Shown: one piece after another, positions 1 through 64,000 of the stretch
Layout: every line of letters starts with the position of its first letter
Numbering within the stretch: position 1 is the stretch's first letter
From: a virus
Lineage: Duplodnaviria; Caudoviricetes
Virus record (IMG/VR): IMGVR_UViG_3300025597_000009
Location: 36,587-100,586 of that record
DNA length: 64,000 nucleotides
Strand: one strand, 5' to 3'
Notes under the pieces: model-generated
The model's input: the letters and a program-made list of their open reading frames with translations, nothing else
Databases searched by the model: none
Told to the model about the DNA's origin: nothing
Made by a program: the position numbers and the translations under genes

Positions 1-1385
1 AAAACAGGTTTGTGGGGATCTCTTAGTTCTCCATTTACTTCTTTGCTAACAATGAATGTAGGGTCACCTCTAATGATCCGGTGTGTGTCCTGAGCCAGGA
101 AAGAGTGTAAATCCATTCCTTTATTAAAGTTATCCAGTAGGGCTTGATCCTGGCTATAGGAAGCAGCTAACCTTAACTCTTGATTAGATAAATCCACATC
201 CACAAATACATAATCCTCAGAGTCAGGAACAAAGCATTGTCTGATCTCTTTAATAGCTGGAAGATTTTGCATATTAGGATTATTGCTGGATAACCGACCA
301 GTAGCAGTAAAGCATTGAGAAAAATCAGAATGAATCCTTTTTGTAACTGGATTGATATACTTTAAAAAGTTATCTCCATAAGTACTGATTAGCTTACTAT
401 ACTCCCTGTGTTTAAGCAGAGCTGTAATCAGTGGAGCTAGTTTTCCTTGTGGTTTGTCCCTAACATAAGCTTCCAGAAATTCTGCATTCGTGCTATCCAT
501 TGGTTCTCCACATTTGGCAAAGATGGCTTTCATCTGTGTGGAGGAACTCATGTTAAAATGGGCCATAATCAGCTCAATTCTCTCTTCTACTGTCTCACAG
601 CTGTCAAAGAGTTTTGCCAGTTTTTTGGTGATGTTTTTAGGTCTATGAATGAAATCCTGATTCAAAGCAGGTACATTCTCAACTAATTGGCGAACCTCTA
701 TGGTAATCTGCTGTTCATACTCAGTAAGTTTCCCTCTAAAGATGGATGTGTTTTTATTCCATTTTTCTACATCCAGAGAAATCCCATTCAGCTCCATCTG
801 GGCTAGTACTGGTAAGAATTTATTTTCCAGACTAGAACAAGCTTGCAACTTCCATTGTCTAAGCTTTTGCTGCTGTCGGACAAACAGAGGGTATAGATGA
901 ATCAAGTCATCATAGAGATAATCTAGTTGTTCATTGGTAATTACATCTCCTGGTTTCCAGTTGATAAAAGACAATCGAATATCCTTATTCATTTTGATAT
1001 TGAAATGCCTTTCCAGACAAGCATCCAAACTATGCTTCAAGTCAGAACCATTATATAAAATCTGAGAGTTAACCATGGTACAATACACATTAGGTAACTC
1101 TACTTGATAATGGTACTTTAGAATCTTCCAGTCAAACTTGGCATTATGAGCTATCCATAACTTGTCTACTAGCAGTGTAATAGCAGCTTCAATTTCTTTT
1201 AGTGTCCAATCATCTAGCTTGATGATAAAATACCCTGTAGAGCCTCCTAAACCCAATAGAATTGGATGTAAGGTAAACACATCCAATCCATTGGTTTCAA
1301 AGTCAAATTCAATGTAGGGAGAATCTCTAAGGGGCTGTAGCTGTGCTAAGTTGGTTACTAATGTATACTTGTCCAGTTTTGTCAT
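1..1385 (-). CDS. polA: Family A DNA polymerase, 5' part (3'-5' exonuclease + polymerase), truncated by window edge
   Basis: Not in ORF track; manual translation from ATG at 1385 gives ExoI DFETNGLD, ExoII AHNAKFD, TATGRLSSNNPNMQNLP and motif A DLSNQELR; start and window-edge codons are in the same frame. Confidence 0.93.
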   Translation of the reverse strand, partial: MTKLDKYTLVTNLAQLQPLRDSPYIEFDFETNGLDVFTLHPILLGLGGSTGYFIIKLDDWTLKEIEAAITLLVDKLWIAHNAKFDWKILKYHYQVELPNVYCTMVNSQILYNGSDLKHSLDACLERHFNIKMNKDIRLSFINWKPGDVITNEQLDYLYDDLIHLYPLFVRQQQKLRQWKLQACSSLENKFLPVLAQMELNGISLDVEKWNKNTSIFRGKLTEYEQQITIEVRQLVENVPALNQDFIHRPKNITKKLAKLFDSCETVEERIELIMAHFNMSSSTQMKAIFAKCGEPMDSTNAEFLEAYVRDKPQGKLAPLITALLKHREYSKLISTYGDNFLKYINPVTKRIHSDFSQCFTATGRLSSNNPNMQNLPAIKEIRQCFVPDSEDYVFVDVDLSNQELRLAASYSQDQALLDNFNKGMDLHSFLAQDTHRIIRGDPTFIVSKEVNGELRDPHKPV

Positions 1386-1722
1386 CTACTACCACATTTT
1401 CCAACTCCTCCAACAACACTCCCGGTTTTCCAAGATAACAATGGTCTTTATGCACGACAATGACTTCCAATGCCATTTCCAGTTCATCCAAGGCTTCCAT
1501 ATCTTCCTCATCTAATGCTTTATGCAATAAGGTTAGATTCTGGTCGACTTGTTCTAATTGGGAACGAGTGGCTACTACAATTACATAATCTTGGTATAAA
1601 TTGTGAAAAATCATTTGATCATACCCAGACATACCAATAATGTCCACATAATCCCCTCTTTTGACTGCTTCTTCAATGTTTGCAAAGCCAGTAAGGGGAA
1701 CTTCAATTGTATACGCTTTCAT
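1327..1722 (-). CDS. Hypothetical protein
   Basis: 131 aa ORF in minus-strand run, overlaps polA start. Confidence 0.6.
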   Translation of the reverse strand: MKAYTIEVPLTGFANIEEAVKRGDYVDIIGMSGYDQMIFHNLYQDYVIVVATRSQLEQVDQNLTLLHKALDEEDMEALDELEMALEVIVVHKDHCYLGKPGVLLEELENVVVDDKTGQVYISNQLSTATAP

Positions 1723-1918
1723 GTAAATATTCAGGGGTTAAGTCTTCTTCAAATACTTCCTTAGAAATGTACTCAACTACTTCTTCTTCAGGTATAAATG
1801 TTCGTTGACCCTTGACTCTGAAAGACTCTTTGTGGATGGTAAGTACCTGAAACAAATTACCATCCACTGTTTTAATAAAATCTCCAGGTCTAAGATCACC
1901 TTTAAACATCTGTAGCAA
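1703..1918 (-). CDS. Hypothetical protein
   Basis: 71 aa ORF overlapping neighbours. Confidence 0.55.
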   Translation of the reverse strand: MLQMFKGDLRPGDFIKTVDGNLFQVLTIHKESFRVKGQRTFIPEEEVVEYISKEVFEEDLTPEYLHESVYN

Positions 1919-2333
1919 ATTCAGTTTTTAGCTTATCGTACTTTTGAGCCATTTCACTCATAATCTGAGTATCCTCTCTATTCAGCATTCTCAGACTCAT
2001 GAAGATGGGATAGCCATTGATACTTCTTGGGCCAGCTTCACTGAGGTATTCATAAACCAAGCCTACAGTATTAATGTCTTTATCATTAAAGCACCCAAAC
2101 ATAACAGGCATAAAAATCGAGGCAAATAGCCTACTATCAGTCTGATCAATACTACGATCTGTAAAGATTTTGCCATCTACCAGATCCATAGCAATCTGCT
2201 TTAGTTCTTCATGTGTTTTAGAAGACACTGGTTTTTTTTCAACTGGTGTAGTATCTTCAGCTGAGTTTTGATTATTTTCTTCTTGATTGTCAATTAGTTG
2301 TTTATCCATGATACTATCTGTAGCCCTAGCCAA
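1902..2333 (-). CDS. Hypothetical phage protein
   Basis: 143 aa ORF; start may be a downstream Met. Confidence 0.65.
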   Translation of the reverse strand: MARATDSIMDKQLIDNQEENNQNSAEDTTPVEKKPVSSKTHEELKQIAMDLVDGKIFTDRSIDQTDSRLFASIFMPVMFGCFNDKDINTVGLVYEYLSEAGPRSINGYPIFMSLRMLNREDTQIMSEMAQKYDKLKTEFATDV

Positions 2334-2395
2334 AGGACAAGGGAGTAGCCTAATAGTGCTACCACTACTTTTAAAAAGTCAGGAATTTTCTTCAA

Positions 2396-2839
2396 TTAAA
2401 CTGTGATTTTAGAAAGCTTATGGGTGTAAGTTTCCTTCTGCTTGATTCGGGTATCTGGATACTTCTTGTCTAGTATAGTCAGGTAAACAGCTTCTGTAGT
2501 AATTCTATATTTAGTAATCCAGAAGGTTTGTAACCGGGAATAATCAGCTACTCCTGTCTTTATTGATTTGTATCCAGCATAACCTCTGTAAGGTTTTACA
2601 GTCACTTTATAGTCTGCCAGCCCATTAGGTGTGTACTTCATACCAAAGCAATTATTATGCTTTGTGCAAAGCTCTGATTTACCATTGGCCGATTCATCTA
2701 CAAATTGACGTTTAACCCATACTTTGTACTTTAATGTAGGATGAGTGTCAATAAGACTAAACACTTCCTGTCTCTTGGTAGGCTCTCTTGCTTCTACCCC
2801 AATAAAGTAGAGCAATAGAAATGCTGATAGCAATTTCAT
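2396..2839 (-). CDS. Glucosaminidase (GH73-like) peptidoglycan hydrolase with signal peptide
   Basis: Q..ESANGKS.L...HNNCFGMK resembles the GH73 catalytic region; GYAGY motif; hydrophobic N-terminus. Confidence 0.65.
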   Translation of the reverse strand: MKLLSAFLLLYFIGVEAREPTKRQEVFSLIDTHPTLKYKVWVKRQFVDESANGKSELCTKHNNCFGMKYTPNGLADYKVTVKPYRGYAGYKSIKTGVADYSRLQTFWITKYRITTEAVYLTILDKKYPDTRIKQKETYTHKLSKITV

Positions 2840-2920
2840 AGTACTAGAAGGATTGGTGAGGTATCAAAAGTAATAGAGGGACTAACAATTGTCGTTCAGA
2901 ATAACCTAGTTTGATTATTG

Positions 2921-3265
2921 CTACGTAACTGTTGCAGTTGGAGTACTCATCAGAAGCTCTCCACATACAATGTGATGATGGGTAAGGGCTTCATTGTAAG
3001 TGGTGTATCTCCATTGCTGATTAGTATACTCTTCTAACTCTGAGTTAAATACCATAGTCTCAAATACAATGGGATCACCTTCCCCATCAAAAGTAGAAAA
3101 TCGATGGTCTAATCCTAGGAATACAGTAGAGACTTCTCCTAATTTTCCTAGATCAGTTTTCTTTACTACTCTTTGATCAGGATTTTGCCACATCCATGTA
3201 GACCACTCTTCTAGTGTACAAGGCACTACCCTATTATCCTCATCCAATTTATAGTATAGACGCAT
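2921..3265 (-). CDS. Conserved hypothetical phage protein
   Basis: STVFLGLDH...FETMVF motif familiar from phage hypothetical proteins. Confidence 0.7.
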   Translation of the reverse strand: MRLYYKLDEDNRVVPCTLEEWSTWMWQNPDQRVVKKTDLGKLGEVSTVFLGLDHRFSTFDGEGDPIVFETMVFNSELEEYTNQQWRYTTYNEALTHHHIVCGELLMSTPTATVT

Positions 3266-3271
3266 ATTTCT

Positions 3272-3547
3272 TTAAGCAGGTAGTAACTTTCTACCAATAG
3301 TAAAGGCACAGATGGGAGTTTCAGGGTCTTTAGTATCTCCATCAAACTCCACTAAATATAAATCAGTACCTCTTTCAGGTTCTTGTATACTGCCAAGTAC
3401 TGTGCCTTTAGTACCATCTTTATGTCTATCTTCAGGTCCAGAATTTGCCTTTTCAACTCTATTTCCAACTTTGAAGAGGCATTTAGGATCACCTTTTAGT
3501 ATTTGCTGAAGTAGTGGATTATCCTCATTCATTTGTATTTTTTGCAT
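3272..3547 (-). CDS. Hypothetical protein (SH3-like beta-barrel?)
   Basis: FKVGNRV...GTV...YLVEFD pattern. Confidence 0.55.
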   Translation of the reverse strand: MQKIQMNEDNPLLQQILKGDPKCLFKVGNRVEKANSGPEDRHKDGTKGTVLGSIQEPERGTDLYLVEFDGDTKDPETPICAFTIGRKLLPA

Positions 3548-3842
3548 TGTAGTCGTTGTATTTTCTAAATGGAACTAATGGTTTATTATCAGGAAGGGGT
3601 ATAAACTGCACTGCTATCCCTAATTCCTTATACAATTGCAGCTTATCAACTTGATCCCCATACTTGTCATAATACCCTCTACACATTACTTCGAGAGCAG
3701 TATTTTGTATAGTAGCTTTATGACAAACAAAATATCCTTTTTTCTTTAAGCAGCCTTCAATAATATCTTGGGCTCGCTCAGGACTAACTATCCTATCCTC
3801 AGAAAACAGACAATTCTTACAACGTTTATTGTATACAAACAT
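3525..3842 (-). CDS. Cys/His-rich putative metal-binding protein
   Basis: CxxC...CH...CxG motifs. Confidence 0.65.
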   Translation of the reverse strand: MFVYNKRCKNCLFSEDRIVSPERAQDIIEGCLKKKGYFVCHKATIQNTALEVMCRGYYDKYGDQVDKLQLYKELGIAVQFIPLPDNKPLVPFRKYNDYNAKNTNE

Positions 3843-3843
3843 C

Positions 3844-4020
3844 TTACATCATGTGGCTACGTTCACGATACAAGATAGTCACAACATGGTTAGCATTATT
3901 ATAAGCTGTGTGTATTTGTTCAATCTGAATTTGAGGGTTTTTGTCTAACCACTCATTTATAGCTCGTTCTGAAGTATAAGCAGAGCTAAGAAATACCTTA
4001 ATTTTCTGAGGTTCATTCAT
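3844..4020 (-). CDS. Small hypothetical protein (58 aa)
   Basis: Manual translation MNEPQKIKVF...; fills gap with ATGA overlap. Confidence 0.5.
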   Translation of the reverse strand: MNEPQKIKVFLSSAYTSERAINEWLDKNPQIQIEQIHTAYNNANHVVTILYRERSHMM

Positions 4021-4733
4021 TTCTTCTTTTCCTTTCTAAATGAAGATTTAACATCAAATCCATGGCTAACAATCTTCTCCTTATCAGTCAATTGTCTTGG
4101 CTGAGGATCTTTGTCAGTGAGTTGCATACTGATAAACTGCTCCAATTCCTGGTAAGCAGTGAAGGGGTCTTTTACAGTAATGAAATCAACACTAGATTTA
4201 TCCAGTTGAGGATTTACTATTAGTAAAGGATCATTTGAAATAGTTGGCCAGCTTACTTTATTAGCTAAAGTTGGATAGGTATATCCCCTGGCAATAGCAA
4301 AAACTGGAACTTTGTACTGTAAGAACAGGTTAACTTGCTCTATTTTAGGTAGAAACTCCTTAAACAGATGGTCTGTTTTCCAACGGAAATACCCAATTTC
4401 ATCTTCATAAACCTTTTTGACTTCTTCCAGGTCATAGGTAGTTACTCTATGTATTTCTTTATCACAAACCAAAGTCCTAGTCCAGTCACATATGTCCAAT
4501 CCTACATGCAGTTGACCAGCAAAGCCAATAATGAAAGGAGCAATGTACATGTTCTCTGATCTACCTCTGAATTGTCTGTATCCAGATGCTCCATGTGTAA
4601 ACTTGTTTAGAAGTGGTAGTTGTTGTGCAGTAATGATGGATGTGTTTCTGTAATACTTTACTGTATCATCTGGTTTACCCAGTGTATACTGTATTGTATC
4701 ATAGTAGTCTCTGAAATCAGAATAAATTTTCAT
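4017..4733 (-). CDS. Conserved hypothetical phage protein
   Basis: 238 aa; DYYD N-terminus and HGFD.K.SFR C-terminus. Confidence 0.7.
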   Translation of the reverse strand: MKIYSDFRDYYDTIQYTLGKPDDTVKYYRNTSIITAQQLPLLNKFTHGASGYRQFRGRSENMYIAPFIIGFAGQLHVGLDICDWTRTLVCDKEIHRVTTYDLEEVKKVYEDEIGYFRWKTDHLFKEFLPKIEQVNLFLQYKVPVFAIARGYTYPTLANKVSWPTISNDPLLIVNPQLDKSSVDFITVKDPFTAYQELEQFISMQLTDKDPQPRQLTDKEKIVSHGFDVKSSFRKEKKK

Positions 4734-5199
4734 AATTATTAGTAGACAGAATTTTGATAATCCTATTACTATAAATATTCCAATCGAGATTGCTTAGCTT
4801 ACTCATCCTATTACCGGCAAAATTGACAATAGCTGGTTTATGCTCTTGGATATAAGCAATGGCTTCTTCTACTGAAGGATTCTCTAAACAAGGCTTTTGA
4901 CATTGCTTACACAACGTAATAGTTTGTTTACTGCCAGGAGAGTTTAAATTACCAAACACAATAGTTAGATCACTATGTTGGATATTTAGCTTAGTTCTAA
5001 TTGGATAAGATGAAGACTCACACTCTACTAAACCATATGTAGTTCTAAGTAGAAAGTTAGGCCCACGCTCTGTCTTAAAATCTTTAGGAGCATACCCACC
5101 TGTAGTATACCCAAGTTGATGAGCTATATTTAAAGCAGCTTCATCAATACCTGTCTGACCTCCAGAGATCACCTTCTGAACAATATCACTAACTTTCAT
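4717..5199 (-). CDS. SLOG-superfamily 'putative molybdenum carrier' protein
   Basis: KVISGGQTGID.AAL...TGG.AP...RT.LNI..SD.T...NFAGNR signature. Confidence 0.85.
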   Translation of the reverse strand: MKVSDIVQKVISGGQTGIDEAALNIAHQLGYTTGGYAPKDFKTERGPNFLLRTTYGLVECESSSYPIRTKLNIQHSDLTIVFGNLNSPGSKQTITLCKQCQKPCLENPSVEEAIAYIQEHKPAIVNFAGNRMSKLSNLDWNIYSNRIIKILSTNNYENLF

Positions 5200-5345
5200 T
5201 GCTTGTTAAGTTTAGAAATACAAAACAAAAAGCCAGCACCTCACTTGATGCTAGCAATAATCAAACTTGGTTATTATCTTTGTTGAGTTATTGGTGAGCG
5301 ACTTTAAGAACTCATATATAGGGCTATGATTGTCAGTGAGTTAGG

Positions 5346-5373
5346 CCGGGGGTTCGAATCCCTCTCTCTCTGC
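5346..5373 (+). other. attP core candidate: 3' fragment of a Bacteroidota tRNA-Ser-like gene
   Basis: CCGGGGGTTCGAATCCCTCTCTCTCTGC = T-arm + acceptor 3' strand with no 5' half upstream; ~160 bp before the integrase. Confidence 0.75.
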
Positions 5374-5385
5374 TGAAGTAACGAT

Positions 5386-5421
5386 AAAACCCTGTAAACT
5401 AACCACTTACAGGGTTTTTTG
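5386..5421 (+). terminator. Intrinsic terminator after the tRNA fragment
   Basis: AAAACCCTGTAA-loop-TTACAGGGTTTTTT. Confidence 0.8.
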
Positions 5422-5529
5422 TTTTTCAAGAGTGCCAAAAACTGAGAATGTTAGTGAACTATCTGTGAGTTAAAAATAAAATCTGTGAGTTACTCACCAG
5501 TGGCATAACTTTTTAACACTCAGTTTCCT

Positions 5530-6735
5530 ATGGTTCCTTTTTCTTACAGTTTCCTGGTGAGGAAATCTCCCAAAGCAGCAGCTGGATTTGCCACTCTGTA
5601 TTTACGCATCCAAGTACAGACACAAAAGATTGAAGTTTCCCTTAAGAGGGATGTGTTACAGCACAGATGGGATATTAAAACCCAACGGCTAAAAGGTAAT
5701 TCTCCAGATAATAAAGAAATTAATAGTTATCTGGACCAAGTAGGTACTACCCTTCATCAGCACTACAAAGAACTAGTGCTAAAAAACAAAGAAATTAGTG
5801 CAACTAGCCTTAAAAAAGCTTTTCTGGGTGAGACTGACAATGAAAAAATGCTGGTCAGTCTGTTCAAAGACCACAATGAGCAAATCCACAAACGGATTGG
5901 AGTAGATTACAAATGGGGTACTTATGAAAGGTATCGGTCTTGTCAGATTCATGTAGAACACTTTCTTAAACTAAAAAAGAAAGTCACAGATATAGCCCTC
6001 AAAGACCTGAATCTTCAATTTGTTACAGACTTTGAGTTATACCTGAAAATTGACAAGAAAAATCAGCACAATACTGCTCATAAGTACTTAATGGTGCTGA
6101 AAAAAGTAATTAGGCTTGCTCTTCTTAATGGTTGGACCAATGTTGATCCTTTTGCCCATTTTAAAATTACTACCAGAGAGGTTAACAGAGATTTCTTAAC
6201 CAAGACTGAACTAGCTACTTTAGAACAGAAAGAAATGCCTAATATCAGGCTAAATCAAGTGAAAGATTGCTTTATCTTCAGTTGTTACACTGGGTTAGCA
6301 TATGCTGATTTGAAGAAGCTCACCTTGAGTCATATTAAAACTGATGATGAGGGTAGGCAGTGGATCATTATTGCCAGAACCAAAACAGAAAGCCAATCAA
6401 AAATCCCCCTTTTGCCTAAAGTTAAAGAGCTGATTAACAAATATGTGCTGGGAAGTAGAAAGGGTTCTGAATATTTATTACCTGTATTGACCAACCAGAA
6501 AATGAACAGCTATTTAAAGGAAATAGCTGACATTTGCAACATCCATAAAAAACTAACTACACACGTAGCTAGGCATACTTTTGCTACTACTGTCACCTTA
6601 ACCAATAATGTTCCCTTGGAAACTGTGAGTAAACTGTTGGGCCACCGGAGTATTCTAATGACCCAACATTATGCTAAGGTGGTAGATGATAAGGTAGCAA
6701 AAGATATGGATGATTTACTAACTAAGCTACAGTAA
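5530..6735 (+). CDS. int: Tyrosine integrase, Bacteroidota type (arm-binding + SAM-like + catalytic domains)
   Basis: LYLRI...SLKR arm domain; CYTGLAYADL, RTKT, HVARHTFAT, LLGH, TQHYA. Confidence 0.95.
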   Translation: MVPFSYSFLVRKSPKAAAGFATLYLRIQVQTQKIEVSLKRDVLQHRWDIKTQRLKGNSPDNKEINSYLDQVGTTLHQHYKELVLKNKEISATSLKKAFLGETDNEKMLVSLFKDHNEQIHKRIGVDYKWGTYERYRSCQIHVEHFLKLKKKVTDIALKDLNLQFVTDFELYLKIDKKNQHNTAHKYLMVLKKVIRLALLNGWTNVDPFAHFKITTREVNRDFLTKTELATLEQKEMPNIRLNQVKDCFIFSCYTGLAYADLKKLTLSHIKTDDEGRQWIIIARTKTESQSKIPLLPKVKELINKYVLGSRKGSEYLLPVLTNQKMNSYLKEIADICNIHKKLTTHVARHTFATTVTLTNNVPLETVSKLLGHRSILMTQHYAKVVDDKVAKDMDDLLTKLQ

Positions 6736-7114
6736 CAGAATCAAAGACTGGAACCTCAAACTGAAATGTACCTGATTCAACTAAAGCCTGGGCTGTGTCT
6801 TTTGTAACATACATATAGACACCAGGAACAGAAACATGGTATACTGTAATTTTAGGTTCCAGCTTTTCTAATTGCTCTGTAACCATACTGGCAATAATCT
6901 TCAATGTTTTTGCCTTATTTTGGGTATTAAGAAGCAATTGCTCTGCATGTTTGACTTTCTCCTCCTGAGCCTCCTGAAAATCTACTACCTGATCTAATAT
7001 AGCATGAGCATTATTTGGCCCCTCCTCCCAAGTTAAAGCATCCATATCAATGGTTACTTCATTGATGATGTATACTCTTGGATTTACTGTCTCAATGTGA
7101 ATTGGTTTTGCCAT
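6722..7114 (-). CDS. Hypothetical protein (likely start MAKPIH)
   Basis: ORF convergent with integrase; upstream extension overlaps a terminator hairpin. Confidence 0.6.
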   Translation of the reverse strand: MAKPIHIETVNPRVYIINEVTIDMDALTWEEGPNNAHAILDQVVDFQEAQEEKVKHAEQLLLNTQNKAKTLKIIASMVTEQLEKLEPKITVYHVSVPGVYMYVTKDTAQALVESGTFQFEVPVFDSVTVA

Positions 7115-7131
7115 AATATATTGGTAGAAAT

Positions 7132-7168
7132 AAAAAGGGCTAGTCAAGTAATTAGCTCAACTAGCCCT
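7132..7168 (-). terminator. Intrinsic terminator
   Basis: AGGGCTAG...CTAGCCCT hairpin with T-run on minus strand. Confidence 0.65.
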
Positions 7169-7193
7169 AAGGTTAAACAATAGATTCTGATTA

Positions 7194-7880
7194 TTATACC
7201 CAAGCGTCTGCTACTGGAATTTCAGTAAGCACTTCTTTATTGTAGGTCCGGTACAATTCATTCAGGAAGGCTGTATAGTCAGCTGTTTTCCGGTTTTTGA
7301 AACCATCATGAATGGTCTTAGTTCCATCAAAACCTTCAACCCACTGGTCTTTAAGAGGAGTGGGTTTAGCTTGAGATTTTGGCAAATCAGCTACACTAGT
7401 AGCCTTTACTAAATCAACAAACCGAAATTTTAATTTTCGGCCAGTATACAACATAATTCTGTTGTTACTTGGACTACTAATAGGTTCAACAATTACATCA
7501 CCTGTCTGACTGTTAATACCTCTTCCTGGCCGCAATTGTTCTTCATATACTTCAATGAGGTCATAGATAAACTCTTCACCCGCATCATTGTAATGACCTA
7601 AGGTATTGATGTCCAGGCCAACTTCTAATTTAATTGCTTCTACAGATTGTTTGGTCATATTTAACCAAACCAATAAACTTTTTGACTCTCTAGTATTGAT
7701 TCTAGGATCACCCTGTCGAATAAAAGCCAAATTGTCAAAGTGCATGCCCTGAGGATTGGCTACTTCTTTTCTGAAACCTACACTGACTTCATTGGGATTG
7801 TTAGAATTTTCCCGAATGTCTGAAATAACTACTACTGGTTTTTTGGCTGTTGCTACTGGGGTTGTGTTTTGAGATTCCAT
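7194..7880 (-). CDS. Hypothetical protein
   Basis: 228 aa ORF. Confidence 0.75.
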   Translation of the reverse strand: MESQNTTPVATAKKPVVVISDIRENSNNPNEVSVGFRKEVANPQGMHFDNLAFIRQGDPRINTRESKSLLVWLNMTKQSVEAIKLEVGLDINTLGHYNDAGEEFIYDLIEVYEEQLRPGRGINSQTGDVIVEPISSPSNNRIMLYTGRKLKFRFVDLVKATSVADLPKSQAKPTPLKDQWVEGFDGTKTIHDGFKNRKTADYTAFLNELYRTYNKEVLTEIPVADAWV

Positions 7881-8016
7881 GATTTTTGGAAATGTTTTTG
7901 TGATTGTTTTTTAATTGTTTTCAAATGCTTAGTTGTCATATAGCTTTAATATATTATAGAAACACTATATGACAAGGAACCCATGCAGTATGGGACAGTA
8001 GAGCTATCGCTAGAAA

Positions 8017-8145
8017 TTATTTGTGTTTAGGACACTTGGTTTGACTGCCCTTAGGAGAATAAGCATCAGCATATCTGGCAGTAACACAGGTTGGTGTACA
8101 AGCAGTACTAAGTAGTAGCACTGACAGGAACAGGAGCATTTTCAT
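8017..8145 (-). CDS. Small putative lipoprotein
   Basis: MKMLLFLSVLLLSTAC lipobox-like N-terminus. Confidence 0.45.
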   Translation of the reverse strand: MKMLLFLSVLLLSTACTPTCVTARYADAYSPKGSQTKCPKHK

Positions 8146-8229
8146 AAAAAAAAATAACCCTGCCAGTAAGTACCAGCAGGGTTGATTGACTTTACTTATA
8201 ACTTTTAAACAGGCCAACTTCAGGCTTTG

Positions 8230-8337
8230 CCCAGGGAAAAGGAATCGAACCTCTATACAAACTGATTCAGTTAATGAAAGCCTATTATTGGCTTTTATAA
8301 AACCTCAGTTTTGCTCTACCAGTTGAGCTATCCCCGG
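8230..8337 (-). ncRNA. tRNA-like RNA with anticodon loop replaced by a ~35-nt structured insertion
   Basis: Acceptor CCGGGGA/TCCCTGG, D arm GCTCAACTGGTAGAGC, T arm AGAGG TTCGATT CCTTT; AAACTGA/TCAGTTT encloses an extra hairpin AAAGCC/GGCTTT. Confidence 0.75.
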
Positions 8338-8354
8338 AACTTATTCTATCTAAT

Positions 8355-8537
8355 TTAATCTACTACAACTTCTTTGTGCTTGGTCTTACGTGTGTACCTA
8401 GGCTTTTTACAAAGAAAACAGCTACAAGGTCTAGTCTGGTGTTTATAACAGTAATAATTACCATCTCTTAGGTTTAACCTCCTCAGTCTTTGGATGTGTT
8501 TTCTCTTGGTTATTTCTGTTCTTAAGCCTTTGTCCAT
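8355..8537 (-). CDS. Small basic protein with PCSCxxC motif
   Basis: 60 aa, K/R rich, PCSCFLC. Confidence 0.6.
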   Translation of the reverse strand: MDKGLRTEITKRKHIQRLRRLNLRDGNYYCYKHQTRPCSCFLCKKPRYTRKTKHKEVVVD

Positions 8538-8691
8538 ATTACTAATTTAGCTAAAAAGGAAAAGAAAACCCACCCTTAAAAAGAATGGGCTTATCTGATA
8601 TATCCACACCATTTAAATAGAGTAACAGCCATAACTATTACCTCTACAATTTTACTATTTAAGGTATAATATATCAAATAAAGATTAAGAT

Positions 8692-8970
8692 TCATTTTAC
8701 AAAAGCATGTTTTTTTACTAATTGAATCGCTTCTTCAAAAGAATAATGCCTACCTCCTAAGTTTAATTTCCTATTAATAGAAGTTTGATTAATAAAAAAC
8801 CACCAATAAACAGGTTTATCTGGATAGTTAAGCAACTCAACCCAATTGAGCCTAATGCAAGGAAGTTGAAGTTTAGTTTTTACCTGAGTTTGATTTAACT
8901 CCATTGTTACAGAGTTAAACCATGTAAATCCTAATGCATACAATTCATCAATAAATTCTTCTTTAGTCAT
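8692..8970 (-). CDS. Paralogous small protein (xLxxLGF family), copy 5
   Basis: MTKEEFIDELYALGF...PCIRL...VYWW. Confidence 0.7.
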   Translation of the reverse strand: MTKEEFIDELYALGFTWFNSVTMELNQTQVKTKLQLPCIRLNWVELLNYPDKPVYWWFFINQTSINRKLNLGGRHYSFEEAIQLVKKHAFVK

Positions 8971-9254
8971 AGCCGTCTTTTAATAAAAGCGTACTTTTTG
9001 ACTAGATTCAGTACCTCCTCATACTTAAGATAATCCCGAAAACTTATGCTATTACCAGCAAAAAAATCATTAGAATATCCCCACCAATATACATGACTAT
9101 CATATACATGAAGCCTAATACAGGGCTGTCTACAGGCACACTTCATATTATTTTCGAGTAATAGTAATGCTGAATTACCAGAGTTATCAGTAAGAAACCC
9201 CTCATTATTAAAACCTAACTCCTTTAATTGAGTTATCAATTCCTGTTTAGTCAT
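8967..9254 (-). CDS. Paralogous small protein, copy 4
   Basis: MTKQELITQLKELGF...PCIRL...VYWW. Confidence 0.7.
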   Translation of the reverse strand: MTKQELITQLKELGFNNEGFLTDNSGNSALLLLENNMKCACRQPCIRLHVYDSHVYWWGYSNDFFAGNSISFRDYLKYEEVLNLVKKYAFIKRRL

Positions 9255-9520
9255 TTGGTATGTGCTGGTTTTAGGATATGTTCCTTTACTACTTCTAAGA
9301 AATCTAGGTAGCTATATGTTTGGCCAGATATATTATTTATAAAAAGATATTGATCAGAAATTGTCATACTCAAATAAATTCTTAGGTCAGTATCCACTAG
9401 AATAGTTGACTTACGGCATTTGAACTTTACATTTTCTGGGTCAAGTCTAAATATATTTAGAGAGCCAGAATTTATAAACCCTAACTTCCTTAACTCCTCA
9501 TATATACTATCGCGTGTCAT
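9251..9520 (-). CDS. Paralogous small protein, copy 3
   Basis: ELRKLGF...VKFKC..TIL...RIYL...NISG. Confidence 0.7.
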   Translation of the reverse strand: MTRDSIYEELRKLGFINSGSLNIFRLDPENVKFKCRKSTILVDTDLRIYLSMTISDQYLFINNISGQTYSYLDFLEVVKEHILKPAHTK

Positions 9521-9795
9521 GATTGTATAGCTAAAGCCTTTTCCAATGCGGCTTTAAGAGTATCTAGCGTATAGACTTTACCCTCAAACTCTCTGTAAGC
9601 ATAGGTATTATCATTAACTACATACGGCCACCAATAGATACAATTAGGAGTCATTAGAGCTACTTCTAATTGGATAGTATGATACAAATTATACTTAACA
9701 AGCTTAGTATAAAGAACATACCTTGTAAGGCTTTGTTTAATAAAACCCAAGCTCTCGAAATATTCTTTAAATTCCTTAGGTATCATGGTTATCAC
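9517..9795 (-). CDS. Paralogous small protein, copy 2
   Basis: FESLGF...IYWW. Confidence 0.65.
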   Translation of the reverse strand: MITMIPKEFKEYFESLGFIKQSLTRYVLYTKLVKYNLYHTIQLEVALMTPNCIYWWPYVVNDNTYAYREFEGKVYTLDTLKAALEKALAIQS

Positions 9796-10061
9796 GTTTT
9801 GATTAGTATGTACTTCTTTACTACCTCTAAAAAACCTGAATAGTCATACCAACTACCAGAAATATTTGTTCTAAACAAATAGCCATCAGACCAATCTGCA
9901 TGTAGGTATATTCTAATTTCTGGAGTGATTAAGATCGTTGTTTTAAGGCATTTGAATTTAACCTTTCTTGGGTTCAGTTTCAATACATCATATTTTTCAG
10001 CAGTAACATGCTGTACAAATCCCAACTTGCTTAGCTCTGCATATAAAGCTTCCTTTGTCAT
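9792..10061 (-). CDS. Paralogous small protein, copy 1
   Basis: ELSKLGF...VKFKC..TIL...RIYL...NISG. Confidence 0.7.
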   Translation of the reverse strand: MTKEALYAELSKLGFVQHVTAEKYDVLKLNPRKVKFKCLKTTILITPEIRIYLHADWSDGYLFRTNISGSWYDYSGFLEVVKKYILIKT

Positions 10062-10345
10062 AACACTTCTTTTACTCTTCCAAAGACTTGCTTAGTCCAG
10101 CCATTGACGTATCCATGATTATTAGCAATTAATAATCCCTTGGTTGGATCAACAGCTTTTACCAAATGAGTAAACAGGTTACCCTTCACTTTGCAAAAAA
10201 CAACATCACCTACTTTGACATCTTTCAATTCTACTGGTTCCAGTATGTGTTTCTGTCCAGATTTGATCAAAGGAGTCATAGAGTTCCCTTTCTCTGAGGT
10301 TTCAAAAGTCTCCCCCTTTGCTAACCGCTCAATCTTATAGTTCAT
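10058..10345 (-). CDS. S24/S26 peptidase-like protein
   Basis: GNSMTPLI...GDVV...H motif. Confidence 0.7.
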   Translation of the reverse strand: MNYKIERLAKGETFETSEKGNSMTPLIKSGQKHILEPVELKDVKVGDVVFCKVKGNLFTHLVKAVDPTKGLLIANNHGYVNGWTKQVFGRVKEVL

Positions 10346-10563
10346 TATTCACATTCAATAATGAATGCAGTTTCCTGCTGACCATCTATGGTTACTCGGT
10401 GAGTTCTAAGTGTCTCAAAATATTGACCTCCTTTAGTTAAAGGGGCAACCACTCCTTGATTATTAAACCACTCTTCACAGTTTTGTTCTCCTTCTCCAGA
10501 AAACCATTGGAGTAATACTTGAGCCTGTCTGTCTGATAGGTTTGTAAAAATTGCAACTGCCAT
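10345..10563 (-). CDS. Hypothetical protein
   Basis: 72 aa ORF. Confidence 0.55.
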   Translation of the reverse strand: MAVAIFTNLSDRQAQVLLQWFSGEGEQNCEEWFNNQGVVAPLTKGGQYFETLRTHRVTIDGQQETAFIIECE

Positions 10564-10658
10564 AAGCTTGCTAACGATTAAGGATATACGTTAATAAAAA
10601 AGTGGTTTAATTGAAAGTGTGTTGTTACACCAAAAGCTATCTGGCCTTTGTTAAGCTC

Positions 10659-10871
10659 TTACCCTAAATACTTCTGAATCAGGCTCAACTTTTTCCATTT
10701 ATCTTCAATATTTTTTGGAAGAGTTGGTAAATTCTGAATTTCCTGTTCTAGTGGTGAAATGTCTTCTGTATCAAAGGCCATTGTAGTAGTTCCAGCCACC
10801 TTTGGATTTACTAATAAATAATGTCTGTGATTAGTGGCATCACTGATAATACTTCCACTTAAGTAGTACAT
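10659..10871 (-). CDS. Hypothetical protein
   Basis: 70 aa ORF. Confidence 0.45.
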   Translation of the reverse strand: MYYLSGSIISDATNHRHYLLVNPKVAGTTTMAFDTEDISPLEQEIQNLPTLPKNIEDKWKKLSLIQKYLG

Positions 10872-10891
10872 AATAGTCGAGGATTTGTTAG

Positions 10892-10976
10892 TGGGTACAC
10901 TAGGAGTCGAACCTAGACAAGTTTTAAACTACCAGATTTACAGTCTGGCCCCATTGACCAATATGAGACTGTACCC
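10892..10976 (-). tRNA. tRNA-Tyr(GTA)
   Basis: GGGTACA/TGTACCC acceptor; CCAGA CTGTAAA TCTGG anticodon arm; long variable arm; TTCGA T-loop. Confidence 0.9.
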
Positions 10977-11366
10977 AAAAAACTGCCTATCTTCAATTTG
11001 TGCTAGGCAGTAGGCATTCTAAGTAAACAACAAAATAGTAGCTTTATTTTTTAACTGAGCTATGTTTAGGATCAACAATAGCACTCGCAGCAATAGTCAT
11101 CACTTTATTAGGCTTGTTTGGATCAACCCACTCATATTTATTTATCTTCCGAGTGCCTGCAATAGCTAATACCAATAAGTCTAAATTGTTCTTACTAGCA
11201 GCAAAACTGGAATGAAAATTATTCAGAATTTGATAAGTTGTGTCCAAAAAATAGATTGTCAACATGATAATAAAAGGTAAGTTTTCTGTAAAAACAATTG
11301 CCACTTATATAACCTTTAGTACAAAGATCAATACTTTCAGGTATAGCTTAAAAATTCTAACAAAAG

Positions 11367-11951
11367 TTAGTTATTAGAGAAAGGAGTTGAATTTTGCTTG
11401 TGGGCTACTCTAAATTTATTTGCCAATACATTAATAGCCTCTGTAAATAAAGGTCTATTATAGTCTAACTTTTCAACCAATTCCTCATTTTGAGCTATTT
11501 TGTCAAGAAACTCTTCCCGCTTTTCTTCATATTGCTCTGGAGCTTGAACAGCCATAGCCCCTAAACTATAGGTAAATAATATCATAGTAAGCTGTAGAGC
11601 TTGATCTGTTAGAATACCAGCTCCATTTTTAAATAGATTCCCTTCTTTATCCATAAAGGAAAAACTTTGACTCTCTAGATCAATCATTAGATCGTACATT
11701 GCTGCTGAAGGCATAAGAGCATTTGGGCTGGGGGCAAAAACAATCAAATTGAGCATTAATTCACTTATATTAGTGAATGCATTGTATTGAAGGGAGCTAT
11801 TAGTATCTGATTTTTCTATTTCTTGGAGTGCAAATGCAAGAAAGCCATTTACTTTTTCTTCAAGAGATATTTTACCATTTCCACTAGCTAATAGTGTTTC
11901 AAAAGCTTCCTGCAAATACTCTTTGTTCAGATTCAAATTTAATAATGGCAT
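11367..11951 (-). CDS. Hypothetical protein
   Basis: 194 aa ORF. Confidence 0.65.
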   Translation of the reverse strand: MPLLNLNLNKEYLQEAFETLLASGNGKISLEEKVNGFLAFALQEIEKSDTNSSLQYNAFTNISELMLNLIVFAPSPNALMPSAAMYDLMIDLESQSFSFMDKEGNLFKNGAGILTDQALQLTMILFTYSLGAMAVQAPEQYEEKREEFLDKIAQNEELVEKLDYNRPLFTEAINVLANKFRVAHKQNSTPFSNN

Positions 11952-12012
11952 ACAATTAGTTGGAATTTCATAAGGAGTCTAGCCCTATGTAATAGAGAGC
12001 CAGACTCCAGGT

Positions 12013-12300
12013 TTAATTGTGATTGCTTTTTGCATTTCGTGTTATAGTAAGAAGGTTACCAACTTGTTCAGCTTCTTTAAACATCTGCTGGACACCTCCT
12101 TTTTTTGTAGCAGCTACCTGTTTGGTAATGAACATGAAACAGTATGTCTCTACTGCTTTTAGATTAAAATCAGTAGGTTCAGCTTCATAATTCTGAATTG
12201 CCTTTTTAATCAGGTTAACAACTGCCGGTACTGGCAAACTTTCAGCCAGTGTTCCAAGCATTTCCGTAATGGGGTTTTGATTATGCATAGACTGGTGCAA
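12013..12300 (-). CDS. Hypothetical protein
   Basis: 95 aa ORF. Confidence 0.6.
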   Translation of the reverse strand: MHQSMHNQNPITEMLGTLAESLPVPAVVNLIKKAIQNYEAEPTDFNLKAVETYCFMFITKQVAATKKGGVQQMFKEAEQVGNLLTITRNAKSNHN

Positions 12301-12652
12301 TGGTTCTATGATAGGTCATCATACAGAATTCATAGTTATTAGGGTCTTCTGTATTGATGTGACCTTTTTGAGATGGATCTTTAATCCGGTATGGTAATTT
12401 TGCAACTAGTACCACACTTTTATCATCTAATTGGGTCATGTTCCTATTCACTGTTACGCGCTTTCCTGTTAGTTTAGAAATCATATTAGCTACAGCATCA
12501 TAGCCAACTGAAGAGCTAACTTCTTCTGCATCTTGCAGAATCATTTTGAATGTATCTTGATCAATTGTTGTTCTCATAAAGATACCATCCTGAGGCATCA
12601 TTGCTGAGTTCATTACATATACTTTGGACATACTCTTATGTAAATAAAACAC
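12281..12652 (-). CDS. DUF1874 / AcrIII-1 (YddF, STIV B116-like) family protein, His->Tyr variant
   Basis: KVY.MN...ID..F...SSVGYD..A..I..L.G...NR...L...V...R pattern of DUF1874; likely start MSKVY. Confidence 0.75.
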   Translation of the reverse strand: MFYLHKSMSKVYVMNSAMMPQDGIFMRTTIDQDTFKMILQDAEEVSSSVGYDAVANMISKLTGKRVTVNRNMTQLDDKSVVLVAKLPYRIKDPSQKGHINTEDPNNYEFCMMTYHRTIAPVYA

Positions 12653-12668
12653 TGAACGTTAATTTCTT

Positions 12669-13001
12669 TCAGTTCTGGAATTTATTTACATAGTTTGTAG
12701 CACTGCTCTTGACCAACTCCCTCTCTAATTCTTTTTGTTCTACAACCATGAACATCGCAGCTAATCCCTGTTTGCCATAGCAAAACATTGTACCCTTCCT
12801 TTTTAAGGTTGGAATAATTTTAGTAACAATCTCGTATACACTATTGCCTTGACTAACTTCTTCAATGTTTCCAGTTGTTTTATCAATAGCTATGAGAATA
12901 AACTTGTCTAACTCTTCACACTTTTTTACCACCTTGTCGATGTTTAATTCTAGCAGTACTTTAATACCAGCAGGAATATCATCTTCTTCCTCTTCATTCA
13001 T
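12669..13001 (-). CDS. Hypothetical protein
   Basis: 110 aa ORF. Confidence 0.6.
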   Translation of the reverse strand: MNEEEEDDIPAGIKVLLELNIDKVVKKCEELDKFILIAIDKTTGNIEEVSQGNSVYEIVTKIIPTLKRKGTMFCYGKQGLAAMFMVVEQKELERELVKSSATNYVNKFQN

Positions 13002-13020
13002 TGTTTAAAGTTGTTAAATG

Positions 13021-13051
13021 AAAAATAGAGCAGAGAATACTATCTCTGCTC
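13021..13051 (-). terminator. Intrinsic terminator downstream of VWA gene
   Basis: GAGCAGAGA/TCTCTGCTC hairpin + T-run on minus strand. Confidence 0.7.
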
Positions 13052-13064
13052 CAGTGTAAGACTG

Positions 13065-14378
13065 TTAATCAGCTTTTACACTAAATTCCTGATAAGAACC
13101 ACCAGATCGAATACAAAACTTCTGCATTCCTTCATGATCACCTTCCAGGATAAATCCATGGGTTACCACTTTAGGATACCAGCCTTCTTTAATATGGTCT
13201 TGGCCATCATTGATAATACAAATCTGTGGTCTATCCCCATTAAAGCTAACCTCACCTTCTTTTGTAGGTACACTACCTTTTTTAATAAATTCAATAGTGT
13301 TCTCAATTGCTCGTTGCATGTCAGTACCTCCTCTACCAAATTGGAAATACTTATTAAACTTTTCCCATACATGCAGACATTCTTCTCTAGTCTTGATAAC
13401 TAACCAATGAGGGTCTAGGCGGCTTTCAAATGTGCAAATGTAGAGTTCAGCATTTCCCTGACTTACCTGTTCACACCGATTTAGTAGTAAGGCTTTTACC
13501 CACCCAATTTTATCTGAATCATGCATGGAACCAGAGTCATCAATAAGCAGAATAAGTACTTGCTTATTGAAGCTAATTCTAACCCCCTTTTTGATCTCCA
13601 GTTGCTTGGTAGCCACTTTATAATTAAAGGTGGGCATAGCTAATTGAATAGCTCCAACTTTTTGTACTTCAGAGTATTGCTGTATACGCAACATCCGTGT
13701 CTTCCTGGCACTAGGATCATCTTCTTTGGATTTTGATCTATATGCTTTGATATTTCCTTTCCTGTTTAAAATGGAAAGCTTTTTCAATACATCCAGATTT
13801 TCAGCACCTAGTTGGCCAGCTCGAACACCATTGAATACAGAGGGATCTTGATCCCCTAGTAAAGCTTTCTCAGTGAAACTGTCAGCTGGCATAATTTTAC
13901 CAACCATCTCAGCATTCTCTTTTAGCTTTTTAGCAATATTGGCTCCTGATTGGTTTCCCTGGAATATAGGAAGTTCTTCTTCTTCAGTAGCTCCTCCTTT
14001 ACCTTTACGGCCACCTGCTCCCTGATTAGAAAGAGAATGGGCAATGTTTAAGGCTTGTTCCAGCGGAGTATCCCCATTGAAAACTGATACATCAATGTTC
14101 TTTAAGAATTCCTGAGCTTTCTTATTGAACTCAAACACACGTTCCTCTGCCTTTTCCTGAGTCTCCCCTTCTTTAGGTTCTACATTATCATAGTTCCAGG
14201 TAGAAGGTTTGGTAAAAGCTTTAGCACGTTCATCTTCAGGAAATGAAGTTAGATTGGCAATATCCTGTACTAATTGTACTGAATATGTACCCTGTAAATT
14301 CATTTTCTTCACTACATGCTCAATCTCTTTTTTGGATGGAGTGATGTAGTTTTTGTGGGGTACAGTTCGTTGGATCAT
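13065..14378 (-). CDS. VWA-domain protein (MoxR partner, ViaA-like)
   Basis: MIDAS LIDDSGSM, GGTD, IINDG; directly downstream of AAA ATPase. Confidence 0.85.
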   Translation of the reverse strand: MIQRTVPHKNYITPSKKEIEHVVKKMNLQGTYSVQLVQDIANLTSFPEDERAKAFTKPSTWNYDNVEPKEGETQEKAEERVFEFNKKAQEFLKNIDVSVFNGDTPLEQALNIAHSLSNQGAGGRKGKGGATEEEELPIFQGNQSGANIAKKLKENAEMVGKIMPADSFTEKALLGDQDPSVFNGVRAGQLGAENLDVLKKLSILNRKGNIKAYRSKSKEDDPSARKTRMLRIQQYSEVQKVGAIQLAMPTFNYKVATKQLEIKKGVRISFNKQVLILLIDDSGSMHDSDKIGWVKALLLNRCEQVSQGNAELYICTFESRLDPHWLVIKTREECLHVWEKFNKYFQFGRGGTDMQRAIENTIEFIKKGSVPTKEGEVSFNGDRPQICIINDGQDHIKEGWYPKVVTHGFILEGDHEGMQKFCIRSGGSYQEFSVKAD

Positions 14379-14381
14379 TGA

Positions 14382-15284
14382 TTAGGCTAGTGCTCCTAAG
14401 AAGTTCAAATCAGTATCAGCATTGGTTTTTTCCAAGGCATTATCCAGACAGGTTTTCTGGTATGTTTTCCAGATTTCCCGAAGTTTTTTGTATTGTGGCT
14501 GAAACTCATCTCTGAAGGATTGATCATCCAGAAACTTAATAACTCTCTCAGCTGCTTTACTGTACTGGATGTACCGGATAGGGGTATTCTTATCCACTGG
14601 AGGCAAATCAGAAAGCTGTTTGTGCATAGCATTAAACTTCTCTCTTTCCTGCCGAATAGCTTCAAATTCTTCCATTTGAGACTCAATCTCATTTACATGG
14701 TGAGGATCAAAGCCAGCTACATACTTCAGCCCAGACAAGCCAGCTGTGTTGTACACAATAGCTGCCTTAACAGCTGTTCTTGGAGAAATGAAATTGTTTC
14801 TACTTACTTCAGCCACAATTTGGGCAAACGTATGCATGGGTTTTTTGAGCACTTTATCAAACAGGAGTGCATAATCTTCCTGATTGTAAGTTTCCCATTC
14901 TACCCGGTGCTCTAAAGGAAAACGCTCCATCAAGGCTTTGATAGAATCATCCTCAGCAATTTCTTCCCGGCTTCTGTTGGTACAAACTACAATACACTTG
15001 GTTTTGATGGGTACTTGCTGATTTCCATTTCTGAACTGTTTTGAAGTTAGAATATCCTTGAGCTGTTCTAATACGGCTGTAGGAGCATCCAAACCTTCTT
15101 CCAGTATAACATACTCATGGCTCATGAAACTCCGTTCAATATTATATTCAATGGCACCATGGTCTTGAAATTCTTTCATTTTCAATCCCCCTAACAAGGA
15201 TTCTATTGTTGAGCCCTGGCCAAGTGATTGAATAAACGGCTTTTCATCAATAGCCTTAAAGAATGCTTCACTCATTTCACTTTT
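14382..15284 (-). CDS. MoxR/RavA-like AAA+ ATPase, exon 2
   Basis: Begins KSEMSE (completes Walker A), Walker B VILEE, sensor CTN, Arg finger ALMERF, ISPRT. Confidence 0.85.
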   Translation of the reverse strand, partial: KSEMSEAFFKAIDEKPFIQSLGQGSTIESLLGGLKMKEFQDHGAIEYNIERSFMSHEYVILEEGLDAPTAVLEQLKDILTSKQFRNGNQQVPIKTKCIVVCTNRSREEIAEDDSIKALMERFPLEHRVEWETYNQEDYALLFDKVLKKPMHTFAQIVAEVSRNNFISPRTAVKAAIVYNTAGLSGLKYVAGFDPHHVNEIESQMEEFEAIRQEREKFNAMHKQLSDLPPVDKNTPIRYIQYSKAAERVIKFLDDQSFRDEFQPQYKKLREIWKTYQKTCLDNALEKTNADTDLNFLGALA

Positions 15285-16555
15285 CTAATTGTTATTAACC
15301 ACAGGCTTTTTATCCTGTGCTCTGGAAGTTTCCCTCATTTTCATCAGTTGGTCATTTCCAACTCAGTATAGCATATATTTTCACCTCCAACTCAATGGTA
15401 AGGTGGGGAACACTCGTGGTAGTATTATAGTCTGTTTTACAGGATCAACTACTATGCGTTACACTACCAATAAATCTTTAAGTTATTGGTTAGCTCGGTA
15501 TTAGCACTTCACTTTGAGCCTTCACCGATTTTGCTCCCTCATAATCCAAGATATTTCTATCCTGGACGGCAAATCCAAAATTCTTGAAAAGTTGGTATCT
15601 GTTGTACTTTCTATCTAAATGCAAAGAACTAGTTTCATATAGCTTTTTTAAAATATCAATACTGTCTGGACAACTATAAGAAGTCTCAAAAACAAAGTGG
15701 CTTGCTGTTTCTTCAGAGTTAGCCAATAAGTAATTTCTTTCCCTATAGTTTAAGACCTTGTTAATACCTTGTAAAACATCTTTAGTGCCTAAAAATTTAA
15801 CAATTGGTTTGTATCCACTTGTGGTATGTGTAAATGTAAAGCAACCATCACCATCAAAGTAACCTCTTACAAAAGCTAGTTGATGTTTATTAGGTAGTTG
15901 ATTTTCAGACGGAAATAGTAAAGTTTCAGATTTTTTAGGAGTACATCCTAAACTAATTAGATCTAATCTCATTTGTTTACTATAAAAACAATATCGAGCA
16001 GCTTTCCCATCTTTAGTTAGATAGATTTTATTATCTGCCTTTATAAATTGCTTAAATTTTAACAAATGGTTCATATCACTAATTTTTAATCCTAGTTCAA
16101 TAGCATTTGTAGTCGAATGGATTGCACCATCTGCATACAAAAACCCAAGCCAGTAAGCTTTTTCATCAGTATCAATAGTTGAAAAGAGATTATGTTGAGT
16201 TCCTCTTTCATTTTGTCTATTGATAATCTGTATTCCATTAGCTTTGAGTATTTTAGATATTCTTTCTGGTCTTGTTTTGAACATTTTACCTATTTTTTCC
16301 AAACTGTAACCTTGCTTATAATACTGTATGTATTCTTCAGCTGTACCTAATGTTTGATTTTGTTGATTTAATACACATACCCCCTTACTTCTTAGATACT
16401 TATTAATAATGTAAGGTGAATTCCCAAATTGTTTTACAAGAGAAGCTATACTTCTTTGATTTACAACATACTCATACTCAATTAATTTACCTAACTCCTC
16501 TTCCATATCTACACATATTTAACTATATGTAAATATACGAATTTTAGATGTGTTT
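15285..16555 (-). mobile_element. Group I intron with LAGLIDADG homing endonuclease
   Basis: Exon 1 ends in U (GGT), intron ends in G; splicing restores GKGGHG|KS; core-like elements AAATCGGTGAA, AACGCATAG, AATATATGCT. Confidence 0.88.
15490..16506 (-). CDS. LAGLIDADG homing endonuclease with N-terminal HTH-like repeats
   Basis: YWLGFLYADG and FVRGYFDGDG motifs. Confidence 0.92.
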   Translation of the reverse strand: MEEELGKLIEYEYVVNQRSIASLVKQFGNSPYIINKYLRSKGVCVLNQQNQTLGTAEEYIQYYKQGYSLEKIGKMFKTRPERISKILKANGIQIINRQNERGTQHNLFSTIDTDEKAYWLGFLYADGAIHSTTNAIELGLKISDMNHLLKFKQFIKADNKIYLTKDGKAARYCFYSKQMRLDLISLGCTPKKSETLLFPSENQLPNKHQLAFVRGYFDGDGCFTFTHTTSGYKPIVKFLGTKDVLQGINKVLNYRERNYLLANSEETASHFVFETSYSCPDSIDILKKLYETSSLHLDRKYNRYQLFKNFGFAVQDRNILDYEGAKSVKAQSEVLIPS

Positions 16556-16705
16556 ACCATGTCCACCTTTCCCAAACAAGACTACATTTTCATTTGTTAT
16601 GTACCCTAGGTGTAGAATTTCAGCAACTTGATCTACATAAATGAAGTTTTTGTTAAGAGCTTCTTTAACAGCTTCTAATGAAATAGAGGTTCCTTTAGAT
16701 TTCAT
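16556..16705 (-). CDS. MoxR/RavA-like AAA+ ATPase, exon 1 (50 aa)
   Basis: Manual translation MKSKGTSIS...ENVVLFGKGGHG. Confidence 0.85.
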
Positions 16706-16889
16706 GAAATTTTTAATAAACAGTAACTAATTGCCTACCTTTTTAGTACAGTTGTCGGCTGTTCTGTAGAAAGAGAAGAAATTGAGAAAGCTTGTATAAT
16801 TCTATTCACAAAGATCAAGGGTCTTTGCTTTCAAATAAGCTTTCTCTAACAACTTCTGGTTATTGTTATTCTATTGTGATAATAGCCAC

Positions 16890-17255
16890 TTAAAACCAAT
16901 CATGAGGATCATAGAGCTGTAGTCTGACAAAAGCATGATGCATGTCTTCTTGATCCTGATAATGGTGAATTTCAGTAACTTGAGTAAGTCTCTCTCGTAC
17001 ACTACCTACATAACTAGCTCCCTGATACACATCCAATTCCAGAAAAGGCAATTGTTCAGTAGTAAAGCCAGGATACTTTCTGTCCAGAGGAAACTGATAG
17101 ACTTCCTCATTACACTCATTGAGCACACTGATCTTATCAGCATGTTTTACACATCTTAACATAAGGGTATGATTTATAGGGTTATTAATGAGGAATTCAG
17201 TTTCTTGGGATAAAAAACTTATCTTTAATTTAAAGTCAGGTATCCCTTGATGCAA
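16890..17255 (-). CDS. Hypothetical protein
   Basis: ORF; start uncertain. Confidence 0.5.
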   Translation of the reverse strand: MHQGIPDFKLKISFLSQETEFLINNPINHTLMLRCVKHADKISVLNECNEEVYQFPLDRKYPGFTTEQLPFLELDVYQGASYVGSVRERLTQVTEIHHYQDQEDMHHAFVRLQLYDPHDWF

Positions 17256-17437
17256 GTGTTTTTGGTCTTGTCAAAAAGCTTTCCAAATACATGGTCATTA
17301 ACTTTCTCAATGACCCGAAATGTAAAACCATCTACAGTTACACCTGAGTTTCCTTTAAGAATCTCTTCTTTTTTGGTTAGTAACTGCTTAGCAATTGTGG
17401 GTAAAAATGGAAAGAATTTAGTGCCGTTGTGATGCAT
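17225..17437 (-). CDS. Hypothetical protein
   Basis: 70 aa ORF. Confidence 0.5.
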   Translation of the reverse strand: MHHNGTKFFPFLPTIAKQLLTKKEEILKGNSGVTVDGFTFRVIEKVNDHVFGKLFDKTKNTCIKGYLTLN

Positions 17438-17518
17438 AAGTCAATAACGGTTATTGATATACGTTTAACAAAGTGTAGAGCTACCCTAAGTGTTTGGCTT
17501 AAGATAGCTCTAGTTCAT

Positions 17519-18148
17519 TTAGGCAGCTACTTTATACAATGTACCCTGAATCTTGAGTGTTTTGATAGTCTGAAGATTCACCTGCCGAATACAATCATGA
17601 GGTGTTGTTTTCTTCTTACTTAACTCAACCACTTTCACATACCCTAACACATTTGGGTCCTGACCAGACAAGTATTGACCATTAAGCACCCTTTCTTCCC
17701 CTTTCTTTTTCTTAAAGGTTACAGTAAAGAAACGGCCACCAGCATTGCTCATCAGCTCAAAAGCCTTTTTCTTGCCAATTTTTATGACTTTAGAAGGTTG
17801 TTGAACTGGCAGAGCAGGAGTAGCTACAGCATTAGCTGCAATAGCTTGACCAAAAGCAGCTTGTACATCAGGAGTTTGCAAATTTGTCATGGTAATGTTT
17901 GGGTCTGAATAAATTCTGAATACACCTGTATCCTCAAAGGTAAATAGGCCTTGAGCAGTAAATCCTTGCATAAGCTTACTTACCAGTTCCTGAGTCCAAT
18001 TGTATTCTGGGTGATCTTCCCTGAGCTTTAATTTTATCTCCAGGGTGGTTACTCGATTGGTAGCTTTGAGCAGTTGTAAGGCTGCATCTAAACAAAGTTG
18101 ATCTCTTTTACTCATGATTTGAGCCAAATCACTTTTTTTATATGGCAC
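17519..18148 (-). CDS. Protein with wHTH-like N-terminus and WYL_2/SH3-like C-terminal domain
   Basis: FFTVTFKKKKGEERVLNG...IRQVNL.TI pattern. Confidence 0.55.
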   Translation of the reverse strand: MPYKKSDLAQIMSKRDQLCLDAALQLLKATNRVTTLEIKLKLREDHPEYNWTQELVSKLMQGFTAQGLFTFEDTGVFRIYSDPNITMTNLQTPDVQAAFGQAIAANAVATPALPVQQPSKVIKIGKKKAFELMSNAGGRFFTVTFKKKKGEERVLNGQYLSGQDPNVLGYVKVVELSKKKTTPHDCIRQVNLQTIKTLKIQGTLYKVAA

Positions 18149-19320
18149 TGTGACTCATTATAGGCTATGATTTCTGAATTCAATAGCCCATTACCAGCAC
18201 TAACAAAGGTGCTGTCAAATCCACGTTCCTTTAGGTTTTTATAGGTAAGAGCAAATTCATTCCCTCTAAACCATCCCTCATACTTAAAAGGATTTCCCAC
18301 ATGTACTTCATACACCAGGATTACCTTGTCTGAGTCATATCCAGTATAACCCAATGATTTAGCCATTGTCTCACTGAAATAATTCCCATCACCATACGCT
18401 TTACCACTGAACTGAAAATTCCCTGTTGGTCTGATCTTTAAACCCTGTTCCAGAATTGGAAGTACTGAAGTACATCTTGTACCATGAATGAGTGTTCTGG
18501 TCTGTCTGTTCTCTTGGGAACTCATCCACTGGTTAAATGCTTCATCTTCCCTGGTTTTCTTCACAGAAAATACAGCATGTACTTTTCCAGATCGTCCATG
18601 ATAGCCTGAACTGAAATTTTGATCCAGCAAATACTGAATATCAGCATAATCCTCTGTTTCTTCCATTTCAATTCCCAACATATCCAGTAAGGATTGTTGT
18701 AACGTGACCTCTGCTTGGGTTGCTGGCTTTTTGCTAAGCAGTGCAACCTGTGAGGCAATTGCATCCAGATTATCTTGTTCCTGTTCAAAGACTTTGTCTA
18801 GGTTAATATTGGGTAGTAAGTAATCTCCTACTCTGCCCATGTATCTAGGGATCACTGTGTAGATTTCAATCAGCTTTTTGTTAATTGTCAGGGTATCCAG
18901 CCGATTTAAAACACTCAACTCATTGATTAGCTTTTGAGCAGCTTCTAACTGATGTTGAGTTACCTGAGTAGCTTTAACTGAGTAGGTTTTTCTAACCAAA
19001 TTATCCCGATAACTCTGCATGAGCTTTAAAAACTCAGCTACCTTTCTACTAACAGTGTCACCAATAATTGGCTGAGTATCTGTAACAGGATCATCTACTA
19101 CAGTTGTAGCTACTAATTCAGTTACATCTTTGTAACCTTTAGCAATCTTTTCCCTTTTCAGGCTATTCCACTTGCTATAAGGATAAGACTTACTAGTGGA
19201 TGTGCTTTCTACCCTGCCATAATTGACAGTAAAATTAGCTCCACCAGTATAGACCATCTCGTAGAATTTATTATTGTTACCACTGGTTACCATTAGTAAC
19301 TTACAATAATCTTGTTGCAT
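18112..19320 (-). CDS. WGR-domain PARP-like ADP-ribosyltransferase
   Basis: NNNKFYEM...YGRV (WGR); catalytic LIHGT, YGDGNYFS, KSLGY, NSEIIAY (H-Y-E triad). Confidence 0.88.
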   Translation of the reverse strand: MQQDYCKLLMVTSGNNNKFYEMVYTGGANFTVNYGRVESTSTSKSYPYSKWNSLKREKIAKGYKDVTELVATTVVDDPVTDTQPIIGDTVSRKVAEFLKLMQSYRDNLVRKTYSVKATQVTQHQLEAAQKLINELSVLNRLDTLTINKKLIEIYTVIPRYMGRVGDYLLPNINLDKVFEQEQDNLDAIASQVALLSKKPATQAEVTLQQSLLDMLGIEMEETEDYADIQYLLDQNFSSGYHGRSGKVHAVFSVKKTREDEAFNQWMSSQENRQTRTLIHGTRCTSVLPILEQGLKIRPTGNFQFSGKAYGDGNYFSETMAKSLGYTGYDSDKVILVYEVHVGNPFKYEGWFRGNEFALTYKNLKERGFDSTFVSAGNGLLNSEIIAYNESQCHIKKVIWLKS

Positions 19321-19415
19321 ATAGTAATTGAAGTTTCTTTTAGAAATTAGAAGAAAAAGTACCCAGCCAGCTTAGCCAGCTGGATAACCCGACTCATAAC
19401 CTAAATACTCTTGTC

Positions 19416-21644
19416 TTAATCAGCCAGGAGTTGAGTCACTCCAGCTACATCTTTAGCCCAGTCCAGATCATAGACTTCATTGGCCTCAGCTGGCTCACTG
19501 ATAATAGTAAGCCCTTGAGCTAAGGCTTTTATTACTAGTAACTTCTGAATACTGAATTTGGCAGATAGCTTATTGAGCATAGCCTTTACATTGTCCATAC
19601 CACTTTTACCTGCATTACCTGTTTGGGGCATTTCTAGCCAGACAATTTGTTCAGCCTGAAGATCCAGGTAACCAAAAATCAACCCTTGACCTAATTCTGA
19701 TTTAACAGAAATCATCTGCTCTACACAGGAAGGATCAAAAGCAACTCCAGATGCAGTTACTTTCATAGGATTTGTAGAAGCCATCCAACCTACTCTCAGA
19801 TTCATTTCCAGAGCACTCTTATTATAAGCTCTGCAATGGAAGATCACACCAGAGGCCCCATTAGCTTGTAGCTTTTCTACATCCAGGTTAATAAATTCAG
19901 CTGTACCAATCTTATTAGGAATGTGTTGAATATCCCCTGAATGAGTGGCCCCTGTAATGTTAAGGTGACCGAAGTAGCAGATGTCTGTATGATTTGGATA
20001 GACCACATCAGCATACAAATCCATATCTAGGTGTTGAGCTGGTAATCCTTCTCCCCAATTCATAAACAGTCTGACTTGTTTAGATTGTAGTGGGAATCGT
20101 TGTCCTTGCAAGAAATGAGCTAAGTCCTGTACAGTTTCTGATCTGTCTCCAATGCTAAATGGAATGTACTCAAGATCAGGATGAATGTACATGGTTTTGT
20201 TTTCATTAGGAGTAGCAGCAAATCTCTGGAAGATAGCTTCATCTACTAAGGACTCAACTAGTTCCATGTATTGCTTTCTTTCTGTAGCTGACATAACTGC
20301 TACCAATGGATGTGGGTCAATAGTTTTAGTTAATCCAGCTCCTAATGGTTTTACCACTCTAGTTTGACCAGAAAAGTAAACTTTAGCAGCCTGAGTTAAT
20401 GTAACAATGAGCCTCATAGGTAGCTTAGTAAGCACTTCTTTAAACGCATCCATAACTAGGGCAGCATCATACTTCAGCAACAAACTAAATAGCATTCTAG
20501 AAAATACTCCTGGACGTTGTTTTAGTAAGTGCAATCCTAGAGTAAGACTGTGCTCTTTCATGGCCTTGTTGACCAAATGAGCCCAACCTAAACCAGTACC
20601 TTGATTTTGGAAGATATACAGCAGATCCTTTAGTCGCTCAAAACCAGCTTGCTTGGCAAACTCATTCAATCTAGCTGCTCTGATGAACCTAACCCACATT
20701 TCTCTGTGAGGATTCATAGAGTCTAATACTGGCCTGATGCCATCAAATTCATTCATCCACTCAGCAATCTTCCTGGCTTCTGGTCTAGAATACTTTAGTT
20801 TCAGTTGCTCCTTTTTATTGGCAACCTCACTAGTATTCACAGAACTCCGGTATCTACTGTAGCCTCTTCTACTATCTCTTGCTGTTTTGTTGAGAATAGT
20901 CTTAGGCTTAACAATCTGAAGATTACCCGTATGTTTATACCACAGATATCTTAACACATCAGAAGGCAGCTTAAAAAGCTTACTAGCTTCTTTACGTTTA
21001 CCCAAGGCTACCAATTGATCCACCAGGAACATTTTGGTTTCAATCATGCCTACTTCTACCTCTGGTACTGGGTAGATTTCTAGCAAGGTTAACACAGCTT
21101 CTTTCTGTGTACCATCTAAAGGAGTCTTAGACTTCAACAGATTATCAAAGTAGTTCAGTAACTCCCGGTCTCCCCATAGCTTGAGTATTTTCAGCTTAGA
21201 ACCCTGGCCTACTGGAATCTCCATATCAGCCTCAAAAGGAGTACCACAAAAAGGGCAACCATTGTACTTTTCCAGCTCAAACACATTGGCCGGGATAGTG
21301 TGTCCACAAACTAAAGTAGTTCCTGATCCACCAACTAACTGGTTAAACCAGGTAAGCACATGAGCAAACTCACTGTCTTTAGGTGGCACATCCCACTGTT
21401 TGATCAGAGGAGTCCAATTTAATTTGCTGCCTGTAACAGTCCTTACAAAATCCACATACAAATCCTGAAATTCTTCTGTGGTTGTTTTCCAGATAGACAG
21501 GGCTTTTGAGTCCAATGTATAGCCTAGTTCCTTCAATTTAGCTAGGTTTACAAAGGTGGAGACCCAGTTCTGAACACTGGTAATCTCTTGGGCAGGCACA
21601 TAGATAGCACCTTGCCGAATGGCAATTTTGTTGTGTTTTTCCAT
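19416..21644 (-). CDS. Prok-RING_4 + ROT/TROVE-like + TerD-like domain protein
   Basis: CGH.IP...F...YNGCPFCG RING; helical middle with RPG.F.R; C-terminal W...DMDL...HSGDI...AEFI.LD TerD-like domain. Confidence 0.85.
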   Translation of the reverse strand: MEKHNKIAIRQGAIYVPAQEITSVQNWVSTFVNLAKLKELGYTLDSKALSIWKTTTEEFQDLYVDFVRTVTGSKLNWTPLIKQWDVPPKDSEFAHVLTWFNQLVGGSGTTLVCGHTIPANVFELEKYNGCPFCGTPFEADMEIPVGQGSKLKILKLWGDRELLNYFDNLLKSKTPLDGTQKEAVLTLLEIYPVPEVEVGMIETKMFLVDQLVALGKRKEASKLFKLPSDVLRYLWYKHTGNLQIVKPKTILNKTARDSRRGYSRYRSSVNTSEVANKKEQLKLKYSRPEARKIAEWMNEFDGIRPVLDSMNPHREMWVRFIRAARLNEFAKQAGFERLKDLLYIFQNQGTGLGWAHLVNKAMKEHSLTLGLHLLKQRPGVFSRMLFSLLLKYDAALVMDAFKEVLTKLPMRLIVTLTQAAKVYFSGQTRVVKPLGAGLTKTIDPHPLVAVMSATERKQYMELVESLVDEAIFQRFAATPNENKTMYIHPDLEYIPFSIGDRSETVQDLAHFLQGQRFPLQSKQVRLFMNWGEGLPAQHLDMDLYADVVYPNHTDICYFGHLNITGATHSGDIQHIPNKIGTAEFINLDVEKLQANGASGVIFHCRAYNKSALEMNLRVGWMASTNPMKVTASGVAFDPSCVEQMISVKSELGQGLIFGYLDLQAEQIVWLEMPQTGNAGKSGMDNVKAMLNKLSAKFSIQKLLVIKALAQGLTIISEPAEANEVYDLDWAKDVAGVTQLLAD

Positions 21645-21651
21645 AAAAGAG

Positions 21652-21709
21652 AAGGTAATTACAGAGCTATAGGAGCTTTTTTAGTGAGAAGTAAGCTCTG
21701 TTTGACCTT
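21652..21709 (-). ncRNA. Y-RNA-like hairpin in the leader of the RING-TROVE-TerD gene
   Basis: AAGGT-C-AA-ACAGAGCT-TACTTCT...AGCTCTGT-AA-TT-ACCTT, ends 7 nt before ATG. Confidence 0.8.
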
Positions 21710-22337
21710 ATTTATTTTTGATGATTTTAATGGCTTTAATTACCAACTGGATGGTTTCTTTTCTGGCTTCCAAATAACCAGTTCTTATGAATGGTGTAAT
21801 GAGTGTGTGTTTGGGGCTACAATACTGTTCTAACTCAACACTTTCAGGGGCATGTACATGGCCCACTAAAGTACCAACAGTAAAAGAACTACAGATATAG
21901 ACACTCAAGCTAAATTCATGCAAAGCCCACATTACAATCTGATCAAATGTAGGAGCTCTAAACATAACGTTAGAGTCTATACGTGGATTGAATGGAGGTA
22001 AGAGGTCTTCATTACCTAAGTAAATTTCTTTATCCTTCCCAGTATAATAACCCAAAGTAGGCCAGTCAAAACCTAATTTTTTAAACTCCAGTGATTCTTC
22101 ATAAGAAAGAAAGGTCTCTCCCAAAGTTGGAATTGGCTCAAAGGTTTCATTAGCTTCTAAATAAGCCATGATTGTTTCATCACTTGGGCTTTCAGGCAGT
22201 TCTTTATGATAAATCAAGCTATCAATTAGGTTTGCACCATGTTTGACTTTGCTTTCCTTTACTTCTGCAATAATCTGCTCTTGACTTCCATAGTATTTCC
22301 TTACCATGTCCAGCATTTTGAATTGTCTGATCTTCAT
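21708..22337 (-). CDS. Hypothetical protein
   Basis: 209 aa; KKLGFD...APT motif seen in Bacteroidota phage proteins. Confidence 0.65.
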   Translation of the reverse strand: MKIRQFKMLDMVRKYYGSQEQIIAEVKESKVKHGANLIDSLIYHKELPESPSDETIMAYLEANETFEPIPTLGETFLSYEESLEFKKLGFDWPTLGYYTGKDKEIYLGNEDLLPPFNPRIDSNVMFRAPTFDQIVMWALHEFSLSVYICSSFTVGTLVGHVHAPESVELEQYCSPKHTLITPFIRTGYLEARKETIQLVIKAIKIIKNK

Positions 22338-22343
22338 ATGGAT

Positions 22344-22706
22344 TTAAGCAAATTCTGTTTGACCTTTGTTTAAGAATTTTGAAACTATTTCTGTGTATAA
22401 ATCAGGCTTTTTTTGTCCAGTAAATCTACCCCATTGTGTTTGACAATGTGGACATTCCCAAACCAATACTCCATCATAAAAACCTTCATATTCAATTCCA
22501 ATTAAATCAGAAAAATAAGTAGGGTTTTCTGGAGTATAGCCATACATTCCAGCTACTTCAATAATTTGCTCATCAGTCTTATCTTTATAGTGAGCATGAT
22601 TAGGATTAGTTGGGTCTTCTTTAACTTCTCTAAAGAATTGTAAAACATCTTTTCTATTAAAGCTGCCTCCACATTCAGGACAATTATCTAGGTTTAAAAT
22701 GTTCAT
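22344..22706 (-). CDS. Zinc-ribbon protein
   Basis: CPECG and YDGV..WECPHC motifs. Confidence 0.7.
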   Translation of the reverse strand: MNILNLDNCPECGGSFNRKDVLQFFREVKEDPTNPNHAHYKDKTDEQIIEVAGMYGYTPENPTYFSDLIGIEYEGFYDGVLVWECPHCQTQWGRFTGQKKPDLYTEIVSKFLNKGQTEFA

Positions 22707-23065
22707 TATGCAGGTACATCAGGTGAGAAAATACGGTTTTCAGGCTTACTCCAATCAATCCACTCCATGTCACAATATGGACGATTAGAACCATTAAGTT
22801 GTACAGGAATGTACATTCCCCAACTGGGTGTAGGTTGTAAGCAAAGTGCATCATTGGCCAGCATGCCTACAATCAAATCATGACAGGTGTCATCTTCATA
22901 CTTCTGTTTACCAGCTTCTGTAAAACAAACCCAGATGCCTTCATTAGGCCCAACAGGTACCAGTAACTGAACTTTACCCAGGTGTCGCTGGTCATAACTA
23001 AAAGGGCTGAATGTTAAACTCCGGCCATCTTTTAGGGTTAGTGTAGCTGTTTCTTGAATGGTCAT
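22706..23065 (-). CDS. Hypothetical protein
   Basis: 119 aa ORF. Confidence 0.6.
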   Translation of the reverse strand: MTIQETATLTLKDGRSLTFSPFSYDQRHLGKVQLLVPVGPNEGIWVCFTEAGKQKYEDDTCHDLIVGMLANDALCLQPTPSWGMYIPVQLNGSNRPYCDMEWIDWSKPENRIFSPDVPA

Positions 23066-23250
23066 TTTAGTTCTTGTTTATGTAAAAACTCAAGAATTTC
23101 CTGGTCAGTTGGATTCGGTTTTAATAGGCCACTTTTAATGCACAAAAACATAAGTGGGCTATTATGGTATTTGTCTTGTTTGAACTGGGCAACTAGATCT
23201 CCTTCTAAATACTCTCTGATTGAGAATAAGATTTTGAATCTTCTAGTCAT
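23062..23250 (-). CDS. Hypothetical protein, similar to the N-terminus of 21708..22337
   Basis: R.FK.L..R.Y...P.D..I..L resemblance. Confidence 0.5.
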   Translation of the reverse strand: MTRRFKILFSIREYLEGDLVAQFKQDKYHNSPLMFLCIKSGLLKPNPTDQEILEFLHKQELK

Positions 23251-23267
23251 ACAATAATCAATTGGTT

Positions 23268-23695
23268 ATTAGCACCCTCTTCTCACTATCCTTTTCTGTC
23301 AAGCAGTAAGTGTAGGGTCACGTAGTTATTATATCTCGTTGTAGTAAGGACTGGGAATCCTCTGAGGTGATCGTTCCTCCATAATTAACTACTTGCTGAG
23401 AACTCATTAATGTGGAGTTGGAGTGATTCAGGAGTGTATAGCATTACCTTGTCACCAACTTTGCAAATTTCCCTTTACAGGTACTTTCCTGACATTCTAT
23501 GCTCTTTCTCAAGGAGCCCACATTTCTAGGATTTCTCTTTCTGATAGCTACGGGTTTAAATTCTCTAATGTCTTAATATGAAGAGACCTAAGCATTATTA
23601 AGTAGACTGCTACTACTCAGAAACTCATTAACTAGAGCTAGTATCTTTATTGAAATTAGATTAGTATAATTTCAACCAGGATCAATGTTTAGCCT
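23268..23695 (-). ncRNA. Large structured ncRNA, copy B (~430 nt)
   Basis: Shares conserved blocks and covarying stems with 23696-23985; no ORF. Confidence 0.7.
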
Positions 23696-23985
23696 ATTAG
23701 CACCCCTTAGTCACTGTTACCTTCCATAGAGGAGGTGGTTTACCAGTCGGGTCAAGCTGAGAACTCATTTGTGTTGTATAACGAATGTCTAAACGATACT
23801 CATGTTATATTTACATCATTCCTTTCTCAAGGGAACAACACATCCATCATTACTGAAGCTAATCCTCCTTCTCTTCTATTGGCGAAGATTTGTTGGGTTG
23901 TCTTTAGCTAGTTTGTCAATTCAAACTTGGTATCTTTTATCAAGGCTAGATTAGTATAGCCTGACCAGGAATCAATGTTTAGCCT
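23696..23985 (-). ncRNA. Large structured ncRNA, copy A (~290 nt)
   Basis: AGGCTAAACATTGAT...TACTAATC...CTTGAGAAA...AATGAGTTCTCAGC...GGGTGCTAAT. Confidence 0.7.
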
Positions 23986-23989
23986 GTTA

Positions 23990-24130
23990 TTTTCCATGCT
24001 ATCTGGACTCGAACCAGAATCAATCAGAGGACTTACACCTCAACTTCAGTCCTGTTTAGGTGCTGCTTGGATTTACCCAAGCCCCGTATCTCTACAGGGG
24101 GATCTGCCATTCTCCCATGGACATGGAAAA
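23990..24130 (-). ncRNA. tRNA-like structured RNA (~140 nt)
   Basis: Terminal stem TTCCATG/CATGGAA, T arm TCTGG TTCGAGT CCAGA, internal hairpins, no canonical anticodon arm. Confidence 0.55.
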
Positions 24131-24134
24131 ACTC

Positions 24135-24827
24135 TTAATTGACTTTAAATGAAATGTAGTAATGATTATTGTTAACAATTTCAACTCCTGGCACATTATA
24201 AATAGACGTTAAGTTATCTACACCAGCTTGAAATACATCATGCAATTCCTTGTAAGGTTCCGCATCATAATCTACCATTGTTGTGTAATATTTACTAAAC
24301 TTTTCATGTCCCCAGGACTCATTCAAGAGAAATCTGCATAATTGATTCTCAGGCTTTATAAAAGCCTGCTCTAAGAAGTAAGTACAAGTTGGGCCAAGAG
24401 TGTAAGGCAATGAATACTCAGGCTTAAACCGAAGATCAAAATTAATAACTGCCTTAGCTGTCACAATAGCTGGTTTTACACAATCCACTAAAGTAACCTG
24501 AGCACAATCAGAAAAATACTGTACATTATTTACTTTACTAGTTGCAGGATAAGCCTGTTCTAATTCTGCTAAAGCAGCCTCAAAAGCCTCAACAGAAGTA
24601 CTATAATAAGTTTCTCCTGTTAAACAGAAAAAGGCTTTTACACTGCTTAAAGGCCCAACAAAGCCTTGTAAAGGCTGTTTGTATAACTGCTTATCTTTGT
24701 TAACAAATGAAGCAGCTAACCGATAGCCACCACCCATAAGCTTTTCAGTTGGTAACCAGATGACTGGTCTAAACTTGTTTTGTTCAGGGCTAAAATTTAC
24801 TGTTATATTTCCAAGTAAACTATCCAT
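24135..24827 (-). CDS. Hypothetical protein
   Basis: 230 aa ORF. Confidence 0.6.
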   Translation of the reverse strand: MDSLLGNITVNFSPEQNKFRPVIWLPTEKLMGGGYRLAASFVNKDKQLYKQPLQGFVGPLSSVKAFFCLTGETYYSTSVEAFEAALAELEQAYPATSKVNNVQYFSDCAQVTLVDCVKPAIVTAKAVINFDLRFKPEYSLPYTLGPTCTYFLEQAFIKPENQLCRFLLNESWGHEKFSKYYTTMVDYDAEPYKELHDVFQAGVDNLTSIYNVPGVEIVNNNHYYISFKVN

Positions 24828-24830
24828 GGC

Positions 24831-25283
24831 TTATGCTTCAAAAATAGATAAATACAGTTTTTCAATCTTCTTGTAAATCCACTCATACACATCCCATAAC
24901 AGCTCACCAAACATCCAGTTGAAGGCTGAAAAGGGCTAGAAAAACCACCATCTAAATACATGATCTTTTAGTATAAAATACTTCTTTTCATCTGGCTTTT
25001 TCTTTAATTCTTGGCCTTTGAAGTATGTCCTAACTAAAGAGAAAATGAAGCCTATACTTAAATAATACAGGATATTTTCCACTGTCAAATAACTGAAAAT
25101 CGGAAAATTACTCCAGTAATAACAGCAAATCACAAAAGCAATCAGAATACCAAATGCAGTAGCTAAACTGTTGTGCTTATCAGCTACTGCCAATAGCAAT
25201 ACTATAGCTACCACTAAGCCAAAAAAGGCAAAAGCACTACCAAACAGGCTAAAAGCCATCCAGGTTTGAAACCAAGTCTCCAT
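24831..25283 (-). pseudogene. Membrane protein gene with an in-frame TAG at 24936-24938
   Basis: ...FRWWFF*PFSAFNWMFG...IFEA* continues 34 codons to TAA next to the following start. Confidence 0.55.
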
Positions 25284-25696
25284 TAATTGAAAAGGTTTAT
25301 TAAAAGTTGCAGAAAATCAATGTGTAAATGATACCTGTTCAGTACAATTAGTAATAGAAGTACTACAGATATATATCCATCAATACTAACAGCAAATCCT
25401 TCTTTTTTAATTTTAAAGATATTCCAAAACAAAATTGACCAGCAGAAAAACACAACAAATAAAAACCATTGACTAGTAAAGAAGCCAATAAACATCCAAC
25501 ACCAATATAAAAATATTAGTCCGGCTATATTTTTATTGGCATTTTGAGCCTTTGTTTTAAGTCGTTCGAGCATAGCTACATGTTTTGCTGGCTCTATTAC
25601 TGCATGAAACTCAAATACTAGAGCTAGACTAGTCCAACCATAAAATAAAAAACTAAGCATGCATGTAAAGGTTAATGACTCCCCAGATAAATTCAC
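25283..25696 (-). CDS. Multi-pass membrane protein
   Basis: Several hydrophobic segments. Confidence 0.65.
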   Translation of the reverse strand: MNLSGESLTFTCMLSFLFYGWTSLALVFEFHAVIEPAKHVAMLERLKTKAQNANKNIAGLIFLYWCWMFIGFFTSQWFLFVVFFCWSILFWNIFKIKKEGFAVSIDGYISVVLLLLIVLNRYHLHIDFLQLLINLFN

Positions 25697-26141
25697 TAAA
25701 GGCTGTATTCAAATGCCAATTAAAAAATATAGCATTAACAGAAATAATACCTTGAAGTAGTATAATACCAAGTGTATTAAATCCTTGCCAATCATTGGTT
25801 AACCACCTGCTATTAAATTGTCTGGCAGTAATAATATTCGAGATGATGAGTACACCTATATTGCTGTGAAACACAACAAGCAACCCTACTAAATTGAAGT
25901 AACGATAGATAGTATCTATACTAGGCAATATCCAAGCTAACCCAAATTCAGTATCATCTAGCAGATTAACAATTCTTTCTGGTAGTAATTTATGTCTTAT
26001 CAAATACGATAAATCATAATAAACCATCACACTGTAAGAAGGGTTAATCAGTAAATAGTAGTACCAAATGACAAATAGTAGGCCTACACTACCATAAATA
26101 ATCTGAAGAGCCCTCCAGAATAGCATAAAGGATTCAAACAT
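25653..26141 (-). CDS. Membrane protein
   Basis: Hydrophobic segments, 162 aa. Confidence 0.55.
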   Translation of the reverse strand: MFESFMLFWRALQIIYGSVGLLFVIWYYYLLINPSYSVMVYYDLSYLIRHKLLPERIVNLLDDTEFGLAWILPSIDTIYRYFNLVGLLVVFHSNIGVLIISNIITARQFNSRWLTNDWQGFNTLGIILLQGIISVNAIFFNWHLNTAFSEFIWGVINLYMHA

Positions 26142-26179
26142 AATAATGCATGGTTTTTAAGTGAACAATAGAAAAAAAA

Positions 26180-26307
26180 TGGCCAGGTAATCGTGATTGT
26201 ATTTCAGTCTTTTGCTCTACCAACTGAGCTATACCAGCGTTAGCTGATACCAGGAATTGAACCTGGGACCCAAAGTTTTTAGAAGTAACATTCACTTGAC
26301 CTGACCA
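26180..26307 (-). ncRNA. Y-RNA (YrlA-like) element enclosing a circularly permuted tRNA
   Basis: Bulged-C terminal helix; inside, T arm CCAGG TTCAATT CCTGG, acceptor TATCAGC-TAAC-GCTGGTA closed by a loop, then D arm GCTCAGTTGGTAGAGC. Confidence 0.88.
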
Positions 26308-26314
26308 ATAAGGA

Positions 26315-26384
26315 AGTCTGGTAATCAATAATGTAATTACCTGTTTCAAAAAGTTTTTAGAAGTAACATTATTTTGACCAGACT
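26315..26384 (-). ncRNA. Y-RNA-like hairpin
   Basis: AGTCTGGT-C-AA-AATAATGT-TACTTCT...ACATTATT-GA-TT-ACCAGACT. Confidence 0.82.
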
Positions 26385-26387
26385 CAG

Positions 26388-26458
26388 TTACCCAGGGAAG
26401 ATTCGAACTCCCACCAAGAGGACCAAAACCTCTTGTGCTACCATTACACCACCGGGTA
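26388..26458 (-). tRNA. tRNA-Gln(TTG)
   Basis: Cloverleaf; AGAGG TTTTGGT CCTCT anticodon arm. Confidence 0.92.
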
Positions 26459-26461
26459 GGG

Positions 26462-26536
26462 TTAATAAAGCAATCATTCAACTATTTTCGTAGTCATCAT
26501 AGAGTTGTAGAAGTAAGTTGAATTTGGCCTTATTAA
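26462..26536 (-). ncRNA. Y-RNA-like hairpin
   Basis: TTAATAAGGC-C-AA-ATTCAACT-TACTTCT...AGTTGAAT-GA-TT-GCTTTATTAA. Confidence 0.82.
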
Positions 26537-26543
26537 TAAGAAA

Positions 26544-26612
26544 ATCAGGTAATCCATACACTAATTTCAGTTTACCAATCTGTTTTTAGAAGTAAGTGTG
26601 TGTTGACCTGAT
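26544..26612 (-). ncRNA. Y-RNA-like hairpin
   Basis: ATCAGGT-C-AA-CACACACT-TACTTCT...AGTGTATG-GA-TT-ACCTGAT. Confidence 0.82.
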
Positions 26613-26616
26613 CTTG

Positions 26617-26689
26617 TGAGACCTACAGGATTTGAACCTGTAACCTTCTCATTAAAAGTGAGAAGCTCTACCAATTGAGCTAAGGCCTC
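26617..26689 (-). tRNA. tRNA-Lys(TTT)
   Basis: Cloverleaf; TCTCA CTTTTAA TGAGA. Confidence 0.92.
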
Positions 26690-26775
26690 AGGAAACTCAT
26701 CTAATTCAAAGAAAAAGATGAGTAAGCATCTTGTATGAGAAAAAAAACTAATCGGGTTTACCAGTTAAATGGTAG

Positions 26776-26849
26776 TAGGAATACCTGGACTTGAACCAGG
26801 GGCCTCAACATTATCAGTGTTGTACTCTAACCAACTGAGCTATATTCCT
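26776..26849 (-). tRNA. tRNA-Ile(GAT)
   Basis: Cloverleaf; CAACA CTGATAA TGTTG. Confidence 0.92.
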
Positions 26850-26918
26850 AGATTTTGTGCATAAATATTCCCCAATACCTATGCACATGTCCTTTTAGTT
26901 AACGTCCATTATAATGGG

Positions 26919-26992
26919 TAGTGGGTGAGAGGCTCGAACTCCCAACTTCCTGCTTAGAAGGCAGGATTTCTATCCAATTGAATTAACCCACC
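26919..26992 (-). tRNA. tRNA-Arg(TCT)
   Basis: Cloverleaf; CCTGC CTTCTAA GCAGG. Confidence 0.92.
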
Positions 26993-27052
26993 AGAAAAAA
27001 AACTCTTATAATTCAAGGTGTATATAAGAGTCTTGTTCACCGTAACTTGAGT

Positions 27053-27137
27053 TTAATCAGGCAATCTACCTGCTAAGTCAAATCCCTATTTTGATGCCTA
27101 TGCAGGCTAGAAGTAAGCTAGGTATTGGCCTGATTAA
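27053..27137 (-). ncRNA. Y-RNA-like hairpin
   Basis: TTAATCAGGC-C-AA-TACCTAGCT-TACTTCT...AGCAGGTA-GA-TT-GCCTGATTAA. Confidence 0.82.
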
Positions 27138-27268
27138 TTCATTGAATAACAACTAATTGGGAGTAATTAGCTGTTTAACTATACTATCGTATCACACGCT
27201 CACCATGCAATACAAAGATAACCTAGTCTGGTTAGGGTTGATGCTCCTAATAACAAGAGTTGGTTAGT

Positions 27269-27466
27269 CTATTTTTCACCAAACCAGCTAACAATAACTG
27301 TACCTACTAATAGTATAAACATCCAGGCTGCCATACCTTCTCTAAATTCAGTTGGCCATTGAGCTAATGTAAATGAACCCACATGAACGCATCCAATCAA
27401 TAGGAGGCAAAGCATTACTAGGATGCCAGCAATAAGGTGTCTTAGCTTGAATATCAAGGTTTTCAT
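27269..27466 (-). CDS. Small membrane protein
   Basis: Two hydrophobic helices. Confidence 0.6.
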   Translation of the reverse strand: MKTLIFKLRHLIAGILVMLCLLLIGCVHVGSFTLAQWPTEFREGMAAWMFILLVGTVIVSWFGEK

Positions 27467-27843
27467 TCTACTTCTACAATTTTATAGTTTGTAAACCAAG
27501 CCTTATATGGCTTATCTTCAGCTAATCTGTCCCAACCCTCTACATAGGGCTTTTTAGGTTCTGCACACAGCTTATCCCATAAAGTTTTATGGGCCACCCC
27601 ATGAGGTTCAAATGGCTGGGCTTCTGGTGGAAGATCCTCTACAAATTGAAAGGGATGAAATAGATCAGTAAATGTGTGTCTCCATTGACTTCCTTCAACT
27701 AGTAGCAAACCATCATCAAAGGTGAGTGTAACATTCTCAATGAGCCCTATATGAAAACTCCATTCAATCTCTGTATTTGAGACTGTTATGGTGTTACCTA
27801 CTACAGTAGCCCACTTATAGTGCTTAGCTATCTTTGTTGCCAT
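27463..27843 (-). CDS. Hypothetical protein
   Basis: 126 aa ORF. Confidence 0.6.
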   Translation of the reverse strand: MATKIAKHYKWATVVGNTITVSNTEIEWSFHIGLIENVTLTFDDGLLLVEGSQWRHTFTDLFHPFQFVEDLPPEAQPFEPHGVAHKTLWDKLCAEPKKPYVEGWDRLAEDKPYKAWFTNYKIVEVE

Positions 27844-28066
27844 ACAATAGGTAGAGAATTAAAACACCTAACAAGACAGCTACAAATAAGGAGCTTAGGC
27901 TGAGTAAAGCAGGAAGAGTTTTCAAAGAGACTCCAATAGTAAAACTAGCTAGGATAAAGACGCATCCAATACCAAACAGAGTTACAGCTATCCATTCAAC
28001 GAACGCCTGTTTAAATTCCACTACTGATGGATGCGTCCTATATGACAACAGCTTTTTTAAGCTCAT
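27824..28066 (-). CDS. Small membrane protein
   Basis: Two hydrophobic helices. Confidence 0.6.
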   Translation of the reverse strand: MSLKKLLSYRTHPSVVEFKQAFVEWIAVTLFGIGCVFILASFTIGVSLKTLPALLSLSSLFVAVLLGVLILYLLYGNKDS

Positions 28067-28339
28067 TAGCCAATAGAGATTAAAATTTGATTAAAATTTA
28101 CTTAATTGGGAACTAAGACAACCAAATCAGGAATCAATTAGGAACTTTTTGTGTTTACTCTGAAAGAGTATACTTCTCCTGTATTAGAAAACTGTATAAA
28201 CTAGGTTGTACTTGGTTAGCTTGTAGGTAGTTAGGTTTTGTCCATACTCTGTCCAATAGAAATAGTAATTAAAATATCAGATTCTCAATCAGGAATCAGC
28301 TATCCTACCTAATCCACTTTTTTCTACCTATTCGTGTTT

Positions 28340-29014
28340 TTAATAAGCTGTTTCTAGCCTATCCTTAAATTCTTCTGGAGATAGCATTGTAGGCATTAAA
28401 GCCAACTCTGCCTTGTAGGTTCTGTCAGCCCAGGCAGCATCAAAAGCTTTCTGACCAAACTCTTTAGCTTCCTGAATACCAGGAGCATATACAAATGTTG
28501 TTACCATCTTGGTAGTGGTCAGAAAAGGCTTCCATACTGTTGTACAGATGTATTTTGTTGTTTTAAGACTATGCTCTGTACATTTTCTGGCCATTACCTG
28601 ATCACCAAATAGCTCTACTTTAAATAAGTAAGCTGTTTTGTTGTAGGTGTATGTTTCAACTTGAATTGGTGTATTAAACCATGTAATAAGGTCATAATAC
28701 TTCTCAATTGAGCCATTACTAGCCACTGGCGGAACACCTTCTGCTGTACTTAGTGTGATATGAGGATACAAAATTAATCCTTCATAATCCTCATGACCAA
28801 CTAACAATACATCTACCTTATCAGTGGTTAACCTTCCCACTGCATACAAGTAGTGAGGAATAAATGGCAGTATTGAATGCTCTGGCCCAAACGCAATAGT
28901 ACAATGAGAATAATACTCATTACTATGCACTACAGGAAACAACGCCTTTAATTTAGCTGTTTCTGCATCAGTCAATTTATAGCAGCTATATACTGCCTTC
29001 TCTAAAGGAAACAT
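28340..29014 (-). CDS. 2H phosphoesterase (tRNA-ligase CPDase-like) domain protein
   Basis: Two HxT motifs HCTI and PHITL followed by G..PV.SN. Confidence 0.7.
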   Translation of the reverse strand: MFPLEKAVYSCYKLTDAETAKLKALFPVVHSNEYYSHCTIAFGPEHSILPFIPHYLYAVGRLTTDKVDVLLVGHEDYEGLILYPHITLSTAEGVPPVASNGSIEKYYDLITWFNTPIQVETYTYNKTAYLFKVELFGDQVMARKCTEHSLKTTKYICTTVWKPFLTTTKMVTTFVYAPGIQEAKEFGQKAFDAAWADRTYKAELALMPTMLSPEEFKDRLETAY

Positions 29015-29016
29015 GG

Positions 29017-29253
29017 TTAGAAGTGTTTAGAGTATCTGAATATTACTTGAGCCAGCTGTTTGGCATGAGGCCTGTTCCTGGCAAATACTATAAGCTCTTT
29101 CTTGTGTTTGTATAGAATAGCTCTAAAGGGGTCCTCAAATCTCTTATTGGTAAAGACTTTTAGGATTTCCCCTGCATTGCTAATCTCAACTACATAGAGC
29201 TTCTCACCCTCCTTGTTTTGGATACAAGTGAGGGCTTGAATAGCAGCTTTCAT
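29017..29253 (-). CDS. Hypothetical protein
   Basis: 78 aa ORF. Confidence 0.55.
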   Translation of the reverse strand: MKAAIQALTCIQNKEGEKLYVVEISNAGEILKVFTNKRFEDPFRAILYKHKKELIVFARNRPHAKQLAQVIFRYSKHF

Positions 29254-29281
29254 TAACTAACGGACATTAATATACGTAGTC

Positions 29282-29563
29282 TTATTCCTCTTCTCCTTCA
29301 ATGTAAAGAGTTTTGACTACTACCACTCTTTTGTACTGCTCCTCGCCTAGAGCTGGCACCATGATAGTGTCACCTTCAGCTAGGTATTCTGCTGTTCTTA
29401 GTGGTACAATTTCCACTGTGTTGTCAGCATTCATTACTTTGACATTGTTATGGGCTGGTCTGCTTTCTTCAGCAGCAGTCATACTAGCCAGTCCTACAAT
29501 AGCAATAATAACCAGTACTACTATCCCTATAAAGAGTAGTATATCTTTTTGTGATTTAGACAT
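29282..29563 (-). CDS. Membrane-anchored hypothetical protein
   Basis: N-terminal TM helix. Confidence 0.6.
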   Translation of the reverse strand: MSKSQKDILLFIGIVVLVIIAIVGLASMTAAEESRPAHNNVKVMNADNTVEIVPLRTAEYLAEGDTIMVPALGEEQYKRVVVVKTLYIEGEEE

Positions 29564-29639
29564 GATTTTGTGAGTCTTAAAAAGTGAATAAAAAGGGGAT
29601 ACAGGTAAGTTTCCCCCTTTTAAGTAAAGATTACGTATA

Positions 29640-30068
29640 CTAGATAGCGTTAGACATACTAGCTTGATAGTATATTCTTAATATACCATTCACAATTTCC
29701 ATTTTTGAAATGGGCAAGGTTAATACAGATGTAGGAGCTTCTTTAATTTGCACCTGTTGTTCTGTAGTTTGTACACTTGTTTCTACTTCAGCTACTATAT
29801 TTACTTTTTTTTTTAATAGACTATTAAATAGCCTACTGTTATGTTTATAAGTTTGAGTTGCTCGCTCTTGGCATGCTTTTTCAGATCTTTCTAGTAATGA
29901 GGCCGCTTTACTGAAAAATTCTTTTCTATCTCTAATGCAAAAGTTAAATTTTTCATGTGTCTCATTATTAGGGTTAATAATACCCATAAGCACTTGATCT
30001 TCCACTATATCCCAATAGTAAGATCGTCTAGTAGATTTCATAATCTGTTTGTTTTTAGGGTTATTCAA
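29640..30068 (-). CDS. Hypothetical protein (Myb/SANT-like N-terminus?)
   Basis: W..VEDQ.L...A..LERS..AC.ER pattern. Confidence 0.5.
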   Translation of the reverse strand: MNNPKNKQIMKSTRRSYYWDIVEDQVLMGIINPNNETHEKFNFCIRDRKEFFSKAASLLERSEKACQERATQTYKHNSRLFNSLLKKKVNIVAEVETSVQTTEQQVQIKEAPTSVLTLPISKMEIVNGILRIYYQASMSNAI

Positions 30069-30105
30069 AAATTAGTAAGCAAAGAAAAAGGGGTTTTAGG
30101 CCCCA

Positions 30106-30522
30106 TCATTGTACTGTTGTTGAGATGATTCTGAAGCCAATGAACTCATCTGGTTCATTTTCCCAGATACACATCTTTTGGCCACACTCATTTCTGTTCA
30201 ACCAGGTATATTCTTCTCTATCCTTGGTTAATTCATTAACTGCTTCTGTTGCTTTAAGTATGCTAGGAAAAACACCAGGTACTAGAATAGGATCAACTTT
30301 GACTGGAGTATATTCTTCAATTTGATACACTTCTGATCCTTCTATTCCCAAATGCTTGTCGACAGTTGCTAGAACAAGCTCTAACTGTTTCTCATAGGCA
30401 GCTGGGTCTGCTTGAGCCATACCAGCAAGAGATTTGATTAAGAGTAGTACAACCCCTTTTATGTCCTTTGACATGTACTCAATTACAGCTGGACCTTTAG
30501 TTTTCTGCTTCATCTGCTTCAA
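30106..30522 (-). CDS. Hypothetical protein
   Basis: 138 aa ORF. Confidence 0.6.
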   Translation of the reverse strand: MKQMKQKTKGPAVIEYMSKDIKGVVLLLIKSLAGMAQADPAAYEKQLELVLATVDKHLGIEGSEVYQIEEYTPVKVDPILVPGVFPSILKATEAVNELTKDREEYTWLNRNECGQKMCIWENEPDEFIGFRIISTTVQ

Positions 30523-30525
30523 GTA

Positions 30526-30735
30526 TTACCAGATATAGCCTAAGGTCTTCATTGTCATCACTAGTGTTGGAGTAATAGTTAGGCCAGCTTCAATAATTGA
30601 GCTGTGTTTAACTTTAAGATCTCCACTAGTTGTGTAGCAGATTGAGCAATCATTAGCATTAATAACTGATTGCTTTCGGAACATGGTGTTTCTCAACAGC
30701 TTGGCTGGGCCAGCTTTTTTGTGAATGAATCTCAT
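30526..30735 (-). CDS. Hypothetical protein
   Basis: 69 aa ORF. Confidence 0.55.
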   Translation of the reverse strand: MRFIHKKAGPAKLLRNTMFRKQSVINANDCSICYTTSGDLKVKHSSIIEAGLTITPTLVMTMKTLGYIW

Positions 30736-30737
30736 AA

Positions 30738-30995
30738 TTAGTCTCCCATATCTACACAGTAATACATTCTGTGCTCGTGATTAGCCATGATGGTTGTGCT
30801 GCCATTGCGAGTTTTGTAGACCCTTGTAAAAGGTAGTTCTGGCACTTCAATACCATTGTTTACCCAGCCAAGGAACTCATAGCCATCCTTGTTTAGGGCT
30901 TCTTTAACCTCAGATGAGTGGTAAATTTCAGGGTCAATAGGTTGACCTGACAGGATCACATCAATAGTGATCTCAGCAAAGTAATTTGTGAGCAT
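30738..30995 (-). CDS. Hypothetical protein
   Basis: 85 aa ORF. Confidence 0.6.
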   Translation of the reverse strand: MLTNYFAEITIDVILSGQPIDPEIYHSSEVKEALNKDGYEFLGWVNNGIEVPELPFTRVYKTRNGSTTIMANHEHRMYYCVDMGD

Positions 30996-31379
30996 TGTTA
31001 GAAAAGTTAAAAAGTGAATTAATAGGCAAAGTTTTATTGCAGAACAATTGCTATCAGGAGTTTAGCAGGATCACCTCATCTACATGCCTGTAGTATATAT
31101 GTCTCCAATGCCCACTATTTCTAGTGATTCTAGTTCATGCAATAAAAGCTTTGCTTTACTACCCCTCTGTACTCAGTTGTTGTATCTGGTCTAAGTTACC
31201 TAGTAGCATTAAGCTGGAGAATTGTAACTCCACTAGAACTCTTGTAATCAGCTCCTACAACAACTGCCAGTCCTTGGGAAACTGGAATGGTACATTACTA
31301 GTGCTAAGTGAGATAAAGAACTGCATCAACATCTAGGTCAATGCAGTTACTTATAATACTTGGAATAAATGATCGTATA

Positions 31380-31682
31380 TTATTTTAATTTCCACGAGAT
31401 ATTACTAATGGGTAAACCTTTAATATTACCTTGTAGTCTTAATACAATGTTATCTTCAGCATATTCTATAATACGTGTGTCAGTATGAGTTATCATTTTA
31501 ACAAACACTTTTATCTTCAGGCGGTCTTCCAATGATAATTCTGTGTACTCTCCCAACAAACGGTGAATATCTTCTACCATTTGTTGATACATATTACCAC
31601 TTTTATACTTTTGTTTGCACTCTTCTTCATAAAGGTGTTTAAATTCTTCAATACTCATTGTTATGTATTTAAAGTGAAACAA
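31380..31682 (-). CDS. Hypothetical protein
   Basis: 100 aa ORF; start may be MSIEEF. Confidence 0.55.
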   Translation of the reverse strand: MFHFKYITMSIEEFKHLYEEECKQKYKSGNMYQQMVEDIHRLLGEYTELSLEDRLKIKVFVKMITHTDTRIIEYAEDNIVLRLQGNIKGLPISNISWKLK

Positions 31683-31718
31683 TAACCTTTTAACCTACAT
31701 GATTTTCTCAATGTAGAA

Positions 31719-31815
31719 CTTATATTAGAGAATCGAACTCTAAGTTAACTATTGCTAGTATCACCTGATCTTCCTTCACATTTGAGTGTGAACTTCTAAC
31801 AACCAGATATATAAG
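31719..31815 (-). ncRNA. Degenerate tRNA-like element (Leu-CAA-like, 6-nt anticodon loop)
   Basis: CTTATAT/ATATAAG stem, TTCACA CTCAAA TGTGAA arm, TAGAG TTCGATT CTCTA T arm. Confidence 0.45.
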
Positions 31816-31950
31816 AGGTTTCAACTTTTATTTAAAGTGGTTTAAGTCATCATCAGATTGTTTTCCACTGCATTGAATTACCTATGCTATTTTATTTTCC
31901 CAACCAATGGATGTGTACTAAAGAAAGCCTAATACACATCCACTAGTAGC

Positions 31951-32313
31951 TTAAGCCATTACATCAAAATACCAAGGCTTAAAGTTTGTATAAAGCTCAA
32001 TAACCCTATTATTAAAAGCTGCTTGCTCTTCAGAATCCCAAGCCCATTTACCAGGATGCCAATCAAACTCTATAATAGCTTGTTTCTTAGCATTAGTATC
32101 AGCTATTTGAGAACAGAACTCTAGATATTGTTCTAGAGTACCCTTAAGAGCAAAGATCTCAAAAGAATTAGGATGGATTGTTGGATGGACAAACACACCT
32201 TCTAATGCAATTACTTCATCTAGAGTCATTGTAGTAGCATCAAAGGCAACTGCATGCATTCCACAGCTACTGGCACTTATACCAAAGTCTTTGTATTTAA
32301 TCAGTGTCTCCAT
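31951..32313 (-). CDS. Hypothetical protein (likely start METLIK)
   Basis: Upstream extension overlaps the next small ORF. Confidence 0.6.
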   Translation of the reverse strand: METLIKYKDFGISASSCGMHAVAFDATTMTLDEVIALEGVFVHPTIHPNSFEIFALKGTLEQYLEFCSQIADTNAKKQAIIEFDWHPGKWAWDSEEQAAFNNRVIELYTNFKPWYFDVMA

Positions 32314-32317
32314 TGAA

Positions 32318-32458
32318 TTACGGTTGTTTAAACATTGGTTGTAAATACCAGCACCCATCTACAACTAGATTGCCACAAGGAGTATAGCCTTGTTTAACAA
32401 GCTTATTTACTTCGTCTGTAAGTTCTACAACCCTTTCAGCTCTAGCTACTGTGTACAT
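32318..32458 (-). CDS. Small DUF1737-like protein (46 aa)
   Basis: Manual translation MYTVAR...VNKLVKQGYTPCG...YLQPM. Confidence 0.5.
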   Translation of the reverse strand: MYTVARAERVVELTDEVNKLVKQGYTPCGNLVVDGCWYLQPMFKQP

Positions 32459-32887
32459 ATCAATGGTTTTTAAAAGTGAATTGGTTTGCTTTGAGCATCT
32501 CTAAGGACCTAAACCTATCAATTGATAGACCCAACAGCATGATCTGTTGTGCAGCAAATGGCTATAACTATATGTATTACAGTTGTTTTTGGAGTAGATT
32601 GAATTGAGTTGAAATAGCATTGAGTTATATAGTCGCTGATCCTCAAGCACTTACATAATTTAATCTTATATTATTCAATCCAAATAATATTCTGTATTTC
32701 CAAGGTTAATCAAAATCTCATTTAACAAAGTCAAACAAAATCCCAGCATTATACTTAAGTCTTAATTGCATCATTCTGTATTCTTGATTAAATGCAGAAT
32801 ATTATTTGGATTAGTATCGGAAGCTGAGCTGCCACTAAGTTGTTATCAAAGTAGCAGCCCAGCAAAACCCCCGAAGGGTAAGAGAGA

Positions 32888-33208
32888 CTAAGCAGCCTCT
32901 CTCATCTTCCTTCTGAGTTTCACAGCTTCCTTAGGTAGGAGTTGTTTGTAGAACTGGCCAGGATTTGTCTTGCTCTCTATATCCACTATGACCTGCTGAG
33001 CAAGCCAAACTTCCAAGCCTTCCAGCTCTACATCCTCATCAGATTCTAAAGCTTCCTGAGGCATTGTGAATGGTAAGTCATCCAGGTTGATTGTTAATGT
33101 CTCTCTATTGAACTTGACCTTAACTGAGTTGTATTCCTTGTTAAAGCTCATGCCCTTTAGAATAGCACGAGATATCTTGTCTTCTAGAGTTACTGTGAAT
33201 TTTTTCAT
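32888..33208 (-). CDS. Hypothetical protein, first gene of the leftward arm
   Basis: 106 aa ORF. Confidence 0.7.
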   Translation of the reverse strand: MKKFTVTLEDKISRAILKGMSFNKEYNSVKVKFNRETLTINLDDLPFTMPQEALESDEDVELEGLEVWLAQQVIVDIESKTNPGQFYKQLLPKEAVKLRRKMREAA

Positions 33209-33737
33209 GTCTGTATGTAGTTATAAGTTCAAACCTAGGGGGTTACCCCAGACCTCTGGTCGCAGGGAGGGCAGGTTTACTGGGAGTATCTTCTACTCAC
33301 AGCCATATAAACCAATTCCCAAACAGAAGTGTAATACAGCTACATAGTCTTATAAATCAGATGGTAATGAAACCAACTTATAAGCAAGAAATAAAAAGAA
33401 AAACGTAAGGTTTTTATAAGTCCATGAAACAAAGAAAGTTAGGGTATGCCTTTTGCAAATAAATACAGATTAGTACTTACAGTGCAAAATAGACATAATG
33501 AGAAGAGTAAAATAGCAACCAGAATACTCTTTTTTATATCAGATAGATACTTCATGATTCTAGAAGTAATTTCTGATTACAAACATAATATAGCCATTCC
33601 AATAAAAATATCTGCAATAACAAGAATCGTTTATGGAAAAGTGTGTAAATTTGTAACCATAAGTACTTATAAAAATAAGATCTAAATAAGTATCTTCTTA
33701 ATACTAGTAAGTCTACAGACTTGTAGACTAATAATAA

Positions 33738-35567
33738 ATGCAGCATGTTACCTTTGAAGAGGTAGCACATAAATACTATAATTTACAAGGGGAAGAGTAT
33801 ATATCAGCTACTTCCTTAGTGTCCCTCTTCAAACAACCGTTTTACCAGGAATACTGGAGTTTATATAAAGCATTACAACGATTTGTAGAAAAGAATCAGA
33901 GTATTTCAGCTTGGCACAAGTTTAAAAAGGAACATAAAGTTCTAGCAATCAAAGAAGAAGTTTACCTCTGGAAGATCATAGATAACCATCTGCCTACCTA
34001 TAGATGGCATATCCAGTTCATTCAGAATCAAATCCTGGAAGAGTGGAATATAGAGAAGAATATAGCCTGTAGTAAAGGCACTATCTTCCACTTGGATAGA
34101 GAAAAGGAGGCTTATGAAAAAGGAGAACAGCGGTATGGTGATACAGATATCATCCAGAAAACAGCTACCTCCTATTCACTAAGCCTAGACAACCTTGTGG
34201 ATGGATATCATCCTGAACTCTTGTTATACAACCATAAATACAAAATAGCTGGTCAGGCTGACAGAGTTTGGATAACCACAGAGAATTCTGTTAGATATGT
34301 AGATTTAGACGATTGGAAAGGGTTTTCATTAGATACTCCAATTCCTACAAAAAATGGATATAAACTAATGAAAGACATTATGATAGGTGATCTCATTTTT
34401 GATGGTAATGGTGAGTTAACTAAAGTAGCTCATGTGTCTCAAATACATTATAATCCGTGCTATAAGATTACATTTGATACAAATGAACAATTGATTTGTG
34501 ATCATGAGCATAAATGGGAAATAGTAAAAAAGCACAAAGGCTCTAAAAAAGCAATTGAAGTTGAGTTAACAACTGAAGAGCTTTATAATGAGCATACTAA
34601 GAAAGATTCGATTCTTAGTATACCTTGTATAGCACTTACTTTAACTCAAACTAATCTACCTATTGACCCTTATGTATTAGGTGTTTGGTTAGCCGATGGT
34701 AACCGGACTGTTAATACTATTACTAACACGACTAGGGGTGTGTGGGAAGAAATTAAAAAGAGAGGATATAAAATAAGTGAAAACTTAAACAGGATAACAG
34801 GTAGAGCCGAAAGCAGAACTATTTATGGAATAAGAAAGCATCTGGTGTCTTTAAATTTACTAAGTAACAAGCATATACCTGAAAGCTATCTCAGAGCTTC
34901 TCATGAGCAACGATTAGATTTGTTAAGAGGTCTTATGGATGGTGACGGGTATTTACACAGAAAAAGAAAAAGATGCTCATTACAGACAACCAAAAAATGG
35001 CAAGCAGATTCTCTATTTCAACTAGTTACTTCTTTAGGGTTTAAGGCTACTATTTTTATAAGTCATTCAGGTACAGGCTTTGGTAAAACCAATATCACAG
35101 TCTATGATGTTTGTTTTACTCCAACAGAAAATCCTTTTCTTTCTAGAAATCAGGATTACTTTGATGTAATTAAACAACCTGGTAAATACTCAAAAGCTAG
35201 GTACATTAAAAGTATTGAGGTAGTTGCTACGGTACCAACTAAGTGTATTGGGGTTGAAAGTAATACGCATACTTACTTGGCTGGTTATGGTGGAATCAAA
35301 ACACACAATACCAATAAGAAGATCAAAACTGACAATAGCTATGATAACATGAAGTACCCGGTAGAACATCTACCTGATTGCAATTACAACCATTACAGAT
35401 TACAGCTTTCCCTTTATGCCTGGATGCTAGAACAACAGGGCTATGTAGTTCGTAATCTGCAATTTACCCACTGTATCGATTTACAGACCAGAGTGCCTTA
35501 CAAGTTTACATATTTAAAAGAAGAAGTAGAAGCGTTAATCTATCACTACACATGGGAGCAGTTTTAG
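33738..35567 (+). CDS. PD-(D/E)xK (Cas4-like) exonuclease with intein
   Basis: GTIFH, E...AGQAD...DWK|TNK, YRLQLSLYA. Confidence 0.88.
   Translation: MQHVTFEEVAHKYYNLQGEEYISATSLVSLFKQPFYQEYWSLYKALQRFVEKNQSISAWHKFKKEHKVLAIKEEVYLWKIIDNHLPTYRWHIQFIQNQILEEWNIEKNIACSKGTIFHLDREKEAYEKGEQRYGDTDIIQKTATSYSLSLDNLVDGYHPELLLYNHKYKIAGQADRVWITTENSVRYVDLDDWKGFSLDTPIPTKNGYKLMKDIMIGDLIFDGNGELTKVAHVSQIHYNPCYKITFDTNEQLICDHEHKWEIVKKHKGSKKAIEVELTTEELYNEHTKKDSILSIPCIALTLTQTNLPIDPYVLGVWLADGNRTVNTITNTTRGVWEEIKKRGYKISENLNRITGRAESRTIYGIRKHLVSLNLLSNKHIPESYLRASHEQRLDLLRGLMDGDGYLHRKRKRCSLQTTKKWQADSLFQLVTSLGFKATIFISHSGTGFGKTNITVYDVCFTPTENPFLSRNQDYFDVIKQPGKYSKARYIKSIEVVATVPTKCIGVESNTHTYLAGYGGIKTHNTNKKIKTDNSYDNMKYPVEHLPDCNYNHYRLQLSLYAWMLEQQGYVVRNLQFTHCIDLQTRVPYKFTYLKEEVEALIYHYTWEQF
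34320..35309 (+). mobile_element. Intein with LAGLIDADG domain (class-3-like, Gly1)
   Basis: GFSLDT...DHEHKW...LGVWLADG...GLMDGDG...KCIGV...THN|T. Confidence 0.88.
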
Positions 35568-35938
35568 TAACCAAGACCTTCAATAATCCAGTACAAGCAG
35601 CTAAGAAAGCTGTAGAGGTTTATGTGATCCTGAACAACATTAAATACAGTCAGCGATTACTTTTCCTGATGGCTTATTATTGTCTTTATGGTGTCAGTAG
35701 AAAAGCTGAAGAACTGTTTAAAGATGAATTCTTAGTCAAAACCTCAGAGAACATGACCAAGCAGATTATCAATAACTTACGCCATGCCCTGTATAAGAAA
35801 GGCTTGATTATCAGATCAATCTATACAACTACTGAATATACAGTGAATCCCCACTTGAGAGATCAGTTAACTGACTTGGATAAGTTTACCTATGTGATTA
35901 AGTTTTCTGTCAATGAAGAGACCAGAGCAAGTATATAA
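35552..35938 (+). CDS. Hypothetical protein (wHTH-like)
   Basis: 128 aa; L.KKGLI...Y.VNP. Confidence 0.65.
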   Translation: MGAVLVTKTFNNPVQAAKKAVEVYVILNNIKYSQRLLFLMAYYCLYGVSRKAEELFKDEFLVKTSENMTKQIINNLRHALYKKGLIIRSIYTTTEYTVNPHLRDQLTDLDKFTYVIKFSVNEETRASI

Positions 35939-36284
35939 GGAAGTGGCCACTGAACTCAACCTACCAATGGATGTGGTTAAAGAGGTCAGTGAAACTTTTT
36001 GGAGATATGGTAGGGAACAGTTGAATAACCCCCAGCAACAGGGGGTTTACTTTCCCTACCTTGGGGAGTTCTATACCAATCCAGCTATTCTATTTACCCG
36101 GCTAACCCATTACATCTATAAGCTACGCTTAGCCAAGCATACCAATACATTTGGCCCTAAAACAGACATTGTGATCAAAGAATGCACAGTAAATATTAGA
36201 AAGATGTGGAAAGTTAAAAATGAGATGGGTTGGCGATTTACAGGCAAAAAGCCACACACTAAAATAAAAAAGGTAAACCAGTAA
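35913..36284 (+). CDS. IHF/HU-like protein
   Basis: VA.EL.L...V......F...R...V.FP.LG.F pattern; typical position in crAss-like genomes. Confidence 0.6.
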   Translation: MKRPEQVYKEVATELNLPMDVVKEVSETFWRYGREQLNNPQQQGVYFPYLGEFYTNPAILFTRLTHYIYKLRLAKHTNTFGPKTDIVIKECTVNIRKMWKVKNEMGWRFTGKKPHTKIKKVNQ

Positions 36285-36376
36285 ATAAATGCAATATAAA
36301 TCTTTGATTACTTATTTATTGAATTGTACTTTTACATATAAAATAATCAAAGAGTGATTGTTCTAATACTTGAACA

Positions 36377-36634
36377 ATGAAACACCTTACACAATCAACA
36401 TTAATTTGTAATATTAATCCATCAGTTGAAGTAGGGTATTATGAAGTTGATCAGCAACCATTATTGTGGATTAATGACAAAGTTACCAAAACAATCGTCC
36501 AATTGCCTTTAAATTTATCTGACCTATTACAGTTACAATTTATACTGCAAGAATTACTTAGAAGTAAGATAAGTCAGTTACAAGACAAAGAGATAATAGT
36601 TGAAACAAATAGTAAATGGTATGAATATGATTAA
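36377..36634 (+). CDS. Hypothetical protein
   Basis: 85 aa ORF. Confidence 0.5.
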   Translation: MKHLTQSTLICNINPSVEVGYYEVDQQPLLWINDKVTKTIVQLPLNLSDLLQLQFILQELLRSKISQLQDKEIIVETNSKWYEYD

Positions 36635-37016
36635 ACGTTCTTTTTTTCAGGAGCATCTTGAAGTAGCTTTACATGGTATACAAAATATTGATAAAGTAGT
36701 TGAATCCAGATTCAACAGTGCCAAAGACTTCTTTAACAAACTGGAGCCAGATAAAAAGGAAGAATCGGAAAGAAGGCTGGAAATATGTTTGACCTGCCCT
36801 TTTAATTCGGTAAATGCTAAATCTTCCTTAGAATACAAAAACCTTATGGGTAAGTCCTATGAGACGACCAGATCAAACCATGATCTGCATTGTAGTTTCT
36901 GTGGCTGCCCTATTGACAAGAAGGTATTGGCTATGACTGATATGTGTGGTGTGTATTATTTCAATGTGGAAAATCCAGCCAAAGCTCTGCCACTTAAATG
37001 GGAAAGGTATCCCTAA
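36600..37016 (+). CDS. Zn-binding protein
   Basis: RLEICxxC...CxxCGC...K...C...W. Confidence 0.7.
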   Translation: MKQIVNGMNMIKRSFFQEHLEVALHGIQNIDKVVESRFNSAKDFFNKLEPDKKEESERRLEICLTCPFNSVNAKSSLEYKNLMGKSYETTRSNHDLHCSFCGCPIDKKVLAMTDMCGVYYFNVENPAKALPLKWERYP

Positions 37017-37076
37017 TTACCTCTAGTAAAGACTAGTTTTTATAAGACGTATATAGATAATCGTTAGTAATATAGT

Positions 37077-37298
37077 ATGGAATTAACAGAAGAAATGTTG
37101 CAAGCCCTTGGGTTTGAGAAGAAAGACAATGCCTATGTAGATGAATGGGGTGTAATGATCTATGCGGATAAACTGCCAACTACACTACTTGGGTTGAAGC
37201 GAGTCCTGACTGGTACAGCCTATATCCGAGCAGAAGAGAAGTTCAAAGCAGATTTACAAGCCTTCATTACAAGCAGAGGTAAAAAGAAATCAAAATAA
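37077..37298 (+). CDS. Hypothetical protein
   Basis: 73 aa ORF. Confidence 0.6.
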   Translation: MELTEEMLQALGFEKKDNAYVDEWGVMIYADKLPTTLLGLKRVLTGTAYIRAEEKFKADLQAFITSRGKKKSK

Positions 37299-37301
37299 CC
37301 C

Positions 37302-37622
37302 ATGGCAAAGAAAGCAAACTTATATACCCAGGCTGAATTAGAGTTCCTGGAAGATCAAGTAAAAGAAAGTATTCAATTTTTAAAAAATAGACCCTTCTCA
37401 TCTTTACAGGATAGGATGTCTAGAAAACAGACAAGAGGTGGCGGTTATGTGGATACCTGTATTGCCAGTATTGAAGAGCAAGCTAAAGCAAACATATTAA
37501 TGATGGAAAAACTATTGAATATGCTACCTGCTTTGGAAACTATGAGAGAACGTTTAGCTGAAGGCCCATCTGTTAAAGGAAATTATGAATTGCCTGAAAG
37601 TCTGAGGGGATATATGTCCTAA
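37302..37622 (+). CDS. Hypothetical protein, possible terminase small subunit
   Basis: Helical 106 aa directly upstream of TerL (positional inference). Confidence 0.5.
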   Translation: MAKKANLYTQAELEFLEDQVKESIQFLKNRPFSSLQDRMSRKQTRGGGYVDTCIASIEEQAKANILMMEKLLNMLPALETMRERLAEGPSVKGNYELPESLRGYMS

Positions 37623-37624
37623 AG

Positions 37625-40600
37625 ATGTTTAATACCACTAGTAAAGAATTATATAGCAATTTAAAACCAAATGAAATACCTCCCAGAGACCATCCTGACC
37701 GGCCAGCTTTTGTGCAGTGGGAGAAAGACAAATCCCTCAATGGGGTAACCATTAATGGTCAGTTTATTCCAGGTGGTTTTTATTATCACTTTAATCATCA
37801 TGCCATTGCCAGGGATGTCCTGGATCATACAGGCAGGAATCACCGGATCATTGGCAAACCCCTGGTCAGGGATAATGACTGGCTTATCTTTTCAGAGTAT
37901 GATAAAGCAGCCTTAGCCAGAGAGGTATTCTGCATGGGTGGGGCCAGACAGTTAGGTAAAGACTTACTAAACACATCCAAACTTTACACTGAAACAGGTG
38001 AAATAGAAATTGGCAGTGCTCAGGTTGGTCAGCAGATTTATGGAGCTGATGGTAAGTTAACCACTATAACTGGAGTGTATCCACAAGGAATCAAACCAGT
38101 ATATGAAGTAAGCTTAGCAGATGGTAGAAAAGTATATTGTGGCTTAGACCATAACTGGTATGTTTGGAATTATAGGAAGTTTAACGGGTATAAAGAACAT
38201 TCTAAAAAGAATGGTACAAACACATTAGGTGGTTATGAAATAAAAACAACCAGACAGTTATTAGAAGGCTATAGAAAGGAACGTATACACACTACAGGTA
38301 GAAACAATTCTTATGAATCCAGGTATGCAATTCCTGTTTGTCAACCAGTACAGTATCCTGAAAAAGAGTTATTAATTGACCCTTATATTTTTGGATTATG
38401 GCTTGGAGATGGAGATAAAATAAGAGGAGGATTAACTACACTTGATCCAGAAATACAAGAAGCTTGGTGTGATTATGCTATTCAACTTGGCCTTAAATGT
38501 CATGTATATGATGTTGCTAAATCTGACCAGGATTTAAAGCATATTCTTATCTCTAGTTATACAGGTTGTCAGGGATGTAACACATTTCAAGAAAGATTAA
38601 AAGAATTAAATGTCCTGAGTAATAAGCACATTCCAGCCATATATTTAAGAGCTTCAGAGTCTCAAAGACTTGAATTACTTAAAGGGTTAATGGATACAGA
38701 TGGTAGCTGTAGTAAAAATGGCTCTATTGAGTTCAATACAGTTATACCTGAATTAGCTGATAATGTTGAAGTACTTTGTAGAAGCTTGGGAATCTCTGTT
38801 AGACGGACAACTAAACAGGGGAGTTATAAAGACTCAGAAGGCAACAAAGTAATTTGCAAGCTAGTACACAGAATAAGACTATATACAACTAAACAGGTAT
38901 TTAAACTACAAAGAAAGTTAAATAACATAGGTTTAAGTAGTAAAAGAGACTATGAGTTTAGATCAAGTATTGTAGGTATAAACTATGTGTATGATGCTGA
39001 AACTACTTGCATTACAGTTGATAATGAAGATCATTTATTCCTGACAGATGGGTTTACTGTAACGCATAACTCTGAGGCCTTGTGCAGCATGGTGGCCAGG
39101 GAGGTGCAGCTGATTCAAAATACAGAAGCCCTCTTACTGTTCACTTCTCAGCCTGATAAGGAAACGTTTGCCAAGAAGATGGAGATAGCTGTCACCCATT
39201 GTACAGAGTTCTTCAGAATGCCTAGAATTGATAAGGACTGGAGAAAGACCGATATCCGATTTGGCTTTACTCAGAAAGATAATACCTCTTTTGTGTTCAG
39301 TCGACTGTTTATGTATCTGACTCAAGGGGGTAATGAAACAGAAGTTGGTGCCGGTAAAACAGTTACTTTTTTTGCCTATGATGAGATTGCAAAAGCACTT
39401 AGACATGGTTCTAGTATATATTATGAAGATCGTATAGGCAAAATTGAAGAAGTTAAAGTTGGAGACAGGATTTATGGTAAAGATGGAAAATTAACAACTG
39501 TAATAGGTGTATACCCACAGGGCAAAAAACAGTTGTATAGGTTCACATTTAGAGATGGTAGAACTGTAGACTGTTGTGGAGAGCATTTATGGCATGTGTA
39601 TGATGATGGCCAAAAAAAATGGAGAACAGTAAATACAACTTATTTGCTGAAATACTATAAAGGACATCAAAAAGATAAGCGTACTGGTAAGACTCAAACT
39701 AAATGTAGATTTCAAATACCTCATAACGAACCAGTAACTTATCCTGAAAAAGAATTACCAATTGACCCTTACTATCTAGGTGTCTGGCTTGGAGATGGCC
39801 ACTCTCATGCTTGTGGTGCAATTACAGGTATTGACCAGGAAATCAAAGATTTTGTTGCTGATTATGGTAATAAGTTGGGTCTTTTTTATAGTGAACTTGG
39901 AGAAAAAGATTTTAAGATCAGTACAGGATGCTCTGGTAAAGTCTCAGAACTTGCTAAAGTTTTTAAAAAGTATAACCTATTATACAATAAGCATATACCA
40001 TCTGATTACTTATATAGTTCTTTTGATCAACGACTTGCACTCTTACAAGGGTTAATGGATACAGATGGAACTTGTTATAAAACAGGTATTATAGAATTTA
40101 GTAATACTAATGCTTTCCTAATAAAGCAAGTAGAACAATTAGCAAGAAGTTTAGGTATTGCTTTAAAAACAAGTAAACATAAAGGGAGCTATAAAACAAC
40201 TGAAGGTGTAGAAGTTATTTGCAAAGACTCTTATAAAGTTAGAATGTTTACCTCTTTGCCTATTTTTAGACTAGAAAGAAAACTAGCTAACTACAATACT
40301 AATAAAAAAACTAGAGGTAGGGCTTTTGAAACTAAAACAGCTATTGTTGATATACAAGCAATTGGAGAAGATTATGCTACCTGTATTAGAGTAGACAATG
40401 AGAACCATTTATTCTTAACTAATGATTTTTTAGTTACACATAACTCAGATTTTCTAGAAGCTTATGAAGCAGTAGTACCTGCTATCCGTTCTCAGTTTGG
40501 ATTCAGGTGCTCCCCTTTTATGTGTTTCACTGGAGGTAATGTAGATAAATCAGCTGATGCTGAGAAGTTCTGGCTTTCCCCTACTGCTAATAACATCAGA

Positions 40601-41821
40601 CCTTACCAGACTGATAATCGACCAACTGGTTTCTTTATGGGAGGTTGGTACCGGCAGGATTTCAAGAAGCCCATGCGGTTTTCTGATTACCTGGGGCTAA
40701 CGACTCCTTCTGAACTGGATGATCTGGAAATTCTGGTAACTGATTTTGATCTGGCCAATAAAACACTGGATGAGGAATTAGATCAGGCCAGACAAGGGAA
40801 AGACCCCGGTCCTTCTGTGGCCAAGAAAAGAATGTATGATCCCCGCTCTATTGAAGACATGTTTCTTAGGGCTGGAGGCAATCCATTTTCACAATGGAGG
40901 GATGAACTTAAACGGCATCAAACCATGCTGTTGGACACAAAACCAGGCATTGCTGGCAAGCTAGTAAAAGTGAATGGAATTGTAGAGTTCCAGCCAGTAG
41001 CCAAGATACCTATTACCCGGTTTCCAGCAGAAGTGTATGATGATCTGGATGCTCCCATTGTAATTTATGATTTGCCCAGAAAAGAACATAAGAATGCATT
41101 CTATTTACACATAGGAGGCTTTGACCCTTACAATACAGCTAAGACAGATACTTCCAGTTCACTGGGAGCTTTTTATCTGATTAGAAGAATGTATTCAACT
41201 GAGGATGCCTATCAAGATACGATGGTAGCTTCTTATGTAGGTCGACCAGACAGACTACAGACTTACCTGGATAACATCATTATGTTGCTGGAATTTTATG
41301 ATGCTACTATGCTTCATGAGGCCAGTAATGATCTGGTGCTAAATCACTTTGATTTGAAAGGAAAGGCCCATCTAATTGCTGATACACTTTCTCTACAAAG
41401 AGAAATAAATCCTCAGACCAGAAGCAAAGTAGTTAAAGGATTACCTCCTACCCCTAAGAATCAGAATTATTGGATTGGATGCATTCAGGAGTACTTGGGA
41501 GATATAGTAGATTATGAGATCAATCAGTATGGAGAATCAGTTCCAATTTATGGCTATACTAGAATTCTTGATCCTCTGCTTTTAGAGGAATTAATGCAAT
41601 TCAATATAGATGGAAACTTTGATAGGATTGTAGCATTTGGCCATGCTTTAGCCTATAACAAATCATTAGGAAAATACCACATCCCTCAATTGAGAGAGAA
41701 TTATGATCCTAATCAGAAAAAGGAAGAAGTAAAACGGAAAAATCCTTGGAGTATGTTTAATAGCACTACAAATAATTTACAAACTAAAAAATCACCTTTT
41801 GTATTTTCAAAACATGGATAA
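37625..41821 (+). CDS. terL: Terminase large subunit with two inteins (mature ~678 aa)
   Basis: Walker A ARQLGK|S, Walker B FAYDE, FTGG motif, nuclease GGFDPY and NFDRIVA. Confidence 0.93.
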   Translation: MFNTTSKELYSNLKPNEIPPRDHPDRPAFVQWEKDKSLNGVTINGQFIPGGFYYHFNHHAIARDVLDHTGRNHRIIGKPLVRDNDWLIFSEYDKAALAREVFCMGGARQLGKDLLNTSKLYTETGEIEIGSAQVGQQIYGADGKLTTITGVYPQGIKPVYEVSLADGRKVYCGLDHNWYVWNYRKFNGYKEHSKKNGTNTLGGYEIKTTRQLLEGYRKERIHTTGRNNSYESRYAIPVCQPVQYPEKELLIDPYIFGLWLGDGDKIRGGLTTLDPEIQEAWCDYAIQLGLKCHVYDVAKSDQDLKHILISSYTGCQGCNTFQERLKELNVLSNKHIPAIYLRASESQRLELLKGLMDTDGSCSKNGSIEFNTVIPELADNVEVLCRSLGISVRRTTKQGSYKDSEGNKVICKLVHRIRLYTTKQVFKLQRKLNNIGLSSKRDYEFRSSIVGINYVYDAETTCITVDNEDHLFLTDGFTVTHNSEALCSMVAREVQLIQNTEALLLFTSQPDKETFAKKMEIAVTHCTEFFRMPRIDKDWRKTDIRFGFTQKDNTSFVFSRLFMYLTQGGNETEVGAGKTVTFFAYDEIAKALRHGSSIYYEDRIGKIEEVKVGDRIYGKDGKLTTVIGVYPQGKKQLYRFTFRDGRTVDCCGEHLWHVYDDGQKKWRTVNTTYLLKYYKGHQKDKRTGKTQTKCRFQIPHNEPVTYPEKELPIDPYYLGVWLGDGHSHACGAITGIDQEIKDFVADYGNKLGLFYSELGEKDFKISTGCSGKVSELAKVFKKYNLLYNKHIPSDYLYSSFDQRLALLQGLMDTDGTCYKTGIIEFSNTNAFLIKQVEQLARSLGIALKTSKHKGSYKTTEGVEVICKDSYKVRMFTSLPIFRLERKLANYNTNKKTRGRAFETKTAIVDIQAIGEDYATCIRVDNENHLFLTNDFLVTHNSDFLEAYEAVVPAIRSQFGFRCSPFMCFTGGNVDKSADAEKFWLSPTANNIRPYQTDNRPTGFFMGGWYRQDFKKPMRFSDYLGLTTPSELDDLEILVTDFDLANKTLDEELDQARQGKDPGPSVAKKRMYDPRSIEDMFLRAGGNPFSQWRDELKRHQTMLLDTKPGIAGKLVKVNGIVEFQPVAKIPITRFPAEVYDDLDAPIVIYDLPRKEHKNAFYLHIGGFDPYNTAKTDTSSSLGAFYLIRRMYSTEDAYQDTMVASYVGRPDRLQTYLDNIIMLLEFYDATMLHEASNDLVLNHFDLKGKAHLIADTLSLQREINPQTRSKVVKGLPPTPKNQNYWIGCIQEYLGDIVDYEINQYGESVPIYGYTRILDPLLLEELMQFNIDGNFDRIVAFGHALAYNKSLGKYHIPQLRENYDPNQKKEEVKRKNPWSMFNSTTNNLQTKKSPFVFSKHG
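37961..39070 (+). mobile_element. TerL intein 1 (LAGLIDADG, class-3-like, Asp1) in Walker A
   Basis: GK|DLLNTS...DHNW...GLWLGDG...GLMDTDG...TCITV...THN|S. Confidence 0.9.
39395..40444 (+). mobile_element. TerL intein 2 (LAGLIDADG, class-3-like, Ala1) after Walker B
   Basis: DEIAK|ALRHG...EHLW...GVWLGDG...GLMDTDG...TCIRV...THN|S. Confidence 0.9.
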
Positions 41822-42359
41822 AGCCATTATATTTACAGATACAATTAACACGGATAATGTCAAAAAGTGTATTGATACCATTCAAGAATGGCTGATAGCT
41901 TCAAAAGACAATACAGTAACTCTATATTTTGAAAGTACAGGTGGTTATTTACCTAGTGGAGCATTACTCAGTAATTTCCTAGAAGCCCATAAAGAAAGAA
42001 TTAAATTAATTGGTTTTGGAGATTTATTCTCTACTGCTTTTTTAGTATTATATAATTTCTCAGGTAGAAAGAAAGTATTAGCAGATGCTATGGGTATGGT
42101 CCATCATACTGATTCTGATGTTTCTTATCGTAACATTACTAAACACCCAAAAGGAATGGGTAACATTATTATTGGTGATGTTAAGTACATGAACAATGCT
42201 ATGCTGGAAGAGTTTTCTAAATTTCTCTCCCCAGATGAAATTGCCAGATTTACTGAAGGTGAAGAGGTGTATATTAGTTACCCAACTATGGAAAAGCTAA
42301 TTAACCAAGGACAAGTATGGGCCAACAAGAATTGGTTTTGGGAGCAAGTTCTTACCTAA
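41799..42359 (+). CDS. ClpP-like protease
   Basis: LYFESTGG, G...STAF (Ser), MVHH; likely start MDKA. Confidence 0.7.
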   Translation: MYFQNMDKAIIFTDTINTDNVKKCIDTIQEWLIASKDNTVTLYFESTGGYLPSGALLSNFLEAHKERIKLIGFGDLFSTAFLVLYNFSGRKKVLADAMGMVHHTDSDVSYRNITKHPKGMGNIIIGDVKYMNNAMLEEFSKFLSPDEIARFTEGEEVYISYPTMEKLINQGQVWANKNWFWEQVLT

Positions 42360-42826
42360 CCCAATTAAGTACTATGACACAAGAAACAATTGATAAAGCC
42401 ACTGATGATTTTTTTGCTCATCAGGAAAACATTCCTATTTATTTTACTTCTGTTCAGGAATTGGATGAGTTTCTCTTTAGCATGAAGTATTTTAGCCCAC
42501 TAAATGCTGCGCCTATCAAGAAAGAAATCGATAGTATTCAGACAGGGGAAATTGCTAAAGTGTTTGTGCTAAATAGAGAACTCTATGTGATGAATAAATT
42601 AAGCACATTTACTCAATATTACCGGGTAGATGAGGACTCTTTTCATATATGGTTTAAACGCAAGATCACAGATCCAGTTAATAAAAAGGATGTATTTGGT
42701 ATTATTCCTACTATGGGAATGTACATGACACATGAAGAATTTGAAATTTACAAACAAGTGTATGATAGACGATACAAACATTTAGTGTTTACCAATGAAA
42801 ATAACAATAACCCACAAGGAAACTAG
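42317..42826 (+). CDS. Hypothetical protein
   Basis: Likely start MTQETI. Confidence 0.6.
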   Translation: MGQQELVLGASSYLTQLSTMTQETIDKATDDFFAHQENIPIYFTSVQELDEFLFSMKYFSPLNAAPIKKEIDSIQTGEIAKVFVLNRELYVMNKLSTFTQYYRVDEDSFHIWFKRKITDPVNKKDVFGIIPTMGMYMTHEEFEIYKQVYDRRYKHLVFTNENNNNPQGN

Positions 42827-43085
42827 TCTGGTATTGGAAGAGTGCACAGTCATTACTGCTGCAACTGCCAGCCTAATTGATTTATTCTTACAGAAAACTA
42901 TCCCTTCAACACAGGAACCTCTTTTACCTGATTTTGAGTCACCTGTCAAGAAGGATGATACTAATGATAAAAGCATAGAAGATATGCTGAAAAAACTAGA
43001 GCTAGAAAAAGCTTATAAAAAAGCTAATCCTTATCCTCCCAAAGAAGTCTTGACACCTTGGACAGTAACTCCAACAATAAAATAA
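42795..43085 (+). CDS. Hypothetical protein
   Basis: 96 aa ORF. Confidence 0.55.
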   Translation: MKITITHKETSLVLEECTVITAATASLIDLFLQKTIPSTQEPLLPDFESPVKKDDTNDKSIEDMLKKLELEKAYKKANPYPPKEVLTPWTVTPTIK

Positions 43086-43429
43086 AAGATAACTATTTAA
43101 TAATCAAAGAAATGAAAGATACAGAATTTGAACAAGACACACTTAAAAGTAGTGTTAAAACAGAGCTTACAGAGACCCAACTTAGTGACTTGATTAAACA
43201 AAATGGATTTGAAGTATATGTGGATGGCCAGTGGGAACAAGGTTATCTACGGAAAGATTTAGTCAGCTTTGGTAATTTTCTTCTCTCTAAAGCTAGGTAT
43301 GAATCTATTACAGCTATGGTTAAAACAGACCCCAAGTTTACTGCTGAACTTATTCAAGAACATGCCAGCCAGGTATATCATGCTGATGTAGAAAATTGGA
43401 TTACACAAAATGAAAGTATTACTGCCTAA
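43058..43429 (+). CDS. Hypothetical protein
   Basis: DLVSFGNFLLS...VYHADVENW. Confidence 0.65.
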   Translation: MDSNSNNKIKDNYLIIKEMKDTEFEQDTLKSSVKTELTETQLSDLIKQNGFEVYVDGQWEQGYLRKDLVSFGNFLLSKARYESITAMVKTDPKFTAELIQEHASQVYHADVENWITQNESITA

Positions 43430-43772
43430 AGAAATATTTATGGAAACTGTTATAGATCAAGCAAATACAGCTAGTACCCTTACAACTCCTCCTTACCAAG
43501 TTGGTGATCCCATACCATCACCTTATACTACTCCAGGTATTACTATTCCCTATGTGTCTCCTGGTACAACTCCTCCTTGGATTACTCAGCAAGTTACTTA
43601 TCCTCATGTTAGTCCTAGTGATAGCATTGAAGATGAGCTAGATGTGGATGCGTACTTGGGAGAACTACAAGTGTTAGGTGATCTCTATACCAAATTTGGA
43701 GATAGTGCCACTACTAGAAAGTTGATAGTAAACCGGGTAAATAAACTACTGAGAGCCCAAAGTAAAAGCTAA
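43410..43772 (+). CDS. Pro/Thr-rich hypothetical protein
   Basis: 120 aa ORF. Confidence 0.55.
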   Translation: MKVLLPKEIFMETVIDQANTASTLTTPPYQVGDPIPSPYTTPGITIPYVSPGTTPPWITQQVTYPHVSPSDSIEDELDVDAYLGELQVLGDLYTKFGDSATTRKLIVNRVNKLLRAQSKS

Positions 43773-44086
43773 TGAAAGAGCAAGAAGAAATTCCAGAAGT
43801 CCATGTGGATTTAAAGCCTGATAGTAGTCTTATGAAATTTTTCCTCACTGCTTCTAAACGGTCTGGCCTAAGAGTAAAACCTAAGAAAGGTAGATACGCA
43901 TCCACTGTTCCGATAGCCATTGGTAAACCTAAGAAGAAATAGTTATGGAGCAAGAATTGAAAGAACTATTGAAAACAAATCTTAAAGTACAGCTCAAAGT
44001 AACCATGGATTGCCTCTTGTGTGATAACAATGACTCACAACGTATAAAGGCTATCGTTAGCTGGAATGATGAGGTGATTACAGAAA

Positions 44087-44473
44087 GTGAAGAAGAGTTT
44101 ATTTGGATACCTAGTTATTAAAACAGTTATGAAATGCCTTGAAAAACCTAGAGAGTATGAAGTATACAAAGTTCCTAATCTACCAGACTTTTCAATAACA
44201 GATGGTGAAGGCAAAGTGTATACAAGCTTTATTTTTAAAAAAGATTCAGCAAAACAGTTAGTTATTACATTGGAATCTTATAGAGGAGCTGATACTTGGT
44301 ATGTCAATAGAAATCTTATTGCATATTGGCCTACTGAACTAAAAGAAGCTTTAGAAAATAAAGAAATAATAGCAGTAAAGCCCGGTAATTATTTAATACA
44401 TCTGAATGTCTCAGATGTGGCCTCTTTAGCTGAAGAAGAATTTATAGCACATTTTAAGCTAGTTGAAGACTAA
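44087..44473 (+). CDS. Hypothetical protein
   Basis: Likely start MKCLEK. Confidence 0.55.
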   Translation: MKKSLFGYLVIKTVMKCLEKPREYEVYKVPNLPDFSITDGEGKVYTSFIFKKDSAKQLVITLESYRGADTWYVNRNLIAYWPTELKEALENKEIIAVKPGNYLIHLNVSDVASLAEEEFIAHFKLVED

Positions 44474-44481
44474 CAAATTTT

Positions 44482-44790
44482 ATGAAATTCAAAAGAAAAG
44501 AACACAAAGAATATGAGGGCATTCAACTAACTAGTATTAATTATGCTGAGGTAAAAGCCTTTATGAATGTGAAGCCAGATGCCCCTATTGAGCATTATAA
44601 CAATGAGTCTGATTACCTAAACAAAAGAAACCCAGTTGGTGTATTTGTTAAAACACCACAAGGTATGGCATTAGCCAAAGAAGGAGATTATATTCTAGTA
44701 GACAATGGGGATTATTTCTCTTTTGGTAAAACCTTCTTTGAAAACTCATTTGATGAAATCCCAGCTGTAGAAATAAATTCAACTCTTTAG
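44482..44790 (+). CDS. Conserved phage protein (PGDYG-like)
   Basis: MKFKRK...TPQG...EGDYIL...F.NSF. Confidence 0.65.
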   Translation: MKFKRKEHKEYEGIQLTSINYAEVKAFMNVKPDAPIEHYNNESDYLNKRNPVGVFVKTPQGMALAKEGDYILVDNGDYFSFGKTFFENSFDEIPAVEINSTL

Positions 44791-44908
44791 TTCACTTAGG
44801 TTACCATTATTATAGCCCATAATTACAATCACTAATCAATTGTAGTTATGGGTTTACTTTTTTATAAAAATTATCTATAATATTTGCACAACGTTATGAA
44901 AAAATAAT

Positions 44909-47632
44909 ATGTGGAGTGAACACCCTTTTTTAAACTCAGGGTACTCTACTTCATTAGGCAATAATTTTCCACCTCAGATGCTTCCTCTCTCCAAAAAAGA
45001 TGATGATTGGAGAAAGAGAAATATGGATTGTCTGGAGGCAATTGCCCGGATTCAATACTGGGAGAATTTGCCCATGATGGAAAATTATAAAATGCTTCAT
45101 GGAGAATTTCTATCTTATCAATATGAAGATGTAGATGAAAATAAATATATTGATTTACTACAGTATGTTAGAGAGAAATTTGAAGTACCTAAACGAGTTA
45201 GACATTTTGATTTTATATCTCAGGTAGTTAATGCCCTGGTTGGGGAACTGGATGGAAATCCTGATATATTTAGAGTTGTAGCTAAAGGTGAAGCTATTGA
45301 GGAGGCTAGAGAACGGGAAAGAACCAGACTCCTCAATGAATATATTACCCAAAAAATTAACCAGGAAATTGAAGGCCAATTAGTTAAACAGGGCCTTGAT
45401 CCCAATAAACAGGATTTTAACTCTCCAGAAGAACAACAGCAATACCAACAGCAAATAGAGCAGGCAAAGCAAACACTTACTCCTACAGAGATCCAACGAT
45501 ATATGGATACTGAGTGGAGACATATTGCTGAGATATGGGCCAATGCTCAGTTAGAAGTCAATAAGGAACGGTATAGACTGGATGAGAAAGAGCGAATAGA
45601 GTTTATTGACATGCTTACTGTTGACAGATGCTTTAGGCATTTTAGGTTAACAGGAAGAGGGTATGAAGAAGAAACCTGGAATACTAAACAGGTATTTTTT
45701 CATAAATCCCCTGATGTCTATGAAGTAGAACGGGGCAATTATGCTGGCCGATTATTCTTTGCTTCTCTGGCTGATGTTATTGATCGATATGGTCACCTAC
45801 TTACTGGTGATGAATTAGAAGAACTACATGGTGACTATCCTAAAGGTAGTTCTGGGGATATACCCTTAAAAGACTGGTTTGGAAACAGTATTAGTTACCT
45901 AGACCCTTATGGCCTTCCCTACAGACACCGGATTCCTACTGAGAATGCCTGGTTAATGAATGCCTTCCCTCAAGTTAGCCAGAGTTCAGCTTTACATGGA
46001 ACTAATGTACCCATGATGACAGAATTACTGGAAAACAACTATAGAACCTACATTAATCACATGTTCCAGATCACAGAAGGATACTGGAAATCTCAACGAA
46101 AAGTAGGTAAACTGTTTTGGCTTAATCCAGCTACAGGTATAGAAGAAAAGATTATTGTTGATGAAAACTTTGTAGTACCTCCTTACATTAAAGTAATAGA
46201 AGGTAACCTATATCCTAATACTGATCGTGATGAACTGAATACCATTCAGTGGACCTGGATTAATGAGGTGTGGGGTGGTATTAAACTTACTCCATTAGGG
46301 GGTTTACACCGAATTAAAAAGCCTTTATACTTGAATGTTAATCCACTGGATTTTCAGGGTAGATCAGATGGTTTTCAATATGATCCGCTGTTACCTGTTG
46401 TAGGTCAGATATTCAACAACCGAAATGCTATTAGTCAGAGTTTAGTGGATGTGTTAAAGCCTTATCAGATTGCTTTTAACATGTTTATTAATCAGGCTTA
46501 CCTGATGGCTCAGGAAGAGATTCTTCCCTTTATGTTAATGGATAGTAACAACATTCCACAAGGTAAAGACTGGGGCGGTCCAGATGGGTTTGAGAAGTGG
46601 GCTACAGCTATTAGGGAAGGGCTTCGGATTGCTCCAGCTGAGACAAGACCTGTAGTAACTGGCGGAGCTAATGCAGGTGGGCAAATGCCTATGGTAGTAG
46701 ATATGGATATTACCAGTAGAATGCTTTCCCGGTTTGAATTGGCTCTTAGAGTTAAGCAGCTAGGATTAGAACAAGTTGGTGTTACTCCTCAGCGACTAGG
46801 AGATATTAAAGCTACTGAAACGGCTACTGGTGTTACTTCAGCTCAGGAAAAATCGTATACACAGACTTCTTCATACTTTACAAAATTCTATCAGTACAAG
46901 CGAAGATGCCTTCAAATGTCCTTGAACTTTGCTCAGTTTGTGCAGAGTAAAGAAAAAGATGGTACTATTTCCTTGACTCATTCTGATCATACAAACACCT
47001 TTATTAAGATCAATGGGACTGATTTATTATTAGCTGATCTACACATTTATGCCACATCCTCTCAAGAAGAAAAAAGGAAGTTGGATTTGATTAAACAACT
47101 AGGGCTGGAAAATAATACTATGCTTACCAGTATGTCAGATCGAATTACCATGATGACTACTAATTCTGTGGCAGAAATTCAGTCTATTATCCGGCAATCT
47201 GAAACTAAAATGGAACAACAAAAACAGCAAGAGTTCCAACAGCAACAACAACAGATTGAACAGCAATTACAATTGCAACGAGAGCAACAAGCTTTTGAAG
47301 CAGAACAGAATCAATTGGACCGGGAGAACAAGTTGGAAGAGGCTTATATTAAAACTTTTGGTTACAGAGAAGATAATAATATGGCTGATAATACAGGTGA
47401 TGGTTCCCCTGATATTATGGAGTATGCCAAGCTTAAACAAAAGACAGATGCTGATTCAGCTAAGCAACACCTAGCTGAACAAAAAAGACTGGATGATCAA
47501 TTAAAACTTCTGGTCAATCAACAACAACATACCGACAAATTAAATCTGGCAAAAGAAGAGATGAATTTGAAACGGGAACAGATGAAAAATGACATCAAAC
47601 AAGCTAAGATATTAGGGGATAAATCCAGGTAA
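44909..47632 (+). CDS. Portal protein (crAss-like)
   Basis: 907 aa after TerL; PQMLP..KK..W N-terminus, GVTPQRLG, Q-rich coiled C-terminus. Confidence 0.88.
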   Translation: MWSEHPFLNSGYSTSLGNNFPPQMLPLSKKDDDWRKRNMDCLEAIARIQYWENLPMMENYKMLHGEFLSYQYEDVDENKYIDLLQYVREKFEVPKRVRHFDFISQVVNALVGELDGNPDIFRVVAKGEAIEEARERERTRLLNEYITQKINQEIEGQLVKQGLDPNKQDFNSPEEQQQYQQQIEQAKQTLTPTEIQRYMDTEWRHIAEIWANAQLEVNKERYRLDEKERIEFIDMLTVDRCFRHFRLTGRGYEEETWNTKQVFFHKSPDVYEVERGNYAGRLFFASLADVIDRYGHLLTGDELEELHGDYPKGSSGDIPLKDWFGNSISYLDPYGLPYRHRIPTENAWLMNAFPQVSQSSALHGTNVPMMTELLENNYRTYINHMFQITEGYWKSQRKVGKLFWLNPATGIEEKIIVDENFVVPPYIKVIEGNLYPNTDRDELNTIQWTWINEVWGGIKLTPLGGLHRIKKPLYLNVNPLDFQGRSDGFQYDPLLPVVGQIFNNRNAISQSLVDVLKPYQIAFNMFINQAYLMAQEEILPFMLMDSNNIPQGKDWGGPDGFEKWATAIREGLRIAPAETRPVVTGGANAGGQMPMVVDMDITSRMLSRFELALRVKQLGLEQVGVTPQRLGDIKATETATGVTSAQEKSYTQTSSYFTKFYQYKRRCLQMSLNFAQFVQSKEKDGTISLTHSDHTNTFIKINGTDLLLADLHIYATSSQEEKRKLDLIKQLGLENNTMLTSMSDRITMMTTNSVAEIQSIIRQSETKMEQQKQQEFQQQQQQIEQQLQLQREQQAFEAEQNQLDRENKLEEAYIKTFGYREDNNMADNTGDGSPDIMEYAKLKQKTDADSAKQHLAEQKRLDDQLKLLVNQQQHTDKLNLAKEEMNLKREQMKNDIKQAKILGDKSR

Positions 47633-47698
47633 TTAGCTATACAAAAAAAGAGAAAACAATAGACAAATATTGATTAAAACACAAATAGATACTTAAAT

Positions 47699-48934
47699 TT
47701 GATTAGCGTTATGGAAGAAAAAATTGAAGTTCAAGTAATTGACCAGCCAGATACTGATTTTTGGGCTACCTTATTGGGAACTTCTCCAGCAGTACAAACA
47801 ACAACTACTAAAAAAGAAGAACCTAAACCAGAGGAGTCAGTTAGATCAGAACGCTTACTTTCTGCCAATGAGGTATTAGATATTGCCTTGGGCATTACCC
47901 CACTGGAGGAGCCTAAAAGAGAAGAAACACAAACTCCTCCTGTAACACAAACTGGTGCTCAGCAAGAAGAAAGTACAACAGAAGAAACTACACCACTAAC
48001 CAATACGACTACCAACTCAGTCAGTGATGAAGAGATGGATGCGTATACCAGTCAGGTTTTCAAGCACCATGCTAAAAAACTGATTCAAAAGGGAATATGG
48101 GCTGATATTGAAGGATTTGAAGAAATGCAACTGGATGATAAAGGGTTTGAGGAGCTAATGACTGCTCAGTTCCAACACAAGGTCAACCAGGAGATTGAGG
48201 GCTATAAAAGCCAAAATGATATTCTAAAAACAATTATGGACTATGTAGAAGAAGGAGGCAATCCTGATTTAGTCCTGGATCTGTTCAAAGAACGTCAGGC
48301 AGTTCAGCAAATTAACACTAGTACGCTTGATGGTAAAAAAGAATTAATTAAACAATATTATCAGGATGTACTGGATTACCCAGCTTCAGAAATTGCTCGT
48401 AGAATGAAGAAACTGGATATTGAAGGTGAGTCAGAAGTAGATGCTGAATTTGCCATTGCAGAACAGAAGTATACCAGCTATTTTAAACAAAAAGAAGGAG
48501 CTTTATTAGAAGAACAAAAACAAGCTAAACTTCAAGAAGAAAGACAACGAAAAGCTAAACTGGATAGTACTGTTGATATTTTAAAAACCTTAGGTTACCA
48601 AGAAAGAACAGCCAAAGCATTTTCTGATAAACTTTATACTTATAAGTACAAAACAAAAGACGGAGACTTGCTTACTGAATTTGATGTAAAACTGCTTGAA
48701 TTGCAAAGAGATCCTAAAAAATACATTGATTTAGCTGAGTTTGTTTTAGACCCAAAAGCCTATATCCAACGGCAAACTCAAAAAGCAAAAAACGAAGTAA
48801 CAGAAAAGAATTTTGAAGTACTGAAGTGGAAACCCACTACGCCAACCAATATAACTACTGTTAACAAACCAGCGCAAACAACACCTAATTCAGAAATCGA
48901 TAACTCATATAAAAACTTAATTAAACAATTATAA
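47699..48934 (+). CDS. Acidic putative scaffolding/structural protein
   Basis: Between portal and capsid; acidic low-complexity N-terminus, coiled coils. Confidence 0.65.
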   Translation: MISVMEEKIEVQVIDQPDTDFWATLLGTSPAVQTTTTKKEEPKPEESVRSERLLSANEVLDIALGITPLEEPKREETQTPPVTQTGAQQEESTTEETTPLTNTTTNSVSDEEMDAYTSQVFKHHAKKLIQKGIWADIEGFEEMQLDDKGFEELMTAQFQHKVNQEIEGYKSQNDILKTIMDYVEEGGNPDLVLDLFKERQAVQQINTSTLDGKKELIKQYYQDVLDYPASEIARRMKKLDIEGESEVDAEFAIAEQKYTSYFKQKEGALLEEQKQAKLQEERQRKAKLDSTVDILKTLGYQERTAKAFSDKLYTYKYKTKDGDLLTEFDVKLLELQRDPKKYIDLAEFVLDPKAYIQRQTQKAKNEVTEKNFEVLKWKPTTPTNITTVNKPAQTTPNSEIDNSYKNLIKQL

Positions 48935-48950
48935 TAATCATACTTAAAAT

Positions 48951-50660
48951 ATGTTACAATATGGTTCTCCTGTAAATGGAATGAATAGAGGAGTGGCCAT
49001 CCAGCATACCATGATGGATTTTGCTGGTAAACACTCTGAAATGCAAACAGTCAACAATTTCCTTGATCAAAATATACAGTATAAGGGATTGATGAAATTG
49101 TGGAATCAGTTTTCCATGATTAATACCCCACTAATCAGTGCTACTGAACTAGCTGGTAATGTGGAAGAAACAAATGGTTTTGGGTCTACAATTACTTATT
49201 CTGTACCCTTCAAAAAAGGCCTTCCTTTTATTAAAGAAGATTTGACTGGTGAAAATGAACGAGTTGGCTGGAATAGAGAAAAATTCCCTCTAGTACTTAA
49301 TACCAATAAGTATACAAAAACAGATATTCTTACTTACGATAGGCGGAATGGTATTCAGGTTATTGTAGCCAATGATGAAGAGGTAGAGCCACTGGGTCCA
49401 GATAGCTGGAAGTACATGGTTTATATTAAAACAGATAATCCTAACACCTTTGTCCCAAAACGCTTCCTACAACCTGGAATTAACTGGTTTAAAATCTCTA
49501 ACGCCAGAGGTGTAGAATGGGCTACTGAAAACTCTAGCATCACTTATGATTCTGATGGTATTCAGACACTAGCTTTCCAAACTGGGGAAACTCTCCAATC
49601 ACTGGAACACTGGATTACTATGGGAGCTGACATTCTGGAATTGAAAAGATTACCAGAAGGAATGGATCAATCTGTACTAGGATCATACTGCAACCCTCAT
49701 GCTGTATCAGTCATATATATGTTTGATACGCTGGGTGATGTAAATGATCCAATGAATCCTGACCGGCAGAAAAACCCTGTTAAAAAATCAGGAAGATGGA
49801 TGCCTACTATTGTAGAAATGCTTTACCGGGAACAGGCTAAAATGCAGGAAAATCATTTGACCTGGAACAATGGAGGTATTATCTGGGATGGTAGAGGTGT
49901 CACCCACCGGGTAGGTATGGGTCTGTATCCTCAGCTTAAAATGGGTTGGTATGAAACCTATTCCAGAACCTCTGAAATCCTGACTGTACTCAAGAAAGTG
50001 ACTGGTCAGTTGTTCTTTGGCCGAAGTGATTTGCCTATGCACATGAGAAGAGTGGTCTTTGAAATGGGTATGGGGGCCTTTATTGAGTGTCAGAAAGCAT
50101 TCAATCAGGAATTTAAAACCAATATGCCATTCATGATGATGGCTGACCACCCTTCTTTGAAAGGATTAGTTACTGGAGATAACATGAATCTTCGGTATGG
50201 TGGTTATCGGTTTATGGCTTATAACTTCCCTGAGGCTGGTAATGTAGAAATTGTTCACAACCCTGCGCTAGACTTTGAAGGTACGCTGTCAGAAACCACT
50301 CCTTATGGTCGATACCCAATGCCTTCTTATTCAATCCTGGTTAAGGATTTGACTGATCCAGGCTTCTCAAATGCTATTCCTAAAGGTAATGCTCAGTATA
50401 ATGTTCGGGAAGGTTTCAACAATGGGTCAAACATTGTCATGCTTAAACCTAAGAACTATGCTGATACTTATGTGAGCTACCAGATTGGTGATTACTGTCC
50501 AGAAGTACTGCGTAAGTTCGTAACTGCTGGTAACAATGCCCACATTAGTTCAGGAGATTTCATGGGCTTCAAAATGAAGATGTTCTGGGCTGGTGAAATC
50601 TGGGTGAAAGATCCTTCAAGAATTATCTTAATTGAACGGAATGACCCACTCTGGTCATAA
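48951..50660 (+). CDS. Major capsid protein (crAss-like)
   Basis: 569 aa; position; G.GL..Q, HNPALD, IWVKDPSR motifs. Confidence 0.85.
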   Translation: MLQYGSPVNGMNRGVAIQHTMMDFAGKHSEMQTVNNFLDQNIQYKGLMKLWNQFSMINTPLISATELAGNVEETNGFGSTITYSVPFKKGLPFIKEDLTGENERVGWNREKFPLVLNTNKYTKTDILTYDRRNGIQVIVANDEEVEPLGPDSWKYMVYIKTDNPNTFVPKRFLQPGINWFKISNARGVEWATENSSITYDSDGIQTLAFQTGETLQSLEHWITMGADILELKRLPEGMDQSVLGSYCNPHAVSVIYMFDTLGDVNDPMNPDRQKNPVKKSGRWMPTIVEMLYREQAKMQENHLTWNNGGIIWDGRGVTHRVGMGLYPQLKMGWYETYSRTSEILTVLKKVTGQLFFGRSDLPMHMRRVVFEMGMGAFIECQKAFNQEFKTNMPFMMMADHPSLKGLVTGDNMNLRYGGYRFMAYNFPEAGNVEIVHNPALDFEGTLSETTPYGRYPMPSYSILVKDLTDPGFSNAIPKGNAQYNVREGFNNGSNIVMLKPKNYADTYVSYQIGDYCPEVLRKFVTAGNNAHISSGDFMGFKMKMFWAGEIWVKDPSRIILIERNDPLWS

Positions 50661-50669
50661 CGTATACAG

Positions 50670-50704
50670 GTAAGGGTTAGCAATTGTTAGCCCTTACTCT
50701 TTTT
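50670..50704 (+). terminator. Intrinsic terminator after MCP
   Basis: GTAAGGGTTAGC/GTTAGCCCTTAC + T-run. Confidence 0.75.
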
Positions 50705-50735
50705 ATTTTCTGAAATTAAATTGAAATGATTTTTT

Positions 50736-51623
50736 ATGAATACACGCGTTATCATTAAACAACGACCCACTGAAGCATCCACTTATTTTGGACTTGATAA
50801 ATTAGATCTAGCTGTTCACCCTGCTGCCAGTCATACTAGAAGGGTACGTGTAGAGATGGATGGAGTTACTTATGTAACAGGTCTAAATGAAAATTCTCCT
50901 AGAGTATTAGCTATTAAAGACACCACACTCCGCGAGAAGAAGCAAAATGAACTTAAGAAAGAACGGAAAAGACTGGAAGAACGGACTGGTCTGAACCTGG
51001 ATGCCCACAATGATGACTTTTGGGCTGGTTTTGAAATTGAGTTAATTACTCCCTACAAATCAGAGATTATTCTGGACAAGTCTAATCCCCTACACTTGAT
51101 TAAGTATTATGCCATGCTTGAAAACAGATTTGTAGCCCCTTCTCTGGAAGATTTAGAGTCAGGTGAATATCAGGAATGTTATCTATATGTCCATGATCCT
51201 GAAGTTAATAAAAGCCGAAGAGCTGTTCTTCAGGAGTATAAGGATGATGTGGCAGCTGCTATTTCTAGTTTTAAAAACAACAAAGACAAGCTCTTCTACA
51301 TATGCAGTGCTTTGGAACTGAGTGTCAATAAATACCTTAGCCGGGATGACTTATACCTGATGCTTTCTGAGTATAGAGATAGACTTAAAAAGGCAGAAGA
51401 TTTTGAGAAGATGCTGTATGTACTCAAAATGTCTAATGAACAATTAATGGTCAAATTCATTGTTAGACAGGCCTTTAACAAACGTATTCTGCGTAAGTCT
51501 GGAATGGTATTTGAATTTGCAGGTACAGAACTTGGTATCTCAAAAGAAGATGTAGAAGACTTCCTATTGCTTCCTGAAAATGCAGGCACCTTGAGCTTGC
51601 TTAAAGCACAAGTAGAAAAATAA
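50736..51623 (+). CDS. Conserved crAss-like protein downstream of MCP
   Basis: 295 aa; synteny; DFW...LDKSNP motif. Confidence 0.7.
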   Translation: MNTRVIIKQRPTEASTYFGLDKLDLAVHPAASHTRRVRVEMDGVTYVTGLNENSPRVLAIKDTTLREKKQNELKKERKRLEERTGLNLDAHNDDFWAGFEIELITPYKSEIILDKSNPLHLIKYYAMLENRFVAPSLEDLESGEYQECYLYVHDPEVNKSRRAVLQEYKDDVAAAISSFKNNKDKLFYICSALELSVNKYLSRDDLYLMLSEYRDRLKKAEDFEKMLYVLKMSNEQLMVKFIVRQAFNKRILRKSGMVFEFAGTELGISKEDVEDFLLLPENAGTLSLLKAQVEK

Positions 51624-52306
51624 TGACTACACCTGAATTGTATTTTGAATGTCAATTACTGCTTAATAAAGGTGGTACAGGCCTCTACTCAGATGTGCCT
51701 GTAGCCACTTTTGTTACTATTTTCAATAGAGAACAAGAAAAGTGGTTAAAGCTGAATTTGCCTAAAGCTGCTGATACAGATGATATTCAAAATTTTCAGC
51801 AGTTATTAGTACCTGAATATCCATTGGTTAAACAGGATGTGACCTCGAAGTATGTCAGCTTTCTATTACCAGAGGATTGGTTTTCTATTGATCAGATTCA
51901 CCCAGCAAAAGCTACTCAGCAGAAGGTCACTCGAAATCTATATGTCCGGTTTATTAAAAATAAGAACATTAATGAACTCTTACAAGACCCTTTAAATAAT
52001 CCTTCTTTTGATTGGGAGGAAACATTTGCTTTTGTGGGGAATGAGCAGCTTCATGTGTATTACACTGATTTTTCTATTGATTCTATTAGCATATCCTATT
52101 ACAAAAAACCCAATAAAATTGATCTGATTGGCTATACAAATTTTGACAAACTTCCTAGCAAGACCGTTAACTCCAACCTTGATGATGTATATTTAAGGGA
52201 GATATTAGATATGACTGTCAGGGAATTACAACGAATTTTTGAGAATCCACAAGGTTTCCAATTAGCCCAAGAAAGAATAGCGACAGAAACAGATCACACA
52301 ACTTAA
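51623..52306 (+). CDS. Putative head-tail ring/adaptor protein
   Basis: 227 aa; NPSFDW.E, Y.KKP motifs; synteny. Confidence 0.65.
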   Translation: MTTPELYFECQLLLNKGGTGLYSDVPVATFVTIFNREQEKWLKLNLPKAADTDDIQNFQQLLVPEYPLVKQDVTSKYVSFLLPEDWFSIDQIHPAKATQQKVTRNLYVRFIKNKNINELLQDPLNNPSFDWEETFAFVGNEQLHVYYTDFSIDSISISYYKKPNKIDLIGYTNFDKLPSKTVNSNLDDVYLREILDMTVRELQRIFENPQGFQLAQERIATETDHTT

Positions 52307-52337
52307 AACCTATTTTATATTATCTATATTATTATTT

Positions 52338-54287
52338 ATGAGTGGTAAATTAAATCAATCACAACGAATTGCCCTTGTTTCCAATAACCCAAGTTTGTTT
52401 ACTGGGACTACAATCGATCAATTGGCTCCTGGTCAATTTGGTCTATTTTACAGAGATAAGGAAGGCTATCAATTTTTAGGTACTAAATCTCCTACCCATG
52501 CTCGTGACCGGAAGTTCAAACTGGCTCTGGGTATGAAGAATCATTTCAATCCTCTTACTCAACGTGCTCAATTACCTACCTGGAACCATGAATCAGTAGA
52601 ATTCAAGGCTAGTGAAATTGTCAGTTGGAGAGGCATCAAAGCCCACAAAGCCACTAAAGAGCCTAGAGTTGCCCTTGGTTTTGATGGGGTAGATTTGAGC
52701 AAGTCTCTTAAAGTAAAAGTAGGTCAAAGCTTCAAACTGTATATGTACTTATCTGGGTTTCCCATCAACCAATTGACTGGTTTTAACCGGAGACTGGTAA
52801 GAGAGTATATTATTGACCCAGAATGGCCAGCGGTCTGTCAGGATGGTTGTGATACGCCACAGTGTCAGGAACAAGCCTGTCAGGTAGTTCAGCAAAAGAT
52901 TGTTGAAGCTGTTGAGCGAGACATGTATAACAATGGTATTCCAATTACCAATTTTGTCAAAGTCTCTACAGTTACTTCTTGTGATCCAGCCCTGCCTGAG
53001 ATTGAAGATTTAGTGGAGTTTGATTACTACCAGCTGACCATCTATGATGATGGTTCCAGAAATGCATTGGGTGAGGTAGCTGATCAGTACCCAAGTTTCC
53101 ATGTTGAGCAAGTTGCCAGACATGGTAATCAGTCGACTTATCAGTTGACTCAATTAGCCAGTGCGCAAGCTCCAGCTGCTTATACCAGCAAATCCCTGGC
53201 TATCCTGCCTGACTGTACAGATTGTCCTAGTGGTTTCACCTTGGAAGCTGCTAATAAGGCTTTTGAGATTATAGTACCTAAAGCTACTTCTGTTACTACG
53301 TCCTTTGTATCAGGCATTACAGCAGTTAAGGAACTAGGCAGTACAATCACTCAGAAAACCATTCAGGTAACTTTTGCTGCTACAGTAGATGAAGATGCTA
53401 AAGCTGCGGCTTTACGTCAGGCTGGTGCAGTTGAAGTTCACTACATGGGTGAAAAACAAGCTCTTTGCAAGCAATCACAAGCTGTAACTGTTTCTTGGAC
53501 CCAAACCAGTAGCTGCTTCAAAGCTTCTAAATCATACCATATTACCTTGGGTGATAAAGTATGTGGGGGTAATAGATTAGCTGAATTACAAGCTGCTTAT
53601 CCAAGTTATACGATTAGTGTAGCTGCCACTGGTGAATGTGTTCATCAATATCAAACAACTGTCTATTCAAACTGTGTAACTCCTGGCTGTTCAGTTGATC
53701 TCTATAAATGGCAAGCACCTGCTTCGTATGATGGTAATCAATGGGAAGCTGACCCTCCAACCAGTTCAGTAAATACTACTTGTAACTGTGGGGTAATCTT
53801 TGAAGGGGCCAGATTTGAACAACCTGTGGATGACTGTACATTGCCTTACTTTGGGTATGATAACCGGATGGATGATCCTGTTAAAATTGAGCTGTCTACA
53901 CACACCCATGATTACCTGGAACACCCACTGGAAACCAAAGACATGCCAGTGACCTATTTGCAAACAGCTGATTACAACCAAGGCTGGGGTAGAGATGTCA
54001 TTATTGAAGAGCAAGATTCTATGGGTTACTTCATGAAGAAGTACCATCACTATCCAGTACTAAGACAAGTATTTGATGCAAACTATCAGGCTAAGCCAAA
54101 TATCTTCTATGATGAATATCAATTGAAGGTAAAAATTAGAAGCATTGATGGTGGTTGGTTTGATGATACAGGCTTCCAGATTCTATATCGGTTCTTTGTT
54201 CCGACAGGTGAAGGTAAAGAATTAGAAGGGGCTATTAATCAGCTAATTGTTTCAGCAGGATTGAACCTTGATCTTGTTTATTTATAA
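52338..54287 (+). CDS. Virion structural protein
   Basis: 649 aa Cys-containing protein followed by a strong terminator. Confidence 0.7.
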   Translation: MSGKLNQSQRIALVSNNPSLFTGTTIDQLAPGQFGLFYRDKEGYQFLGTKSPTHARDRKFKLALGMKNHFNPLTQRAQLPTWNHESVEFKASEIVSWRGIKAHKATKEPRVALGFDGVDLSKSLKVKVGQSFKLYMYLSGFPINQLTGFNRRLVREYIIDPEWPAVCQDGCDTPQCQEQACQVVQQKIVEAVERDMYNNGIPITNFVKVSTVTSCDPALPEIEDLVEFDYYQLTIYDDGSRNALGEVADQYPSFHVEQVARHGNQSTYQLTQLASAQAPAAYTSKSLAILPDCTDCPSGFTLEAANKAFEIIVPKATSVTTSFVSGITAVKELGSTITQKTIQVTFAATVDEDAKAAALRQAGAVEVHYMGEKQALCKQSQAVTVSWTQTSSCFKASKSYHITLGDKVCGGNRLAELQAAYPSYTISVAATGECVHQYQTTVYSNCVTPGCSVDLYKWQAPASYDGNQWEADPPTSSVNTTCNCGVIFEGARFEQPVDDCTLPYFGYDNRMDDPVKIELSTHTHDYLEHPLETKDMPVTYLQTADYNQGWGRDVIIEEQDSMGYFMKKYHHYPVLRQVFDANYQAKPNIFYDEYQLKVKIRSIDGGWFDDTGFQILYRFFVPTGEGKELEGAINQLIVSAGLNLDLVYL

Positions 54288-54310
54288 TCAATCAATAATT
54301 TAACTTGAAT

Positions 54311-54352
54311 GAGCAGGGTGGGTGGGATGTAAGAAGCTCACCCTGTTTTTTA
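54311..54352 (+). terminator. Intrinsic terminator
   Basis: CAGGGTGGG...CTCACCCTG + T-run. Confidence 0.7.
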
Positions 54353-54358
54353 TTATGT

Positions 54359-54850
54359 ATGATACCCACATTAGAAATAGTAGATACAGATGATCCATTT
54401 ACAATAACGATCATAGACACATCCAACTATACAGAAGAGCCTGGTTTTACTTCCTTATCTGTAACACTTCCTGGTTTTAGTTGTGACGTGGATGTGGATA
54501 TAAATGTAGGGTGTACTACTGTGCTGACTGCTGAAGATTTAGGATTTGAAGAAGGATTAAAGTTACCAGATGGATTATATAAACTGGAATATATTGTTGA
54601 CGATAATGCACCAACCATTACTTATATTCTTAAAACAGTACAGCTCAATGAAGCAGTAGCTAACATACTGCTTAATGTTGATCTGGAAGATAAAGCATTA
54701 GCCAGTGATCTGGAGAAAACATTAAGCAGGGTATTTCTGCTGAAAGAAGCAGCTAAACAACGAGCTACCTGTGAACTCATTCAAGATGCTCAAAAGATTT
54801 ACAATACTGCTTTACGACTATTACACCCTTTTCAGCATGGCAAAAAATAA
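54359..54850 (+). CDS. Putative virion protein (likely start MIPTLE)
   Basis: LPDGLY motif; upstream extension overlaps terminator. Confidence 0.65.
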   Translation: MIPTLEIVDTDDPFTITIIDTSNYTEEPGFTSLSVTLPGFSCDVDVDINVGCTTVLTAEDLGFEEGLKLPDGLYKLEYIVDDNAPTITYILKTVQLNEAVANILLNVDLEDKALASDLEKTLSRVFLLKEAAKQRATCELIQDAQKIYNTALRLLHPFQHGKK

Positions 54851-55058
54851 AAAAGCTAAACCCTGTCAAATCAGTATTCATCAGCTAAACAGTTATATCA
54901 ACCAGTTGTCGGGTTGTAGAAAACATCCTGCTTGTGATCACCAATTAGTGGATGAATACATTGATTTGATTGGAAAGGCCATTGATGACAATCCCTGTTA
55001 TTATCTAATTGAGTTAAAACAAATTCAAAAATTTTTAAAGAGTCATGTGCGGGTGTAA
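54837..55058 (+). CDS. Small Cys-containing protein
   Basis: Start MAKNKK. Confidence 0.55.
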   Translation: MAKNKKAKPCQISIHQLNSYINQLSGCRKHPACDHQLVDEYIDLIGKAIDDNPCYYLIELKQIQKFLKSHVRV

Positions 55059-55356
55059 TCAGGCAAAGCCAATATCTATGGTGGGTATAGTTAGATCAAC
55101 AGCTGGTATCGGTATCACCGAGGGCAGAGTTAGCTGCCAGGATGTAGTTAAGCTTTATCAGGCTTTACTCTGTGCTAAGAAGAGTGGTTGGTATAGACAG
55201 ACTAGCTTAACAGAGAAACAGATGAATAAATACCTTGGAGAATTACTTTCTAGTATTAGTCTTCAAAACTCAGAAGGATGTCTGGATATGCCTAGTATTC
55301 CCTATATAATCAACATAACCAATGAATGGAAATCAATTTCAGGATTTGTATGCTAA
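55045..55356 (+). CDS. Small Cys-containing protein
   Basis: MCGCN N-terminus. Confidence 0.6.
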   Translation: MCGCNQAKPISMVGIVRSTAGIGITEGRVSCQDVVKLYQALLCAKKSGWYRQTSLTEKQMNKYLGELLSSISLQNSEGCLDMPSIPYIINITNEWKSISGFVC

Positions 55357-55522
55357 CTGGACTTGTAATCTAAGTGATACTATTCAGCAAGCCAGCCAAT
55401 ATGGGAACCAATACAAAACAAATACAATCTGGTGGTACTGGACTGGAGTCATCCAACATGAATGCTTAAGTGTACGACAACAAGAGAAGCTTAAAAAATT
55501 AATATATAGATTCAATGTGTAA
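55322..55522 (+). CDS. Hypothetical protein
   Basis: 66 aa ORF overlapping neighbours. Confidence 0.55.
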   Translation: MNGNQFQDLYANWTCNLSDTIQQASQYGNQYKTNTIWWYWTGVIQHECLSVRQQEKLKKLIYRFNV

Positions 55523-55970
55523 AAATTGTAATTGTAGTACTAAATCAATTCAAAGTACAGATACTGTATTTTATCCAAAAACGGACTTAACACAGGTTTC
55601 TACCAATTGTGAAACGCCTTTATCAGCTACAGTACTCTTTAGACAAATTGATTTGTTGCTTACAGAATTAAGCCAGAAAACTGGCCCTGTGGCTGGTTAT
55701 AGTAGCTTACAGGCAGCAATTGAAGGATTAAAAACGGCTTATACTACACAACAAGCTTTACTTACTAGTCTTCAAGAAGCCAGTACCAATCTCAGTGTTG
55801 GAGACCAGCCAGTTCAGGTTAGTATGGGATGTTTAAGTGGGGGTTGTGGTGATTGTACTCAGGTGAGTTTACAATGGGTACTAGAAGCTCTGGTATCTGA
55901 AGTATGTTCCCTGAGAAGTAGACTAGATGCTGTAGAGAGTGGAACTACCAATCAATTGTATGTACCTTAA
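55515..55970 (+). CDS. Cys-rich coiled-coil virion protein
   Basis: 151 aa ORF. Confidence 0.65.
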   Translation: MCKNCNCSTKSIQSTDTVFYPKTDLTQVSTNCETPLSATVLFRQIDLLLTELSQKTGPVAGYSSLQAAIEGLKTAYTTQQALLTSLQEASTNLSVGDQPVQVSMGCLSGGCGDCTQVSLQWVLEALVSEVCSLRSRLDAVESGTTNQLYVP

Positions 55971-56894
55971 ATGGTAACGATTACAGGAAATAAAAAGCCT
56001 ATAGTAGGCAGCAAATCAAACTATACGTATACTGGTCAGGAAACTAATCTGAAGTGGTCTGTTATTGGAGGTACTATCACCAGTAAGGGCAACAAGTTTA
56101 TTGAGATCAGATGGGATAGAATTGGCCCTTCAAGAGTGGATGTGGTAGCAGGTTCTGCTAAGGTTTGCTTAGCTGTTCAGGTCAGTTATGACATTATAGC
56201 AGTCAACCCTAGCTGTGATTGCACACTGACTCTAGGGACTTTAATCAAAGTCAGTGATACGACCTATCAGATCCCTGTGACTAGCCATCCTAATCAACAA
56301 CAAGTAAAGTGGGCAGTAGCTAGTAGTACCACACAAACTACTGGAATTGCTCAAGTAATTGGTGGACGTATATCTATACCCGTTAGTGGATTAGCAGTAG
56401 GCAATTACACGCTCACTGTTCAGGCTATTAGTTGTAGTTGTCAAGCAGTAGCTAGTGATCGGTTAGTTATAACAGGAGGTACTACAACACCAACTACCTG
56501 TAACAGTATTGTTGAACTAGCTGTGAATGGCACAGAAATTATTTTCTGGTCTTGTGCAGAAACAGCTACTATTAGTTTTCCAATTGAGGAGGAAGAAGGA
56601 GGTGGTACAGCTAGTCAATTTAAAGCGAATAGCCTTACAGGTAATTCCCAGTACATTAACCCAGCTTTAGGGCTGGTAGGAGATAAGGTAAAAGTAAGTT
56701 CTACAATTCCAGCTCCTAACAGCTTTTTCTGGATCAATGGGCATGGCCCCTATAGCACTATTCCTGATGATGTGTTACTGGCTAAAGGGGAAGAAGTAGT
56801 AATTTATAAGGCTACTACTGATGACCCTAATCCTTATACCGGAATATTTACAAATAGAGGATTTACTCAAGTAATTATCGAAAATGTTACATAG
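55971..56894 (+). CDS. Ig/PKD-like beta-rich virion protein
   Basis: WSVIGGTI...I.W..G; GL..G.YTL.V. Confidence 0.65.
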   Translation: MVTITGNKKPIVGSKSNYTYTGQETNLKWSVIGGTITSKGNKFIEIRWDRIGPSRVDVVAGSAKVCLAVQVSYDIIAVNPSCDCTLTLGTLIKVSDTTYQIPVTSHPNQQQVKWAVASSTTQTTGIAQVIGGRISIPVSGLAVGNYTLTVQAISCSCQAVASDRLVITGGTTTPTTCNSIVELAVNGTEIIFWSCAETATISFPIEEEEGGGTASQFKANSLTGNSQYINPALGLVGDKVKVSSTIPAPNSFFWINGHGPYSTIPDDVLLAKGEEVVIYKATTDDPNPYTGIFTNRGFTQVIIENVT

Positions 56895-58353
56895 TAGACC
56901 TACCTGGTTATCTGATGACTTATGGATGGAGGTGGGTAGTATTCAAGCTCCCCAATTCACACTACCTGATGATAAGATTCATGTAGCCATTAAAAAAAGA
57001 TATAATATAACAGCTGACTCTATTGTTGGAAGAGCTGGCGTACAAGCTATTAAAGATCAGGATGCCAGCGATGCTCATAAGTTTCTCTGGAGTAGATCTT
57101 CCATGTTCTCAGCTACAGGAATTCCTCCCAGTTATGTCTATAGTCATTTAGCAGCTGGCCTAACGAAACAAGCAGTAGAAAGTATTGCTGCTCAGAAGCC
57201 CCTAGTTTTTCTGGAAGGGAATGATTTTCAGGAGGGCTCTTATGCAATGCCTGAAGAGTCTGAACAATTTCTCTGGTGGATGGCCAAGCGAAAAGCCATG
57301 TATCAAGAAGCTGGTAAAGTCAGAAGAGATCAGGGAGGTCATGGTAGCAATATCTCTTACCAAGGGGGAATTGGTGGTCAGTGGAGATACCCTGGTGGTT
57401 CTGATATTGAACCTACCCATGATTTTTACAAAAACATGTACAAGTCTGTACAAGCAGCCAGAGCTACCTGTACCTACTTTAATGTGCTGGAAAATCTATG
57501 TGGCACTAATATCAAGTTCTATGCTGATTTACCTGATTATGGAAAACGCTATTACCTGGAGAAACATGCTGCTGAGATTATGGGTAAGGGTATGGGAAAA
57601 GTGGGAGGTTTAGGTCCAGGCTTTATGACGTATACTCCTTGGGGGAAAATGGAAGGATTGGGAGATGCCAGAGAAATCCATGAAGGTATTGTAGTTAGAA
57701 GACGGGTTGAAAATCCAGCAGGTTGGGTAGAAACAATTGTACACCCTCCTGTAAGTTATTCATTTCAAGTGGGTTGTATTTTTAGTATTGGTTTTTGTAT
57801 GACCAATGGCTATGTCCCATTTGACAATGATGAACTCTATGGAGCTGATCCTACCAAGATGACCCCCTTGAATATCAATCCTACTCCAGAAAGAGACAGA
57901 TATGTGAACTGGATTCCTGATGTTCCTGGTACACCTGCTCCTGTAGTACAGCAAGGAGGTTTTTATGAAGAGCCTTGCAGATGGTTGGATGCTGGATATG
58001 AAGCAGCTTACTACTACAGTAAAATGAACAGAACAGCTGGAAAGCCTTGGCTGTATATGAGGTATCGGGAAGGAGATGATCCCTGGATTGAAACACAGCC
58101 AGATGGGTCTGACATTTTATACCATGCTGCTGCTAATAATGGGCCTAATGCTCCTTTCTTTTCAAGTACTAGACGAGGAAGAGGTGATTCCATGTATCGA
58201 TTTAATGAAACCAATCAGGCTCTGGACTTCTGGTACTTTGATCCATCCAGACCAGTTTGGGACAAGAAAGTGATCACGTTTAATTATAATAATTTCAATA
58301 TGACTGCTCCTACTAAAGGTAATACCTTATATGTCTGGTCAGTAACGCTATAA
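56884..58353 (+). CDS. Hypothetical virion-associated protein
   Basis: 489 aa ORF. Confidence 0.7.
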   Translation: MLHSRPTWLSDDLWMEVGSIQAPQFTLPDDKIHVAIKKRYNITADSIVGRAGVQAIKDQDASDAHKFLWSRSSMFSATGIPPSYVYSHLAAGLTKQAVESIAAQKPLVFLEGNDFQEGSYAMPEESEQFLWWMAKRKAMYQEAGKVRRDQGGHGSNISYQGGIGGQWRYPGGSDIEPTHDFYKNMYKSVQAARATCTYFNVLENLCGTNIKFYADLPDYGKRYYLEKHAAEIMGKGMGKVGGLGPGFMTYTPWGKMEGLGDAREIHEGIVVRRRVENPAGWVETIVHPPVSYSFQVGCIFSIGFCMTNGYVPFDNDELYGADPTKMTPLNINPTPERDRYVNWIPDVPGTPAPVVQQGGFYEEPCRWLDAGYEAAYYYSKMNRTAGKPWLYMRYREGDDPWIETQPDGSDILYHAAANNGPNAPFFSSTRRGRGDSMYRFNETNQALDFWYFDPSRPVWDKKVITFNYNNFNMTAPTKGNTLYVWSVTL

Positions 58354-58355
58354 AT

Positions 58356-60026
58356 ATGGGTACACAAACAGTTACTGCTCAAAAAACAGGGCAAACTAGA
58401 ATTAGAAATGGAATTATAGAAAATCAATTTAAATATGTAATGCCCACTGTACTAGCTGGTTCTTATTTAATCCAAGCTTGTATTAATGGGTCGACTGTCT
58501 GTGTAGATTTTCCTGTCAATCCCGTTGATCCTCCCAGTGTTACTACAACAATAGGTGGAGGTTTTGGAGAGGGTACTTTTACTGATTTAGTAGCTAAAGC
58601 TCCTTTTGTTCCTACTGATGATGAGAATCAGATTAGTCAATGGCCAGCCAATACTACCCAGTTAATTAGTAATGGATTGGTTAAAGTGGGTGTACTTAAC
58701 TCTATTGGTGGGGTGTGTAATCTGATAGCTGAGGATGCGTCTTCTGCTGCCAATCTGGTGAATACTTATAATCTGGGGGGTAATGATCCGAATGGCCCAG
58801 ACACTGGCCGGAGTTTTTTCTTCTCCATGTATGGAACACCTAATACAGGGTATGATGGAGTTACATCTTCTGATCCAGGTAAAGACACAGGTTTTAATCC
58901 TAATCCAGGGGGAGATTATTACTTAAACAGGCCAGCTGTTGTTCACTTCCAGAAGAAGAATGTTTCCAGTTATGGGGATGTGTTATACACAAGAACAAGA
59001 GGGTATATCTGGTTTCCTAGTGCAACACATAGTAGTGGAAAAGCTGTCAATACTACCTTTCATTTCTGGTTCTGGTTAGAAGGAAAAGCCATTAGGTATT
59101 TCATCATTGTAGAAAATAACCGGACAGATACCCAAATGAGATTTGAAGGTAGAGAACAGGAAGGTCCTGGTTGCTATTCCATTGCCAGCTTACACCAACA
59201 TAGAATCTATTTGGGGGATGCTCCTAAGACAAATGGAACTACTACTAATGTAGAAAATTTTGAGAGTGGTCAGTCAGATACAGGAGGCTATTTAAACGCT
59301 GAATGCTGGATGGGAACTACTGATGCTGATGGAAGTGGGTTGTTTTTGTTTACTCCTTATAATAGTCGGTTTAGAGGTAAACAAGTTGGAGCAACCAGTG
59401 GAAACGCAGATAGTAATGAGACTGGCTATATGAGTGGGGCTATCATGGCAGATATGGATAACACATCCACAACTAGTTATTCTGGCTATGTCTATGTAGG
59501 AAATGAATCAGGATTTAGAAGCTGGTTCAACTCATTAACCATTGAGCTTAGACCTTTTAAATTCAACTTTGCTGGAGGTAAACATCAAGGCTTCTATTCC
59601 ATTGATAGCCGGTGGAAAAGAGAAGATGGTAAAATGGTTTTCCATGTAGGAGATACTAAGATTGACCAAGGGAATGGCAGTACTGTCTATGGAGCTAAAC
59701 TACACAGTCCTTTTGGTTCCTGGAAAGCCAGTGATATCAATACAATCTATATCAATGCAGCTGTTAGTGGAACAACAGAACTAATGCTTACCTGGAAAAA
59801 ACCAGGTAAGGATGAAGAAAACCTAAGCTATGTCAAGCGATTTCCTGTAATCAATGATGGATTGGCTAGAACTTATACAATATCTATGCAAGGAGTTACT
59901 GGCTGGACAGGTACTGTTAATCAAGTAATTATTACCCATACTAAACACCAAAGTAATGGGGTGACTCCAGAAGCATCAGCTATTGTACTTCCTAACTGGA
60001 TCAACACTGTAAACCAACAACCTTAA
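58356..60026 (+). CDS. Beta-rich protein, possible carbohydrate-binding receptor-binding protein
   Basis: 556 aa; C-terminal DG..RTYTI.M....GW.G.V CBM-like pattern. Confidence 0.6.
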   Translation: MGTQTVTAQKTGQTRIRNGIIENQFKYVMPTVLAGSYLIQACINGSTVCVDFPVNPVDPPSVTTTIGGGFGEGTFTDLVAKAPFVPTDDENQISQWPANTTQLISNGLVKVGVLNSIGGVCNLIAEDASSAANLVNTYNLGGNDPNGPDTGRSFFFSMYGTPNTGYDGVTSSDPGKDTGFNPNPGGDYYLNRPAVVHFQKKNVSSYGDVLYTRTRGYIWFPSATHSSGKAVNTTFHFWFWLEGKAIRYFIIVENNRTDTQMRFEGREQEGPGCYSIASLHQHRIYLGDAPKTNGTTTNVENFESGQSDTGGYLNAECWMGTTDADGSGLFLFTPYNSRFRGKQVGATSGNADSNETGYMSGAIMADMDNTSTTSYSGYVYVGNESGFRSWFNSLTIELRPFKFNFAGGKHQGFYSIDSRWKREDGKMVFHVGDTKIDQGNGSTVYGAKLHSPFGSWKASDINTIYINAAVSGTTELMLTWKKPGKDEENLSYVKRFPVINDGLARTYTISMQGVTGWTGTVNQVIITHTKHQSNGVTPEASAIVLPNWINTVNQQP

Positions 60027-60028
60027 CT

Positions 60029-60706
60029 ATGAAACGAAGACTAAACCAGACTTGCTATGATGATCCTTATGAACCAGTAACCAACTGTGTACCCTGTTCC
60101 AAGCACTCAAAAACGGGGAACACACAACTGGATGCTAGTCAGGTTATCTATGGCCTAACCAATAAACAAGCCCCTAACCTCCCTAATTTGCAGGTAATTG
60201 GGGGAACTACTTCTGTTGAACGGTTCATGCAACAGGTTAATAACACGATCACCACTATTAACCAAGCTATTAGTAATCTTCAAGTGCATGCCAATGGAGC
60301 TGCTGAACAGGAGCAGAATACAAAAATCACGAACCTGCAAAGTCAGTTAGCTATCATTCAAAGTAGCCTAATCGCTATTCAGCAACAACTCTTACATGAT
60401 AATCAGATTCCTATTTCCAGTCAGGATGGTAATATGTTGGAAAAGAAGACAGATGGTTATTTTGTACAGGAACCCTTGAGTGTATTACAGGCTAATAACT
60501 TTAAACGAAGTGTCAACTTACAGGTCGATGGAAATGTGATTTTTGGAGATGTTAGATTGGATTCTACCAGTGCATTACAAAAAACCAGTGGAGGTGAATT
60601 AACACTTAATTTACAGGCGTTGATGAGTCAATTAAATAGTTCTAGCTCAGGTTCAGAAGACCCAGGTAATATAGCTCAAACACTATCTAATCAAGTTAAT
60701 TTTTAA
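60029..60706 (+). CDS. Coiled-coil fibre-like protein
   Basis: Heptads; ISSQDGN.L....DG.FV motif. Confidence 0.65.
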   Translation: MKRRLNQTCYDDPYEPVTNCVPCSKHSKTGNTQLDASQVIYGLTNKQAPNLPNLQVIGGTTSVERFMQQVNNTITTINQAISNLQVHANGAAEQEQNTKITNLQSQLAIIQSSLIAIQQQLLHDNQIPISSQDGNMLEKKTDGYFVQEPLSVLQANNFKRSVNLQVDGNVIFGDVRLDSTSALQKTSGGELTLNLQALMSQLNSSSSGSEDPGNIAQTLSNQVNF

Positions 60707-60708
60707 TT

Positions 60709-61323
60709 ATGGCTACTTATAATGGGTGTGTTAGAACAGTATATACTGGATGCATTATTTATAATGGTCCTGCCTTGCAATGTGTCACCCTGAATAGTTA
60801 TACGCCTTCTGTAACAGATGTGTTTATGGCTTTTCATGCAAAGATATGTACACAACAAGCCTCTTTCACGCTTCCAAATACCTGCTTTACAGATAGTACT
60901 GTAAAAAGTTATCCTCAGTTTATTCAACGATTAATTAATGTGCTGTGTCAATTAGTAGGAGGAGACCCCACTGCAACCATTGATACAGAAACACTATATA
61001 ATTACTTTATTAGTTTAAATCAACCTACTATTTTAACCTGTTATCGGCAATTAACTGGAATCAGTGCTAATGCAGATTTACTAACTTTATTGCGTAATTT
61101 GCAAGAACAAATTTGCAATTTAAGCACAATAAGAGATATTTTTGTAAGAGTGTCTGAAACAGATAAATATAGTGGTTATTTAGAAGATAAATTAGTTTGT
61201 GGTGATTGTATTTCATTAATAGAAGTACAAGGAAGTAATGGATTAGCGTTGCAAGCCTCTGTAGATTTTAATTGTTTATTAAACCTAATTGGGTGTGATT
61301 TAGTAACAGCTTGTACTACTTAA
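60709..61323 (+). CDS. Cys-rich fibre-like protein (paralog of next gene)
   Basis: Shares CI.Y/WNGP.L.C, CYR.LTGISANA, V.VS..D...GYL with 61379..62353. Confidence 0.7.
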   Translation: MATYNGCVRTVYTGCIIYNGPALQCVTLNSYTPSVTDVFMAFHAKICTQQASFTLPNTCFTDSTVKSYPQFIQRLINVLCQLVGGDPTATIDTETLYNYFISLNQPTILTCYRQLTGISANADLLTLLRNLQEQICNLSTIRDIFVRVSETDKYSGYLEDKLVCGDCISLIEVQGSNGLALQASVDFNCLLNLIGCDLVTACTT

Positions 61324-61378
61324 TATGTAGTACTAGTAAATAAGATATATTGTATTATTATAGTCTATAAAGTATATT

Positions 61379-62353
61379 ATGTGTAATGATCCTTGCAGCA
61401 CTCCTGTAGTAGTTCCTGGCTTTGAACGGTGTGATCCTATTGTCTATAGCAATTGTGTTATATGGAATGGACCATACTTGAATTGCTTAGAACTCCCATC
61501 GGGTAGTCCTCCTTCCTTAACCACTCTTATTCAGGCAATTGACAGATTATTGTGTTCCAATGGCACCATTGATTATACACAGTTTGATTATAAGTGTCTT
61601 GCCAGTTATAACATACGAACAGCTCAACAATTCATTGAAACTGTTAGTGCTATTATTTGTGACTTACTGGGTGAACAAAATCCTTCTGGGCCAGTCACCT
61701 CGATCACAACAATTTATAATTATTACCTTACCTTAAATAATCCTCAAATTTTATCTTGTTACCGGCTATTAACAGGTATTTCAGCCAATGCAAAATTACC
61801 TGAATTAGTAGTTAGTTTGCAGCAAGCTATTTGTAATATAGTTTCTAAAGATGAAAAGGTAAAAGTTAGTGCAAATGACACGCAAACTGGTTATTTAAAT
61901 CAAAAACTCACTACAGGAGCTTATCTAAAGAAAACTATCCTAAATCCTGGCGGAAATGAAGTATTAAAAATAGAAATTGATTTACAGGCATTAATTCAGG
62001 CTATTAGTACCAGTCAAGATTTTTGTGATATTATTGATACCTGTAATTGTGTCAATACAACTTGGACAGCAACAGGACAAACTCGCTGTGTAAATTGTGT
62101 TAGTCAGGTTCAACAGATTTCAAATTGCAACCAAACTAGATGGGTAAATAGTGGTTCAGCTTGTACTACTTCAGCTACCTGGGTCAACACATCTACTGCA
62201 ACCAGATGTAATGGCACTAATCTAGAGCAAGAACAACGAGATTCTAACCCATGTTCAGGTACGTATAATCAAACTAGATGGGTTGTGATTCAGACAAATA
62301 GCAATCAATGTGTATGCAATATTAATATTCAATTAGGTTCTCCAACTATTTAA
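61379..62353 (+). CDS. Cys-rich fibre-like protein with W..T..TRC repeats
   Basis: Two TRC...NQTRWV repeats. Confidence 0.7.
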   Translation: MCNDPCSTPVVVPGFERCDPIVYSNCVIWNGPYLNCLELPSGSPPSLTTLIQAIDRLLCSNGTIDYTQFDYKCLASYNIRTAQQFIETVSAIICDLLGEQNPSGPVTSITTIYNYYLTLNNPQILSCYRLLTGISANAKLPELVVSLQQAICNIVSKDEKVKVSANDTQTGYLNQKLTTGAYLKKTILNPGGNEVLKIEIDLQALIQAISTSQDFCDIIDTCNCVNTTWTATGQTRCVNCVSQVQQISNCNQTRWVNSGSACTTSATWVNTSTATRCNGTNLEQEQRDSNPCSGTYNQTRWVVIQTNSNQCVCNINIQLGSPTI

Positions 62354-62369
62354 TCTATACTAATAAAAA

Positions 62370-63533
62370 ATGGCAAGAATACCAATAAGTATTTCCCAAG
62401 GTACTGCTCCCTATTTAGTTAAAGTTACACAAACTGGTTTTACAACTGATTTATGTCAAGATGTAGATGGCCAGCCATGTAATGGGGTTAGTTCCAATGG
62501 CGCAAATAAACAAGTAAAATTTAGTGCACTTCAAAATAGCACCTTAACAAATTATACAGTTACTGTAACTGATGCTAATGGCTGTGCCAGAACAGGTACT
62601 TTTTCTCTGAAATGCGATCTTCCTTCTACGATGAATGTAGGCAAAAGCTGTGGTTCTGGAGCAGGTACTGGGACCATTTCTGTAGCTATCTCTTCTGGTA
62701 ATTATGAAACTGGCCGGTATGTAATTCAGTTAGAACAACTTTCAGTTAATAACTTGTATGTACTGGTTAGTGGTTCACAAACAGCTATTACTGGATCAGG
62801 GTTGACAAAGAATTATACTTCCTTGGCAAATGGTACGTATCAGGTAGCAATAAAAGATACTGTGCTCAATACAACAGTTAGTGTAAGTACTTCTCAGGTT
62901 ATCAATTGTATTACCCCCTCTGCTTTAACTGTTGGCGGAACTTGTCAGGATAATACCTTTTACTTTACTGTCACCGGGGCTACCCAAGGGCTTACTGTAG
63001 AATATAGAGCTATTGGGATCACTGATTGGACTACCTCAGCTGGCCCCCATACTATTGGGTTTGATATCAACAGCTCCCCCTATATCCTTCAGGCAAGATA
63101 TGTAAATAATCCTTCTTCAGAAGTAACAGCCAGTTATGATGCTATTGAGCACTGTATCTCCTTTACTCCTACCATTACCGTAGGTAATTGTACAGGTGGT
63201 GCAGGTACAGGGGTTATCAGTGCAGTAGTGGCCTCAGGCTCGTTTGCTAATATCTATGCTTTGAAGCTGCTTAAGCTAAATGGCTCTGGAGAATATGTAG
63301 CTGTAAATGGTCAGGCTGATAAGAATATCAATCCTGGTACTGGGCTAACTGGCTCTGCTGCCAACTGGACTGGTCTAGCTGATGGTAGCTATAAAGTAGT
63401 ACTATACAGACGGGCTATCCAGGGAAGTTCTATTCCTGGGGCAGATATTGAAGAATATGCAACAGTCACTGTAAACTGTGGATCTAGCTGTAACCTATCA
63501 ATTTCTGTAGATGTATCAGGAACAAGTTGTTAA
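62370..63533 (+). CDS. SprB-repeat-like Ig-fold virion protein
   Basis: GTAPY, YTVTVTDANGC, L..G.Y.V repeats. Confidence 0.7.
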   Translation: MARIPISISQGTAPYLVKVTQTGFTTDLCQDVDGQPCNGVSSNGANKQVKFSALQNSTLTNYTVTVTDANGCARTGTFSLKCDLPSTMNVGKSCGSGAGTGTISVAISSGNYETGRYVIQLEQLSVNNLYVLVSGSQTAITGSGLTKNYTSLANGTYQVAIKDTVLNTTVSVSTSQVINCITPSALTVGGTCQDNTFYFTVTGATQGLTVEYRAIGITDWTTSAGPHTIGFDINSSPYILQARYVNNPSSEVTASYDAIEHCISFTPTITVGNCTGGAGTGVISAVVASGSFANIYALKLLKLNGSGEYVAVNGQADKNINPGTGLTGSAANWTGLADGSYKVVLYRRAIQGSSIPGADIEEYATVTVNCGSSCNLSISVDVSGTSC

Positions 63534-63571
63534 TAATCAACACGATAATAAAGAATTTATAAGAAAAAAAG

Positions 63572-64000
63572 ATGGCAAGTGTTAATTTAAATATTTCTGG
63601 TGGTTCAGGACCTTATACTATTGTTATTCGGGAAAATAGTGAATCAAGTGGTAATCGTTATATCAGTGGTACTAGTCCAGCTACCTTTACAGCTATCCCA
63701 GATAATGCCAATCACACCTATAAGGTAAGTGTTGACAATGGTACTTGTACAGGGGGTACTACCACATTTGGGCCTTTAAAATGTCCTTGTGTGGAGCCTA
63801 TCTATACAGCTACGGCTGATTGTTCTAATGTATCAGCTCCTAAGCTAAATGTCACCAGTATTACCAACCCCAATGGTGGTAATTTAGTGGTATCTATTTA
63901 CAATGGAGCTAGTCTAGTTACCAGTGAGACAGTAGCATCAGGTAGTAATAAATCCTATAGTGTAACCAATGGAAATACGTACACAGTAAAAGTTAAAGAT
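63572..64000 (+). CDS. SprB/Ig-like protein, truncated by window edge
   Basis: Manual translation MASVNLNISGGSGPYTI... open to end. Confidence 0.7.
   Translation, partial: MASVNLNISGGSGPYTIVIRENSESSGNRYISGTSPATFTAIPDNANHTYKVSVDNGTCTGGTTTFGPLKCPCVEPIYTATADCSNVSAPKLNVTSITNPNGGNLVVSIYNGASLVTSETVASGSNKSYSVTNGNTYTVKVKD

Follow-up and report, generated by a model that had tools for sequence, protein, structure and literature searches.

A predicted tRNA-Ser(UGA) integration module in a phage with a crAss-type capsid and prophage relatives in the Spirosomataceae

Does a phage with a crAss-type capsid carry the means to enter a bacterial chromosome and, if so, at which site would it insert? The question is raised by a tyrosine integrase gene in a 64-kb stretch of viral DNA (hereafter the window), which covers positions 36587-100586 of a single virus record of 100,586 bp. 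Cultured crAss-like phages have been described as incapable of lysogeny (PMC8375218), and zeta phages are treated as lytic (PMC12386605). Integrase annotations are enriched in mouse Intestiviridae and zeta genomes, as reported without att analysis (PMC13503771), and for epsilon crAss-like phages a search for integrases failed, a repressor as well as anti-repressors turned up and two incomplete Parabacteroides prophages were reported (PMC11054128).

The record is classed as linear in IMG/VR, has no terminal repeat and is assigned a CheckV completeness of 43%. An identical integrase is encoded on three contigs, the largest of which measures 149,225 bp, and a prophage relative described below is 144 kb long, so that the record is probably incomplete. 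About one third of the genome would be absent from it.

The attachment region and its integrase

The features on which the analysis is based are the following, given in window coordinates.

3-1385: DNA polymerase gene, a phage gene in the left flank
4717-5199, minus strand: gene of the cpYpsA SLOG family (Pfam PF12694, E 6.6e-28), the last gene of the left flank before the P arm
5232-5255, minus strand: terminator in the P arm, 9-bp stem (5 GC pairs) and a T run after it
5283-5343, plus strand: P arm with clustered candidate arm-type repeats, TTGAGTTA at 5283-5290 and GTCAGTGAGTTA at 5332-5343
5346-5373, plus strand: core, an exact tRNA-Ser(UGA) 3' end that comprises two bases of the variable region, the T arm, the 3' strand of the acceptor, the discriminator G and a single base beyond
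5386-5425, plus strand: intrinsic terminator, 12-bp stem (5386-5397/5407-5418) and T run
5461-5497, plus strand: P' arm with clustered repeats, two direct ATCTGTGAGTTA (5461, 5481) and an inverted GTGAGTAA at 5490-5497
5530-6735, plus strand: tyrosine integrase of the IntCTnDOT type, 401 aa, three Pfam domains and catalytic set
6722-7147, minus strand: right-flank phage gene, convergent with the integrase gene
7194-7880: right-flank phage gene with homologues in related prophages

The integrase is the sole plus-strand gene within a run of minus-strand neighbours. Its three Pfam matches all pass the cut-off (PF17293, 49.1 bits; PF13102, 65.6 bits; PF00589, 62.9 bits) and give the domain series Arm-DNA-bind_5, Phage_int_SAM_5 and Phage_integrase that is seen in Bacteroidota integrases; the best database homologues are 51-52% identical. 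In an alignment with 16 homologues the position of the first catalytic arginine (Arg-I) is taken by Ala257, within TGLAY, while R283 and K285 (in ARTKT), H345 and R348 (in HVARH), H372 and Y381 are present, and in PDB searches the alignments to XerA and XerD took in HxxR as well as GH..Y. This whole pattern, the alanine included, is common to the eight tRNA-Ser-adjacent homologues described below and to two homologues from IMG/VR. Since the closest homologues examined carry the alanine too, it is a trait of the clade and not damage. In the IntCTnDOT subgroup the first arginine is weakly conserved and often lacking, a downstream arginine being used instead, and in IntDOT itself a downstream arginine replaces Arg I (PMC8138268, citing Kim et al. 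2010). R283 is a candidate for such an IntDOT-like substitute.

The candidate attachment features lie in the intergenic space 5200-5529. The segment 5346-5373 corresponds to the last 27 bases of tRNA-Ser(UGA) plus one base beyond (28/28 identical), and its inner 25-mer (5348-5372) occurs exactly in at least 120 genome loci; among the matches listed, nearly all end complete tRNA-Ser genes with the anticodon UGA, the identity covering 5346-5373. ARAGORN calls no whole tRNA at this position, and the core is therefore a 3' fragment. It reads towards the integrase gene, the orientation that the complete tRNA has in homologous elements that are integrated, and is the presumed crossover region. An origin of the fragment from tmRNA (Rfam, 15.8 bits) was considered and rejected on account of the acceptor strand and of the matches to full tRNA-Ser genes.

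Four exact copies of GTGAGTTA are present in the 64-kb window, three of them within 157 bp. With up to one mismatch allowed, five sites fall into 5283-5497 (215 bp) as opposed to a background of about one per kb, and these repeats stand on either side of the core. The plus-strand terminator has a folding energy of -17.1 kcal/mol (z -4.2), and none of 200 shuffled sequences folded as well. Nearly the whole of this layout had been proposed in a first-pass annotation made from the letters alone, which had described a lone plus-strand tyrosine integrase with a replaced first arginine (TGLAY) as in IntDOT-like enzymes, preceded by a tRNA 3' fragment, a terminator and repeats on both sides of the core. 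These elements were all recovered: the fragment has exactly the coordinates then given, a scan of genome sequences returned the tRNA-Ser(UGA) ends just described, the 12-bp stem and the cluster of five sites bear out the terminator and the repeats, and the alanine agrees with both the clade alignment and the published subgroup.

Homologous integrases and integrated relatives

Among the matches listed, an integrase homologue adjoins tRNA-Ser at 19 of 120 loci. Eight of the 19 homologues are 42-45% identical to the window integrase and lie just downstream of the tRNA on the same strand; they stem from seven Dyadobacter species and from Pontibacter pamirensis. The seven Dyadobacter loci share the order of the window, with the tRNA end and, some 25 nt further on, a terminator hairpin, then a stretch resembling CCAAAA, the repeats and finally the integrase gene, and at two loci (L016 and L030) two direct repeats and one inverted repeat occur with a motif of their own, GTGAGC. 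A 24-nt repeat of the tRNA-Ser end, 114 kb away, marks the boundary of the element in Dyadobacter diqingensis, which has the GTGAGC-type motif on both sides of the core, including the P arm, while D. luteus has a 23-nt second copy of the tRNA end on another contig. A terminator past the distal repeat of D. diqingensis was considered as the native terminator of the host gene, a reading that we did not retain, as tandem accretion of a second element fits equally.

Homologues from JGI metagenomes (37-47% identity) extend this picture. A tRNA gene is located at most 600 nt upstream on the same strand in 46 of the 62 cases with enough upstream DNA, and it is tRNA-Asp at 18 loci, tRNA-Leu at 15, tRNA-Ser at eight, tRNA-Val at three, and tRNA-Arg and tRNA-Lys at one locus each. 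The arrangement of a tRNA followed by an integrase gene thus appears as a property of the family with a varying target. Because the homologues adjoin different tRNAs, the target predicted for the window was derived from the core and not from the enzyme.

Relatives of the phage as a whole were found in the Spirosomataceae. A search of 401 Cytophagales genomes with the portal protein led to contig C9 of Spirosoma oryzae DSM 28354 (53% identity, E 3e-300; genome G192, whose tRNA-Ser contig is identical to NZ_PVTE01000011.1). On C9, 32 ORFs of the window phage have matches between 108 kb and the contig end at 229 kb with the phage order kept, which amounts to a synteny of 120 kb. Outside the prophage at its left junction lie two bacterial genes, for a histidine kinase with a PAS domain and for a permease of the MacB/FtsX type. 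There, a 53-nt 3' part of tRNA-Arg(UCU) is found at 108,030-108,082 with the rest of the gene absent, followed by an integrase gene at 108,245-109,468 whose product has the same three domains as the window integrase. At the right junction, on contig C19, a second copy of the 53-mer (98% identical) is contained in an intact tRNA-Arg(UCU) gene, to the left of which homologues of the phage polymerase (46%) and of cpYpsA (43%) are encoded, the latter 4 kb from attR. The right-flank gene 6722-7147, for which neither Pfam nor PHROG yielded a family match, has a 32%-identical homologue inside the same prophage.

A second search, of 401 Spirosomataceae genomes, led to a prophage of 144.4 kb (415,067-559,439) on contig C33 of genome G695. 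Here, 37 ORFs match across 421-540 kb, the capsid with 62% and the portal with 53% identity, and the prophage is enclosed by perfect 82-bp direct repeats at 414,985-415,066 and 559,440-559,521, each containing a whole tRNA-Arg(ACG) gene. At a distance of 134 nt from the right repeat, within the prophage, stands its integrase gene; beyond the left repeat are genes for rpoN, NAPRTase and enoyl-CoA hydratase (ECH). No relative closer than these two prophages was present in the 401 Spirosomataceae genomes. Five low-GC Spirosomataceae genomes yielded no match, and none was obtained at E<=1e-30 when 401 Bacteroidota genomes from across the phylum were searched with the portal. A megablast search of window positions 4000-9000 against GenBank phages gave no match, and IMG/VR scans with integrase, portal and polymerase returned nothing above 42-43% identity.

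Both of the nearest relatives, with identities of 53% in the portal and 52-62% in the capsid, are thus prophages. They have an integrase in the slot used by the window, and the genes that flank the attachment region of the window are situated at opposite ends of the integrated phage, as would be expected if the window represents the attP form. The earlier assignment as attP and not as attL or attR, which had been based on phage genes continuing on both flanks, is strengthened accordingly by two integrated relatives. A lack of integrated junctions together with a lack of the cassette in close relatives had been named as evidence that would speak against integration; the nearest two carry an integrase at that slot, and PF00589 is absent from more distant ones, i.e., a complete IMG/VR genome of 131.7 kb with terminal repeats, a 64-kb fragment, Leptolyngbya phage Lbo-JY46 and phi17:2.

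With the slot conserved, the unit that fills it has been replaced. The window integrase is only 24% identical to that of the S. oryzae prophage and 22% to that of the G695 prophage, which are 37% identical to each other, whereas it reaches 42-45% with chromosomal integrases beside tRNA-Ser in Dyadobacter and Pontibacter, and we read this as a swap of the cassette. As the relatives use tRNA-Arg(UCU) and tRNA-Arg(ACG) with integrases of unrelated lineage at the same genome position, the integrase gene and its attachment site constitute an exchangeable module. The first-pass annotation had offered a captured cassette as an alternative to a temperate phage. Capture is partly borne out by the identity values.

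Integration model and alternatives

Taken together, we consider it highly likely that the window contains the attP-integrase module of a temperate phage and that this module mediates integration into tRNA-Ser(UGA); the exact core and the two prophage relatives with an integrase in the same slot lend good support to the temperate phage with a tRNA-Ser target suggested earlier. Positions 5200-6735 would be the attachment module of a phage in its free form, replicative or packaged. The integrase, a predicted heterobivalent enzyme, would attach to arm sites of the GTGAGTTA type by way of its N-terminal arm-binding domain and bring about recombination between the 28-bp core and its exact counterpart, the 3' end of the host's tRNA-Ser(UGA) gene. 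Because the core reads towards the integrase gene, insertion would rebuild an intact tRNA-Ser ahead of it: at one junction a tRNA-Ser composed of the host 5' part and the phage 3' part would be followed by the phage-borne terminator and the integrase gene, while at the other the displaced host 3' end would come to lie beside the cpYpsA/replication end of the phage. The plus-strand terminator would end the transcript of the rebuilt tRNA ahead of the integrase gene, and the minus-strand terminator would keep transcription that enters from the host after integration out of cpYpsA and the replication genes. From these features we infer an active integrase, tRNA-Ser(UGA) as its target and a host of the Cytophagales type or from a related FCB-group lineage.

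Integrated copies and regulatory genes were looked for directly. Contigs split at the core, which had been suggested as a check for attL and attR, did not turn up: an exact-pattern scan of metagenome contigs with core and P' arm gave 0 matches, and junctions were found for the relatives and not, as attL, attR or attB, for the window phage. As stated earlier for the window, no repressor was recognised. HTH_3 (PF01381) is absent from the 100-kb record, neither PHROG nor Pfam gave a match for the small ORFs nearby, and neither a repressor nor an excisionase was recognised in the record; a stand-alone S24-like protein of 95 aa with a GNSM motif, encoded at 10058-10345, scores 22.3 bits and stays just below the Pfam cut-off of 23.3.

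These results would also be compatible with a relic, i.e., a module taken over from an integrative element by recombination and left unused in an effectively lytic phage, and the absence of the integrase from more distant relatives and the foreign lineage of the cassette would fit this as well. We regard it as improbable, given that the ORF is of full length and retains every catalytic residue of its subgroup, that the 28-bp core shows no base change at all, that the arm repeats are intact on either side and that the nearest relatives are real prophages with an integrase at the same slot. It is more improbable still that the cassette constitutes a small integrative element in its own right, a hitch-hiking island that uses the phage as a vehicle and has no part in its lysogeny. 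Small islands at tRNA-Ser with only an integrase or with cargo are common in Bacteroidota; in line with this, no phage genes occur in the 8-kb stretches at the tRNA-Ser loci with integrase homologues, and no ORF of the 114-kb D. diqingensis element apart from the integrase gene is shared with the phage. On the other hand, the core is present in a single copy and direct repeats around the cassette are absent, so that the cassette itself is not an insertion; its content is restricted to attachment site and integrase (about 1.5 kb), and in both prophage relatives integrases of another lineage fill the slot and the whole phage lies between the att repeats.

Least credible to us is that the tRNA-like stretch is a decayed phage tRNA or a chance match, with the integrase used for something else, for instance to resolve dimers. 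Five tRNAs are encoded at other places in the phage, and the low-scoring Rfam match mentioned above is to a tmRNA/T-arm; against this, the stretch is identical at 28 of 28 positions to the end of a host-type tRNA-Ser(UGA), its orientation and its distance to the integrase gene are those seen across the integrase family, and the enzyme has an arm-binding domain, which Xer-type resolvases do not have. Integration into tRNA-Ser(UGA) thus remains the reading that we prefer.

Classical tRNA-targeting attP-int modules of the lambda POP' type are found in P4, P22 and mycobacteriophage L5. The window has in common with these a tRNA 3' end in attP, arm sites on both sides and an adjacent integrase gene, and it differs by an integrase of the Bacteroidota IntCTnDOT type, by a tRNA terminator of its own and a second, insulating terminator, and by the fact that neither Xis nor a repressor was recognised in its record. 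CTnDOT tolerates core heterology, whereas the module studied here holds an identical core of 28 bp that is a tRNA 3' end. The integrase agrees with the IntCTnDOT subgroup (IntDOT of CTnDOT as well as IntN1 and IntN2 of NBU1 and NBU2; PMC8138268) in its three-domain build, in an Arg-I position that is not conserved, in a downstream arginine within R-x-K-T, in the presence of K, H, R, H and Y, in its Bacteroidota origin and in arm-type repeats (here candidates) that flank the core. The carrier in our case is a phage of about 100-149 kb and not a conjugative or mobilisable element. Among all systems compared, the S. oryzae (C9, C19) and G695 prophages are nearest, with 32-37 ORFs shared in order and the integrase slot beside a tRNA-derived attachment site; they differ in being integrated and in their targets, tRNA-Arg(UCU) in S. 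oryzae (repeat of 53 bp) and tRNA-Arg(ACG) in G695 (repeat of 82 bp).

Lineage and host of the phage

The first-pass annotation had seen a Crassvirales-like genome, and this holds for the capsid, which belongs to the Pfam family Crass_capsid (PF23898, 60.6 bits at a cut-off of 27), and not for a position inside the order. In tblastn searches the capsid matched Lbo-JY46, Lightbulbvirus and FpV4-type phages and no Crassvirales record at E<=1e-5, and the portal is 40% identical to that of Lbo-JY46, 29.5% to that of crAssE-Sib, 26.5% to that of Lightbulbvirus and about 23% to those of Crassvirales (E about 1e-20). In a midpoint-rooted tree of 19 portal sequences, a single marker with Crassvirales represented by the families Steigviridae and Suoliviridae, the two prophages cluster with the window phage in a clade beside Lbo-JY46 and two IMG/VR genomes. 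Together these join Lightbulbvirus and the epsilon phage crAssE-Sib with 99% SH-aLRT support, apart from Steigviridae and Suoliviridae. The phage is thus crAss-related but outside Crassvirales as sampled by two families in the portal tree, in a neighbouring clade, a placement that the first-pass annotation had itself named as counter-evidence.

Crassvirales and their neighbours (crAssE-Sib, PMC11054128; Lightbulbvirus phi17:2/phi4:1; Leptolyngbya phage Lbo-JY46) share with the window phage the Crass_capsid family, a homologous portal and the order of TerL, portal and then capsid. Lbo-JY46 and phi17:2, both searched here, are without an integrase, in contrast to the window phage. The G695 prophage contains giant virion-type ORFs of 3581, 1993, 1683 and 1580 aa, none of which has a match to an RNA-polymerase PHROG as looked for with regard to the giant RNA polymerase that Crassvirales package in the virion; in the window phage, the corresponding region falls outside the record.

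The mechanism is classical and the lineage is new: this is a crAss-capsid lineage with a complete, readable integration module whose nearest relatives are prophages with both junctions resolved, and judging from the comparison its members very probably become prophages by the classical route. Along with the Spirosoma prophages and possibly also the epsilon crAss-like phages, the window phage may even constitute a deep lysogenic branch of the phages with crAss-type capsids, in which the integrase and its attachment site can be swapped at a fixed slot and phages about 145 kb in size switch between tRNA genes as targets (Ser-UGA, Arg-UCU, Arg-ACG), a proposal that we make tentatively and with somewhat less than even confidence. 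On this proposal, Spirosoma oryzae DSM 28354 would offer a natural lysogen, open to culture, for studying the induction of crAss-type phages. The comparison also illustrates how integration specificity changes via exchange of a cassette at a fixed position. With one resolved prophage residing in a type strain available from culture collections, lysogeny in the wider group becomes directly testable.

As to the host of the window phage, the exact core occurs, among the matches listed, in Cytophagales, Chitinophagales, Sphingobacteriales and Ignavibacteria, the Cytophagales comprising Dyadobacter, Spirosoma, Runella, Emticicia, Lacihabitans, Leadbetterella, Rufibacter, Adhaeribacter and Algoriphagus. 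A bacterium of the Cytophagales type or a related member of the FCB group is suggested by this distribution, and not a gut Bacteroides. A cyanobacterial host, to which Leptolyngbya phage Lbo-JY46 as best phage match and an antisense Rfam match of the plastid trnS type might have pointed, was rejected because the listed exact matches to the core stem almost all from Bacteroidota and Ignavibacteria and because the relatives are prophages of Spirosomataceae. The GC content of the phage is only 36.5%, compared with 50-51% in the two prophages, and points to a host of lower GC content than Spirosoma. At no fewer than five loci, in Lacihabitans sp. CS3-21, Runella zeae, Algoriphagus boseongensis and two MAGs, the match to the core reaches up to position 5377, which is a weak hint to the host at most.

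Extent of the record and inserts in the large terminase

The whole record from which the window is taken (G000) is linear, comprises 100,586 bp, has a CheckV value of 43% and probably represents about two thirds of the phage genome. A contig of 149,225 bp encodes an integrase identical to that of the window, and a prophage relative carries open reading frames of 3581, 1993, 1683, 1580 and 1518 amino acids in a region that is without counterpart in the record. The following features of the window are considered here.

8692-10061, minus strand: five abutting genes, each for about 90 amino acids, mutual paralogues (27-50% identity)
10058-10345, minus strand: stand-alone S24 peptidase-like protein, 95 amino acids, GNSM motif (22.3 bits vs. 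a cut-off of 23.3)
33738-35567, plus strand: ATPase/exonuclease-like protein, 609 amino acids, LAGLIDADG domain present
37625-41821, plus strand: large terminase, 1398 amino acids, two homing-endonuclease or intein-type inserts

The large terminase gives double matches to the TerL ATPase because of its two inserts, i.e., a Hom_end domain at residues ~350-419 and a combination of Hint and LAGLIDADG_3 at residues ~604-868. The LAGLIDADG-containing ATPase/exonuclease-like protein is encoded upstream of it.

Small paralogues and the S24-like protein

None of the five paralogues yielded a family match. In the related prophage of Spirosoma oryzae, a long series of open reading frames for 90-100 amino acids directly follows the integrase and parallels this array. 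The gene for the S24-like protein is translationally coupled to an open reading frame for 72 amino acids (10345-10563) that is without match, and this arrangement may constitute a LexA/CI-type cleavage module without recognisable HTH.

Related portals and other elements at tRNA genes

Portals sharing 27-29% identity with that of the window are encoded in other Cytophagales assemblies (G263:C254, G263:C208 and G159:C171:50105-52777). In the portal tree, the two G263 contigs are placed beside the Crassvirales clade.

Dyadobacter diqingensis harbors an element of ~114 kb (G742:C1:566-114,935, loci L202-L207) that is bounded on one side by tRNA-Ser(UGA) plus integrase and on the other by a repeat comprising 24 nt of the tRNA end, and the integrase gene is the only open reading frame that it has in common with the window phage. 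A similar terminator occurs again after the distal repeat; a second element in tandem at this site is therefore possible. Three loci (L017, L028 and L081), in Rufibacter sediminis, an Ignavibacteria MAG and a Flavobacteriaceae MAG, contain the 3' end of tRNA-Ser but not the remainder of the gene; such copies probably represent att scars or junctions that belong to other elements.

The 144-kb Spirosomataceae prophage is immediately followed, outside its right att repeat, by a stretch with a GC content of 41% (G695:C33:559,634-567,865). This stretch encodes a D12 methyltransferase and an Mrr-type endonuclease, together with a second integrase that shares 31% identity with that of the window, and probably represents a further island at the tRNA-Arg occupied by the prophage.

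What the first reader, a model, noticed from the sequence alone, without database searches (positions are those of the whole stretch)
23268..23985. Tandem pair of large pseudoknotted ncRNAs of unrecognised class
Seen in sequence: 720 bp without an ORF holds two head-to-tail minus-strand homologs (~290 and ~430 nt). They share ordered blocks AGGCTAAACATTGAT, loop TACTAATC, AAAGATAC, ATGTG, loop CTTGAGAAA, AATGAGTTCTCAGC, GACCC and GGGTGCTAAT. Stems covary: GGCTA/TAGCC versus TTGAAATTA/TAATTTCAA around TACTAATC; TTCC/GGAA versus GCTC/GAGC around CTTGAGAAA; TGTGTTGT/ACAACACA versus AATGTGG/CCACATT. Loop TTGAGAA is complementary to downstream TTCTCAG, suggesting a pseudoknot. Inference: a complex structured RNA, either a ribozyme-like or scaffold RNA. 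I do not recognise it as GOLLD, ROOL, tmRNA, RNase P or a group I intron.
Basis: partly seen in the sequence, partly recalled or inferred. Interest (0 to 1): 0.8.

Follow-up and report, generated by a model that had tools for sequence, protein, structure and literature searches.

The report
Two tandem phage structured-RNA genes
The gene-free 720 bases hold two side-by-side genes for a compact, knotted, non-coding RNA from a large family found almost only in phages, usually among their tRNA and tmRNA genes; one relative is a very abundant transcript of a cultured phage, and its job is still unknown.

Summary
Window 23268-23986 (minus strand) holds two abutting, diverged copies of one structured RNA: A at 23697-23986 and B at 23268-23696.

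A covariance model built from unrelated phage homologs scores A at 101 bits (E 2e-19) and B at 30 bits (E 1e-4). No Rfam 15 family matches, even at E up to 10.

The family has at least 150 members in viral contigs. The same pattern finds only 3 MAG contigs among 185,579 prokaryotic species genomes.

Its core is about 150 nt: P1 (loop UAAACAUUGA), AAAGAUAC, P2 (loop AGUAAU), then P3 enclosing P4 (loop CUUGAGAAA) and P5, then AAUGAG-UUCUCA, P7 and GCUAA. P1, P2, P3, P4 and P7 covary strongly. The L4/UUCUCA pseudoknot has a few compensatory variants.

Members lie on the same strand as phage tRNA/tmRNA genes and often abut them. No protein gene is a constant neighbour.

Cellulophaga phage phi14:2 carries a full member in the interval reported as an abundant, early and stable "long non-coding RNA".

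This scan had already met the family on other DNA. I re-tested the phi14:2 and tmRNA links here.

Function is unknown. My best guess (about 0.35) is a trans-acting stable RNA, cut out by tRNA-type processing, that binds a conserved translation or RNA-surveillance component. Ribozyme and RNA-only assembly remain open.

The parts
23697..23986 (-). Copy A, complete family member (290 nt)
   Evidence: CM R1 hit 23696-23989, 101 bits, E 2e-19; element coordinates
23268..23696 (-). Copy B, complete but diverged family member (429 nt) with a larger P2 junction and a P6 insertion
   Evidence: CM R1 hits 23384-23695 (30.3 bits, E 9.7e-5) and 23273-23322 (3' piece); coordinates
23965..23986 (-). A: P1 (CAGG/CCUG) closing the invariant loop L1 CUAAACAUUGAUU
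   Evidence: Sequence. P1 is supported family-wide: mean stem 4.12 bp versus 2.99 +/- 0.11 in shuffles, with 42 stem types
23943..23962 (-). A: peripheral hairpin P1.1 (AGGCUA-UACUAAUC-UAGCCU)
   Evidence: Sequence. Copy B has UUGAAAUUA/UAAUUUCAA around the same loop at 23650-23675
23844..23938 (-). A: J1/2 AAAAGAUAC, then the P2 multiway junction. Base CCA/UGG; P2a 23910-23927 with loop AAUUGA; P2b 23857-23909; L2 AGUAAU 23849-23854
   Evidence: Sequence. P2 covaries: 5 of 5 pairs have double changes, 96.9% paired
23770..23843 (-). A: P3 (23835-23843 with 23770-23777) enclosing P4 (23820-23834, loop CUUGAGAAA 23823-23831) and variable P5 (23778-23819)
   Evidence: P3: 8 of 8 pairs with double changes. 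P4: 3 of 3
23758..23769 (-). A: J AAUGAG (23764-23769) and pseudoknot 3' strand UUCUCA (23758-23763), which pairs with UGAGAA of L4
   Evidence: Complementarity is seen in the sequence. Compensatory variants: L068 GAGCA/UGCUC and L105/L111 GAGGA/UCCUC. Wobble-compatible variants: UUCUCG, UUUUCA
23697..23757 (-). A: 3' domain GC-UUG-P7 (GACCCG...GGGGU)-GCUAA
   Evidence: Sequence. The family P7 outer helix averages 5.3 bp versus 3.75 +/- 0.17 in shuffles
23676..23696 (-). B: P1 (UAGG/CCUG) closing L1 CUAAACAUUGAU
23409..23524 (-). B: P3 (AAUGUGG 23518-23524 with CCACAUU 23409-23415) enclosing P4 (23501-23517, GCUC-CUUGAGAAA-GAGC) and P5 (23416-23500)
   Evidence: Both helices differ from copy A by compensatory changes
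23397..23408 (-). B: J AAUGAG and pseudoknot 3' strand UUCUCA
23268..23396 (-). B: GC, P6 (AAGUAGUUA 23386-23394 with UAACUACGU 23320-23328), P7 (GACCCUAC 23312-23319 ... GAGGGU) and GCUAAU tail
   Evidence: P6 with the same stem sequence recurs in many homologs
23992..24128 (-). Context: tRNA-shaped element (about 10-bp terminal stem, UCUGG-UUCGAGU-CCAGA T-arm, internal hairpins) ending about 5 nt before copy A. It probably marks the 5' processing site
   Evidence: Fold -49.3 kcal/mol, z -3.1. ARAGORN does not call it. T-arm-bearing tRNA or tRNA-like genes end 10-16 nt before P1 in 9 of 122 distinct members

Best explanation
Shown: the stretch encodes two adjacent, diverged members of a large, phage-restricted family of compact pseudoknotted non-coding RNAs. 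The core is about 150 nt. Peripheral helices are expandable, giving 150-520 nt overall. Inferred: the two RNAs are transcribed on the minus strand as part of a long transcript that also carries tRNAs, a tRNA-like element and ORFs. No terminator lies nearby, and the next ORF starts 18 nt after copy B. The RNAs are released by the cell's tRNA-processing enzymes acting on abutting tRNA, tRNA-like or tmRNA genes, and they accumulate as stable RNAs, as the phi14:2 member appears to do. Most likely mechanism (about 0.35): the invariant loops and junctions (UAAACAUUGA, AAAGAUAC, AGUAAU, AAUGAG, GCUAA) are held in place by P1-P4, P7 and the L4/UUCUCA pseudoknot. Together they form a specific surface that binds, sequesters or scaffolds a conserved component of the host translation or RNA-surveillance apparatus. 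That would complement the phage's tRNAs and tmRNA. The second tandem copy adds dose or valency. That these are real genes of this family I hold at about 0.95. The confidence given below is for the functional part.
For: Family membership and structure come from CM hits and from P2, P3 and P4 on 88 distinct homologs. There, 97.6% of cells are paired, 16 of 16 variable pairs carry double changes, and the covariation score is 0.49 versus 0.116 shuffled and 0.086 or less when slid. P1 and P7 are supported against shuffles. It sits in stable-RNA neighbourhoods. The nearest tRNA/tmRNA within 2 kb is on the same strand in 44 of 44 cases. A tRNA/tmRNA starts within 100 nt downstream in 13 of 79 members, 9 of them tmRNA. 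A T-arm ends 10-16 nt upstream in 9 of 122. A full-length tmRNA occurs in 20 of 39 RNA-bearing large phage records versus 1 of 9 RNA-free controls, p = 0.06. No protein partner is encoded nearby: the best neighbour cluster covers 13 of 120 loci. Abundance and stability: the phi14:2 member (NC_021806 about 2913-3360) fills the g004-g005 gap, which was reported as transcribed above most genes from the earliest time point without later decline. About 55 core positions are invariant across 15 diverse seed sequences. Homing-endonuclease genes sit in or beside the RNA gene, as expected for a strongly conserved target.
Against: No partner is identified and no binding has been tested. The association with tmRNA is partial. 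About half of RNA-bearing genomes have none detected, and none is found in the held 43% of this genome. The control set is small. So many invariant unpaired nucleotides are as typical of ribozymes and ligand-binding RNAs as of protein-binding RNAs. Processing by tRNA enzymes does not explain how copies A and B, with 0-1 nt between them, would be separated. The mapping of the phi14:2 transcript to this RNA rests on coordinates, not on read data.
Confidence: 0.35

Rival explanations
1. RNA-only quaternary assembly. Like ROOL and GOLLD, the RNA would self-assemble into a defined homo- or hetero-oligomer (A with B) and work without a protein.
For: The genomic setting matches ROOL and GOLLD: phage-encoded, near tRNA islands, abundant, with pseudoknots, no known protein partner, and tRNA-like pieces in variable regions (for ROOL/GOLLD; here). 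Tandem pairs recur in an unrelated phage context, L154/L178.
Against: Minimal members are only about 150 nt. ROOL env-120 is 659 nt and many GOLLD RNAs exceed 800 nt. I found no conserved self-complementary loop. The only palindromic loop element (AAUU in P2a) is absent from minimal forms (sequence inspection). There is no sequence or model similarity to ROOL or GOLLD.
Confidence: 0.17
2. A new ribozyme. It would either cleave itself at its boundaries, releasing itself and neighbouring tRNA/tmRNA from polycistronic transcripts, or act in trans on RNA.
For: The invariant junction and loop nucleotides, the pseudoknot and the insertion-tolerant periphery resemble large ribozymes. Conservation stops sharply at both ends. 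The RNA is packed 0-8 nt from neighbouring RNA genes or from its own twin, which calls for precise cutting.
Against: No Rfam ribozyme model matches. No cleavage-site signature is identifiable. Flanking tRNA(-like) genes already offer a conventional processing route.
Confidence: 0.17
3. A cis-acting leader for the downstream stable-RNA or early operon, giving processive antitermination, transcript stabilisation or folding help, rather than a trans-acting RNA.
For: The RNA is often the first RNA gene of an array. ARAGORN tRNA/tmRNA genes lie within 100 nt downstream in 13 of 79 members and upstream in 0 of 82, p = 6e-5. No terminator follows it here. Neighbouring genes are almost always on the same strand.
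Against: Here it sits mid-operon, behind ORFs and a tRNA-like element. Most members have no RNA gene within 1 kb downstream. T-arm-bearing elements that ARAGORN misses do precede 9 of 122 members. The stable, high level late in phi14:2 infection fits a trans-acting product. Tandem copies are hard to explain for a leader.
Confidence: 0.1
4. A counter-defence decoy. The RNA would mimic a host RNA that is the target or activator of a Bacteroidota defence system. In this phage it would belong to the island with Y-like RNAs, PARP and MoxR-vWA.
For: It is early and abundant, phage-only, and lies in accessory regions. A homologous MoxR-vWA pair sits just upstream of the RNA in about 12 other loci and 8 kb downstream in the window.
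Against: bpMoxR is found in only 11 of 26 near-complete RNA-bearing genomes and not in phi14:2. No known defence-related RNA resembles it. Sequence conservation across very different phages argues for a universal rather than a strain-specific target.
Confidence: 0.12
5. A known mobile or template RNA in disguise: a group I intron, a retron or UG27-type reverse-transcriptase template, or an IscB/TnpB guide RNA.
For: HNH and GIY-YIG homing-endonuclease genes lie beside or inside some members. UG27 arrays of about 150-nt pseudoknotted units occur in Bacteroidota phages.
Against: No host gene is interrupted and the flanks are not conserved. No Rfam intron or HEARO hit appears. No reverse transcriptase is present in the record, and no RT, IscB or TnpB appears among conserved neighbours. 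UG27 units have little primary-sequence conservation, unlike this family.
Confidence: 0.03

Closest known systems
Unnamed abundant 'long non-coding RNA' of the g004-g005 junction of Cellulophaga phage phi14:2 (Drobysheva et al., bioRxiv 10.1101/2020.03.07.982082)
   Same: It is the same family. NC_021806 about 2913-3360 has every conserved block in order and scores 68 bits with the model. It lies in the same orientation as the phage tmRNA, with the tmRNA 670 nt downstream.
   Different: The paper reports only transcript abundance and timing for the interval. It gives no structure, family or function. phi14:2 has one copy, whereas the window has two abutting copies. That the transcript equals this RNA is inferred from coordinates.
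ROOL and GOLLD RNAs (phage and prophage 'ornate' RNAs near tRNA islands)
   Same: Both are phage-encoded, lie near tRNA islands, contain pseudoknots, are highly expressed, have no known protein partner and have no known function.
   Different: There is no sequence or covariance-model similarity. This family is much smaller, with a core of about 150 nt. Oligomerisation is untested. The hosts appear to be Bacteroidota rather than Lactobacillales or Mycobacterium.
Y RNAs / YrlA with Ro60 (Rsr)
   Same: It is a small, stable, structured RNA that is sometimes fused or adjacent to tRNA-like modules. In this genome it lies in the same minus-strand block as Y-like RNAs and a Ro-like gene, according to earlier notes.
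   Different: It has a different fold, no Rfam match, and no Ro-like gene among the family's conserved neighbours.
UG27 reverse-transcriptase ncRNA arrays of Bacteroidota/Bacillota phages (bioRxiv 10.64898/2026.09.22.753630)
   Same: Both are phage-encoded tandem units of about 150 nt with a pseudoknot.
   Different: UG27 units show little sequence conservation and always accompany an RT plus two accessory ORFs. This family has strongly conserved sequence and no RT.

Membership tests
Unnamed phage RNA family (phi14:2 g004-g005 type) | Ordered conserved blocks: L1 UAAACAUUGA, AAAGAUAC, L2 AGUAAU, L4 CUUGAGAAA, AAUGAG-UUCUCA-GC, GACCCUAC...GAGGGUGCUAA | tested here: met
   All blocks are present in both copies. 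L2 is AGAAAU in copy B.
Unnamed phage RNA family (phi14:2 g004-g005 type) | Significant score with a covariance model built from independent members | tested here: met
   A scores 101 bits (E 2e-19). B scores 30.3 bits (E 9.7e-5).
Unnamed phage RNA family (phi14:2 g004-g005 type) | Helices P1-P4 and P7 are kept by compensatory change, and the L4/UUCUCA pseudoknot is present | tested here: met
   Searches cover the family. A versus B differ compensatorily in P1, P3 and P4.
ROOL / GOLLD | Match to the Rfam covariance models | tested here: not met
   No hit at E up to 10 on the window region or on canonical and minimal members.
ROOL / GOLLD | Homo-oligomeric nanocage | not testable with these tools
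   This needs native gels, DLS or cryo-EM.
tmRNA | tRNA-like domain plus a tag reading frame | tested here: not met
   ARAGORN and Rfam find none in 23268-23986.
RNase P RNA | Match to any Rfam RNase P model (P4 with conserved regions I-V) | tested here: not met
Group I intron | Interrupts a host gene with conserved exon flanks, and matches the intron model | tested here: not met
   The units lie between complete ORFs. Flanks are unconserved across homologs. No Rfam hit.
RT-template RNAs (retron msr/msd, UG27 array) | An adjacent reverse transcriptase | tested here: not met
   No RVT_1 match in the 100.6-kb record, and none among conserved neighbours. The record is only 43% complete.
Small self-cleaving ribozymes (hammerhead, twister, pistol, hatchet, HDV-like) | Match to the Rfam model, and a cleavage assay | tested here: inconclusive
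   No model match. Catalysis cannot be tested here.

The most novel reading that the evidence does not exclude
The family is a new class of catalytic or self-assembling RNA machine carried by phages of Bacteroidota-type hosts. It would act on the translation and ribosome-rescue RNA pool, for example by processing or remodelling tRNA/tmRNA-type transcripts or by engaging ribosomes. The tandem pair would work as a covalently linked heterodimer.
Probability: 0.15. Interest if true: 0.9.

Novelty: categorically new. Interest (0 to 1): 0.7.

Why it matters
Few large or complex RNA classes remain undescribed, and those found in phages (ROOL, GOLLD) proved structurally unprecedented. This one is compact: minimal natural forms of about 150 nt suit structural and biochemical work. 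It is highly conserved and widespread in large environmental and crAss-like phages. It is present in a cultivable phage-host pair (phi14:2 and Cellulophaga baltica), where it is probably among the most abundant transcripts. Its recurrent placement with phage tmRNA and tRNA genes points to a still unknown way in which phages manipulate translation or RNA surveillance. A curated alignment would also fill a gap in Rfam and stop these regions being annotated with spurious small ORFs, as happened in the first phi14:2 record.

Tried and rejected
- **BLAST against deposited phages.** A search of 50,697 phage records with the window region found nothing. A canonical member found only phi14:2, so hosts other than Cellulophaga could not be named.
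- **Literature.** Searches for a description of the family found only the phi14:2 transcript note.
- **Tertiary partner for loop L1.** I looked for pairing with L2 or with AAUG of the J strand. L1 is almost invariant. The few variants (L188, L192, L245, L239, L240) give conflicting registers. No pairing is claimed.
- **GC/GC closing pair around P7.** It is invariant, and the two observed changes are uncompensated (GGGUACUAA in L192, GGGUGAUAA in L060). I leave it as tentative.
- **Anti-Shine-Dalgarno mimicry.** Both window copies contain CACCUCC-like strings, but the family shows no enrichment over background. Rejected.
- **tRNA-like insertions as a family feature.** Only 1 of 97 units has a T-arm-like hairpin inside. 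Rejected as general.
- **Bacteroidota-type promoter (TAnnTTTG) upstream of P1.** It occurs in only 5 of 122 members. No support.
- **MoxR-vWA as an obligatory partner.** Rejected.
- **Neighbouring proteins.** Pfam and PHROG searches of the immediate neighbour proteins were uninformative.
- **Weak model hit.** The hit at window 7084-7177 (14.9 bits, E 0.15) is treated as chance.

Full report
**What is in the window.**

Read on the minus strand, 23986 to 23268 has no ORF of 40 aa or more in the local gene orientation. It consists of two head-to-tail units: A at 23697-23986 (290 nt) and B at 23268-23696 (429 nt).

They abut with 0-1 nt between GCUAA(U) and (U)AGGCU.

Directly upstream, at 23992-24128, lies a tRNA-shaped element with a perfect T-arm and a terminal stem of about 10 bp. 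Its fold is -49.3 kcal/mol with z -3.1. ARAGORN does not call it.

Downstream, an ORF starts 18 nt after unit B. No terminator-like site occurs in 22900-24400. The units therefore sit inside a long minus-strand transcription unit that also carries four tRNAs at 26387-26993.

The window is part of a 100.6-kb IMG/VR virus record estimated to be 43% complete.

**Is it more than chance, and is it known?**

Rfam 15 returns only tRNAs for the window at gathering thresholds. For 22900-24400 at E up to 10 it returns nothing credible. Minimal and canonical homologs also match nothing.

Exact-pattern scans of viral contigs recovered many homologs:
- A 5' block found about 30 true homologs among chance hits.
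- A 3'-domain pattern found 60 loci, 33 of them new.

The loop/strand pattern found only 3 contigs, all from MAGs, among one genome each of 185,579 prokaryotic species.

I built a covariance model (R1) from 15 short, diverse members, none from this genome. It scores unit A at 101 bits (E 2e-19) and unit B at 30.3 bits (E 9.7e-5), plus B's separate 3' piece. B is split because it carries a P6 insertion. These are the only copies in the record. R1 gave 172 hits across the fetched loci.

**Architecture.**

Natural minimal forms of about 150 nt (for example L126:13618-13769) define the core. In order, the elements are:
1. P1, a short helix closing the near-invariant loop UAAACAUUGA.
2. An optional hairpin P1.1.
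3. The strand AAAGAUAC.
4. P2 with loop AGUAAU. In larger members it opens into a multiway junction with P2a (loop AAUUGA) and a variable P2b.
5. P3, of 8 bp, enclosing P4 (loop CUUGAGAAA) and a variable P5.
6. The strand AAUGAG-UUCUCA.
7. GC, then an optional P6.
8. P7 (GACCCUAC...GAGGGU).
9. The tail GCUAA.

On 88 distinct sequences, P2, P3 and P4 are paired in 96-98% of cells. All 16 pairs show changes on both sides. The covariation score for the whole tested structure, including the invariant pseudoknot pairs, is 0.49, against 0.116 +/- 0.008 in shuffles and at most 0.086 with slid partners.

P1 averages 4.12 bp against 2.99 +/- 0.11 for shuffled flanks, with 42 different stem sequences. 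The outer P7 helix averages 5.3 bp against 3.75 +/- 0.17.

The pseudoknot (UGAGAA of L4 with UUCUCA) is invariant in the set selected on those motifs, so that set cannot test it. Members found through other motifs show compensatory variants:
- GAGCA/UGCUC in L068, and partly in L069.
- GAGGA/UCCUC in L105 and L111.

They also show wobble-compatible single changes: UUCUCG in five loci and UUUUCA in L250. Divergent subtypes still keep a UGAGA-bearing loop opposite UCUCA. I rate the pseudoknot as probable.

I could not establish partners for L1, L2 or the AAAGAUAC strand.

**The two window copies.**

Copy A is close to the family consensus. It has a P2 junction with P2a and P2b, and no P6.

Copy B keeps all conserved loops but has different, still complementary, P1, P3 and P4 helices, a larger P2 junction and a P6.

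Both copies are therefore maintained as folded RNAs rather than one being a decaying duplicate.

An independent abutting pair exists in L154/L178. Its flanking ORFs share nothing with this window.

**Genomic setting of the family.**

Among 118-128 distinct members:
- The nearest ARAGORN tRNA/tmRNA within 2 kb is on the same strand in 44 of 44 cases.
- A tRNA or tmRNA starts within 100 nt downstream in 13 of 79 members. Nine of these are tmRNA, and some begin 4-20 nt after the tail.
- T-arm-bearing tRNA or tRNA-like genes end 10-16 nt before P1 in 9 of 122 members, including this window.

At whole-record level, 20 of 39 RNA-bearing phage records of 90-373 kb have a full-length tmRNA. Only 1 of 9 RNA-free control records does (Fisher p = 0.06).

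No protein family is a constant neighbour. The largest cluster covers 13 of 120 loci.

A MoxR-vWA pair lies just upstream in about 12 loci. It is homologous to the pair at window 13065-15275. But bpMoxR occurs in only 11 of 26 near-complete RNA-bearing genomes, and not in phi14:2.

NUMOD4-HNH and GIY-YIG homing-endonuclease genes sit beside or inside the RNA gene in several phages. In L248 the insertion lies between P2 and P3. In the L003 group it follows the pseudoknot strand, and there the 3' domain is missing.

**Link to a cultured phage.**

Earlier notes of this scan named phi14:2, and I checked this directly. NC_021806 about 2913-3360, immediately after g004, contains every block of the family and scores 68 bits.

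ARAGORN places a tmRNA at 4031-4500. Drobysheva et al. report that the g004-g005 and g005-g006 junctions are transcribed above most protein genes, from the earliest time point and without later decline, with function unknown. The two "long non-coding RNAs" are thus very probably this RNA and the phage tmRNA. That is an inference from coordinates.

**How it most likely works.**

Shown: it is a conserved, structured, phage-restricted RNA gene family placed in stable-RNA gene neighbourhoods.

Inferred: the RNA is released by tRNA-type processing of abutting tRNA, tRNA-like or tmRNA genes, accumulates stably and acts in trans.

The mechanism I favour (about 0.35) is a binding platform, either decoy or scaffold, for a conserved host translation or RNA-surveillance component. 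The reasons are:
- its association with tRNA and tmRNA genes;
- the lack of an encoded partner;
- its conservation across very different phages;
- its early and persistent abundance.

The rivals are:
- an RNA-only assembly like ROOL/GOLLD (0.17);
- a new ribozyme (0.17);
- a counter-defence decoy (0.12);
- a cis-acting leader (0.10);
- a disguised intron or RT-template RNA (0.03).

The last is contradicted by the absence of interrupted genes, of Rfam matches and of any reverse transcriptase. UG27 arrays also have a different conservation pattern.

**Novelty.**

The family has no match in Rfam 15, and I found no description of it beyond the phi14:2 transcript note. This scan had already met it on other genomes.

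As an RNA class it lies outside every described family. As a phenomenon it parallels ROOL and GOLLD.

Noticed in passing
window 23992-24128 (-): A tRNA-shaped RNA with a terminal stem of about 10 bp, a perfect T-arm and three internal hairpins (a possible pseudoknot), but no anticodon arm. ARAGORN does not call it. Similar non-canonical tRNA-like genes (GUCAGGUGGCG...CCUGACUAC type) flank family members in L121, L135, L160, L190, L188 and L236.
   Followed up: partly
L230 (NC_021806) 4031-4500 (+): The second abundant 'long non-coding RNA' interval of phage phi14:2 (g005-g006 junction) contains a phage tmRNA. ARAGORN gives tag GSSVQKLAMVA. The Rfam tmRNA model scores 46 bits, just under its gathering score. 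It is not annotated in the record.
   Followed up: partly
window 13065-15275 (-), 18112-19320 (-), 15490-16506 (-): A bpMoxR AAA+ and vWA gene pair, a WGR-PARP gene, and an ORF with a weak LAGLIDADG-like match (E 9e-5) lie on the same strand downstream of the RNAs. The MoxR-vWA pair is homologous (42% and 26% identity) to pairs lying directly upstream of this RNA family in about 12 other phage loci.
   Followed up: partly
window 8230-8337 (-): An Rfam tRNA hit of 108 nt (43.6 bits) that ARAGORN does not report. It may be a tRNA with an insertion or intron.
   Followed up: no
L248:10483-11218 (+); L003:2444-3973 (+): Homing-endonuclease genes lie inside or beside the RNA gene. In L248 a NUMOD4-HNH ORF sits between P2 and P3, with a duplicated P2 hairpin after it. 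In the L003 group a GIY-YIG ORF precedes the RNA and an HNH ORF follows a copy that lacks the 3' domain.
   Followed up: partly
L236:7270-7362 (+), L228: A conserved element of about 95 nt directly upstream of the RNA (GACGAAAAAGGGUUAAUAGUAGUCAU...CCAGUAACCCCGAAAGAC) resembles the pseudoknot region that follows the tag of the phi14:2 tmRNA. It may be a tmRNA fragment or a separate RNA module. In L236 the RNA heads an array of 19 tRNA genes.
   Followed up: no
L126, L134, L174, L184, L187, L200, L219, L223 (flanks of the minimal ~150-nt members): A repeated motif, CUGUUGACUACCAAGAAUAGAUUGG-like, lies just before the minimal RNA and again about 40 nt after it. It could be a phage-specific promoter or a processing signal bracketing the RNA as its own unit.
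   Followed up: no
window 23737-23744 (-) and 23361-23368 (-): Both copies carry anti-Shine-Dalgarno-like strings (CACCUCCU in A's P7 loop, GAUCACCUC in B's P6). Across the family such strings occur at the background rate.
   Followed up: yes

What the first reader, a model, noticed from the sequence alone, without database searches (positions are those of the whole stretch)
26180..26307. Circularly permuted tRNA embedded in a Y-RNA-like stem
Seen in sequence: on the minus strand the tRNA 3' half comes first (ACTTT GGGTC CCAGG TTCAATT CCTGG TATCAGC). A TAAC loop then closes the acceptor stem, followed by the 5' half (GCTGGTA TA GCTCAGTTGGTAGAGC A AAAGA CTGAAA). The break lies in the anticodon loop, and the halves resemble tRNA-Phe(GAA). 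Established: this T-acceptor-D order attached to a Ro-binding stem is the architecture of bacterial YrlA RNAs, and true permuted tRNA genes are known from some algae and archaea. Inference: a tRNA mimic, possibly a decoy for tRNA-targeting defence nucleases or a tether for an enzyme. It is less likely a processed tRNA because A31-A39 is mismatched and ACTGAAAT also occurs in the tRNA-less copy at 26544.
Basis: partly seen in the sequence, partly recalled or inferred. Interest (0 to 1): 0.85.

Follow-up and report, generated by a model that had tools for sequence, protein, structure and literature searches.

The report
Phage Y-like RNA with permuted tRNA
A phage small RNA really does carry a complete tRNA-Phe-like body in rearranged order inside a conserved protein-binding "handle"; it belongs to an undescribed RNA family that always accompanies one uncharacterised protein in Bacteroidota and some phages, a likely counterpart of the Ro60/Y-RNA particle.

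Summary
Observation confirmed. Minus strand 26181-26306 reads outer stem, bulged C, second stem, UACUUC, T arm, 7-bp acceptor closed by UAAC, D arm, CUGAAAU, then the closing strands. Joined in normal order, the halves are called tRNA-Phe(GAA).

It is one of six copies of a "handle" RNA in the window. Five lack the tRNA body. Four tRNA genes are interleaved with them. One copy is the leader of a 742-aa gene.

My covariance model of the handle finds 284 copies in 80 Bacteroidota loci. All lie upstream of, and on the strand of, homologs of that gene, and RtcB is nearby in 32 of 80. Bacterial arrays hold the same chimera in normal tRNA order with the handle closed, a circular permutation of the phage form. 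Rhodococcus phage Weasels2 has the permuted form beside a distant homolog.

The protein has a TerD C-terminus. Ro60 chains are the best structural matches of its helical domain, at moderate Z, without sequence homology. Rfam YrlA matches only the tRNA part, below threshold.

Verdict: a YrlA-like tRNA mimic in a new Ro/Y-like system. Its function is inferred, not shown. The scan met this kind of system before on other DNA (e1-5468357).

The parts
26181..26306 (-). The finding itself ('copy C'): a handle RNA with a complete permuted tRNA-Phe-like body in its apical loop, 126 nt.
   Evidence: Sequence. Fold z -4.2. R1 46.9 bits, with a 71-nt insert in the loop. YrlA 32.5 bits. ARAGORN calls the rejoined halves tRNA-Phe(GAA).
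26282..26306 (-). Handle, 5' strand: outer stem GGUCAGGU, bulged C, AA, stem 2 GUGAAUGU, then the invariant UACUUC.
   Evidence: R1 alignment. GGUCAA and UACUUC are invariant in 34 and 127 distinct copies.
26250..26266 (-). T arm: 5-bp stem with loop UUCAAUU.
   Evidence: YrlA CM alignment; MFE fold.
26232..26249 (-). Acceptor stem of 7 bp, closed by the loop UAAC.
   Evidence: ARAGORN drawing after rejoining.
26214..26229 (-). D arm: GCUC / AGUUGGUA / GAGC.
26201..26207 (-). CUGAAAU: anticodon-loop-like strand (GAA) lying in the internal loop next to stem 2.
   Evidence: The same ACUGAAAU occurs in the tRNA-less copy at 26543-26613.
26181..26200 (-). Handle, 3' strand: stem 2 strand ACAAUCAC, GA bulge, UU, ACCUGGCC.
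   Evidence: R1 alignment.
26171..26180 (-). A followed by U8 directly after the outer stem. Likely end of the RNA array: the outer stem plus U run may act as a terminator.
   Evidence: Sequence only. The terminator scan did not list it because its loop limit is 8 nt. This is inference.
26315..26384 (-). Handle RNA copy B, no tRNA body.
   Evidence: R1 64.3 bits.
26464..26534 (-). Handle RNA copy E. It has GGC:GCU in place of GGU:ACC, a compensated change.
   Evidence: R1 58.7 bits.
26543..26613 (-). Handle RNA copy A, with UUGGUA and ACUGAAAU in its loop.
   Evidence: R1 61.6 bits.
27055..27135 (-). Handle RNA copy F, first in the array. Its loop carries a GCCUGCAUAGGC hairpin like a bacterial subclass.
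   Evidence: R1 48.8 bits; compare the rows.
21649..21712 (-). Handle RNA copy D, the leader of the 742-aa gene. It ends about 7 nt before the ATG.
   Evidence: R1 52.3 bits; sequence. A leader copy is present in nearly every bacterial locus.
19416..21644 (-). Gene of the presumed protein partner, 742 aa. It has an N-terminal domain with a CxH...CPxC Zn ribbon, a helical domain (about residues 159-477) and a TerD beta-sandwich (about 516-690).
26387..26993 (-). Four tRNA genes interleaved with the handle RNAs, with spacers of a few nt: Arg-UCU 26915-26993, Ile-GAU 26775-26849, Lys-UUU 26616-26689, Gln-UUG 26387-26458.
   Evidence: ARAGORN; Rfam tRNA.
27213..27220 (-). TATCTTTG, a match to the Bacteroidota -7 promoter element TAnnTTTG, about 80 nt upstream of the first copy. 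Candidate promoter of the array.
   Evidence: Sequence. The consensus is from my own knowledge and was not tested.

Best explanation
The element is a stable non-coding RNA of about 126 nt. It is the tRNA-mimicking member of a six-copy family of 'handle' RNAs encoded by this phage.

The handle consists of an outer stem ending in GGU:ACC, a bulged C, AA:UU, a 2-nt purine bulge, an 8-bp second stem and the invariant UACUUC. It is most likely the binding site of the phage's 742-aa Zn-ribbon / helical / TerD protein. That gene carries one copy as its own leader.

In copy C the apical loop of the handle is replaced by a complete L-shaped tRNA-Phe-like body. It is attached through its anticodon stem, and its acceptor end is closed by a tetraloop. 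The RNA therefore joins a protein handle to a tRNA shape, as YrlA does for Ro60/Rsr.

The array is probably transcribed together with the four interleaved tRNAs and cut out by RNase P and RNase Z.

The likely role is in tRNA/RNA damage surveillance or repair during infection. The tRNA body either brings the protein to tRNA-recognising enzymes or nucleases, or it stands in for a tRNA as a decoy or sensor. It displays anticodon-loop nucleotides CUGAAA beside the bound protein.

Shown here: the structure, family membership, covariation, the strict genomic linkage to the protein gene, both circular permutations, recurrence in an unrelated cultured phage, and the RtcB neighbourhood.

Inferred: RNA-protein binding, processing, and the biological role.
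For: Structure and tRNA likeness:
-.

Family:
- Exactly six R1 hits in the window, all on one strand.
- The target copy was not used to build R1 and scores 46.9 bits.

Handle structure, on 34 copies from the phage and 19 bacterial loci:
- 94.3% of cells are paired, against 68.2% in shuffles.
- 13 of 18 pairs show double changes.
- The covariation score is 0.661, against 0.171 in shuffles (0 of 500 reach it) and at most 0.17 when partners are slid.

Linkage to the protein gene:
- 284 R1 hits at E <= 1e-3 in 80 Bacteroidota loci (896 kb, both strands). All are on the gene's strand and upstream of the gene.
- The plain motif gives 367 hits on the plus strand and 3 on the minus strand.

Permutation:
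- Bacterial arrays hold tRNA-like genes in normal order whose anticodon region carries the same handle with its outer stem closed by a loop. There are 68 regex cases, and ARAGORN finds 104 'intron'-bearing tRNA-like genes among 116, all on the gene strand.
- The rotated phage copy aligns colinearly with two of them, scoring 75.5 and 58, against shuffled means of 27.5 and 26.

Independent recurrence:
- In Rhodococcus phage Weasels2 a 26%-identical homolog follows a tRNA cluster and lies 3 kb from RtcB.
- It is followed by four hairpins with UACUUC after stem 2.
- One of these has a T arm, a closed 8-bp acceptor and a D arm.

RNA-repair context:
- RtcB lies within 5 kb in 32 of 80 loci, and a WYL regulator in 46 of 80.
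- An Rnl2-type ligase is adjacent in Tenacibaculum.
- The phage fragment encodes an RNA ligase, PF09414, and a short LeuRS.

Protein:
Against: - No RNA or binding data exist.
- The C-terminal domain is TerD, not Ro60's vWA.
- The bulged-C helix that looks like a Y-RNA Ro site is specific to the Bacteroidota clade. The actinophage handle has a symmetric internal loop instead, so the resemblance to GGUCCGA may be coincidental.
- A second, complete phage genome has one handle copy and no such protein.
- RtcB is absent from the flanks of 48 of 80 loci, and no RtcB was found in this phage fragment.
- The elements selected for the covariation alignment were pre-filtered for pairing, which inflates the paired percentage though not the variety of pair types.
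Confidence: 0.6

Rival explanations
1. It is a true circularly permuted tRNA-Phe gene. The handle acts like a split intron at the canonical 37/38 position. The two ends are cut next to the handle and joined by an RNA ligase (RtcB in bacteria, the phage's own ligase here). RNase P and RNase Z then open the UAAC loop. The product is a working tRNA-Phe(GAA).
For: - ARAGORN calls the rejoined halves tRNA-Phe(GAA), with a 7-bp acceptor and all tertiary nucleotides in place.
- The handle sits just after CUGAAA, which corresponds to positions 32-37.
- In Tenacibaculum the normal-order version keeps an anticodon stem and reads CUUUUA before the handle.
- RNA ligases lie near the system.
- No ordinary tRNA-Phe is found in the 100-kb fragment.
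Against: - A31/A39 is mismatched, and the discriminator is U rather than the usual A of tRNA-Phe.
- The handle is not a bulge-helix-bulge motif. It has a 1-nt bulge, 2 bp and a 2-nt bulge.
- Five of six phage copies and most bacterial copies have no tRNA body, so excision would leave nothing.
- In the Flavobacterium normal-order versions stem 2 directly replaces the anticodon stem, so no anticodon arm could be restored.
- No endonuclease is evident.
- M. smegmatis YrlA shows that a 7-bp acceptor in such an RNA leads to RNase P nicking without making a tRNA (PMC4201824).
Confidence: 0.1
2. The handle copies are only cis-acting sites: operators for autoregulation of the 742-aa gene, processing or stability hairpins, and a terminator for the tRNA operon. 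The tRNA body in copy C is then a recombination by-product without a function of its own.
For: - One copy is the leader of the gene in the phage and in nearly all bacterial loci.
- The outer stem of copy C is followed by a U8 run.
- The copies abut the tRNA genes.
Against: - The tRNA body keeps every tertiary-interaction nucleotide and a perfect acceptor helix.
- tRNA chimeras recur in about 100 bacterial arrays and in both permutations.
- The permuted form recurs in an actinophage with a diverged handle.
- Arrays of 2-9 copies with distinct, conserved loop subclasses are more than an operator needs.
Confidence: 0.1
3. It is an ordinary YrlA that binds a canonical Ro60/Rsr. That protein would be supplied by the host or encoded in the missing part of the phage genome, which CheckV rates 43% complete.
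For: - A partial YrlA hit.
- GGUCAAG resembles GGUCCGA and GNCGAAN0-1G (PMC4201824).
- Ro60-carrying phages with YrlA are known (PMC4201824; PMC7824862).
- More than half of the genome is unseen.
Against: - The score is 32.5 bits against the gathering score of 69, and the Rsr-binding ends of the model do not align.
- The handle is invariably linked to the TerD-protein gene, not to TROVE genes.
- F. johnsoniae, a Chitinophaga and Taibaiella carry the system without any TROVE match; Dysgonomonas has only a weak one with stop codons.
- The flanks of the two TROVE genes of Raineya have no convincing R1 hit; the best is 16 bits.
Confidence: 0.07
4. It is an assembly artefact: a mis-joined normal tRNA-Phe gene.
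For: The contig is a metagenomic assembly, and reads could not be checked.
Against: - The two handle strands flanking the halves are exactly complementary and match a family model at 46.9 bits.
- The acceptor strands are joined by a clean tetraloop.
- The same architecture occurs in the finished genome of an isolated phage.
Confidence: 0.01

Closest known systems
YrlA RNAs of bacteria and mycobacteriophages, bound by Ro60/Rsr (Rfam RF02553; PMC4201824; bioRxiv 10.1101/312249). M. smegmatis YrlA is the closest single example.
   Same: - The order is closing stem, T arm, closed acceptor-like stem-loop, D arm, closing stem; in effect a circularly permuted tRNA.
- tRNA tertiary nucleotides are conserved.
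- Shorter sister RNAs without the tRNA body lie in the same locus, like YrlB.
- It is encoded on the same strand as its presumed protein partner, near RNA ligase genes.
- The acceptor stem has 7 bp, as in M. smegmatis YrlA, which RNase P nicks.
   Different: - It scores below the Rfam threshold, and only the tRNA part aligns.
- The closing stem is a different, strongly conserved handle (GGUCAA, UACUUC, AAUUACC) in place of GNCGAAN0-1G.
- The linked protein has no detectable TROVE sequence and carries TerD in place of vWA, plus an N-terminal Zn ribbon.
- There are six copies interleaved with tRNA genes.
- Relatives exist in the opposite circular permutation.
Ro60 / Rsr ribonucleoprotein and the Salmonella rsr-yrlBA-rtcBA operon.
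   Same: - The layout is regulator, small-RNA genes, RNA-binding protein gene, RtcB (F. johnsoniae).
- The best structural matches of the helical domain are Ro60 chains.
   Different: - The regulator is a WYL protein rather than RtcR.
- No sequence homology is detectable.
- The C-terminus has the TerD fold.
- Canonical Ro60 coexists with the system in Raineya and is absent from three of the four other genomes checked, with only a weak match with stop codons in the fourth.
Permuted tRNA genes of Cyanidioschyzon merolae and some archaea (from my own knowledge).
   Same: The 3' half precedes the 5' half in the gene, and the break lies in the anticodon-loop region.
   Different: - Those use a bulge-helix-bulge motif, the splicing endonuclease and a circular intermediate to make working tRNAs.
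- Here the ends form a conserved protein-type handle that is shared with tRNA-less RNAs.
Two-piece (circularly permuted) tmRNA genes of alpha-proteobacteria and cyanobacteria (from my own knowledge).
   Same: They are a precedent for one tRNA-like ribonucleoprotein RNA existing in both gene orders in different lineages.
   Different: The RNA, the partner (SmpB) and the function are all different.
NCBIfam NF041916, the MXAN_6230/SCO0854 family of RING-domain proteins (protein partner only).
   Same: The 742-aa protein matches it over residues 10-695 at E 2e-32, and it is a structural neighbour in the ESM Atlas.
   Different: - The score is far below the family cut-off: 112 bits against 600.
- No function is recorded for that family, and no paper on it was found in the held library.

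Membership tests
Rfam YrlA (RF02553) | Covariance-model score at or above the gathering score of 69 bits. | tested here: not met
   32.5 bits, matching model positions 23-88 of 114 only. No hit at the gathering threshold.
Rfam YrlA (RF02553) | T arm, closed acceptor-like stem-loop and D arm in that order, with tRNA-type T and D loops. | tested here: met
   CM alignment, MFE fold, ARAGORN after rejoining.
Rfam YrlA (RF02553) | GNCGAAN0-1G motif near the 5' end, the presumed Rsr contact (PMC4201824). | tested here: not met
   The 5' strand reads GGUCAAG. It lacks the G between C and AA. This variant is invariant in 34 aligned copies.
Rfam YrlA (RF02553) | Encoded within a few kb of, and on the same strand as, a Ro60/TROVE gene. 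| tested here: not met
   No PF05731 match in the 100.6-kb record. The record is only 43% complete, so absence from the whole phage is not shown.
Rfam YrlA (RF02553) | Bound by Rsr; modified by TruB and DusA. | not testable with these tools
   Needs experiments.
Handle RNA family defined here (model R1) | Significant score to a model built without the sequence. | tested here: met
   46.9 bits, E 5e-10, over the full model length with a 71-nt loop insertion.
Handle RNA family defined here (model R1) | Invariant GG(U/C)CAA, UACUUC and AUU(A/G)(C/U)C, around two covarying stems. | tested here: met
   Copy C carries all three.
Handle RNA family defined here (model R1) | Same strand as, and upstream of, a gene of the Zn-ribbon / helical / TerD protein family. 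| tested here: met
   The gene lies at 19416-21644 (-), 4.5 kb downstream on the same strand. 284 of 284 bacterial hits obey the rule.
Permuted tRNA genes (functional tRNA after processing) | Bulge-helix-bulge motif formed by the transcript ends. | tested here: not met
   By direct reading the ends form 8 bp, a 1-nt bulge, 2 bp, a 2-nt bulge and 8 bp.
Permuted tRNA genes (functional tRNA after processing) | The rejoined sequence is a credible tRNA. | tested here: inconclusive
   ARAGORN calls it tRNA-Phe(GAA). Against this, A31/A39 is mismatched and the discriminator is U.
Ro60 / TROVE proteins (for the 742-aa partner) | TROVE sequence signature (Pfam PF05731). | tested here: not met
   No hit for any of 21 family members at E <= 1. 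hhalign probability is 0.1-0.2 against TROVE proteins.
Ro60 / TROVE proteins (for the 742-aa partner) | Helical-repeat ring fold. | tested here: inconclusive
Ro60 / TROVE proteins (for the 742-aa partner) | C-terminal vWA domain with a MIDAS site. | tested here: not met

The most novel reading that the evidence does not exclude
The handle RNAs and the Zn-ribbon / ring-like / TerD protein form a previously undescribed Ro-like particle. It is widespread in Bacteroidota, with relatives in Actinomycetota and in phages.

Its RNAs are tRNA bodies fused at the anticodon loop to a protein handle, in either circular permutation. The particle would act as bait or sensor for anticodon-loop nucleases and feed RtcB or Rnl repair. 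Phages would carry their own copy, next to spare tRNAs, as counter-defence.

A bolder variant is that the handle is a protein-guided intron-like element. Its excision and ligation by RtcB would turn these chimeras, including the permuted phage gene, into working tRNAs on demand.
Probability: 0.2. Interest if true: 0.9.

Novelty: new variant of a known kind. Interest (0 to 1): 0.75.

Why it matters
Y RNAs and Ro60 are conserved from bacteria to humans, yet what the tRNA-like part of bacterial Y RNAs does is still unknown.

This locus shows a second lineage of tRNA-mimicking RNAs.
- The handle is unrelated to YrlA's at the sequence level.
- The partner protein is different, with no detectable sequence similarity to Ro60.
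- The genomic setting is the same as for YrlA: small-RNA array, RNA-binding protein and RNA ligase.

The same chimera exists in both circular permutations. That argues that the three-dimensional combination of a tRNA elbow and a protein handle is what selection keeps.

The system occurs in tractable organisms, Flavobacterium johnsoniae and the isolated Rhodococcus phage Weasels2. Binding, processing and a role in tRNA damage or phage counter-defence can therefore be tested directly.

It also warns annotators that many "intron-containing" or pseudo-tRNA calls upstream of this gene family are parts of such RNAs.

Tried and rejected
- **Public reads:** The look-up of sequencing runs on the F. johnsoniae CI04 array found only small shares in RNA runs.
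- **Relatives of the window in phage records:** megablast of 25000-28000 found none.
- **Exact T-arm/acceptor pattern in viral contigs:** none found.
- **Relatives of the 742-aa protein in viral contigs:** none found, by single sequence or by alignment.
- **14-base handle pattern in viral contigs:** the scan returned 120 or more stretches. Of the 80 fetched, 79 were chance by the model and only L162 was real.
- **Ro60 homology by sequence:**
  - Pfam TROVE gave no hit.
  - PDB sequence searches gave nothing.
  - hhalign against one TROVE protein and against an 18-sequence TROVE alignment gave probabilities 0.1 and 0.2.
  - Foldseek on both models found no Ro60.
- **My idea that IGDRS(E/D)(T/S/N) is a vWA MIDAS motif:** dropped, because the domain has the TerD fold.
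- **The vWA protein at 13065-14378 as a divergent Ro60:** dropped. It sits next to an AAA ATPase, like a MoxR/vWA pair, and has no PDB or TROVE match.
- **First partner-search script for the outer stem:** too permissive, 256 found against about 175 in controls, and discarded.
- **First regex for the T-acceptor-D order:** it had a wrong D-arm pattern and was redone.
- **Tools and papers not available:**
  - The ESM-Atlas fold library was not available.
  - The Burroughs and Aravind 2016 survey of RNA repair systems is not in the held library. I could not check whether it mentions this protein family.
  - A text search for SCO0854, MXAN_6230 and Prok-RING_4 found nothing relevant.
- **Rfam coverage of the handle:** Rfam at permissive thresholds has no family covering the handle in the window or in four bacterial loci.
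Full report
**1. What is at the coordinates**

The window is part of a 100.6-kb IMG/VR virus record. It has 36% G+C and CheckV rates it 43% complete.

On the minus strand, 26306 to 26181 reads in this order:
- an 8-nt outer-stem strand, a bulged C and AA;
- an 8-nt second-stem strand, then UACUUC and an A-rich stretch;
- CUUU, GGGUC, and a T arm with loop UUCAAUU;
- a 7-nt acceptor 3' strand, the loop UAAC, and the acceptor 5' strand;
- UA, a D arm with loop AGUUGGUA, A, AAAG(A) and CUGAAAU;
- the partners of the second stem, a GA bulge, UU, and the partner of the outer stem.

A U8 run follows directly.

The minimum-energy fold contains every one of these helices. Its energy is -43.8 kcal/mol, z -4.2, and none of 200 shuffles folds as well. 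ARAGORN and Rfam's tRNA model do not see it as a tRNA in the genome. When the two halves are rejoined in a script, ARAGORN calls tRNA-Phe(GAA) with a normal cloverleaf apart from an A/A pair at 31/39.

**2. Relation to YrlA**

At a permissive threshold Rfam's YrlA model matches 26207-26274 with 32.5 bits, E 7.7e-5 for a 1.4-kb search. The match covers model positions 23-88 of 114, which are the T arm, the closed acceptor-like hairpin and the D arm.

The family's gathering score is 69. The parts of the model that hold the Rsr-binding ends do not align.

[quoted passage not shown] It also reports that M. smegmatis YrlA, with a 7-bp acceptor stem, is nicked by RNase P and receives CCA (PMC4201824; bioRxiv 10.1101/312249).

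The phage RNA therefore works like a YrlA in architecture. It fails the sequence-based membership tests.

**3. It is one of six copies of a handle RNA**

The stem around the tRNA body recurs. I found three further copies by eye and by motif search.

I aligned five tRNA-less phage copies with 29 bacterial ones (see section 4). The alignment shows these features:
- invariant GG(U/C)CAA;
- invariant UACUUC directly after an 8-bp second stem;
- AUU(A/G)(C/U)C on the 3' side.

On this alignment the proposed structure is paired in 94.3% of cells, against 68.2% in shuffles. Thirteen of 18 pairs show changes on both sides. The covariation score is 0.661, against 0.171 in shuffles (0 of 500 reach it) and at most 0.17 when partners are slid by 1-3 columns. 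One caveat: I had picked the elements with a pairing filter, which inflates the paired percentage but not the diversity of pair types.

The covariance model R1 built from this alignment finds exactly six strong hits in the 64-kb window, all on the minus strand. The tRNA-bearing copy, which was not in the training set, scores 46.9 bits (E 5e-10) with a 71-nt insertion in the loop.

Five copies are packed with four tRNA genes (Arg, Ile, Lys, Gln), with spacers of a few nucleotides. The array begins about 80 nt after a TATCTTTG element and ends with the U8 run after copy C. The sixth copy fills the gap before the 742-aa ORF at 19416-21644 and ends about 7 nt before its ATG.

**4. The handle is the signature of a protein family**

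The 742-aa protein has more than 3,000 homologs of about 45% identity in Flavobacterium and other Bacteroidota. They are annotated as hypothetical or "prokaryotic RING finger family 4". A scan of one genome per species found relatives in 411 stretches.

In 80 fetched loci R1 gives 284 hits at E <= 1e-3. Every one is on the gene's strand and upstream of the gene. Nearly every locus has a leader copy just before the start codon. A plain regular expression gives 367 hits on the gene strand, 363 of them within 1.5 kb upstream, and 3 on the other strand.

Rfam has no family that covers these elements.

The neighbourhood resembles the Salmonella rsr-yrlBA-rtcBA operon:
- In F. johnsoniae the order is a divergent WYL regulator, the RNA array, the gene, a 177-aa ORF and RtcB.
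- In Tenacibaculum an Rnl2-type ligase lies upstream.
- Over the 80 loci RtcB is within 5 kb in 32, and the WYL regulator in 46.

**5. Both circular permutations exist**

The bacterial arrays contain many tRNA-like genes that ARAGORN can call only with an "intron": 104 of 116 calls, all on the gene strand.

Reading them shows the same chimera as in the phage, in normal tRNA order:
- acceptor 5' strand and D arm;
- in some cases an anticodon-stem strand and an anticodon-loop-like stretch;
- stem-2 partner, then AUUA(U/C)C;
- a short closing loop;
- (A)GGUCAA, stem 2 and UACUUC;
- variable region, T arm and acceptor 3' strand.

My script found 68 such cases.

After rotating the phage RNA at the acceptor loop, it aligns colinearly with the Tenacibaculum and F. 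johnsoniae versions. The scores are 75.5 and 58, against 27.5 +/- 5.4 and 26.2 +/- 5.5 for shuffles, and 47.5 and 34 for the unrotated RNA.

Other bacterial copies with open outer stems carry only a T arm, with or without a short closed hairpin and a GG-containing strand. Among the 80 bacterial loci none has the full permuted body inside the R1 handle. The closest is Tenacibaculum L003 3625-3721, with a T arm, a 6-bp closed hairpin and a weak D-like arm.

**6. Independent recurrence of the permuted form**

Among isolated phages the protein has only distant relatives.

In Rhodococcus phage Weasels2 the 26%-identical gene follows a cluster of five annotated tRNA genes and lies 3 kb from an annotated RtcB. 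The 390-nt gap after it holds four hairpins. Their second stem is again followed by UACUUC. The third hairpin carries a T arm, an 8-bp acceptor closed by AUAU and a D arm. Supporting scores:
- fold z -3.4;
- YrlA 26.4 bits;
- R1 up to 22 bits for the neighbouring hairpins.

Its acceptor 5' strand plus D arm differs from the window's at 2 of 26 positions.

There the handle's internal loop is symmetric rather than a bulged C. The Y-RNA-like bulged-C helix is therefore a feature of the Bacteroidota clade, while stem, loop, stem and UACUUC are general.

An earlier follow-up in this scan (e1-5468357) reported the same kind of RNA plus helical/TerD protein pair in a giant phage and about 150 loci. 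My results agree with it and were obtained independently on this window.

A second metagenomic phage, complete at 103.85 kb, has a single R1 copy and no homolog of the protein.

**7. The protein**

Sequence methods give only three things:
- a weak Zn-ribbon/RING match;
- a sub-threshold match to NCBIfam NF041916, the MXAN_6230/SCO0854 RING family;
- the same neighbours in the ESM Atlas.

The helical domain modelled alone has pLDDT 85.5. I compared it with 48,161 representative chains:

|---|---|---|---|---|---|
| 9l5y_B | Ro60 of Thermus phage phiLo | 1 | 8.5 | 5.7 | 239 |
| 2nvo_A | D. radiodurans Rsr | 3 | 7.2 | 5.6 | 254 |
| 1yvp_A | Xenopus Ro60 with RNA | 5 | 6.9 | 7.2 | 255 |

Each alignment spans the whole domain, colinear with the Ro60 ring. 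The other rows mostly cover about 100 residues; a few span more, at rmsd of about 17-22.

I therefore call the Ro60 likeness suggestive, not shown.

Canonical TROVE genes were found in only one of five genomes that carry the system, Raineya, which has two. Three had no match, and Dysgonomonas had only a weak one below Pfam's cut-off with stop codons. The flanks of the Raineya TROVE genes have no convincing R1 hit.

**8. Most likely mechanism and its limits**

What the data show is a conserved structured RNA with two modules.
- One module is a handle that is genomically inseparable from one protein family.
- The other is a tRNA body attached through its anticodon stem.

Nature keeps this combination in either gene order and in phages of two bacterial phyla, in RNA-ligase and tRNA-gene neighbourhoods.

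The simplest reading is a ribonucleoprotein in which the protein binds the handle and also its own leader, which suggests autoregulation. The tRNA body would confer recognition by tRNA-specific factors, or mimic a tRNA target. Anticodon-loop nucleotides (CUGAAA here, CUUUUA in Tenacibaculum) are displayed next to the bound protein.

In a phage that also carries spare tRNAs for Lys-UUU, Gln-UUG, Arg-UCU and Tyr-GUA, an RNA ligase and a short LeuRS, a role in coping with tRNA-directed host nucleases is plausible. It is pure inference.

The rivals are set out with their evidence in the Rival explanations section. They are a genuinely processed permuted tRNA-Phe, cis-acting sites only, an ordinary YrlA for a canonical Ro60, and an assembly artefact.

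**9. Novelty**

Permuted-tRNA Y RNAs are known, also in phages.

New here are:
- the handle family, which is absent from Rfam;
- its exclusive link to a TerD-containing protein without detectable TROVE sequence;
- the coexistence of both circular permutations;
- the tRNA-interleaved array in a phage.

I rate it a new variant of a known kind. Interest is high because the parts are sharply defined and testable in cultured systems.

Noticed in passing
window 8230-8337 (-): Rfam tRNA hit of 43.6 bits with a 43-nt insertion in the anticodon region. Its D arm and anticodon-stem 5' strand resemble those of copy C, and CUGAAUC lies just before the 3' stem strand. It has no GGUCAA/UACUUC handle. ARAGORN does not call it. 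It may be another tRNA-like RNA or an unusual insertion-bearing tRNA-Phe.
   Followed up: partly
window 18112-19320 (-): A 402-aa protein with a WGR domain and a PARP catalytic domain (Pfam E 1.4e-17; PHROG 23333 E 9e-74). It lies directly downstream of the 742-aa gene on the same strand.
   Followed up: no
window 13065-15275 (-): An adjacent AAA-type ATPase (297 aa) and a vWA-domain protein (437 aa), like a MoxR/vWA pair. I considered the vWA protein as a divergent Ro60 and rejected the idea.
   Followed up: partly
L212 (Rhodococcus phage Weasels2, NC_041887) 5107-5496: Four handle-like hairpins with UACUUC, one of them a permuted tRNA. They lie in an unannotated gap after hypothetical gene gp266, with a tRNA cluster upstream and RtcB 3 kb downstream. 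This is a cultured system for testing.
   Followed up: partly
L056 7620-7728 and L067 2013-2083: YrlA model hits of 39.1 bits (full model length) and 38.6 bits, near the TerD-protein gene in Taibaiella koreensis and in Flavobacterium sp. ALJ2. Both share GAUUGUUUUC near the 5' end and carry a second T-arm-like hairpin. The Taibaiella genome has no TROVE match.
   Followed up: partly
L162 4427-4496 (-) (IMGVR_UViG_3300045988_027877, 103.85 kb, terminal repeats): A complete phage genome with a single handle copy (45.9 bits), just upstream of an ORF that looks like a sigma factor by eye. It has no homolog of the 742-aa protein and no tRNA in the 10-kb locus.
   Followed up: partly
L003 2400-3300 (Tenacibaculum): Three repeat units of about 320 nt inside the RNA array. 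Each has the palindrome TTGCGCAGAAAGAATGCGCAA, a long purine-rich stretch, a hairpin and a handle RNA. The palindrome may be an operator for the locus regulator. F. johnsoniae has similar CTGCGCAAAATAATTGCGTAG repeats (L001 7380-7490).
   Followed up: no
G000:C1 3740-5131 (-) and 8626-10206 (-) (L210): Outside the window, the phage fragment encodes a 463-aa protein with an RNA ligase domain (PF09414, 32.7 bits). It also encodes a 526-aa class I tRNA synthetase with a LeuRS editing-domain match, which is much shorter than bacterial LeuRS.
   Followed up: partly
window 15490-16506 (-): A 338-aa ORF with a weak LAGLIDADG match (E 9e-5). It may be a homing endonuclease within the same gene block.
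   Followed up: no
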